From the human T2T-CHM13v2.0 reference genome, Homo sapiens, in assembly GCF_009914755.1 (NCBI RefSeq), contig NC_060941.1: a stretch of 64,000 bases of DNA, one strand, 5' to 3'. Each line of letters opens with the position of its first letter. Position 1 is the first letter of the stretch. A program made the position numbers and the translations under genes. A model generated the notes under the pieces. That model did no database searches. It worked only from the letters and a program-made list of their open reading frames with translations, and was not told where the DNA came from. This document shows positions 1-64,000 of this stretch, piece after piece.

Positions 1-2446
1 GTTACTCCGCCAATTCTCTACCCTACCTTGCTGTCCACCTTATTGCAAGCAATATGAAATGCCCAAGGAAGTCAATACTAGCTTACTATAGTTGTTTACT
101 TGTAGCATTCCTTTAGAATGGGCCTAACCACCAAAAATACAAAGAATCCATGAGTTTCTGTGGTGCATTCTAATGCTCAGTTAAAATCCATCCTCTTTGT
201 CACTATTTGGTTCAACAGTTTAGGTCAACAAACACTCTGGGAGCACTTACTTGGGGACAGGCATTGTGCTAGGGCTGCAAAAAGCCAGAATCCAGTGAGG
301 GATAGAGATTTGTAAGCACAGAATTTCCATATAAGACTGGTAGTGATTTGAAGAAGTCAAATCACAGTGAATAATAATTTTAAAAGAGTGAGCTGTGTTT
401 TGGGCAATTATATATTTTAAACTTTATCTTAAAATATAGAATTGCTCAAATTTAAAAGTTGAAATTTAAGTTTTTAAAGATCAATGAAATGCTACAAAAA
501 TAATATATAAACAAGTACAAAGTGAAAAAACAAGACAAAAACATTGACTAGCTTAGTCACTGAACAGATTGTTCTCAAAATAAAGATCTTTAAAGGTAGC
601 AAACTTGGCCAAAGAAATATTGGAGAGTCTTACTTCACAAGCAACTTTAAATTTGCTTTCTGGTTATGCTAAGACATTACCAGGTGATGAGCATTCCAAG
701 GCCACTGTCCTGTGATACTGTGGTGGGAAAGGGGGTCTCCTGGTCACAGTATGGTTTTCTCTTTTGAAGGCTCTCTATCCCTAGATATTCTAGTTCAAAT
801 CATTTCTCATCTCAACCACTTCAAATAAACTATGAATAGTCTTTTACCTTAATGCCTATGCAATTCATCAAATACTACTCAGTAGTCTTGGAAATATAAA
901 TAGATGAGCATTTTACTCTTAAGAAGCACTTTATTCACCTGGTCTCACTACAGCTCTATGACCAAAGTTGTTGAGTGAGTATGCTAAGACCATATTGAAC
1001 ACACATAAAGGAGGCAGACTTTAAAGGGACCGCTTTCCTTCAGGCTCCTCAATTTTTGTGGCTATAGAACCATCTTATGTCAGAAAACTATATATGTGCA
1101 AAATATTAGTTTTCTGACAAAATATCTGTAGAATACACAGGCTTGGGGAAAAACCTTCAAAAATTTGACTCCAATGGGTATTTCCAAGATGAAATACAGT
1201 CCTCTGAATTTATCATACCTAGGACACATAGAAGGTTGCTAGATAATAAGGGGATATTTTCTTGCTATCTATGAAATAAACTGTCAATGTTTGGGAAACC
1301 CTAAGGCGTACAGGTCACTAGACTATTCAGGAGTGTGAATGCTAAGGTTATAACTGGGGATTATACACAGAAACATCATAATATGTGTGAGATTTCATAT
1401 TTTGTTTTTATCACATCACCTCAATAGACACTAAGGAAACAGAAGTAAACTTGGGAATGGCTGTGAGTTTTCAAGTTAAAAGAAAAAATGAAAGAGTTTT
1501 AAATTCACAATCAGCTATATTACTTGATTTTAAAAGAAGGGATGATTTGCTACATCTAATGTAATACCAAAGTATTATATAACTAAAGTAACTATAAATT
1601 AAGCATAATGGACCTCTATAAAAAACACTTATTTTATGTAATAATGACACTTACAGACATTTTTGTATATGCATTTTTGGAAAATCCAACTTTTAAATAC
1701 AGATAAGGAAAGGAAGTCTCTAACCTGTCTAATTCCTGGTTCTATCATACAAGAGGATAAAGACATTTTGGAGTAGATTCCTTTGAAAGTTACAATAATA
1801 GCTGGAAGAACAGAAAGCAATGTAGATAAGCAAAGAACAAAAGTGTGGGAGAATGATGGGAAATTCTTAATTTCAGCTGCAGGAGGTGATGTAGAAGTTA
1901 TAGAAGGTAGTGTAGAATTGTGTAGAAGACAGAGACAAGCTCATCTCCACTTCTAAAAATTAGAGCTAATGGGCTTCTGCTGTATCACGAGAGACTCAGA
2001 CTAAACATGAGCAACACAACCTGATAGGAACAGCCATTAACATAAAGTGGCTTTTTAAAGGATATAATGAAACATCTTTCTCAAAATATCAACTAAACAG
2101 AAGTAATTATTCATCTTTCTGAGATACTTTAGATGTAGTATTTGTTTTCCAAAGACAAGCTATGGGAAGTCTTGTTTTCCAAGGCAGGTTTCAATTCTTT
2201 AGTTACACAGTATTGAATTCAAAGTAGTAACCCTACCATTGGAGCTAGGAAGTCATTGAATTAAAAAATTTCTTTAACAAAAAGAATTCCCTTTACTCTG
2301 CATTCTCACCAATATCTGTTATCTTTTGTCTTTTTAATAAAATCCATTCTGACTGGGAAAATTTTTTTCTTTAATAGTAGTAATGAACTAGAGACCATCA
2401 GGTTCAACTCCTTATTCTGTATATTGAGAGGCAATATAGTATAGTG

Positions 2447-2963
2447 CAGGGATTGTCAAACTATGACTTGGGCAAAATCTCACCCACACCATTTTTTGTA
2501 GGTCTTAGAAGCTTAAAATGATTTTTATATTTCTAAATGGTTGGAGAAAAATCATATCTTGACATGTGAAAATTATATGGAATTCAAGTGTCAGTGTCAA
2601 GTTTTTGTTGTTGTTGTTGTTATTTATTTGTTTACTTTTAAAGAGACAGGGTCTCACTTTGTTCACCAGGCTGCTGGAGTGCAGTGGTACAATCATGGCT
2701 CACTGCAGCCTCAACCCCCTGTACTCAAGTGATCCTCCCACCTTGGCCTCCCAAAGTGCTGGAATGACAAGTGTGAGCCACTGCACCTGGCCTATAATAA
2801 AAGTTTTAATGGAACACAGCCACAATCATCCATCTACGTATTGTCTAAGGCCACTTGCACACTATGATATATTTGCGCATTTGCTGCTCTTGAGACTGTA
2901 TGGACCACAAAGCCTAAAGTACTTACTATCTGGCCCTTTATAGAAAATGTTTACTGACCTCTG
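2447..2963 (+). mobile_element. MER58B (hAT-Charlie MITE) interrupted by an Alu monomer and itself inserted in a MIR
   Basis: Ends cagggattgtcaaac ... gtttactgacctctg; internal gaacacagccac and tatctggccctttatagaaaa; 8-bp TSD gtatagtg (2439-2446) / gtctagtg (2964-2971). Confidence 0.8.
2600..2792 (-). mobile_element. Old Alu monomer (FAM/FRAM-like or internally deleted AluJ) with (TTG)n tail
   Basis: gagacagggtctcac...ctcccaaagtgctgg...gagccactgcacctggcc, single-arm length. Confidence 0.85.
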
Positions 2964-3190
2964 GTCTAGTGGCTGAAGGACGTAAAGTCTAAAGCTAGAT
3001 TAGCTGGGAGTGATGCTGGAAAAGATGGAGTGCCTCACTTTCCTGTTCCCTGAGTTCCAGTTCTGTCAACTGGGAACAATAATGGTACTTATCTGATAGG
3101 GTTGTTGTGAGAATTAAATGAAAGTGTTTAGAACACTAGTGCCTGCTATAAAGTAAGGATTCAGTAAATGTGAGATATTTTTATTATTAC
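2964..3190 (+). mobile_element. MIR
   Basis: Core ctgtcaactgggaacaataatggtacttatctgatagggttgttgtgagaattaaatga, ending in ttattatta. Confidence 0.75.
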
Positions 3191-4838
3191 ACATGAAGAA
3201 ACTCTGGCCTACAGAGATAAAGTAACTTCACAAGTTCATAGAATTTGCTAGAGGCAGACTGGGAGAATTTCCTGATTCTTGCTTACATTATATTGCCTTT
3301 TTTATTTTCAATATGGCCTGACCAAAAAAAAATTGTTGTGGCTTTTTTGTTGCTGTTTTTAAACTACCTCATGGGCTCTCTAAATGAAAACTTTAGTTTC
3401 ACCAGACTCTTCTCCTATCAATCCTGTTACCTGTAGTTGCCCAAAGACAAGTTGTGGAACATTTGAGATTTTCAAGTTATACATAAAGCTTCTAGAAGTT
3501 AAAATTTTCTTTATTCTTTCTAAAACAGGATAATAGAGGCCTCTACAACTCAAATCTGACAAATGTGTTAAAAATTTTTGTTGCTGCAAAACCTTCAGAA
3601 ACAAATAACTGAAGTATGTATAGAGACCCCAGGATCTGAAAAGATGGCAGATTAGTCCATGAGCATTCAAAGATACTTGTTATTCCCAGTATAACATATC
3701 CCATTTTCTCTGGTCATTTTTTTTCTTTATTAACTCTTGTACATTACCAACACAACCCCAGATTTTGCTTATTCTATGAAACCTCCCACACCTAGAATGT
3801 CTACTTAGTGGTCCTGGACAACCACCTTTTTCAAGGCTTTGTTCATAAGAGGACTTACTTCATTAAATCCACTCCCAGTTGGTCACTCCATTACGCCACA
3901 TTTCCTTGTCAGTTGGTACACAATTTTAAACAATTATGCATTTGTCACTGCTGTCTAATTGTTCTCTAGTTTTTCTCTTTCTAAATAATATATCTTGCAA
4001 CAAAACTGTAATTCCTTATAACCAGTTACACACCTTTTTTAAAAAAAATCACCCATAGTACTTAGTTGAAGTTATTTACCATAGTAGGTATTCAACAAAT
4101 GCTTCTTGCATTAATAAATGAAGAACCACAAATACATCCTATGAACAGAATTTCAATTTTAGAATGAATCAATAACACCTTTAGACTACCATCAAGATTG
4201 TGAAAGTGATAATTTTTGGTACATGAATTTAAAGATCATCTAAATTAAACCAAAAGTGTAAAAGTACCTTCATTAAAATGGAGACTACAACCTATAATAG
4301 AGAAATTAACTCTAGATCCCTAATGCTTATTACTCCTTTCGGATACATCATTCCATGACACTGGAAAATATTAGATCTGATAGGGATTTTGCAGGTAGCG
4401 GTAAAACCTTATGTAAGTATTTTTTTAATCCACCCACGAAGGATTATGTTGAATTCCCAGACAAGTATAATTTTCATCTGCATGTCTAACATACCTATAG
4501 CAACATTACTTAATATATGAGTATGTGAAGTATATTTTATTATAGTAGTAGACAAGCAAACTGAATGTGTCCCAGGAAGGGGTCTTTTCCATTAACTTTT
4601 ATAAAGGCTTTCATTTCAAAGTTTCATTAACATCTGACAAGCAAGCTGAAAAAGCTTTGCTTAGAGCTTAGGTTAGGGGCAAAATGCATTTTGGTAGAAC
4701 TATTCCAAGATTACACTGACTGACTGTGCGAGAATATACTAATTTGTTTTGTTTTGTTTTGTTTTGTTTGGAGTGTGGAGAAAAGAGAGAGAAAGGGAGA
4801 GAAGAGTCATGGACCCTACTTTATGGTTGCCATGGATG

Positions 4839-4925
4839 CAAGGTCAGCCTTCCACACTTGGATCTACCAGCAGAGTTCAGACAGGTCAACGTGTGACCGG
4901 CTCAGGCCCTGGGGTTAAAAGTTCA
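4839..4925 (+). promoter_or_regulatory. Nuclear-receptor motif cluster A (DR3 AGTTCAgacAGGTCA, DR2-like GGGTTAaaAGTTCA, CAAGGTCA)
   Basis: Motifs read directly at 4874-4888, 4912-4925 and 4839-4846 in non-repeat sequence. Function inferred. Confidence 0.45.
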
Positions 4926-6164
4926 AGCAGCTATGGAAAAACCAATATGTCCACGCAGAGTATGCTGTACAATTTATTTCAATTTACATCAAGCCATGCA
5001 TATAAAATTTAGATAAATTCCATTCAGATCTGATGTTGCCTGACACACAATGTATGCAAACAGATGTCTGTGGGGCTTTTTCTGTGCTTTAGAAAACAAC
5101 ATTAAATTTAAAAATATGTCTCTGGGATTTCTTTATTGAATTACAAAATGAACATAATTTTAACTTAAATGTTTTCATTCTTTTTTCCAATTTTTTTGTG
5201 TGGGGGTCTTAATAATTTCTCAGTTCTCAATCTACTCTATGTCATATTAAAGAGGATAATGTATATTTACAACTACAGCTTCAGTGTTATTGTAGTTATA
5301 GATTCTATTTATATCCCTTACCACTTTCCGCAAATATTTAGTGATTGATATTTCTGATTTATCTCTGGTTTCTAGCCTCATCTCCATTCCTTTCTACTTT
5401 GAACATAGCAAGTCCTGGAGGCTGCTGGGTCGTCTTCCAGCCACAAGGTGGCTCCCCCAATCCCTTCTCTCAAGCCAATCGATGTACACCTTTGCTGAGT
5501 TCTCCAGGCGGACTACAATTCAGAGCTAATTATGATCTATAAATGCCATTATTTTCATTGTGAAGTAAATGGCTTATGACCAAGACCCTGGTACACTAAG
5601 ATACAATGCAAAATTAGTCTTTAAAAATAGGAGAAAGAAAAATACCTTTGTATTTGCCTAATTTCTCTTCACCCATCCTTCCAAAAGTACAACTGAGCTA
5701 TCCTTAGAGTAAAATAAGAAAAATAATAAAAGGCTCCAGAGGAACCTAATTTTGTTGTCAATGAACATAGTCATAGACTAGACAAGGTCAAATTTTAAGA
5801 AAAGTATACAACTTATTCTCACTTAAACTAGACCTACTTTTGGATTTGATATTTTACCACAAGAGAGTTTTGATGAGAAGACTTTGCAAAACTTTCTTAG
5901 AAGTCCCACATCATGCCATCATTGAAGAACAGTGATCTCCAATACTGCAAGGCTTTAAAAGGAGTGGAAATATTACATATTTCCTTTTTGTTGCTTAGCA
6001 AACATGTTGCATATTTCATAAATGTGATTTTTATAGAAGACATCATAATTTTCTACAGCTGAAATAGGCATAGAAAGACAAATCATTCATCCAATTACAT
6101 GGAAGGTCTTTCTAAAAGTCTGAGTCCTAATTTCTCACAGTTTTTCATTTTCTGTTCTGGAGAG

Positions 6165-6340
6165 AAGCTATTTAACCTTTGGGCAAGTTTCGTTTTCCTT
6201 ATCTGTAAAATGGAGATAAAAATAGGAACTATGCCTCATGGGATTTTTGCCAGGATTAAATGAGTTAATATACATAAAGCACTTACAAAAGTCCTTGTTA
6301 CATAATAAAAGCCATATAAATGTTTGTTATTATTATTATT
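6165..6340 (+). mobile_element. MIR
   Basis: gggcaagtt...tttccttatctgtaaaatggagataa...ggattaaatgagttaatatacataaagcactta...tattattatt. Confidence 0.85.
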
Positions 6341-8399
6341 GTTTATTTGAGCTCAGTTCCTCCTTGACAAGTACTTCATGACACAATCACTTGAGAAAAA
6401 TAAACTTTCATAGATTTCATAAAGACCTGAAAAGTATCATTTTTTTTGATACCTGAGAGCTCTGATCGGGGTAACTGACGGTGTATGGGCTTTTTCTTCC
6501 TCAAGAACTTTAAAAAATTAGCATTTTCATCCCAATTCATGGTATTACTTTCAATATGACACTAAAAAAAGAAACTGCTGATTTCCAAATCTCAAGCAGG
6601 TTTTAGATAACACTTTAAAAAATGCATCATTTTACTAAAGCAAAAAACAACCATAAGTAGTGGTTCTAATAACTTGGTTCCGATATTTGTATTGTAAATA
6701 TTTTCATGTTACTTTTCCACTATATTAAAAAAAAAGTCTTTAGGAGCTTACTCATGCCAGAATATAACTTTGTTAAGCCTCTTGTTAAACTTAGAACGTA
6801 TGAGTCCCCTGCTTCTAACATAAATAAATGTTTTGAATTCCCCAGTAAGCATGGCCTTGACAATTCTCAAGTAAATTTTCTAAGGATATAAATAATATCC
6901 TTAACTTAAGGTGGCCTGTAATAATTCAACCATGAGCAAAGGCTTATGTGGACACAAAATCCTGCATTCACATAAAACCTTGTTTGTATAAGGAAGGGTC
7001 TCTATGCACAGATATAAATATATACATATGTGTTGGTATATATATACATATATGTCCACATATATACTCTCTTGAAACCTCCCATCTATTTGGAAATACA
7101 TATTCAGAGACCAAGAAAGATAATCAAATCCATTTTCAATAGCCAAGGAGAAGAGTATGACATTTTTAAATACCTGCTATACTGTCATGCAACTCTTTAT
7201 TCTTTATTATGTCTGTCAGCTACTACTAGGTGCCTAGTAGACAAATGCTAGTTCTAGTCCTGACCATTTATTTCTATTTGGAATAATTTCAAGCCTAACT
7301 CTCTAGAACTACTTGAAAATGTTGTCTTGGTATGTTGGCCTTGCACCTTTAATGAGGCTTGGAATAAGGGAAGGTGGAAAGGAATCTTTGGGCAATGACA
7401 ATTTGGCACCATTTTTGAGGGAAGCCTGTCTTGGTTTTGCCTGCACTTGCACAAATACTACTTCGAAAGACCCTCTTTCCATTCTGAGCAATATGGTTGC
7501 ATTACCAAAAGCAATATCTTTTATCAGAAGCAGTTTTTGCTGCATGCACCAACTTTCACTATATTCTTAGCAACTCTTTCTTTTATGCCAGTTCCAGACA
7601 TCAGTTAACAAAACCCTTTAACGAACAGATGTACTGAAGAAATGCATCAATTTGTTATTTGCTACAGTTTGGGGTGTCTGTCCTACGGGTTTTCTAGCCA
7701 AAGCCTTATATGTTTCCCAAGAGAAATTTACTTTCATGAGAGAAGAAAATTGAGGCAAATCACTGCTGTTAGACCCTGAAGTCAGAGACACTGGTTTGTT
7801 GTCCTTCTGTACATGTGAAGAAAAACTCCACAGTTACAGAAACAATTGTGGTTCCAATTCATCTCTCATTCTCTCCCAATGTGAAAAATTACAAATGAAA
7901 CTAAATTTCTGTCAATAGAATGTGTATGATTACAGCTGTTCATATTTTCACTCTAATGAAGGGCTGCACATTTAATTGTAAGATTTATTAGAGACTGTAC
8001 ATTGCTATATACATGCAAAACAGTTAATCGACATCTAAAATGCTGGTTGTTTATTCTGACATTAATAATCATATTTCTTAATTTGAAACAAAAAGCATTT
8101 GGGGAAAATGTATTTTGTTTCCTCCAAATCGGAAAATAATAATTTCAATGTAAGAAATAAAAAGGCAAGAGAAAAAAATATTGATTTATGTATGTAAGGC
8201 AGGGGAACAATTAAAGATGCTTAAAAAAAAAAAGTCCATAATCCCCTATTCTGCTGGAAACAAGAGAGTTGATTGCCAGCTTTGTTTGATTTCACAGAGA
8301 TCTCATACGAGGCTGGGTTCATAAACAGGTGAAATGATGGAGTTTATTGCAACACACATCAACACTGAAACTAAATAACTGTGTTGCCATCTCAGTCCC

Positions 8400-9110
8400 A
8401 CTGAAAGACGGATGGTAAACTTGACCTGCCGCTGGTACTATCCGATTGCCATTTTTTATTCCCCCTTCGCCGCCCCCCCAGGCTGAGCCACGTTGAGTAA
8501 ATGCATGTGCACGGTCAGGTCAGACCCCGGGATCGGGTGAAACTCCGTTCACATTTGCATACAGGCGGAGTCTCACAATGAAAGCCCATCTGTTCCCGTC
8601 TCGGAGTACAAATCGAGTGTCACCCAACTCACTGCAAACGACAGAAGCATGGCCATTAGATGGAGGAACACTCAGCTCAGGTTACGGATATGGAACTGCT
8701 GATTTGGGTTTAAATACCTGATCACTGAAGACTTTTCATTATATGTGAACAAAGAATGAACTTTGAACTGCTCAGGAGATACCCTCTCCCCACATTGGGC
8801 ATCCCCAGTTCTATCCATTACCAATACGTAACTGCTATATTTTCCACTGACTCTATTTTTTGTATAAAAATTAGCCAGGCTGAGTGTCACAATGCCCTAA
8901 ATAATTGCTTTTTTGCGGGGGAGGAGGGAAGGATAAGGGTAAGAGGTGGAGCAGCAAGGGATGTTGTAAATAGAAAATGAACTCTGAACTCTATATGCCC
9001 CCAAAGGTCATTAATATCATGGCAGTGCTATTCCTTGAACTTCTAAATTTTACCAGGGTAGAAATTTTAGTTGCCAGAGTTTAACCAAAGTGTGAACTGC
9101 CCCTGCCCTT
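8400..9110. promoter_or_regulatory. CpG-retaining candidate enhancer with nuclear-receptor cluster B and an octamer
   Basis: About 16 CpGs in 8400-8690; ATTTGCAT at 8553-8560; perfect DR1s at 8757-8769 and 8978-8990; AAAGGTCA at 9003-9010; DR5-like at 9093-9109. Confidence 0.55.
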
Positions 9111-10576
9111 TAATTCCTCCCTCCCAAACCCATTCAGTTAAGCGAGGCACCTGCCTCCTAGGATCTTCACTCACGGGCCTGGTTATTCCAAAATAGTTTA
9201 TCAATCACGATCTGTGTCAGAGATTACTTTTCTGTTAAAATTCGGCAAGTACTTTAGAGTTTACAGACAGAAATCACATATATTCTGACACAAAAAGATA
9301 GAGCTGTTCAAGAAGAAACCCCAGGATAATAAGCCTATCCAAGCACCAGCCATGATAAATACAAGGAAAATCATGAGCAAAAATATGGGTAGGATTTCAT
9401 CAAATGCTTTCTTGTCCTATTTTATGGCAAGAATCTATTTCTACAAAAATCTTTCTAAGGAAGACACAAGCATCTGGGGTTTGGCTACTTGTGTTTATAT
9501 TTGAAGTACTTCTGTATTCTGTTACATGAATCACATTTAACATTAACATACGATTTTAGCCATTAGCCCAGTTTGGGCTCCAGTGCATGTGTGGTTACAT
9601 GTCCAAACACACAAACTACTGTAGAGAAAGCAGATTGCCAGTTTTCCTTTTACCGGTTATGCTTCTTGTTTTCCAATCAGTAATAGTGTCACTATATGAA
9701 GTGCAAAGGTAAAATCTGATTGGGTGAAAAAAAACTTTTAATATCTGCAAGAATTTTCTTGATTTGTTTTAAGTAATTAAGTAATTTGTTTTCTTGCATA
9801 TACTTCTCTTTCTTAAAACACTTACTAGAACAATTTTATAGAAAAGAATGTATTAGGATGACGTAGAATCCAGAATGTTTAAAGGCCTTTGGTCTTAAAG
9901 GCTGTGTCTCCTCAGCAAGGGTTTCTATAACACTATGTGAAACTATGTTCTTATTGTTTGTCCTTTAAAAATAATACCAGGGTAAAGAAAAGATTTGAGG
10001 GCTATTTCTTTTTTCATCCCATGCAAGAGCTTATGGTCAACCTTAATGGAAGTTCTACATGCATTAAAAGAGAGAATAGACCCTTTGTTTCAGAAGAATG
10101 ACCAAGACAAGGGTGAATTTCTGTTCCACTTTGTCAAGTTTAAGGGGAAACTGAATTCAGGAAAAGAGAGTGTGAGAGAGAGAGACCCCCAAACAACTTT
10201 CTTAGCTGTCTCCTCATTGCCTCCAATCTTAAACTTATAACGTTTTATTGTTATTCTGTAAACAAGTCAGGAATTTGCATTAGGAGACACTTGGCCATAT
10301 GATATCTTGGAGGTGGGCTGTTTATTTGCATTCCATGCAGCTGGGTGTCTTCTGTGTGATCAGTAACAAAGCAGAAGAAACTAACAAGCCAGAAATATAA
10401 TACCAGAGGTTTTCTTTCTGTCTACATCAGGAGAAAATGCTCCATTAAGGAGGTATAACTACTTTAATTCTATATTCCTAAAGGGATATGGATGAGAAAA
10501 AATCTTCTTGTTCCAAAATGATAAAATAACTTGTTTATAGAAATATGGGTTGCTTGGTTTCTTGTTATGCACTATT

Positions 10577-10770
10577 GGTGGCGGGGCGGTGGGGGGGTGG
10601 GAGGGCGCGGCTGGTGTGAACAGGAACCGAACCTTGAACTTAATTTCCCCTTTGAACTCATGACCTTTGACAAGATTCCCCATGCGTTCCCCTTCAGACA
10701 AATTTCATCACAATTACAGCCCCTTCCACTTGAGTTAAAGATATATAATCATTGATTTGACCTAATTACC
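10577..10770 (-). promoter_or_regulatory. Nuclear-receptor cluster C (perfect DR2, NBRE, DR1-like, RORE) next to a G-rich GC-box/G4 tract
   Basis: Minus strand: AGGTCAtgAGTTCA 10653-10666, AAAGGTCA 10661-10668, AGTTCAaGGTTCG 10628-10640, TAATTAGGTCA 10758-10768. G-runs at 10583-10605. Confidence 0.55.
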
Positions 10771-13100
10771 TGATACATCCCTTTCTTTGCAAGGTGAAGG
10801 CTAAATGTGTGAACAGAAGCTGACCCGTGAAGTTCTGATATCCAATTTTTATTCTAATTATCATAGAACACTTTCAGTCTTACTCTATTTTTCTCAAGTT
10901 TTCTTTTGGTCCCTTCCCTGAACCCACTATTCCTTCAAATTCAACAATGCCCCCTAGGTTTCAAGCTGCTTGGCAACAGACCTTCCAATGCATTATGCAC
11001 TACATGTTCAAAGTGTCATTTTTAAACAAAAAAACTAAAGACCAACTCTGCATTAGAAAGTCGTCACTAATCCCTGTCTTTCATGAAAAAGTCTTCTGAG
11101 GAGATAAAAGAGTGGAAACTAGAAAGTTCCCACAAGGTTCTGAAATTTTCTGACTTCTCAGCATCAATCTATTATGATTCAGACTCTCTCCTAATAATTT
11201 ACAAACTTCAGGTTATAAAGCAAACACAGGCAATATCAATAGAGTTAGTATAATCAGTTTAAACCATAGGGCTCTGTACTTTTTAAAGGGACTATGTGTG
11301 TGATGGTGGGGAGGTGGGGCATGTCCGCTAAGTTTGGTACAACAAATCCCAAGCAAAGACTTTAATAAGAAAGTTTAAATAATGGGATACATTTTTAAAA
11401 ATAAAATATGTGATTTAAAAGCAAAACTAAGGTTGATGGAAACTTTATGAGTTGACTTTAAAAAATGAATTTGTGAATATTCGTCTCTAATTCAAGTTAA
11501 TTTTTAAAAGGAATAAACTGAAATCACAGATAGTTTTCATTATCTTGTCTTAGACTGTTGAAAAAGAAAGATGAATTGCAAAAAGTTAAACAGCAAAGAG
11601 TAAACAAAGAAGAAATTGTTCTCACTTCTTTATGTCATAGTTTATATACAGGGGCATCATGTTCTCTCAGAAACAAAATGACAGTCGATTTTCCTTTATA
11701 TCATTTTTGCATCATATCCCTACTGCCTCCAAACATTAACAGGCTTTATAGGTAGAAGGGACAAAAGACTTGGAAAGAAAACACCGATAAAGTCAAATCA
11801 CCTGTTTATTTTGGTGGAGCTTCTTGTGTCCTCCCTTACAAAAATTCAACAACATTGGAAGAAAAAAGTAATCTTTCATCTGACCATCACAGTGGACCTG
11901 TATCCTGCATTTTATTATCAGCAATTAATTTTAATTATACTTTGAAACCAAAGGCCTCAGCAAACAGGGAGGGAAAAAAAAGTAGGTGGCTAAACTCTTT
12001 AAGTAGGAAATTATCACAGTGTACACAGAGGGAAATCTCTTAAAAATTAACATTTTATGGTGTCAATTGTTACTAGGGTTGGACAGACATAACAAAATAG
12101 GCTGGAAGGTTCCCACAATGTTGGGCCATTAGGTAGTTTCTAAAAGGCAGGTAAAATCTGCTATGTTCCATCACTTAGAAAAGTACAAAAATTATTTTAA
12201 AAAAAATCCGAGGAATACTTGAAAAATGCCTGATCTCAACTCCCACTTCTACCCAAGAACCTGAGGTGTAACCACGAAAGTACAGAGGAATGTCAGTTTC
12301 TTTGATGAAAGCAACACATAGCCAGATGGCTGGGATCCATGTTAAAAATCACATCATGGATTATAAAAACATTGTTTCTAATTCCTGTTGGCTATCATAA
12401 GGGCCTTTGTTAATATATATTAATATTGACATCCCAGGCAACATTCCAGGAAACAGAGAGAAATAGGATGCCTATACTGTGAGAGAAATACTGGATTTGG
12501 CATTATTGTTCTAAGCCTCAAGATAGTTCAATGACAAATGGATGGATAGCAAAATATAACTAAAACAAACTGCCCTCACTAGCAAGTCAGAATTCCAGGT
12601 TTAAGAAGTAAATAAAAAATTAGTACTCATATAATAATTTTAGGATTGACAAAAACAGGGATAGAAATGCTGGAACATTCAGAAAAATGGATAAATGTTA
12701 TATCTCTGGGGTTGAGCATGCTCTGAAATGATCCTCTACAGTCAAGATTCTTAATGTGGTATCTGTGAACACTCTGAAATTATATGCAAATATGCATGTG
12801 TGCTTCCCTGTGCATGCTCATTTTTATGGCAATGAAGAACCACTGCTACATAGTGATAAGAAAAAGAATAACAGGACAAAAATAATTATGACAATTTCCA
12901 AAGAAAAGACGTTGGAAGCCAATGAACAGCCAGCATCATCTCTCATGTAGAACAGTGATTTTCAAACTTTTAAAAATTGATTTCCCCAACTGTAAATTTT
13001 TATTAGACACAACTATCCATTTACTGTGTATACTTACAGATCTTATATATGATACTAATAATTCATTAATATTACAAAAGCTTAATTTATTTCTCATATT

Positions 13101-13428
13101 CAGGTTGAGCATCCCTAATCCAAAAGCCCAAGATTCAAAATGCTCCAAAACCTGAAACTTTTTGAGCACTGATATGGTGCCACAAGTGGAAACTTCTACT
13201 CATAAGTACTTAACACAAACTTTGTTTTATGTACAAAATTATTTAAAATCTTGTATAAAGTTACCTTCAGACTATGCATATAAAGCATATATGAAACATA
13301 AATGGATTTCATGTTTAGACTTGGATCCCATCCCCAAGATATTTCTTTAGGTATATGGAAATATTCCAAAATCTGAAATCCAAAACCCATCTGGTCCCAA
13401 GCATTTGGGATAAGGGATACTCAACCTG
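13101..13428. mobile_element. Tigger4/Zombi-family (MER46-like) non-autonomous Tc1-mariner element
   Basis: Terminal inverted repeats caggttgagcatccct ... agggatactcaacctg followed by TA; internal aaaatgctccaaaa and aaaatctgaaatccaaaac. Confidence 0.85.
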
Positions 13429-13479
13429 TATATACATATATGCTAATATTTTCCTCCCATCGCCTATGGATCATCCAGT

Positions 13480-14140
13480 ATACCTCACCCTAGTCTCTCC
13501 CCTCTTCCACTCCTATCCCCCTTAAAATCAATTCTACAAAGAATAGTTAGAGAATTCTTTTAGAAATGTAAGTTATATTATGCCAGTCTGTTGCTTAAAA
13601 CTCACTAGTTGCTTCCCATGATATGCAAAATAAAATCCAAATATCTTACTATGGCTTCAGTGACTTAGTCCTTTCTGTCTCTTCAATCTCATTTCCTAAC
13701 ACTCTGTCTCACTCTAGCCACACAGGTGTGGCTCTAGCCACATAAGTTTCTTGATTATTCCCTGAAGACACTCAAAGATGGGTTCTACCTCAGAGCCTTT
13801 GCATCTGCTATTCCCTGTGTCTGGAATGCTCGTCCCTTAGATCAACCCATGGCTTGATCTCTCATTTCATTCAGTTTTCTGCTCAGAGGCCTCCTCTGAT
13901 CACCCTGTTCTCAAAGAGATCTACTGTCACCCTTTTTAGTCATTCTCTCTCTGCCTTTCAGTCTTTTTTGTTGTGTTTAGTTTCAGACCATTTACCATGG
14001 CTTGACATTATATAACATATCGGCCCCAGTAAAATATGAGCTCTATGTGGCTAAGGGTTTTGTCAACTTCGTCTCTGTGTCCCCAGTACTAGTCTAAGGT
14101 CGTGCACATAGTAGGTCCTCAATGATAAATGAATAGATGA
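13480..14140 (+). mobile_element. L2 3' end
   Basis: gcctttgcatctgctattccctgtgtctggaatgctc ... gcacatagtaggtcctcaatgataaatgaat. Confidence 0.75.
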
Positions 14141-16026
14141 AGAATAGTCAAAGCAATTGGCAGACATTCCACCTAATGTTCATTTGAATATGAACCTCAA
14201 AAGAATGTTCACATGACAGAGACCACCACGCTAAGATGAGCTATTGATCAGACTGCTAAAAATCAGCTCTCTCTTTCCCCAACTTGCATAACACTGAAAC
14301 CATATCTGCCTTATGGTATCTATCACTATTTCTTTTATACCATTCTTATTTCATACAGATCTTATCTCCCCTAGTAGCCTTTGTGGAAAAAAATCCCAAT
14401 CTGATCCTTCATCTTCTCCCTTATCACATCCAACATGTGGCAGGTATCCAGCCCCTGGATCATGGGCAGGGCTGACAGTCACATCCTGGCCATGACAATC
14501 TGAGGCCCAGATGCTCATGCAGGAGCGAAAAGTGCCAGCCTCTCCGAGCCATACTGAATGATGATCCTTGACTCTATGCTCAGACGGATGTTCATGGGCA
14601 TTCATCTGTTGACAAGGCTGAATGAAGAGAAGGGACTCCCAATGGAAATAAACCTATGAAAAATCACCAATCCCTTGTATGATAATTGAGGAAAAAAAGT
14701 ATCTCAATGTTGATATAAAAAAGACGAACATAAAATAAAGACTAAACTTAAATGATGATCAGTTGACCTTCATTTCTTTTTTAGGGGTCAATTCCCAAAC
14801 AGAAGTAGAACTATCACAAACATGGCATTAAACGTTTTAAAAATTGAATTAAATTAAGAAATCAAGTTATGTAATAGGAACAATTTTAAAGATGAAGAAA
14901 TGAAAGTGCTCAAAGGTTTGGACTAGCAAAGCATAATTCTATACTTAGACCAGTAAGCTGGTCATATAAAATGTTCATAAAAATTTCCTTTTGAAATAAA
15001 TATACTTGGATATGAATAATTTTCATGTACCAAAAGTTAAATAAAACTTGAAAACAAATGATAATAGGCAAGTTGCTTAACATTTCTACATCTTAGTATC
15101 TTTATCTGTAAACAAAAGGAACTGAAGTAACTTCAGGTCACTTCGAGGTCTGAAATAATTCAAATAAGAATCTAGTTGAGTTTTTCAGGATGGATATGTG
15201 TTTTATGCTTATCAATGGCTGAAACTAGAACAAATATTAAACTCTCATGAGACATTAAGTTAGAAGGCATCATACAAAAATCAGCAAAAACAGAGAAGCA
15301 ATCAAAGGGTAGAGGTAGAAACTGAAGTACTTCAAGAATAAAATAAAATGGAGTTAAATCAAGAAAAAAATGCAATCAACAGGTATGAGAGAAAAATAAT
15401 GCAAAACAGAAGTATCAATAAAATGAAAAGATTTAGAAAGTGTAATACTGTAAAAAGACTTAATGACACCAGAAAAGCGCAAATAAACTTTCATTATGAC
15501 ACATGAACAATACCACTGATTTTTAGATTTCATGTAAAGCACCATAATTCATAAGCCCATAAGCCCCTAGGAAGACATTCATATTTCTACATTCTTTTGC
15601 AAGAATTGCCATGTTGAAACAGACCACTGGTCCATCCCTTTTGCCATGCTGCCCTGACAGCAAACAGATGTTTCAGAGAAAAGCTCTACTCTCACCAACC
15701 CAAATTCAATAATACACCTAATGGTGCAATACTATATCAAGAACATCATTTCTTTTTGACCTCAGAGGGCAATTATCTTATACCCAAAGCAGGAGGCTGG
15801 CTCACTTTGATTTCACGCTGGGTGGCCCACTTAAGAGGTCCCACTTATAATTACATCAAGACTGATATTTTCATTCACTTGGCTTTTCTGACACACTAAG
15901 CTACTTACACAATTTGCTGTCATCACCGTCACAATTAGGCTCTCATGTGTTTGGAATAATGTAGGGATAATACAAATGGTTGTATTTGTATTTGTAACTG
16001 TCCTTTTAAAAATCTTTGCTTTCTGT

Positions 16027-16316
16027 GACTGGGCATGGTGGCTCACATCTGTAATTCCAGCACTTTGGGAGGCCACGGCAGGAAGACTGCTTGAGGCCAG
16101 GAGTTCAAGACCAGCCTGGGCAACATAGTGAGACTTCATTTCTACAAAAAAAATTAAAAATTAGCCAGGCATGGCATGTGCCTATAGTCCCAGCTAGTCT
16201 GGAGGCTGAGGTGGGAGGATCGCTTGGAGCATGGGAGGTTGAGGCTGCAGTGAGTCATGATTGCACCACTGTTTAGCCTGGGCAAGACAGAGCAAGACCT
16301 TGCTTCAGGGAAAAAC
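16027..16316 (+). mobile_element. AluJ
   Basis: Dimeric Alu with J-type gaggctgcagtgag; tttgctttct repeated on both flanks. Confidence 0.92.
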
Positions 16317-16792
16317 AATATTTGCTTTCTTAAAAATTAATATTTCTATTATTAGCTTCAGTTTATTCAAAGGCTCGAGAATTCCCAACTTAATGTAAAT
16401 AACCTTCTTGAAGTGGAAACAAAAAGGAGAAATGAACCTTTAAAGAAGTACACATAACAGTAAGAATAACTTTTGAATACATGAGGTTTTGGGCTTTATG
16501 AGGATGGTTTTCTGAGAGAGTGAACAAAACAGAAGAAATAGACTGGAATGGCAAAAGGAATTGATCAGGAGTATGAAACTGGAGCTGGATCTCAGTTGTT
16601 TCTAGTCCCCTACAGATTTAAAGGTACATTGCAGAAGCACTTCAGCCATAAATCCCAAGGTCTTCTCATCTCCAGAGGAATCCTTTTTGGGACAATCTTC
16701 ACCTGCCACACCCTTTCTATAGTCCTGGAGTAGACAATTTAATTAGAGCCTCTAGCATGACATTTAAATTAATGTAAAAGAATAGGGATTGG

Positions 16793-16846
16793 GACCAGCC
16801 TGGGCAACACAGAGAACCCTGTCTCTAGTTTTAAAAAGAAAGAAAG
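16793..16846 (+). mobile_element. Short Alu left-arm fragment
   Basis: gaccagcctgggcaacacagagaaccctgtctcta followed by an A-rich tract. Confidence 0.7.
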
Positions 16847-16899
16847 AATTGGAGAAGACTTTTTCAACTGGGAACATAATGACAAACTTGGAGAAATCA

Positions 16900-17379
<480 letters not shown>

Positions 17380-18075
17380 CTAAAATATCCCTTATGTGAT
17401 AACCAATATGATAACCATCTATTAAATGGACAAATAATCTCATAGTCTTTTAGTAATCCAAAGGTTAAAAAAACCCTGAAAACAAAATTACCAGGATATT
17501 TCATGAGGCAAGAGATCCAAAGGCATGCAAGATAACCCAGGAATAAAAATGAAGCTAAAAGGAAAAAAGGATGAGTTTCCTATTGATGATATCTATTATT
17601 ACCAAGAAACAGTCTCTCATGAACCACAAATAACAGAGTAACAATTCAAGAACATGTCATCAGGAAAAACTCAGCCTTAAGTATTAATTAAGTGATCTTA
17701 TTGGTTCTCTGTACACCTTAAAAAGCCCCTAAGTCTATTCTGAGAGGTATAATAAATCAGTAATATTATCTTAAGATTAAACTGATACTTCTAGACAAGG
17801 ATGTCTTTCAAAAGTAAATTTTTTCTTTACTCTCCTGGAAATAAGTTGCTATAAAAACCTATAACATAGTAGAAACTCATAGTGCCCAGCACACTTATAA
17901 ATGTTAAATAAAAGTAAATTATTTGGCCTGAACTTTATAACTCCTAAAAATACTAATGGTTACTGCAATATAAAAAAGAAAGTAAGTTTCTCTTAAAAAT
18001 CTTACTAAGGCAAAGAAAACGCAATCAGAGAGAAAAAAATCATACAAGTTTTTATCAAAAGAGAGAGGATTTCTT

Positions 18076-18195
18076 GGCTGGGTGTGGTGGCTCACACCTG
18101 TAATTCCAATGCTTTGGGAGCCGAGGCAGAAGGATTGCTTGAGCCTAGGAGTTTGAGACCAGCCTGGGCAGCACAGTGAGATCCCATCTCTACCT
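18076..18195 (+). mobile_element. FLAM / Alu left monomer
   Basis: ggctgggtgtggtggctcac...gagaccagcctgggc...cccatctctac, no right arm. Confidence 0.85.
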
Positions 18196-18760
18196 CCACC
18201 AATTTTTTTTTTTAAAGAAAAAGCATTTCTTACTATCAGTAATAGTGGTAATTAAAAGAACAATAATGAATAAAATTCCTAGATACTTCAAAACTCTCAT
18301 TTAACTGTTATGCTGGGCAAGGAGCAGCAGAAGGCTGTGATTATTGAATACATTACACGTCAAATTCTTTCTGTTTCTGGTGGAAATCTATGCTTCCAGG
18401 CCTAGGCCAGCCAAGCCAATGACAGGCATCCAGATAATGAGCACCCTTAGCATGTGAGGTCCCAGAATTTCTCCAACATTTTTTAGAGGATGTGATACTA
18501 ATCAGTAACATGGCTAGCAGTCTCCAACAGAATGGAGAGAAACAAGCAACACTCAGCTAACCAAGAATCTCACTGGAGTATAGAAGGAACTACCCATTTG
18601 TATATGTTTTCTAATTACCCAAAAGCAAAGAATGACCCCTCAAGAAATCATTTGGGCCAATTCCCTACCTCTCTAGATATAAATATGTAACTTGTTCAAG
18701 ATAGAGAGATAGTTAGCCACCCTATTTTAAAAGATTTTCAGGAACAATATTCCACAATGA

Positions 18761-19120
<360 letters not shown>

Positions 19121-19229
19121 TGTTTCATTATTTTTAAAGGTTAAATGGTCTCTCCAGTCCATCTCTCCATTGAAAGGTCCACTGACATTGAAAGGTCCTC
19201 AGCACTGCTCACCAACACCATGGCAAGCA

Positions 19230-19770
19230 TCTCCTAATCTTCTCTCTAATCACCCTTTCCTCCCAAAATATGAACCTGACTAAGTCAATCTGTGATTTTT
19301 TAAAAAATACTTCACAGCTGCCTATCACCTTCAAAATAAAGGTTGAACATAATCTTCACAATCCATACCCAAATTATTTTTCCAGTTTTATCTTCTCCTG
19401 TTCCTACCTGTGCAGCCTATGGTCTAGCCATAGCCTACTACTGAATTCTACCCAAGAAACCCCTTTGAATGTCTCCTTTCATATCTTTGCTTATAGTTCA
19501 TTATCTGCCTGGCATTATCTTTCCTTATTTTTAACTGCTGACTGTACTTCAAAGCCTACTACCAACTTAAAGTTTTTGTAGAATTTCCCATTCAAGATGG
19601 ATTTTACATTACTTTGTTCTCTTGCTACATTATAAAATTAGCATATTCTACCTTCATTACTTTTGCACATAAATCTATTTATAAGCCACCAGAGGGCAGG
19701 GATAGTCTTGCTCTCCTCTTTATTTCTTAGCACAGAGCTTGCACAGGAAGAGACTGAAATGTTTGCTGAA
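19230..19770 (+). mobile_element. Degraded L2 3' region
   Basis: ctatcaccttcaaaataaa, tttgcttatagttcattatctgcctggca, gagggcagggatagtcttg...gcacagagcttgcacagga...tgtttgctgaattg. Confidence 0.6.
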
Positions 19771-20014
19771 TTGTATTCTGCATATTTGTGTATGCATATA
19801 TATTTAGACCCATTTCATTTGATATGTGGTTCATTTGGGGGTGGGAAAATTACTAGAATCTACAATAAAGGGAAGTTCATTGACAGTTACACTCAAGGTA
19901 TAACGGAAAGAGTGGGCTGGATATTTATGTTCTTCTAGCTTTGCTACTTATTGATTGTTGCCATGGGTAAGACATAATATCTCTGAGCAAGTGGCTGCTG
20001 TATCTATAGGCGGC

Positions 20015-20610
<596 letters not shown>

Positions 20611-21499
20611 AACTTGGAAGAGGGAAATAGTTAAGTTTTCAGACAACAGTAAAAAAAAAAAAAGCAAGAGAAAAAGAAGCCAAGTTAATGTGGACAAATT
20701 GCAGTAAAACCTCAGAAGAGTGTATCAATCACCAGAAAGAGAAATGGCAGATGAGCTCCAGCATAGCTAATGTATTTTTAGTACTGGGAAAATATACAAG
20801 AAATTTTATTCACAGAGTCCAAATTATATTTAATGGATTATGGAAACTCAACAATTAAAACCAAATAAAAATTTCTCACTTAGATCATTAGAAAGTTATC
20901 CTTGAAAATGTTAGTTAAATGGGCTGCCCTGGGCAAACAGGGCACAAAATCCAAGGCATTATGATAGAAAGCATTGTGACCTTTAGCTTTAAATTTAGTT
21001 ATTTTCAAATTTATTTAACAAGTATTTACTAGTAATAATATGCATTATACTAAGAATAAATGCATTTGTTGAGCATTTCTATGTGAAAAGTACCATGCCA
21101 GATCCTAGAGGCTGGAAGAGTGAGAACACAAAGTTGAATCAGACATTAGCATTACCTTCAAAAAAGAACATAACGAAGAGGGAGATACATAGGAAGGCCT
21201 GGACAAAAAAGAGGGACAAGAGGAACGATGCTGAGTGGGGTCAGGTTCCAAATAGGCCACAGTGTTGAGGCTGGCTACTGTTCCTAACACTGCTCCAGGG
21301 ACAGATCAGGGAGTCTTCCCAGGTCTGGTTGGCATATTCTAAGGGACACTCTGACCTTTACAAACACATGCTGCTGTTTTGCTGTTTGCTCCTCACACAT
21401 TCTCATGTTATTGTGGATTCTCATGTATTCTGAGCTGTTAACACTCAACACTTATTTAATGTCACAACTTCTAGCATGCTTATTTGAAAAAACAAAAAC

Positions 21500-22330
21500 A
21501 ACCAATGACCTTTCATTTTAAAAAGTAACATGTTCAAACAGCAAACTTAGAAAATATAGAAAAGCACAAAGGGGAAAAAAAAGCAACCCATAATCTTATA
21601 ACACAGAAAAACCCACTGGTAACATTTTGGTATATGTCCTTTCCATATGTTTTGTATCCTGCCTTTTCCCTTTAATATATCATGAACATTTTCCTATGAT
21701 AATATGACTCTTCTACTGACAACATGATTTTTAATGGCTGCACTGCATTCCATCACATGGATGTACTATAATTTATTAAACCAATCCCATGTAATTAGAC
21801 ATTTAGGTTGTTTCTAATTACTTGATGTTCCAGGAACTATATTATTTCCAAGCTTTCTGAAAAGTAACTTTCATTGCTTATTTTTAATTATAAAAATTAT
21901 ACATGTTTTGGTGAAGAGAATTATAGTCTTTTTTCTTTGCACACATATACATAAGCTTCAAAAAGTGGGAGCTCACTGTATGTACTGTCTTATAACCTAA
22001 TTTTTTCACTTAACAATTAACATCTTTCCATAGTCATTATATAAATATTATTCTACAAACACCACTTTTAGTGGTTGCACATATTCTGTTGCATGGTAGT
22101 AGCTCAGGTATTTCTCCTGTTTCCAATTTTTGTAAACATCTACAATGAACATTATTAAATGTTATTGTGTATACTTATTTTCTTGAATTACATTCCTAAA
22201 AGTTGAACTGGTAAGTCCAAAGGGCATTTACATTTAAGGTTTTTGTTACATTTTGCCCAATTTCGACTATACCAAACTATTTACCCACCTGCAGCGTGTG
22301 GTCACTCCCTATACTTTTACCAAACAGTGA
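21500..22330 (-). mobile_element. Old L1 (L1ME-like) 3' fragments
   Basis: ttttaatggctgcactgcattccatc...atttattaaaccaatccc...gacatttaggttgtttc; ttcctaaaagttgaactggtaagtccaaaggg. Confidence 0.6.
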
Positions 22331-22410
22331 GTATTTTCACCTACTGCCACCCAACCATGGTCAGCCTGATACATTTCTATTGCTCTTTTAAGACATAATT
22401 AAATATCATT

Positions 22411-22995
<585 letters not shown>

Positions 22996-24319
22996 AGGTG
23001 CAGATTAGTGTCAGAACTCCCTGTTTTCCTAAAGAAAATGCTCCAAGCTGGTTTATGGATTTCAATTTCTTTTAAAAAATTTTAGATTTTCAAGATTTAT
23101 TTAATAAAGTATCTAATGTCAGACAGTTAGTTTATACTTATTTTCTTTTGGATTTCAATTCTAGATATAATGTGCTGTACAAGAATCCATAGGTGTTAAA
23201 TAAAAATAGGAAGTGTCCGGGATTACCAAAGTACAATCTAGAGAGAAGCATTCATTAGTAGAGTAATCTTTATGGAAGGGAAAACAATGTATATCTTTCC
23301 AGACTTTGACCTTCTTCTATTTCAGAATCCATGACAAAAGTGCTCTACCAGATATTTACAAGCAAAAGTCTTCATACTATAAGTAGCTTTCATTTTAAAG
23401 GGAAAACTGTTCATTAATTCACACAAACACACTTTGTATTGTCAAAAATGTACACACACATCATCATCATTATCTTTGTGTGCAAACAACGTAAATCTAC
23501 AAGTTATAACCAAGTAGAATATAGGGAAATTTAAAAATAGTTATGTTATATTAATGTTATAACACTTTGTAATCCTTCCAGGGGTGTAAAGCATAAATAA
23601 TTTGACCTTTATTATAAACAATCTGGTAATGAACATCCTTGTACATACATCCTGCTCTTTGCCAGAACTGTCTCCATAAATGGGGGAAATGCATTTGTTT
23701 GTTTTAGTATGGGCCAGACTAATTAAAACTTCTGTCAAAATCTTCCTGCCTCATATTATTCTTAAAATCATGATAAGTTCATTTGTTTCAAAGCTACAGA
23801 AATAGAGATGATAAAAACAAAAGAAACTATAGAGCTTGTGGGAAGCTCTATAGGTCAAATGGCTCAGGCGCCTCAATCTTCTGGTGCTTCAGAATTGATT
23901 GGAAATAGCATGTACAAGGTTGTCTGTCATTGGAACACTTTTTTCTGCAAACTCAGCATCCCTGTAAGTGAAGAAGTGATTTCGTTTTGAATGGCTTATC
24001 TAGATCAAATTCAAACACTTGGACATTATAGCTCACCTTATAAGTGCTTTCCTTTTATGTTTGAAAACTGTCTTAAATGTTTGTTTTTATTCCTAGGTTG
24101 ATTGTGGATCAGAATTCAGAGCAGGACATTAATACATATCTAATAATCCCCCCACTGGTTTTTCTAGATTATTCCCCATTCTGATGACCACAGAACTTTA
24201 AACTTGAGTATTATCAAGATTTACAGAATACTGGGAATTTATTATAAAGCTCTCCAATCTAAAATGCTTTCTTCCTAAAGAGCCATTTTAAGTGTCGACC
24301 ACAAGGTGTGTGACAAGAA

Positions 24320-24632
24320 ATTTCTTTCTTTCTTTTTTTTTTTTTTTTTTTTGAGATGGAGTCTTGCTATGTCCCCCAGGCTGGAGTGCAGTGGCGTGAC
24401 CTTGGCTCACTGCAACCTCTGTCTCCCACTTCAAGTGATTCTCATGCCTCAGCCTCCCAAGTAGCTGGGACTATAGGCGTGCGCCACCATGCCTTGCTAA
24501 TTTTTGTATTTTTAGTAGAGACGGGGTTTTGCCATGTTGGCCAGGCTGGTCTCAAACTCCTGATATCAGGTGATCTGTCCGCCTCGGCCTCCCAAAGTAC
24601 TGGGATTACAGGCGTGAGCCACCGTGCCCAGC
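24320..24632 (-). mobile_element. AluS
   Basis: Poly(T) followed by a full reverse Alu dimer. Confidence 0.92.
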
Positions 24633-25095
24633 ATAATAAGAAAATTGCATAGGCAAAAGGTTTATGGTCATTCAGAAGGGACACTAGGATCAACACACTA
24701 AAGAGCAACAACTGCTATTTATTTTTAAAAATTTTAAATATGTATTTTCCAAAGTGATCACTGAATATTAAGCTAATGGAACATTCTGTCAGTTTCGCTA
24801 CAGAAAGGTATAAAGTTCGAGACTAAGTGATAGAGCAGAAAATAAATCACGGTTTTCAGACCAGGGTTCCAATACATCTGCACTTTAATTTCTCTTTTCT
24901 TTTGAAAAAATTCTTGCCCATGTAAGACATTTTATTATGTTTTTAAAATCTCTTTTAATCTACATGTTGCCCTTCATCCCTTTCTTTTCCTTATAATTTA
25001 TCCATTTAAGTACAGGAATATTTGACTCTGGAGTTTCCCACTGTCTGCATTTTGCTAATTGCCTACTAGGAAGGCAATTCAACATGTTATTCTAA

Positions 25096-25373
<278 letters not shown>

Positions 25374-25529
25374 CGTGCCTCTGTTTCTTAATCAGAAAAA
25401 TGGATACTCATGCACGAAAGTGTTACAGCTCACTGCGATGTCCATAATTATCACCACAAAGAGTTGAATACTGAGAAACAACAATGGCAAGAGTGAGATC
25501 AGAGAACCCATACTCTGCAACTGTCTGGC

Positions 25530-25730
25530 TTTCATCTGGGTTCCATCTCTGCTACATGTGAGATGTGTGATCCCAGATGAATCTCATGCTCGGTTTCCTC
25601 ACCTATCAAACAAGGATACTACTCGCCTCATGAGACTGCTGTGAGGGTTAAATGTGGTGATGCATTTGAACAAGGTTTTTAAAGTGTAAAGTGCTATAAA
25701 GTGTACAAATTCGTGACAGCATTACTTATT
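25530..25730 (+). mobile_element. MIR
   Basis: gggttcc...ctcggtttcctcacctatcaaacaagg...gtgagggttaaatg. Confidence 0.65.
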
Positions 25731-26384
25731 ATCAGGGGCTTAAATACTTTTATAATGAAAAAATATTTTAATGTGTTGGAAAAATCTATCTCTTGAGAAA
25801 GATTAGATATGACACTGACTTGAAACAAGAGGGCCTATATGACTTAATGAATACTTGTGAAGGAATAAATGATACCCCCGTACTGAGGAAACTTACAGCC
25901 TTATGACCCAGGAGCTCTGTGATTTCTATAGGATGATAGCAGTGTAAGTTTCTGTCCTACACAAACATCTCAGTACCATTTAAACAACTTACTCCAAAGC
26001 CACCAATCAAAATGTCAAGTAATGATTTACAGTGGGTGAATACTGAAAAAAAAAAGTGCTGATTTTTATTTACCTTTCAATCTGTGCAAATCCATTAACT
26101 ATGGATGCTAATGCTCTTCTTCAAAGCACTTTGCCAGGTCACTTCCTTTCTTCCACTCCACATCCTGTTTTCTCTGGGCTTCTCACATAAATTTATTTGA
26201 GGGCTCTCCTGCCTACTCACCTACCTTGCCCCTCTGACCTTCTCCTCAACCAGCCTATATCTGAGCCTTCCTTTCTACTTTCCCTCGCCCACCAAACTTC
26301 CATTCCATCTGTTTTTAAAGAAATTTCTGAAATACTATTTTCAGGTACTCTTGACTATTTAGTTTGGAAGTCATTTTTCTAGAG

Positions 26385-26590
26385 CTGTGGTCTTCAATTT
26401 GGTAGCCACTTGCTACATATGGCTATTTAAGGGTATATTTAAATTAACTAAAAAATTACATTTTAAATAGTTTCTTAGTCTTCCAGCCACATTTCAAGTG
26501 CTCAATAGTTACAAATGTTAGTGACTGCTCTACTAGAAAATGCAAATATTATAGACCATTTGCATCACTACAGAAAGTTCTATTGGACAG
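26385..26590. mobile_element. MER3 (hAT-Charlie MITE)
   Basis: ggtagccacttgctacatatggctatttaa...cagccacatttcaagtgctcaatag...cagaaagttctattggacag; flanks ttctagag / tgctagag. Confidence 0.8.
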
Positions 26591-26861
26591 TGCTAGAGCC
26601 CCCTTTTCTCTACAATAGTGGAAGACAATGTGGTGTAGTGGGAAAGGTATGAATTTTGAAATTAGATGCCCTTTGTCTTTTTTAATACTGGACTTAAAAG
26701 ATAACTATAAGAAATTATATAAGTGCCTAGCACAATGCCTGCCAGAGTAGGTGCTCAATTCATGGTAGCCATTATTAATGTGCTACTGCTTTTTAAAGTA
26801 ACTCCGGAGTCTCTGTTTTCCTTTTACCAGGGCACACAAAAATCTGGAGGAGTAACAATCA

Positions 26862-27435
<574 letters not shown>

Positions 27436-28856
27436 ATAGAAAGCAGGTACTATTAATTCACCTTATAGAGTGCCATGCATTCAGCATAGTTATGTGCTAA
27501 GTAAGTGGTTGCTGTTGTTGGTAATGAAGGCCAGGCTAATAAATCTTTTGCAGGATGGTAGTATTTATGCTTTTGTTTAAACACTTCTCCCTGTACAGGG
27601 CTTTCTCTTGTACTCCTAGAATGCAGGTAAACTTAAGTTTTTCTCTATGGTATTATCGATTCCAGTTAATTATTTTTTTAATTTAAAAGTTTTAAAAATT
27701 TTATATGAGAGGGGAAAAAATTGAGTATTCACAATTCATCAGAAAGCCTTTAATTTACCATTATTTGGGAGTTTTTACTATTATAAAGACATTTATGGAG
27801 TGGTATGTGGATTGGAACTGCAGATTGGCATAAAGGACTGCTACTATCACTGTCACCAACAAAGGTTGCAGCTTAAAATTTTGCCTGGACAGCAAGTCTA
27901 AAATTTCTGCCATCAGAGCATAATCCAAGTCACAACTCTAAAAAGAAAAACCAAAACCAAACAAACCACCAGAGGTTAAACATATGCATGAGACATTGGA
28001 AGGCTGGGGGAAGGAGAAGGGAAGCATTCTGCAACCCGCCCTCTTCATTCATGCTGCCAGAAGGGCAAATAAGAATTGTGTCCCTCTTGCTTCTGGCAGT
28101 TGGCACACCCTAAGTGACAGCACATTTCAAGAAGCTGTTTTATTTGCTTGAGTTGTCTCGTTCTTTCAACTGCTATAGTGTTGTGGGTCCTGCTAAAATA
28201 TCTTTGGGGGTGTGGGTGAAGAGTGGCGAATCACAAATTTAGTAGCCAGTTTTTCCCCAGGGGGCGGAAAAAAAAAAACAAAGAGTGACCAAGTAACCAA
28301 GTAAAGAGAGCTATGAGTTCAATAACCAGGATTATCCCATGGCAAGGATTCTGTTATCGTTGAGCATGATTCCTTTATCTCTCAGAGACAATCAACCTTC
28401 AGCCAGAGGAGTGTAACCTTAAAACCTCATAACTCAATTTAACATAGTGTTAAAGTTTGGGGGGATATTTATCAGTGCTGAGGCTGATATAATCAGTCTG
28501 AGGGACCCTAGAACAAAGAGCAGTGGGTGAAGAACATGTCACCTCCGTGCACATTCGTTTCCTTGATGAACAAGGGGCTATTAGCTGCAGAGAAAGCATT
28601 ATCTAGGTGAAGAATGATGCCGATTGTTTTAGCTACTTCTTTTGAAATTGTGGAATAGAACACAGAATCTTAGTGAGTTAAGGGAGCAGTTTTTGTTAAT
28701 ATGATGTGGATTTTTTAAAAAAAAATAAGTTTAATTTGGCAGAATATATAGACACATTCTTCTATAGCAACCAGGAATTAATTTGAAACATACATCTCTT
28801 TTAACCTCTGCTCTTAGGCTCTTACCTCATTAAATCAAAAAGTTTAAAGATAATCA

Positions 28857-29159
<303 letters not shown>

Positions 29160-32100
29160 ATAATCATATAAGGCTTTTAAAAAATCTAGTTTTCATGCAA
29201 AATACTAGCTTTCATGCAAAATTTAAGAAGAAAGGCCATATATGGCTTTTTTAGTAATAAGCTAGTTAATAAAGCATCTAAGGAAGGAGAAAATATGTTC
29301 ATTGAACATCTGACTTTTTAAAGGGCTAGGCATCATCTTCAAAATTTAATTCTCAATAAATTATAAACTTTAATTGTGAATTTTTATACAAAATATTATT
29401 TCTTAACATACCTTCCCAATAAAATTTTGTCACTCTCTTCACATTATGTTGTAAATTAATCATTGTCCTTACTGATTCTAAGTAGAAAAGTAACTTGTAA
29501 TGCCTTTTTAAAAACTACCTCATGATTTTAGTTTGTTTTTTAAAAGCACTTTTAAAAAATAATTACATTCTTGTTTTAAAATACATTTTCTTTAATTTTA
29601 CCTTTCAGCATAGTTTATTATATTATTACAGCTTTAAATAACTCGATAACATTTATACAAGAATAATCATATTAACTTCTCTGTATGCAGGTTTTCTGAT
29701 TTAAAATATAAAATTTTATTATTTTTGTTGAATAGGCTTACTTTTTATAATTTCTTTTTACATGCTCTCTGGATATGCTGGACTATGAAATGATAATTTA
29801 AGTTAACATCTTGGAAATCCAGGAACTTGCATATAACAAACTTATTAAAATATATTTCAGAAACTAAACTTTAGACGATAACATAAAATATCTGCTTTTA
29901 TCATTTAAAAAATGACGAGCATATTTCATTTTAAAAGGATAGTAAAAGTTTCTTAATCAAAAACTTCTCAGGGATTTTTAACCACAAGGATTTACTGCAA
30001 ACCTGCTGCATCTGCCAGGCCAGTAAAACTTGCCAGCCCACCTCAGTCAATACCTCATATCAAGATGCCACATTTTAAAAATCTTCCTGATCAGGTAAAT
30101 ATTATAGAATATATCCTTTTCTAACTCTGCAGATATAGCTTTCATGGAGACATTTATGAGCGCTGAAAGAATTGAGGGAAAAATAAAACCCACACTACTT
30201 TTTAGGGTTTTAAAAAAATTCTTTATTGGAATTTCAATAATTCATTTAGCAGAGTGTGCAAAAAATTTCATAGAAATCTTTCCTTAATTTCACACTTTTG
30301 CCATATATTGAAAATCATACCCAGCATGGTCTTATATCACTTGGACTGAAAAATATAATATGTTAGAATTATTATGAGTGATAACATGGGTAAGAGTTTA
30401 AAGAACATTATAACTAAATCGGACAGAATTCAATTTTTGCCTATTCTAGATAGGAAAAGTAAACTTAAAGTTGTGAAACCTTTTACCTAGGTTGTGGCTT
30501 CTGCATTGCCAGACCAGGACCTCTGCAATGTTCTGTACAGTGATTCATACTGTAACAGCCATAATTTCAATATACAGTATCTCACCCTGTAACAATCATA
30601 AGCAAACTATGAAATGTGTCACAATTACTTACTCAACTGGCAGAATTAACCAAATCACCACTTGTGCAATTTCAGCTGTTTGCCTTAAATAACTTCTTAA
30701 AAACAAAAAGAAACAACAAAATGTAATAATGTAAGAAATAACATAAGTATGTAAGAAGCAACAAAAAGGCTGACAGAAGGCCAGCATTAAATAAAAATGT
30801 AAACGCTCTGAAAGCTTATGATTTATGTGCCTTCACAAGTTAGTCCTCATTTATTTTTGCCAGATCTAGTTAGTGGAGTAACCTAGCCTTCCTAACTGCA
30901 CTGGAATTGATAGGAACTTTTCCACCATTTGTCCTAAATTTCTTTGCATCTGATAGGCAAAGTCATTATTCTTTCATATACCTTTTTATCTCAATTAGAC
31001 AAAGCTGAGACGTTTTATATTGCTGGAAAATGTTTTTCTGCTGGTAAGACAAGCCATATATATTGCCTCTTAACACTGAATGAAACATATCTAACCAAAT
31101 TAATATATTTAGAGTTAGGGAATTACATTAAAATTTAAAATTTTATCCATGGAACAAATATGAAAGCAGTAAAAAGTTTTCCCTGTTTAGCTCCTTCTAA
31201 TGTATCTCATCCCAAACAAATAGGGAATTTTAATGAATCCAAATTAGGGGGAAAACATTTAAAATACTAATACTGTCAAATTTAAGTAAATTTGCTATTT
31301 TTGAGAAAGCAAACATGTAATAGATTCCACATGAAGAGCTCCTTGAATCATCCTGATGTTTCCTAGGAAAATTAAGGCAGATGTTTGCTTTATAGATGAA
31401 AGCATTTGCACACACAGAGCTAGAAAGCAAAGAAGGTAGAAGTAAACTGCCTTACTTTCAGTTTCAATTATATGATAAAAAAGTTATATTTAAAATAAGA
31501 TACTTAACAGGTACTCAGATGCAGTTTCCTAGGAAATTCCCTTCTATCCTACACTTTGACAAATATTCTGATACCCCAAGAGACCCTGACACCTTCTTAT
31601 AGCTACACAAGTTAAACTTCTGCAAACAATTTCTATATTATACTGTTATCAACTTTAATATTCAAAAAAATTAGTCATTGTAATTTCCCTAATAGTGCTA
31701 AAAGAAAGAGCACAAAATATTAAGCTAATTAATAAATTCTGTTTTAAAAATAAGTATTCTAGAATGAACCTTTTCCCAATAGCCAAGTAAAGACAGATCC
31801 CTTCAGAGAGCTTTGTGAAAATATATCAAGTAACTTAAAAACAATAAAGAATGTATACCCAAGAACAATCACAACTTTTTGGTGACCAAAGCAATTGAAA
31901 TATGCATAGTAGTAAATAGCACAGGTATAACTAAAGGCCATCTTCTGCTTCTCTACTCAGATAAGAATGTTCCAGAGTTTTTATAAAAATCCACAATTTT
32001 ATCTGTCTCATGAAAGCACGGCCTTTACATTAAAAAAAAATCAGGCCCAGCAGGTATCTAAGAAATCTGACACAGATCAAGAAATCAAGGTAAGATTGCC

Positions 32101-35100
32101 TAACCTGATTATAGTTAAATCTCAAAAATGTTATATCAAATTATTATTTTTTAAAAATACATACAAATTAGATCATTCCTATGTAGATCCATAAATGTTT
32201 TGCTATTAAGATGTTTGATCTGTAGGTTGGTTAAATTTTGTCTTCAGGTGCTCATAGGAATGTTAATACTAAAAATTAATATTAATAAATAGCTGAGATT
32301 AAAATTTTATTCACATATCTTAAGGGAGAAGCACATAGTTTAATAAAAGTAAATTGATTTCCTTATTTAAAAAAATAATCATAATCTCTTAAAGTTGGGG
32401 AGAAAGAAGAAAAATTAGTCAAAATTATGAGTTTCCTAATTAATATTTGATCATTGTATATTCTCACTCACTTCACCTGCGACTGACCCCTTTTCATTTT
32501 GTTCTGCTATGTCTATATCATTCTTCTCTTACAATTCCTCAATTAGTATAATATTCAGTACTCCCTTTTGAGGAAAAAAGGGCAATATTTAATATTAAAA
32601 ATCATGGTCTCAAATTTATTCCTAGAGTTCCCAGAATAACTAAATAGGACCCCATATTTTCATCAGAATGTGATTTGAGCATAAAGGCAATCTACCTTAA
32701 CCATTACTCAAGTTTCTGAATAGCCTGAAACAAAACAAAACAAAACAAACTAAGGGATAGTGTCTAATTTTAATCACTTTTTGCATTGCCATCTAAGACA
32801 CATTAATAGCAACTTTTCATTGATTCTTGTCTAGAGATCAACTATTTCAAGGCAGAAGGGTTACTTTTAGTAGTCTCCTAGAAAACAAACATAATTTTTT
32901 GCTACCTGTAAAAATTTATTCCATAGGCAATTCACATGAAGACATTTGCACACCAGTTCAGTGTCTTCTTCAGCTATTTGCTACTTACTTAGAACTTCAA
33001 TATCTGAAATGTGTCCACCATAGAAGGAATGCTACAATAATAAGTTGTAAAATAATTGTAAAACTGGTAAAATTAATATGTTGTAGGAGACAGAGGAGAT
33101 CTGATTAAATATGTTAGAAATGCTAACCACATCCATTTGTAATTGGCAAAGAAAAAAATATCTGTGAATTTGGCTTAAAATTCATATTTAACACACTCCC
33201 TTTATTTATCTGTTTAGGAATACAAACCCTCAAGATTATAGTTTTATTTGTCCTCCCTTTAACTTGTGTAATAATAAGAACATATGAAATGATTTTAAGT
33301 AATATTTTTGAGGTTTTAAGGAATTAATAAAAGAACAGGAATTTCTCATATCTGAGTATGCGTATGCGTACGCACAGATACATATAACAGTTTTAATTTT
33401 TGAATTCACTACGTAAGCTCACATGTTGAGAACTTACATATCTTAGCCTTCCTCTTCACTAAAGCAAAACAAAATAAAAATCCAGAAAAGCCCAAAAGTA
33501 GTATTTCCTTTTACCACGAGAGGGAGCTAGAGAATTCTGATCTCTTTCAAGGTCTATAAAACCCTCTTAACTGCTACTTTATAGACATTCAATTACAACA
33601 GGCCATAATACATTAAAGCATTAAAATACACATATATCCCAACATATGCCAAAGCAAGCACTACACTGGTGTGCTCTCCAGATGATCACCAATACCAACA
33701 TCTAATAAACACTTAGGCATCTTCTAGTGGTTTATATGAGATTTTACTCTTGAGCACTCCCCTCCCCATAGGGCAGCTCTCTTGGTTAGGTGATCCCCTT
33801 GGAATGGAAAATATCAAGCAGTGTGATAAAATACCTAAGCACTGGAAGTATGACAGGGGCAGAGTGAGGTAAGGATTAAGAGAACTGAAATTTATGTAGT
33901 TTGGAAAAGTGAAGACTCTGGGGATAAATGTTCAGTCTTTAATACTTTCTAAAGGTAACAATATAAATGAATTAGGGGAATTATTCAGTCTCAGAAGATG
34001 GTATAGAAAAGAGCAATGGCCTGAAACTAAGGAAGGAAAAGTTTAGGTTAGACATGAAGAATAAATTAGGAATAATAGTTGGGCAGGAAAGATGTCCGGC
34101 AAAGGGAGGACCCAAAGCGTAATCACTATATTTGATAATTAAATGAGATATTAGTAAGAATGATGTGAATTCATTAGAAGGGCTAGATTAGATAACTCAA
34201 AGTAATTTTTTTCCCCTAAGCTCTGACAATCTCTAGGTTCAACTGTATTCTTGGGCATTCACAAATGTCTTTCATTGATGATAATGATCACTTGTAGAGA
34301 GAAGAGCTAGTAATTCTAGTTAACCCTATGTTTTGTTGATTAAAATAAAATCTGGGGTATTATAATGAGACAACATAATAATAAAATTAACCAAGACAAC
34401 AATGTATATCTTTCAGATTATTCTGTGAAAATATACTATACCATATAAGCTATATTCTAACAAAATGGGTCAGCAAATTGGAAAAGGCTTCTATAAGTGA
34501 AAACTTCCCATAAAGGAACAATTCCTCTCTAAATCCCAATCTTTTACAAGCCAGAGAATCCATTCCATATAATCTTTCTTTCCTGCTAGACCAGTGTATC
34601 CGGATTTAAGCTACTTAGGGCCCAACATAAAAAAGGCTGTCACTCAAAGTTAGAAAGGCAGCCTAGAGCAGAAGTATAATATAGTTTATGAATTCAACAA
34701 TCTTTCCCTAGTAAGCCATAATATTCTAGACTAAGACGTGGTTCAGCATTGTGTTAAATAGTGTTATTAACCTTTCTTTTTTACTTGAAAAGTCAGACTT
34801 CTATGTTAGGCCAAAATAAATTATGACTAGTAGAAAAACAAAAACTATCAAAGCAGGAAGATTCAGGAAGATTCCTTTGCTCACTAAGGAATCACATCTT
34901 ATTCCTTTTTCATATCCTCTACATAGCATCCAAACTCGTGATGGAATAAGGACATTCAATATTGGTATTCAATAATGAACTCTTCATTAGTAGTGTATTA
35001 AAATCTATAACATGGACAAAAAGGCCAAAAAAGATAATTAATTAGTTCTATGTCAAATCAATTCAGGGGCTTAATGCACGTTATTCATAACTATAATTGT

Positions 35101-35216
35101 TGGCATTTATGGAGCCTTTTTGAAATTCTTTATAAACTATACCACTTCCAAATCATCCTAGGAAAATAGTAAGAACATATATAGGCAAGAGAGACACATG
35201 TGTCTGAAGAACTTGA

Positions 35217-35890
<674 letters not shown>

Positions 35891-37339
35891 ACTTACCATC
35901 TTTAAAATTTAGTTTTCTCTTTGTTAAAACAGAGACTAGATTAGGTTATTGCCAACTCTCTTCCAGCTCTTAAATTCCATGATTTTATGTAGAATTTAAC
36001 CCAAATGTATGGGTTAAATTCGCAAGGAGTTTGTTTTAGTGAAAGAAGCATTATGGAAGATGTCCAGCTATCAACACATGTGAGAGCACTTTACTGGGTA
36101 CTGGATGAAAAGTTAGAGTTTAAACACACACCAACAGCCCAAAATGCTGGGTTGAAAATGAAAAACGGGTCATTCATAGACAGATAATTGTTACTGTTTT
36201 TTAATTCTTCATGAAAACATGTATAATCCTTGGTAACCATTTGTTTAAGTAATATAAATTACTGTCAACTTGGAAGCCCAGTTTGTCATCTTCATCTGTG
36301 ATTTATACCAGACTATATAAACGACATGATTTCTTAGATCTAATAAGACATTTATCTTCATGAAGGAAGCCACTGTGATCCTGAGTGACAGTTTACTTAC
36401 CCTTATCACAGTAAACTCAACACCAAGTCCTTAATTTCTCCCAATGATCTGAAATCTGATGGACTCACCTAAAGCCAACACAAACTTGTTTAGAAATCCA
36501 CCAGGTTCATGAAAGTGTGTGTTCTACTGTAGAATTCATTATTTGGCTCCAAAAACACAGACATGGATATAAGTTTTTATGTTCTTCCACAGTATGTGCC
36601 TCTAAACACACATACATAACTTCCATTAGCTTTGACAGGAGTCATGTGCCTTTATTAAAGAAAAATATACCTTCTAGCTAACAACAAAGATCAAAGCAGT
36701 TGTCTGAAGAATAAAAAGAAAATGAGAAAAATGCTTGCTTGAATATATGTATGTATGCATATATGTTTATTTACAGACTTATTTATGGAAAGAGACTATA
36801 TTGAATCATTTTCATTATCTTCATATCATAGAATAAAAAGGAACTAAAAACTCCAAATATGTTCACATAGCTTACATAGTTTTAAAAAAATACACACGAA
36901 GAAAGTTAACAAGCCTAACCCCATCAGTGAGAAGGAAGCAAATGGCTTGCTGTTTTTAAGCCATTAATTTTTTCAATCTACTAGGGTCCTATTGGTGCTA
37001 GAATACTATGTATTATTGGTGCTAGGGTACCAGTGACTGAACCTACATAGGTTTCTAACACTCCAAGTAAAGCAGCCCTAAATTATGCACATTTTACTCC
37101 AAAGTTGTCAGCAAGATTCCACCTAAGATTTATCCTGATCAGTGAGGTCATTTACCTCTAATCCCTGCATCATTAATTCACATACCTCAGTAAACATTGT
37201 AAGAAGCTCAGGTTATTTACTCTGTGAAACAATATAATTTATACACTAAAATCAGGCCTTACCCCTGACTCACAATAATGGGGATCTCAAACTGGCTTAT
37301 GAACATTTTTTATACTCACTGAGTATAAAGTCTACCAGT

Positions 37340-37648
<309 letters not shown>

Positions 37649-37809
37649 CTATCGAGGGTGCTGTCATAGATTTAGAGGCGAAACTAACTTAATAAGTGGA
37701 AGTTCTAGGAATAGGATTTCAGTTCATTAAGAGGGGGTCTTTTTAATCAATTAGAGCTCTTTATAAGTACCTAATAATATGACCCTGAAAACAAAACAAA
37801 CAAAACATG

Positions 37810-38340
37810 GAAAAAAATGAATATATCTACAATTGTAATTGGAGATTTCACACAGTCCTCTCAGGAGAGAAAAGAAAATCTAGGAATATAAAAGATTTAA
37901 AGAGTATTATTTATAAAAATAAAAAGAGTAAGAGTGTAATCAATGAATGTTTCTGAAGCACACATAGCACATAAGCAAAACCTGATCATTACAGCTACAA
38001 AGGAAGTCTCAACAAAGTCCAAAGAATCAAAATAATATACACTGTGCTCTTACATTATAAAGTAATAAAATCTGAAGTCAATAATAAAAGAGTAGGTTTT
38101 AAAATTCTTGAAACTACAACAAAACAAACTAAAATAAAAACTAGAACGTAAACACAAAAAATGCTTCTAAGTAGCATGTAAGTTAAAAAGAATATCATAA
38201 AGGAAATGATAAAACACTTAGAATAATTATGAATGAAATTTTGTGGGATGCAGTAAAAGCATTTAGAGGATAATTTTTAGCTATGAACACATTTATTTTA
38301 AAAATCAACATTATATCCAGTGAAAAAAGCAATAAGGAAA
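37810..38340 (+). mobile_element. Degraded old L1 ORF2 (endonuclease-region) fragment
   Basis: acaattgtaattggagatttca, aagtctcaacaaa...agaatcaaaataata, ttgtgggatgcagtaaaagca...tttttagc; no intact ORF. Confidence 0.65.
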
Positions 38341-38409
38341 ATGAGTTGGAAAGCCCGTAAGAGTAGATGTCTACAGAGGAACAAACATCCACCTCAGCAG
38401 AACTCTTCA

Positions 38410-38630
38410 AAAAGCAATGGCTTTGAAATCTATTGGAACTCTATTCCCTCATGTGGATTAGATGTGTCATCCTTGGTCAAGTCAATTAATTTCTCTAAGC
38501 CTGAATACTTTACCTGTAAAATGGGTAACAGTGTCTTCCTCTCTGAGCTGGTTTGAGAATTAAATGAGATAACCCATGGAAAGCACTTAGTAAAGAATAG
38601 TAAACACTCGATAAATGGTTCCTATTACTA
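38410..38630 (+). mobile_element. MIR
   Basis: ccttggtcaagtcaattaatttctctaagcct...ctgtaaaatggg...gagaattaaatgagataa...aaagcacttag. Confidence 0.75.
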
Positions 38631-39851
38631 GATGACTTTATCATCCCTTCCAACTCCCAGATTCCATGATACTAACTTTGGCACCATGAAATTTAAGACA
38701 AACTTGAACTCTGGCTACAATAATTTAATCAGTAAATTAAACCTTCATTTTAATTTCAGAATACTAAAACAGTTTTGTTTAAAATAGATTCATATCTAAT
38801 GCTTTCTCCCCACTATTATAAAAATAAAACCCACAATGATCAACAAAATCTAGTCTATTATTATTCATAATCTTAAATGCAAAATTGACTTGTATTTCAG
38901 AACTAAAATGAAAACAGAGAAATGTCTTAAAAGTGCTAAAAATAGCACTGTAAAAAAAGGGTTCTTTTTATTTCCAGAATATTCTCTATATTTTTAAATG
39001 TTCTTTTCAGAAATGGCATGGAGTTGAAAATAGCTACTATTGGTACTTTAACATGTTTGCAGTTCCTTTTAAATCAACAAGTATGTAATAAAATCAATCA
39101 ACAACAGTCTCTTCAGTTATTCATTACTACTCTTTTCCAGTGATAGTTACAGGTCTTTCCTTTTCCAGTTGTTTCTCATTTTGCTGAAGAATAAGAATCT
39201 TCTCTAACCTTCAACATCCTGATGCACAAAGAAGCTCTAAAATATTCTCACTTCTATCCAGATTTAATTGTTCAATATCCATTCACCCATTCTTTAATTA
39301 GAACGTAAACATATATAACAAATAAATACATTATCATAGATTTTAGGTTTCTTCTAAAATAATTTTATTTTTTCTTTTTCTTCCAGAAGGAGTCACTATA
39401 TCCTGCTTACAGAATGATCACTTTCCCCAATCCACTTTAAAAAATAATGTAGGTATGCAGGGATTCTTCATTATACTAACAAAGTAAGTTTATAAATACA
39501 TTAAAATCCACTGTATATTTGGACGCTGAAAACAATCAGATCTTGAGCTTTGTAGTTGCCTGGCTCTTGTACTAAGTATTGTGGTCAGTGTTTCCTACTA
39601 CATTTTTTTCCTTCCATATGGTAAAAACTATGCTTTTAGTTCAGAAATCTAAATGTTATTACTTGTTAGCAAGTTTTTGTTCCCGATGGTGGGGCTGTGC
39701 TCTTGTGGGTGTCTCTCTCTGCCTTCAAATTGTGGGCATTTACAAAGGAAAAGGAGAAGGAATTGTAATTAGGTAGCAACAGGCTCTCATTTTTATGCAT
39801 GGGTTAGCCTGTAACCTTGGTTTTCATTTTTTGCTGTGTACCTGGCCAGGT

Positions 39852-39986
39852 TTCTATATTCTTCTAGCACTCTTTGTAGTTTTCACAAAGTCATGACCTA
39901 AACACAATATGCAGCATGCTTCTATATTCTTCTAGCACTCTTTGTAGTTTTCACAAAGTCATGACCTAAACACAATATGCAGCATG
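39852..39986. repeat. Perfect tandem duplication of a 67-bp unit (period 68)
   Basis: ttctatattcttctagcactctttgtagttttcacaaagtcatgacctaaacacaatatgcagcatg at 39852-39918 and 39920-39986, one C between. Confidence 0.97.
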
Positions 39987-40180
39987 GTTACTGCCCCTCA
40001 TCACTAAAATTATGGGTGGATGGGCCCGACTGTGTATCCTTTTATAATGGCAAGTCTAGGATACTACTCTAGCTGACAGTGGAAGACAAAATATCTGAAA
40101 TATTTTCACATTTTCTAATGAAGACAAAATTCGAGAAGCCTAAAATAACTGTCATTACAAAGAATGTTAAAGAGGAATAT

Positions 40181-40483
<303 letters not shown>

Positions 40484-40509
40484 CTATCTATAAAGACACT
40501 AACTTTATA

Positions 40510-40680
40510 TTTTTTTATTTGTCTACTTATTAATAGTTTTCCCAGTGAGATGGTAAGCTCCATGAGGGCAGGGACTGTATCTGCTTTCTCACTGCATTTT
40601 TCACCTGCAGCTTAACACAGTGTCTTGGTGTTAACTAGGAATCTTTAAACAAACATTTGTTTAAAAAAATGAATAAGTAG
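40510..40680 (+). mobile_element. L2 3' end
   Basis: gtaagctccatgagggcagggactgtatctg...cacagtgtcttgg...atttgtt...aatgaata. Confidence 0.7.
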
Positions 40681-41188
40681 CATATCAAGTGTTACCATTC
40701 TCTATAATGGTAAAAACTAATTAAATAGGATATAGAGATTGCTAAAAATTTTGACACCTTTATAACTTTCTCTTTAATTTCACAGGAAATGTATGTATCT
40801 TTAATTTTCAGGGGATGAAAATGAACATTTATTGTGCCTGTTATGTATTAGGCACTCAGGCACTGTGCTAGATTCAATGCTTTGCAGAAACTCACATTTA
40901 AACAGTATCACATCATCTTACAATCAAGTTTTTAACATAGAAATAGGTCTATTCCTACCTCTACCATTGACTATGTCACTTTGGGAATTCTTTAATTTCA
41001 TGCATAGAACTAAAAACAAAAATTTATTAAGTAAGAATTTAATATTACTAATATAATTAACTCCTCTTATGAGTTTTGCACTTTGGAGTTTTCCAGATTT
41101 ACCTCTTTCAACACAAATGTTTTTCCTAAATTTCAACTATTTTAATGAAAATATTTTTAAGCATAGTATTTTTATCTGTATGGTCTTA

Positions 41189-41238
41189 GCCAAAATGTTT
41201 GGAGTATGAATCTGCCAAAATGTTTGGAGTATGAATCT
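41189..41238. repeat. Perfect 25-bp tandem duplication
   Basis: gccaaaatgtttggagtatgaatct, two copies. Confidence 0.95.
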
Positions 41239-41274
41239 ATTTTTTTGGATATCTCAGATAAGGATAGTGGTAAG

Positions 41275-41520
41275 GATAGTAGAGTGGTTAAGAGCAGAGG
41301 TTTTAGAACCAGACTATGTATGTGTAAATCCTGGCACTACTACGTACCAGCTGTGTGATTTTAGATAAGTTAACTTCCCTGAGTCTGTTTCCTTGTCTGT
41401 AAAATAAGGGTAAACCTAATATCCACATTTTAGGGCAGTCTTGAGGATCAAATGATGACATATGCAGAGTGCTTACCATACAGATGATGCAAGGCAAATA
41501 GTAAGTGCTCAATAAACAAT
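41275..41520 (+). mobile_element. MIR, near full length
   Basis: gtggttaagagc...aatcctggc...agctgtgtga...ctgtaaaata...gaggatcaaatga...tagtaagtgctcaataaa. Confidence 0.85.
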
Positions 41521-43343
41521 AAATGCTGGCTAAAGAAGTTTTAATTTATTAAGGTACTGAGCACTTAGGTGAGCATGCACTCTTTTTCTCTATCATAGAA
41601 AATGACCCCAAACTGCTATTTAAAAAAAATTATTCTTAGATAAATTTTATTTATAGATTTTGTTTTCTATATAAAGTTTTGTTCTTGTTTCTTACCTTAA
41701 TCTTATTGTTAATTGATGCCTTTATAGTACCCCTTCTTCTAATTTGAAGCTCTACTGTGGGCTGAGAAACCAAAACACTGTATTGGTTAGAAACTTGTAA
41801 GAAGATTCCTCAGCAAAGGGCCTTAGGGGTTCTTCCAAGAGCAAGGTACATAAGTCACATCTATTTCCACTTAGAGGCCTTTCTGGATTACTTATTGTGT
41901 TCTCAGTTGTGTTTGGGAAAGTTGGAAATACCAAATAAGTGACCTAAGGATTAATGAGGCATTATTGTTCTAATTCTGTCAAGCATTAGAATAATCAAAA
42001 ACAAATGAAAAGTTGATTTCTTCCTGTTTTGCACTGTTAATTTTCTACAATTATTAATCAGCTACCAATGTAATTATTAAACTTTCAATCCAAACAATGT
42101 TTTTAGTGTAATACCTGAATCAATACACAGATCCTATATTACAAACCCCATTTTAAAACTTGGGTATTACTAATTGTGCTATTATACAAAATAAAATGTT
42201 TCTGTGTGATTCAACCCCCAGTTCTTATGTGGAGGTTATCAAGTCAGTGAAAGGGAAAAAAAACATGAATTGTCAAAAGGGCTAAATGAAATAACAATCA
42301 ATGGATAAAGTAAAAAGAGAGAGTAAAACAGAAATTATAAGCTCTTGAAATCTAAATAAAAAGAAATGGAAAGATTGCAGACTAACAAAGAAAAGTAAGG
42401 AATAATTTACCAACTTTATTCCCAATCCCTAAGCGAATAATGTGTTTCCAATTTGATGTTCAATTTAGTAGCACCTCTACCTTTTTAACCCTACTGGGAA
42501 GGCATGAGAGAGACTCTGATAAGAAAACCATGCGCATCCATGATGATGAAACCTTCTGCTCAGGTGGCCACATGACAGAAGAGGCACAGCGGATCCCCAC
42601 ACTTGGGAAATCTAGGCCTGAGCCAGAAACTGGCAGCCATCAGGCCAAAATATTTATATTTTATGTCTTATCTTAAAAATTCATGTATATTTTGCATTTC
42701 ATTATGTTATATACTGTGGAATTTTGAATATAAAAATAATGTTTCTAACAATTGAATTATTTAACTCCTCTCATTCCCAAATATTCAAGTAAAATTGATG
42801 CTCTAGGAAGATTCACACTGTGGTTCTTGTGGCTTTCCCTTCCCCTTGAGCAATACCAATATGGTCAGGGGTATGTGAGAAGTACAGGTGAAATGGTATC
42901 TTATTATATACTATGATGAGCTCAAGGGTCTCAAATGATCCACAGAAAATTAATAATCCAACAATCATTAAATAAAAGCTTCAATTCTCATGTAAATCAG
43001 TGAAGCTAAAAAATCCAAAAGAATGGTATAAACTAGGCCCTGAAATCTTAAAATGCCCTCTTAGCTATTGAGCTACGGTTTTTATAAAAAGATCAATAAT
43101 GATGTCTTCCTGTTCCAATATGGAATTAGTGTCTCCCTAAGTACATTAACTTCAGAAGTATTGAATTACCAAGGAGGATCAGCACCACAATGAAACAAAT
43201 AGTTGTTCTTTGCAAACTAGTGATTACCAGTACAGAAAACCCACCAAAGGCTGCTAGATACAAAAATGACAAAAGGCAAAGATGTCAGGCCAGAAGATAA
43301 TGAAGTATGGTAGTCACCCAAAATCCAGAAGGATAACACTCAC

Positions 43344-43445
43344 CCTCATCCTGATAATCTGACAAAAAGGGTGCATCGGATGTGAGGGACAGGCCAAGAG
43401 TCCCGCTGTGATTATCATCAGAGCTGTCCTGTCCAATGTCTCCCC
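43344..43445 (-). CDS. SKAP1: SKAP1 exon 4, 102-nt coding exon ([35 protein letters not shown]), linker before the PH domain
   Basis: Minus strand: branch-like gattaac, pyrimidine tract ttttctgtcttttttgtccctcag, exon, donor GAGG|gtgagt. Translation matches recalled human SKAP1 residues ~60-94. Phase 1-1. Confidence 0.97.
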
Positions 43446-58952: not shown

Positions 58953-61232
58953 AAGGCTGCTATTTTTAAAATGTGTGCTACTAAAAGGATATACAAATAA
59001 TGGATCTTTTATAATTAAAGACTATTTTCCTTCCAGGCACCAGACCTGGTTTAGTTCAAATATCTTGAAGAACTCAAGTGTGTTTTTAGGCAGATGCAGA
59101 GTTAATAAAATTCATCCCATCATCTTCTTGTACAGAGGGTCCTGTCACAGATAAAAATGCTCAGAAAGTTTGGGGCCAGCATTTCTGTTCTTTCTCACTC
59201 CCATCCCAACACCACCCAGTTTTCCAGGGCTTTTAAGATTCTTCTGCTAGTTGTTCTCTTTCTTACATATTTCTAATCTTTTCATAATCTTAAATTGTCC
59301 TGTTGTACCTTATCTAAACCACTTACTCCTCCTACCCATCCCACCAGCTTCTGAAGCACATAATCAGCTAAGGTCTGATCAAAAGGGCAAGGTAAAAGAT
59401 ACCCTCTCACTAACTCCTCCTACCCCTGAAAATATCTGTGAGAAGTCATGAGACTGGGGGCTAGGGCATGAGTTTTTCTATGTCATCTTTCCTTACATTT
59501 ACTTCCAAATGCACTAAGACTTTGCCACATATATTTAATCATTGTCAAGAAGCAAATACAGTTTTCTGTTCTAAATAAACTATTTTCACTTGTCTCCTTG
59601 GCTGCTCTACCTCTGTCCTCTCTCCAAGAGAGAAAGGATGGGTAGAAGCTGCTTTATGTTGAAAGATGACTGCAATGCCAGCATTTCAAGAATCTGGTAA
59701 GATGTGCCTTTTGTCTTTTTTAGTCCCATATAGTCTCTTGTGTTAAGCTCCAAAATTATTTTCTCTTCTCAACCTATTCCTATACCACATCTCTGACACT
59801 AACTCTTTATTTCTCCTTTAGGTAATTAATTCTACCCTCACAGTTCCATTCATTTCTGCCAGTTCACAATCATGTGCTTCCCCCTGTGGATTTTGGTTAA
59901 CATCTGTTAAACCCTGAACTATAGGGCCATCCCCTGAATAGTGCAATTCACATTTTGCGAAGCAAATTGCTACATTATTACATAAAATTATCCACTGCTC
60001 AATCTATGTTTTCAGCTATAAATGCTTTAGGACAGTGAGATATGTAGTAACAGCACATCACATTACGTAAAATAGTGTAAGTGCTCCAACTTTAACTTAT
60101 GAGAGTCAAGAAGCTTTGAAAATGTATGGTTTTTATTTCTTAAAGATGGCTTTAAAATAAAGCTTTATAAAAACTTGAAATACACTAAAAGCATGAGCCA
60201 GAAAAATAAAAATTTTAATAAAACTTATAATCACTCACAATTTTAATTTATTTAAGGTATTACTATTCACTGAGGTTGGATACAGTGACAACATTAAGAG
60301 AATAAAAAGTACTTAAAAAGTTTACAATTGGTTAAGAAAGTTATAGAGCAAAATAGTTTATAAAGCTATTTGTAAGTTTGATCTAAAACTCTGTGATTAT
60401 CTGAGAAAATAAAGCCCCTCCATTTATAATAAATTAAGATAATATTCAGGTTGATGTTTCTGACATTCTCAACCAGAGTACTAAAAAGAAGGAAGGCAAA
60501 TACTTTAAAAGATATCCCCTCAAACTGTTTGAATTCGGAAAAAAATATTTCAATTCTGAACCTTTTAAAAATGTGTTTTAATCCTGGCCTTTTTCTTTTT
60601 TTAATTTTGCACACAGCTGTCTGTAGTACTTTTTAGAATCATGCCAGATGCTGGGTTCATCAAGCAAAAGCAGGAAAACAATGGTTTGAAAGCAATTAGA
60701 AGCACTGAGGCTGCAGCAAGGCTCATATTAAAATGTGATAACACTGTTCTAGTGGGAATTTCAACACTGCTCCATTTCTGACATTTCTCTGCTGCCAGAC
60801 AGGCAGGCTGTGTGGAAGGGCACTGTGATCGAGGAGGTAACATACTGGAATTTATTTCTGGAGCAAATGAAGGATTAGCTGAGTTGGAACCCTCCCAAGG
60901 TTTTTATTATGGACTTGGCTACCATTTTATTTGAATGCTACTGGATCCTGTTGGCACCTAACAAAGCTCAAGGAATTAAAGCATATTATAGCCTTGGTTT
61001 TATAAAATAATCTAGCAACAGTCCACTCAGAAGGAGGAAGCATAGAGCTTCTTGTTGCTAAAAAGCAGGGCAGGGGAGCGCAGCAGGGTGAAGGTTAATT
61101 AAACACTCCACTAACTTTCCTTGGAAATGGTTAATGCCACTCTGTGGAGAAGCTTGTAGAGAAGAGACAGGAATAAACAATCCCATTTACACATTTTTAG
61201 CATAAAACCATACGTGGTCAAAGAGGACTCAC

Positions 61233-61258
61233 CTTGGGGCTGAAAATCCCAATAGTAC
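61233..61258 (-). CDS. SKAP1: SKAP1 exon 3, 26-nt coding microexon (codons ~51-60, (R)YYWDFQPQ(G))
   Basis: Minus strand reads ttttttcccccttgtatttcag|GTACTATTGGGATTTTCAGCCCCAAG|gtgagt. The peptide matches recalled SKAP1 ...IKARYYWDFQPQGG... and its phase joins the 43344-43445 exon in frame. Confidence 0.96.
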
Positions 61259-61529
61259 CTGAAATACAAGGGGGAAAAAAAAAGGGAATAAGTCAAACTT
61301 GTATTTCTCAATTTTGGTTGGCCTACCATAGCTATAGCACCTGGTCCAAAAAGCTTGCTAAAGTCTATAACCAGCCAAAGTCACTACTAATTTTGAGAAA
61401 AACAAAAGGTTATCCCTGAGATTTGAAAGAGTCTCAATGGCTTAAAAGATGCATTTAATTCACTGAAATTCCTCACGTAATTTTGACTTTAGAGCTGGAA
61501 AGGTCCTAAAAGGGAACCTAGCGGTGGCC

Positions 61530-61710
61530 TGGGGTTTCTCATCAAGAGCTCTACGGGCTTTCAGCAGGATGGTTCTTTGTTGTGACAATCTGGCCTGTGT
61601 ATTACAGGACTGTGTATTACACTGGTCCTAGGTACCAAATACCAGAGGCATTCCCAGTTGTTATAACAGTCAAACCCCACCACCAACACCAACACATCTC
61701 AAATGCCTCT
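61530..61710. mobile_element. MER20-like hAT MITE remnant
   Basis: ttctttgttgtg...cctgtgtattacagga...cccagttgttataac...acacatctcaaatgcctctg. Confidence 0.5.
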
Positions 61711-61719
61711 GAAGCCTAA

Positions 61720-61794
61720 TTTTTTTTTTCTCTGTTACCCAGGCTGGAGTACAGTGACACAATCATAGCTCACTGCAGCCTCGAACTCCTGGGC
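61720..61794 (-). mobile_element. Alu fragment
   Basis: ctctgttacccaggctggagtacagtg...ctcactgcagcctcgaactcctgggct. Confidence 0.8.
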
Positions 61795-61838
61795 TTTGCC
61801 TTTTAAACCTAAATTCTTAATTTTACAAGTGAAACATG

Positions 61839-62225
<387 letters not shown>

Positions 62226-62323
62226 TCTGAGCCAAGAATGGGGCTCTTGCAGTTCATTGTACCATCCTATCTCCTCTATTATTTTGGGAAATAATTGGCA
62301 AAACTGACAACCCTTGAAGTCTT

Positions 62324-62690
62324 TTATTTATCTATTTTTTTTTCTGAGACTAGGCCTTGCTCTATCACCCAAGCTGGAATGCAATGGCATGAACGTCACT
62401 CACTGCAACCTTGACCTGCTGGGCTCAAGGGATCCTCCTACCTCAGCCTCCCATGTAGCTGGGGCCACAGGCACACGCCACCACACCTAGATGCTTACAC
62501 ACATTACTACTAATTCTCAACAACCTTGCAATGAGAGACTGAAAAACAGTTACTGTTTTTTTGTTTTTGTTTTTGTTTTTGTTTTGTAGCGATGGGGTCT
62601 CACTTTGTTGCCCAGGCTGGGGCTTAAGCAATCCTCCCACTTTGGCATCCCAAAGTGTTGGGATTGCAGGGATGAGCCACTGCATCCAGC
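62324..62690 (-). mobile_element. AluJ carrying a 64-bp non-Alu insert at its central linker
   Basis: Right arm ~62345-62489, insert 62490-62553, left arm to 62690; TSD caacccttgaagtctt at 62308-62323 and 62690-62705. Confidence 0.9.
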
Positions 62691-63282
62691 AACCCTTGAA
62701 GTCTTAAACTAACAAAATAGCAGTGGTGGAAAGGATCATTTGTAAGTCACTTATTTGGAAACTAAATTGCATTTCTTTCCCCACAAAAACAATGTTATAT
62801 ATGATGGTTACCCAAGAAAGGCTACTGTATTTTGGATCCCATTTCCTCCTGCCTTCACAGGAACTTTACATTATTCTTTATCAATTTTTCTCTTGTCTGT
62901 ATTCAACCTCTTCCTCTCAGTTTGGCCCTTTCCATCAGCATTTATGCTCATATAAAAATAAAGCAAATCCTCCCTCACCCCTTCACATCCCTCCACCTGC
63001 TGTCCTGTTTCCCGTCACATCACAGTGACATTTTCAAAAGCACTGTCTACACTTGGCTCATTTTATTCCCTCACTGCCCACTCACTCAACATCCTCCAGT
63101 CAGGCTCAGAGCCATTGCATATTAACTCTTGCTATAGACATAATAACCTTCACACCACCAAATATAAGGGATGCTTTTCTATCCTCATTTTGACCTCTCA
63201 GGAGTGTAGATGTGCGTCGGAGCTTTTTTTTTTTTTTTTTAACCTAGGGAGGGAGTCCACAGTTTTTTATAGAATTCTTTTG

Positions 63283-63480
63283 CAGGGGTGCCCAAGGGAG
63301 AGAATACATTCATGGGTTCTTAGTTTCTGTTTCTGGTGGGCCACTAAAGCCCCTTCCTCATCCCTCTTTTCCACTTATCACTAGAGGTAGAAACTAAAAA
63401 TCATGGCTTCACCCTGCTAAAAGCCTAAAACAAAAACAAAAGAAAAACAACAACAAAATAAGGCAGGTTGGACAAGCTTG
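63283..63480 (+). mobile_element. MER30B (hAT-Charlie MITE)
   Basis: caggggtgcccaagggagagaatac...gggttcttagtttctgtttctgg...ggttggacaagcttg matches the recalled MER30B consensus end to end. Confidence 0.85.
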
Positions 63481-64000
63481 CAGTTTAAAGGGTCCATAAA
63501 CCCCCCAAAAAGATGCAGAAAAGGTGATAGGTGATAATGGTGTGTCTTCTAGTACATACATTACTAAAATTAGGCTTAGCTTCTTCAGGGAAGAGTATCA
63601 GCCCAGTGAGTATATTGGTTATTTCTTTAGTGTGTGACAAATTTTCAGAAAATAAAGACAGAAGAGGTCAGTGGAGAATAAGTATGTTGCCATAATTCAC
63701 AGTTTAATTTGGGGAACATTATCAGACATAAGAAAGTGGAGAAGAAACCTGACAATTTGTCCTTCCTTGTTCCTTTCCTTTTCCAGAACAGTTCCTGGGT
63801 TGGCAATCAGGTGAAGAGAAATGTAAGATACTTGGGTTAGAGGGTGAGGAAATTCCAGGACAGCTTTGACATCTGCAGTAGCAAAGGGGAGAGGAAGGGG
63901 CAGAGGACGGGGTAGGAAGGGGCAGAGGACGGGGTGGGAAGTGGAACACTTCAAAACCTGGGAAGAAGGAGTGTCCATATCAATGCAGGGGCATATGTAA

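What the first reader, a model, noticed from the sequence alone, without database searches (positions are those of the whole stretch)
4839..10770. Array of nuclear-receptor direct repeats in SKAP1 intron 4: candidate retinoid/NR enhancer system near HOXB
Seen: in ~6 kb of non-repeat DNA there are four perfect RGKTCA direct repeats (DR3 4874-4888; DR1 8757-8769; DR1 8978-8990; DR2 10653-10666). There are also near-perfect DR5/DR2/DR1 sites, two AAAGGTCA (NBRE) and one RORE, grouped in three clusters. My rough uniform-background estimate is about 0.06 perfect pairs expected for spacers 1-5 on both strands in 6 kb. Known: RAR/RXR bind DR1/DR2/DR5, SKAP1 flanks the 3' end of HOXB, and 3' Hox genes are driven by RAREs. 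Inference: these modules form a long-range retinoid/NR-responsive enhancer array for HOXB and/or SKAP1.
Basis: partly seen in the sequence, partly recalled or inferred. Interest (0 to 1): 0.8.

Follow-up and report, generated by a model that had tools for sequence, protein, structure and literature searches.

The report
Retinoid receptor sites in SKAP1 intron
A 6-kb stretch of a SKAP1 intron holds a dense, non-random set of retinoic-acid-receptor-type binding motifs, and it is most likely the human version of an already published enhancer cluster through which retinoic acid acts on the neighbouring HOXB genes.

Summary
About 0.08 are expected from shuffles (0 of 3000 reach 4). Non-Alu sites in 258 kb of neighbouring real SKAP1 DNA give about 0.07. 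The sites are single-copy, not Alu-derived. Two of the three modules are the only non-Alu CpG-retaining patches in the window.

One detail is new. Modules B and C contain four same-strand copies of a 28-nt composite of three half-sites, a DR5 and a DR1 sharing the middle one. A pattern fitted to three of them occurs 7 times in the whole genome, 3 of them here.

López-Pérez et al. 2021 (PMC8608873) reported four strong RAR ChIP-seq sites in skap1 intron 4 of zebrafish and mouse. One is conserved to human and works as an RA-dependent, hoxb1b-like enhancer. The 5-kb bins holding modules B and C loop to HOXB2-HOXB9 in human cells. SKAP1 itself is RA-induced.

I could not test human RAR occupancy, base-level conservation, or exact orthology to the published peaks. 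Novelty is low and interest modest.

The parts
4839..4925 (+). Module A. Holds CAAGGTCA (4839-4846), a perfect DR3 (4874-4888) and a 1-mismatch DR1/DR2 (4912-4925). All half-sites are on the + strand. It lies inside the terminal exon of the lncRNA SKAP1-AS2 (4774-5272). This is the weakest member of the array.
   Evidence: hub annotation; single copy in the genome; CpG o/e 0.37
8316..8522 (.). Module B, proximal part. Holds a DR5-like site at 8316-8332 (+, 1 mismatch), TGACCT at 8422, overlapping GGTCA-GGTCA at about 8512-8522, and an octamer at 8553. It is embedded in the CpG-retaining block 8400-8720.
   Evidence: (16 CpG, o/e 0.76 against 0.19 window-wide)
8743..8770 (-). Composite unit 1: TGAACA-n5-TGAACT-n1-TGAACT. 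This is a DR5 and a perfect DR1 (8757-8769) sharing the middle half-site.
   Evidence: (family D1)
8964..9010 (-). Composite unit 2. The first half-site is degenerate. A perfect DR1 (8978-8990) is followed by a DR5-like site (8985-9001), the mirror arrangement. AAAGGTCA on the + strand sits at 9003-9010.
9036..9109 (-). Further half-site at 9036 and a DR5-like site at 9093-9109 (1 mismatch), closing module B.
10614..10641 (-). Composite unit 3: GTG-TGAACA-n5-CGAACC-n1-TGAACT.
10653..10666 (-). Perfect DR2 (TGAACT-ca-TGACCT). Its second half with its 3' flank reads AAAGGTCA on the - strand.
10758..10771 (-). DR2-like site (1 mismatch), RORE-like with an A/T-rich 5' extension on the - strand.
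10807..10834 (-). Composite unit 4: GTG-TGAACA-n5-TGACCC-n1-TGAAGT.
8201..8850 (.). CpG-retaining, GC-richer patch. With 10551-10850 it is one of only two CpG-dense stretches in the window that do not coincide with hub-listed masked (Alu-size) repeats.
   Evidence: single copy
10551..10850 (.). Second non-repeat CpG-retaining patch. It coincides with module C.
   Evidence: single copy

Best explanation
The stretch is a cluster of composite nuclear-receptor response elements. It is most likely the human counterpart of the RAR-bound enhancer cluster published for the fourth intron of Skap1.

Proposed mechanism (inferred):
1. RAR/RXR heterodimers sit on the DR5/DR2-type pairs in modules B (8.3-9.1 kb) and C (10.6-10.8 kb), and perhaps A (4.84-4.93 kb).
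2. On binding retinoic acid they exchange co-repressors for co-activators.
3. The activated modules act over about 230 kb on the 3' HOXB genes, with which this DNA is in contact, and over about 135 kb on the SKAP1 promoter.
4. The interleaved DR1 elements let other receptors (RXR homodimers, NR2F/COUP-TF, HNF4, TR2/4) use the same DNA.

Shown: motif enrichment, repeated composite grammar, single-copy status, CpG retention, and HiChIP contact of the containing bins with HOXB.

Taken from the literature on orthologues: RAR occupancy and RA-dependent enhancer activity.

Inferred: that the human modules are those elements, and that they respond to RA.
For: - Four perfect DRs against about 0.08 expected. 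0 of 3000 region shuffles and 0 of 400 window shuffles reach the observed clustering.
- In 264 kb of real SKAP1 DNA, 4 of the 7 non-Alu perfect DR1-5 lie here.
- The two densest 1-kb windows for relaxed DR1/2/5 sites are modules B (6) and C (5), out of 123 non-Alu sites.
- 11 of the 32 relaxed sites in the window lie in 8001-12000.
- A 28-nt three-half-site composite recurs four times on one strand. A pattern fitted to three copies has 7 genome-wide hits, 3 of them here, while the reversed control has 4.
- Modules B and C share no similarity beyond the composite. So the recurrence is not a recent duplication.
- B and C are the only non-Alu CpG-retaining patches in the window.
- PMC8608873 reports four strong RAR sites in skap1 intron 4 of zebrafish and mouse. 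One is a fish-to-human HCNE with a DR5-like motif, and the reporter is RA-induced and abolished by BMS493.
- Composite elements are typical of RAR/RXR-bound regions.
- Bins hg19 chr17:46,385,000-46,395,000, which must hold B and C, loop to HOXB2-HOXB9.
- SKAP1 is RA-induced across vertebrates.
Against: - I could obtain no human RAR/RXR occupancy data or cross-species alignment. No vertebrate genome other than this one is held.
- Orthology to the published peaks rests on position (same intron, about 230 kb from HOXB2) and motif content only. The zebrafish primers gave no usable anchor.
- Most half-sites are the AGTTCA variant. Two of the four perfect repeats are DR1, on which RAR/RXR is classically non-activating (recalled textbook rule).
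- The first half-site of every composite is non-consensus (TGAACA).
- HiChIP loops to HOXB are also listed for a neighbouring bin (46,375,000). They were measured in ovarian cancer cells without RA, so they show domain-level contact, not module-specific or RA-dependent contact.
- RefSeq lists no functional element here (hub note).
- Module A has the opposite strand, no composite unit and weak CpG retention. It may be unrelated.
Confidence: 0.7

Rival explanations
1. The modules are a nuclear-receptor hub used mainly by non-retinoid receptors. HNF4, NR2F/COUP-TF, PPAR/RXR or TR2/4 would use the DR1s, and VDR/RXR the DR3. On this reading they form a tissue-specific (endoderm, T-cell or other) SKAP1 enhancer or silencer without a direct RA input.
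For: - Two of the four perfect sites are DR1 and one is DR3. These are spacings classically preferred by other receptors (recalled).
- Chatagnon et al. suggest such composite regions are hubs for several receptors.
- The zebrafish reporter is also expressed in gut.
Against: - The orthologous intron is directly bound by RAR in two species, and one element is strictly RA-dependent.
- Every composite unit contains a DR5-type spacing, and module C has a perfect DR2.
- SKAP1 is RA-induced.
Confidence: 0.15
2. The cluster is a motif coincidence or an evolutionary relic with no present regulatory function. It would be a chance find among very many windows read for many motif families.
For: - The finding is post hoc.
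- Half-site density alone is unremarkable: 241 of 3000 shuffles reach 19.
- 5 of 3223 arbitrary hexamer families also reach 4 loci in 6 kb.
- No RefSeq functional element is listed here.
Against: - The same place is independently flagged by CpG retention, by relaxed-motif density in 264 kb and by a composite that is near-unique in the genome.
- The published RAR sites lie in the same intron.
Confidence: 0.05
3. The array is a real RA-responsive enhancer cluster, but its target is SKAP1 and/or the lncRNA SKAP1-AS2 only. HOXB contact would be a by-product of sharing one chromatin domain.
For: - SKAP1 is the top RA-responsive gene in a multi-species meta-analysis and is strongly RA-induced in zebrafish.
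- Module A lies in the SKAP1-AS2 terminal exon (hub annotation).
- HOXB loops are not specific to the module bins.
Against: - The zebrafish element drives a hoxb1b-like pattern, not a skap1-like one. The authors report Hi-C contact with hoxbb genes as data not shown.
- Another SKAP1-intron enhancer in this same window regulates HOXB7/8 but barely SKAP1.
Confidence: 0.1

Closest known systems
RAR-bound sites in the fourth intron of skap1/Skap1 (López-Pérez et al. 2021, Sci Rep, PMC8608873)
   Same: - Same gene and, as far as I could check, the same intron.
- Several separate RAR-type modules: four peaks there, three to four modules here.
- A DR5-like motif.
- More than 200 kb from HoxB in mammals. 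Here modules B and C lie about 225-235 kb from the HOXB2 bin.
- Proposed target is HOXB.
   Different: - That work gives zebrafish coordinates and a mouse browser view only.
- The alignment figure is not held, so which human module (if any) is the conserved one is not established.
- The human motif map, the perfect DR1/DR2/DR3 sites and the four-fold three-half-site composite are not described in the text I read. None of six motif strings was found in a relevant paper.
Composite hormone response elements of RAR/RXR-bound regions (Chatagnon et al. 2015, NAR, PMC4446430)
   Same: More than two half-sites with overlapping DR spacings that share a half-site. Proposed there as hubs for several nuclear receptors.
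   Different: The passages I read highlight DR2+DR0 (=DR8) and DR0 or ER2 embedded in DR5. The DR5+DR1 arrangement seen here is not named in them. I found no Skap1 entry in the supplements I could search; file 1 was not searchable.
Intra-cluster and flanking HOXB RAREs (Hoxb1 3' and 5' elements, DE-RARE, B4U-RARE; recalled from the Krumlauf-laboratory literature, not read here)
   Same: Direct repeats of the same half-site that confer RA response on HOXB genes, some shared between several genes.
   Different: Those lie within or next to the cluster. This array is about 230 kb away, inside another gene.
rs9303542 enhancer in a SKAP1 intron (PMC8017555)
   Same: It lies in the same window. The published guide RNAs map to 31543-31605. 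It is a SKAP1-intronic enhancer acting on HOXB genes at long range: deletion lowers HOXB7/8 and dCas9-VP64 raises them.
   Different: It is about 21-27 kb from the array, was studied in ovarian cancer cells, and has no stated link to nuclear receptors or RA.
Alu-borne DR2 retinoid response elements
   Same: A perfect DR2 of the same half-sites. Eighteen such 14-mers occur in the 264 kb examined.
   Different: The four reported sites are single-copy, not Alu. Their sequences differ from the Alu 14-mer.

Membership tests
Retinoic acid response element (RAR/RXR site) | Two RGKTCA half-sites in direct orientation spaced by 1, 2 or 5 nt | tested here: met
   Perfect DR1 x2 and DR2 x1. DR5-like sites with 1 mismatch at 8316, 8746, 8985, 9093 and 10810. 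The DR3 at 4874 is not a classical RAR spacing.
Retinoic acid response element (RAR/RXR site) | Occupied by RAR/RXR in cells | not testable with these tools
   Published for zebrafish and mouse intron 4. I found no human data. SKAP1 is absent from the searchable supplements of PMC4446430, PMC7259794 and PMC11959543.
Retinoic acid response element (RAR/RXR site) | Confers RA-dependent transcription | not testable with these tools
   Shown only for the zebrafish 812-bp fragment.
Published Skap1 intron-4 RAR cluster / HCNE | Lies in intron 4 of SKAP1 | tested here: inconclusive
   The region lies 3' of the 102-nt exon at 43344-43445. That exon joins in frame to the 26-nt exon at 61233-61258. The transcript has 13 exons, so 12 introns, as in the zebrafish annotation 'intron 4 of 12'. 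The two exons upstream are outside the window, so I did not count the number 4.
Published Skap1 intron-4 RAR cluster / HCNE | More than 200 kb from the HOXB cluster in human | tested here: met
   The rs9303542 guides map to 31543-31605, and that SNP is in hg19 bin 46,410,000-46,415,000. So modules B and C fall in 46,385,000-46,395,000. The HOXB2 bin is 46,620,000. This assumes no large indel between assemblies.
Published Skap1 intron-4 RAR cluster / HCNE | Sequence alignable from zebrafish to human around a DR5-like motif | not testable with these tools
   No fish or mouse sequence is held. Zebrafish primers give 0 matches at <=3 mismatches. The best local look-alike of the forward primer is at 11219-11237 (score 13, unique top). 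The reverse-primer look-alike (score 9) is one of 20 such in the window. Inconclusive.
Conserved non-coding element | Purifying selection across species | not testable with these tools
   Only proxies are available: CpG o/e 0.76 at 8400-8720 and 0.47 at 10560-10840, against 0.19 window-wide, plus single-copy status.
Alu-derived DR2 element | Site lies in an Alu and matches the Alu DR2 14-mer | tested here: not met
   The sequences differ from the 14-mer seen 18 times in 264 kb. The modules have no second copy in the genome.
Vitamin D response element (DR3) | Two half-sites spaced by 3 nt | tested here: met
   Perfect DR3 at 4874-4888. This is motif only; occupancy was not tested.

The most novel reading that the evidence does not exclude
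The four same-strand composites are a selected grammar rather than an accumulation of half-sites. Read on the SKAP1-sense strand, each is AGTTCA-n1-RGKTCA-n5-TGTTCA.

By the textbook polarity rules (recalled), RXR takes the 5' half of a DR5 and the 3' half of a DR1. The shared middle half-site would then hold RXR in both registers. Its partner could sit upstream (DR1, non-activating or open to COUP-TF/HNF4/RXR) or downstream (DR5, RA-activating).

That would make each unit an RXR-centred toggle. Paired units about 200 bp apart (221 and 193 bp) would then set the threshold or timing of the HOXB and SKAP1 response to RA.
Probability: 0.15. Interest if true: 0.55.

Novelty: already known. Interest (0 to 1): 0.3.

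Why it matters
RA-driven, ordered activation of HOX genes is a classic problem. Most known RAREs lie inside or next to the clusters. A distant array inside SKAP1 extends the HOXB regulatory landscape by more than 200 kb. It also lies within a cancer-risk region (17q21.32) whose variants loop to HOXB genes.

That point was made in print in 2021 for fish and mouse. What this window adds is a base-level human map of the candidate sites and a repeated DR5+DR1 composite that could be tested directly.

Tried and rejected
- **Zebrafish reporter primers as anchors.** No match at <=3 mismatches. Local look-alikes are too weak to place the conserved element.
- **Looking for the sites in print.** Six motif strings typed into the paper search gave one irrelevant hit, in a B2 SINE paper. 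Five further searches found only PMC8608873 and its preprint describing RAR sites in SKAP1. The SKAP1-AS2 search gave 3 papers, judged from titles and abstract starts only and not opened.
- **Peak tables.** No Skap1/SKAP1 entry in the searchable supplements of PMC4446430 (file 1 not searchable), PMC7259794 or PMC11959543. Table S6 of PMC8608873 gives zebrafish coordinates only.
- **Phrase search across table cells** found nothing, probably because of tabs. I read part 80 of the table instead. Which of the two cell lines that sheet covers I did not establish.
- **Duplication origin of modules B and C.** Rejected. The best local alignment is the composite itself, score 25, against a median of 23 and a top of 34 for 79 other chunks of the window.
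- **Alu or other repeat origin.** Rejected.
- **Paralogous copy elsewhere (for example near HOXA/SKAP2).** None found at the sensitivity of the own-genome search. Weak paralogy cannot be excluded.
- **Matched background on the HOXB side.** Known HOXB RAREs could therefore not serve as positive controls.
- **A CTCF-type core near the array.** None found. The only one in the window is at 19686 (consensus recalled).
Full report
**What is there.** Reading the sequence and an exhaustive scan confirm the four perfect RGKTCA direct repeats at the stated places:
- DR3 at 4874-4888 on the + strand
- DR1 at 8757-8769 on the - strand
- DR1 at 8978-8990 on the - strand
- DR2 at 10653-10666 on the - strand

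The window has 143 half-sites, 19 of them in the region. It has only one other perfect DR1-5, at 51120. That one is the 14-mer typical of Alu (recalled) and lies in a hub-listed masked repeat. The two AAAGGTCA sites and the RORE-like site are present. They are pieces of the same clusters and are not enriched on their own.

**Is it more than chance?**
- Dinucleotide shuffles of the region give 0.082 perfect DR1-5 on average, and 0 of 3000 reach four. 0 of 400 shuffles of the whole window have four within 6 kb.
- Shuffles understate local repetition in real DNA, so I fetched the 200 kb upstream and scanned 264 kb of contiguous SKAP1 sequence. It holds 25 perfect DR1-5. Eighteen are the Alu-type 14-mer and 7 are other; four of those seven are the reported sites. 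The non-Alu rate elsewhere (3 in 258 kb) predicts 0.07 per 6 kb.
- With one mismatch allowed for DR1/2/5 there are 123 non-Alu sites in 264 kb. The two densest 1-kb windows are 8.1-9.3 kb (6 sites) and 9.9-10.9 kb (5 sites). The next best has 4.
After masking tandem arrays and merging nearby sites, 5 of 3223 reach four loci in 6 kb, and one of the five overlaps the NR half-site. Unmasked it was 88 of 2352, almost all from tandem arrays.
- The half-site count by itself is unremarkable: 241 of 3000 shuffles reach 19. The signal is in the pairing.

**What kind of DNA is it?** The three modules have no second copy in the genome. Searching the whole 5.9 kb found only an old MIR-like repeat at about 6149-6358, at 71-81% identity to many loci (39 of the 40 scored matches). 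It carries no site.

The window is CpG-poor (o/e 0.19). All 300-bp windows with 7 or more CpGs coincide with hub-listed Alu-size masked repeats except two: 8201-8850 (o/e 0.76 for 8400-8720) and 10551-10850. These are modules B and C. CpG retention fits purifying selection or germline hypomethylation at a bound element. It is a proxy, not a conservation test.

Module A (4839-4925) differs from the other two:
- Its half-sites are on the other strand.
- It lies in the terminal exon of SKAP1-AS2. An AG acceptor sits at 4772-4773 and an ATTAAA at 5246-5251, ahead of the annotated end at 5272.
- Its CpG retention is weak.

**A repeated composite.** The repeat finder returned one four-member family of 28 nt, all on the same strand, at 8743, 8964, 10614 and 10807 (aligned).
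- Each copy is three half-sites, TGAACA-n5-TGAMCY-n1-TGAACT. This is a DR5 and a DR1 sharing the middle half-site.
- Copy 2 has a decayed first half-site and instead a DR5-like pair downstream, the mirror arrangement.
- Copies 1, 3 and 4 share a TG or GTG extension. GTGTGAACA occurs twice in the window, both times at unit heads. TGTGAACA occurs six times, three of them at unit heads.
- Spacing within modules is 221 and 193 bp.
- With at most 2 mismatches over the 18 half-site positions, the arrangement occurs 5 times in 264 kb. Four are in modules B and C, and one of those four is an overlap by-product. The median for the 81 spacing combinations tried is 1.
- A pattern fitted to copies 1, 3 and 4 has 7 hits in the 3.1-Gb genome on both strands, three of them these. 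Its reversed control has 4. The three self-hits are by construction. The informative part is that the rest of the genome holds only about the control number.
- Modules B and C share nothing else: local score 25 against a median of 23 for 79 other chunks. The recurrence is therefore not a recent duplication. It looks like a maintained grammar, or a very old duplication of which only the sites survive.

**What the literature says.** Six searches found one work on this, López-Pérez et al. 2021 (PMC8608873, with its preprint). I read section 7 in full, further passages, supplement hits and part 1 of Table S6. It reports the following:
- There are four strong RAR ChIP-seq sites in the fourth intron of skap1 in zebrafish. 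It reports the same in mouse, using the F9-cell data of Chatagnon et al.
- One site (RARaa_peak_594) lies in an element alignable from fish to human, with a DR5-like motif.
- An 812-bp zebrafish fragment drives a hoxb1b-like pattern in hindbrain and gut. The pattern is boosted by RA and abolished by BMS493.
- The authors conclude that HoxB regulation by RA involves sites more than 200 kb away in mouse and human.

Chatagnon et al. (PMC4446430, passages) state that most RAR/RXR-bound regions carry composite elements of more than two half-sites. They propose these as hubs for several receptors.

SKAP1 is the top gene in a multi-species RA meta-analysis (PMC7923837, Table 2 passage). It is induced 12.5-fold by RA in zebrafish endoderm.

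**Contact with HOXB in human cells.**
- The guide RNAs that flank rs9303542 in PMC8017555 (Supplementary Table 7) map to 31543-31562 and 31587-31605 of this window. That validated HOXB7/8 enhancer therefore lies 21-27 kb from the array.
- The SNP is in hg19 bin 46,410,000-46,415,000. Assuming collinearity, modules B and C must lie within 46,385,000-46,395,000, whatever the SNP's exact position. Module A lies in 46,380,000-46,390,000.
- Part 80 of that paper's loop table covers both bins. For bin 46,385,000 it lists significant H3K27ac-HiChIP loops to the bins of HOXB2/HOXB-AS1, HOXB3, HOXB4/MIR10A, HOXB5, HOXB6, HOXB7, HOXB8 and HOXB9.
- For bin 46,390,000 the part read breaks off after the HOXB3 bin. 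Before that it lists two unlabelled bins near 46.56 and 46.61 Mb.
- The neighbouring bin 46,375,000 shows similar loops, and only variant-bearing bins are listed. This therefore shows domain-level contact in RA-untreated cancer cells. It does not show module-specific or RA-dependent looping.
- The distance from B and C to the HOXB2 bin is about 225-235 kb, matching the paper's '>200 kb'.
- An endometrial HiChIP study also lists HOXB1-B9 as targets of 17q21.32 variants (PMC6826789, table passage).
- 4C in mouse embryos shows HoxB contacts increasing toward the Skap1 desert (PMC9286507, one passage).

**Best reading.** I put 0.7 on this being the human counterpart of the published Skap1 intron-4 RAR cluster. 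On this reading RAR/RXR bound to the DR5/DR2-type pairs of modules B and C (A uncertain) confer an RA response on 3' HOXB genes and on SKAP1. The interleaved DR1s are open to other receptors.

The following are shown:
- the enrichment
- the repeated composite grammar
- single-copy status
- CpG retention
- contact of the containing bins with HOXB

Occupancy and RA dependence are borrowed from orthologues. The identity of human modules with published peaks is inferred from intron, distance and motif content. The exon number itself was not counted. The two exons in the window join in frame, and the transcript has 12 introns as in zebrafish.

**Rivals.**
- A hub used mainly by non-retinoid receptors (0.15).
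- A real RA enhancer that serves only SKAP1 or SKAP1-AS2 (0.10).
- Coincidence or a relic (0.05).

**What could not be done.** No vertebrate genome other than this one is held, so I could not test conservation or orthology. The zebrafish primers gave no usable anchor. I found no human RAR peak table that mentions SKAP1. File 1 of PMC4446430 was not searchable, and figures and PDFs are not held, so relevant data may exist that I could not see.

**Verdict.** The one new element is the four-fold DR5+DR1 composite and the idea that it acts as an RXR-centred toggle. That idea is speculative (0.15). Interest is 0.3.

Noticed in passing
window 31543-31605: The two dCas9-VP64 guide RNAs published for the ovarian-cancer risk SNP rs9303542 map here exactly. 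So the experimentally validated SKAP1-intron enhancer of HOXB7/HOXB8 (PMC8017555) lies in this window, 21-27 kb from the receptor-site array.
   Followed up: partly
L021:3569-3582 and L021:4361-4399 (window -6431 and -5639..-5601): Just left of the window there is another non-Alu perfect DR2 and, 800 bp on, four same-strand half-sites within 39 nt (a DR1-like pair followed by a DR5-like pair). This is the next-densest 1-kb window for relaxed sites in 264 kb. It could be a further member of the array.
   Followed up: partly
window 8553, 10273, 10324: Three of the window's six perfect octamer motifs (ATTTGCAT, recalled consensus) lie in or beside modules B and C. A paper I read only in one passage links OCT4 to HoxB activation and to contacts toward Skap1 (PMC9286507).
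   Followed up: no
window 6149-6358: An old interspersed repeat (MIR-like) is the only part of the 5.9-kb region with many weak copies elsewhere (71-81% identity). It carries no receptor site.
   Followed up: yes
window 4774-5272: Module A, with the perfect DR3, lies inside the terminal exon of the lncRNA SKAP1-AS2. An AG acceptor sits at 4772-4773 and an ATTAAA signal 21 nt before the annotated end.
   Followed up: partly
window 39852-39986 and 41189-41238: Two perfect two-copy tandem duplications (68-nt and 25-nt units, 100% identical copies). They look like very recent duplications or assembly-specific variants.
   Followed up: no
G000 C10:83544409, C14:96611814, C18:69062011, C20:53990029: These are the only other genome-wide matches to the three-half-site pattern derived from the array. 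Their number equals the reversed-pattern control, and I did not look at their neighbourhoods.
   Followed up: no
window 19686-19698: The only match in the window to a relaxed CTCF-type core (recalled consensus). None lies within the array.
   Followed up: no
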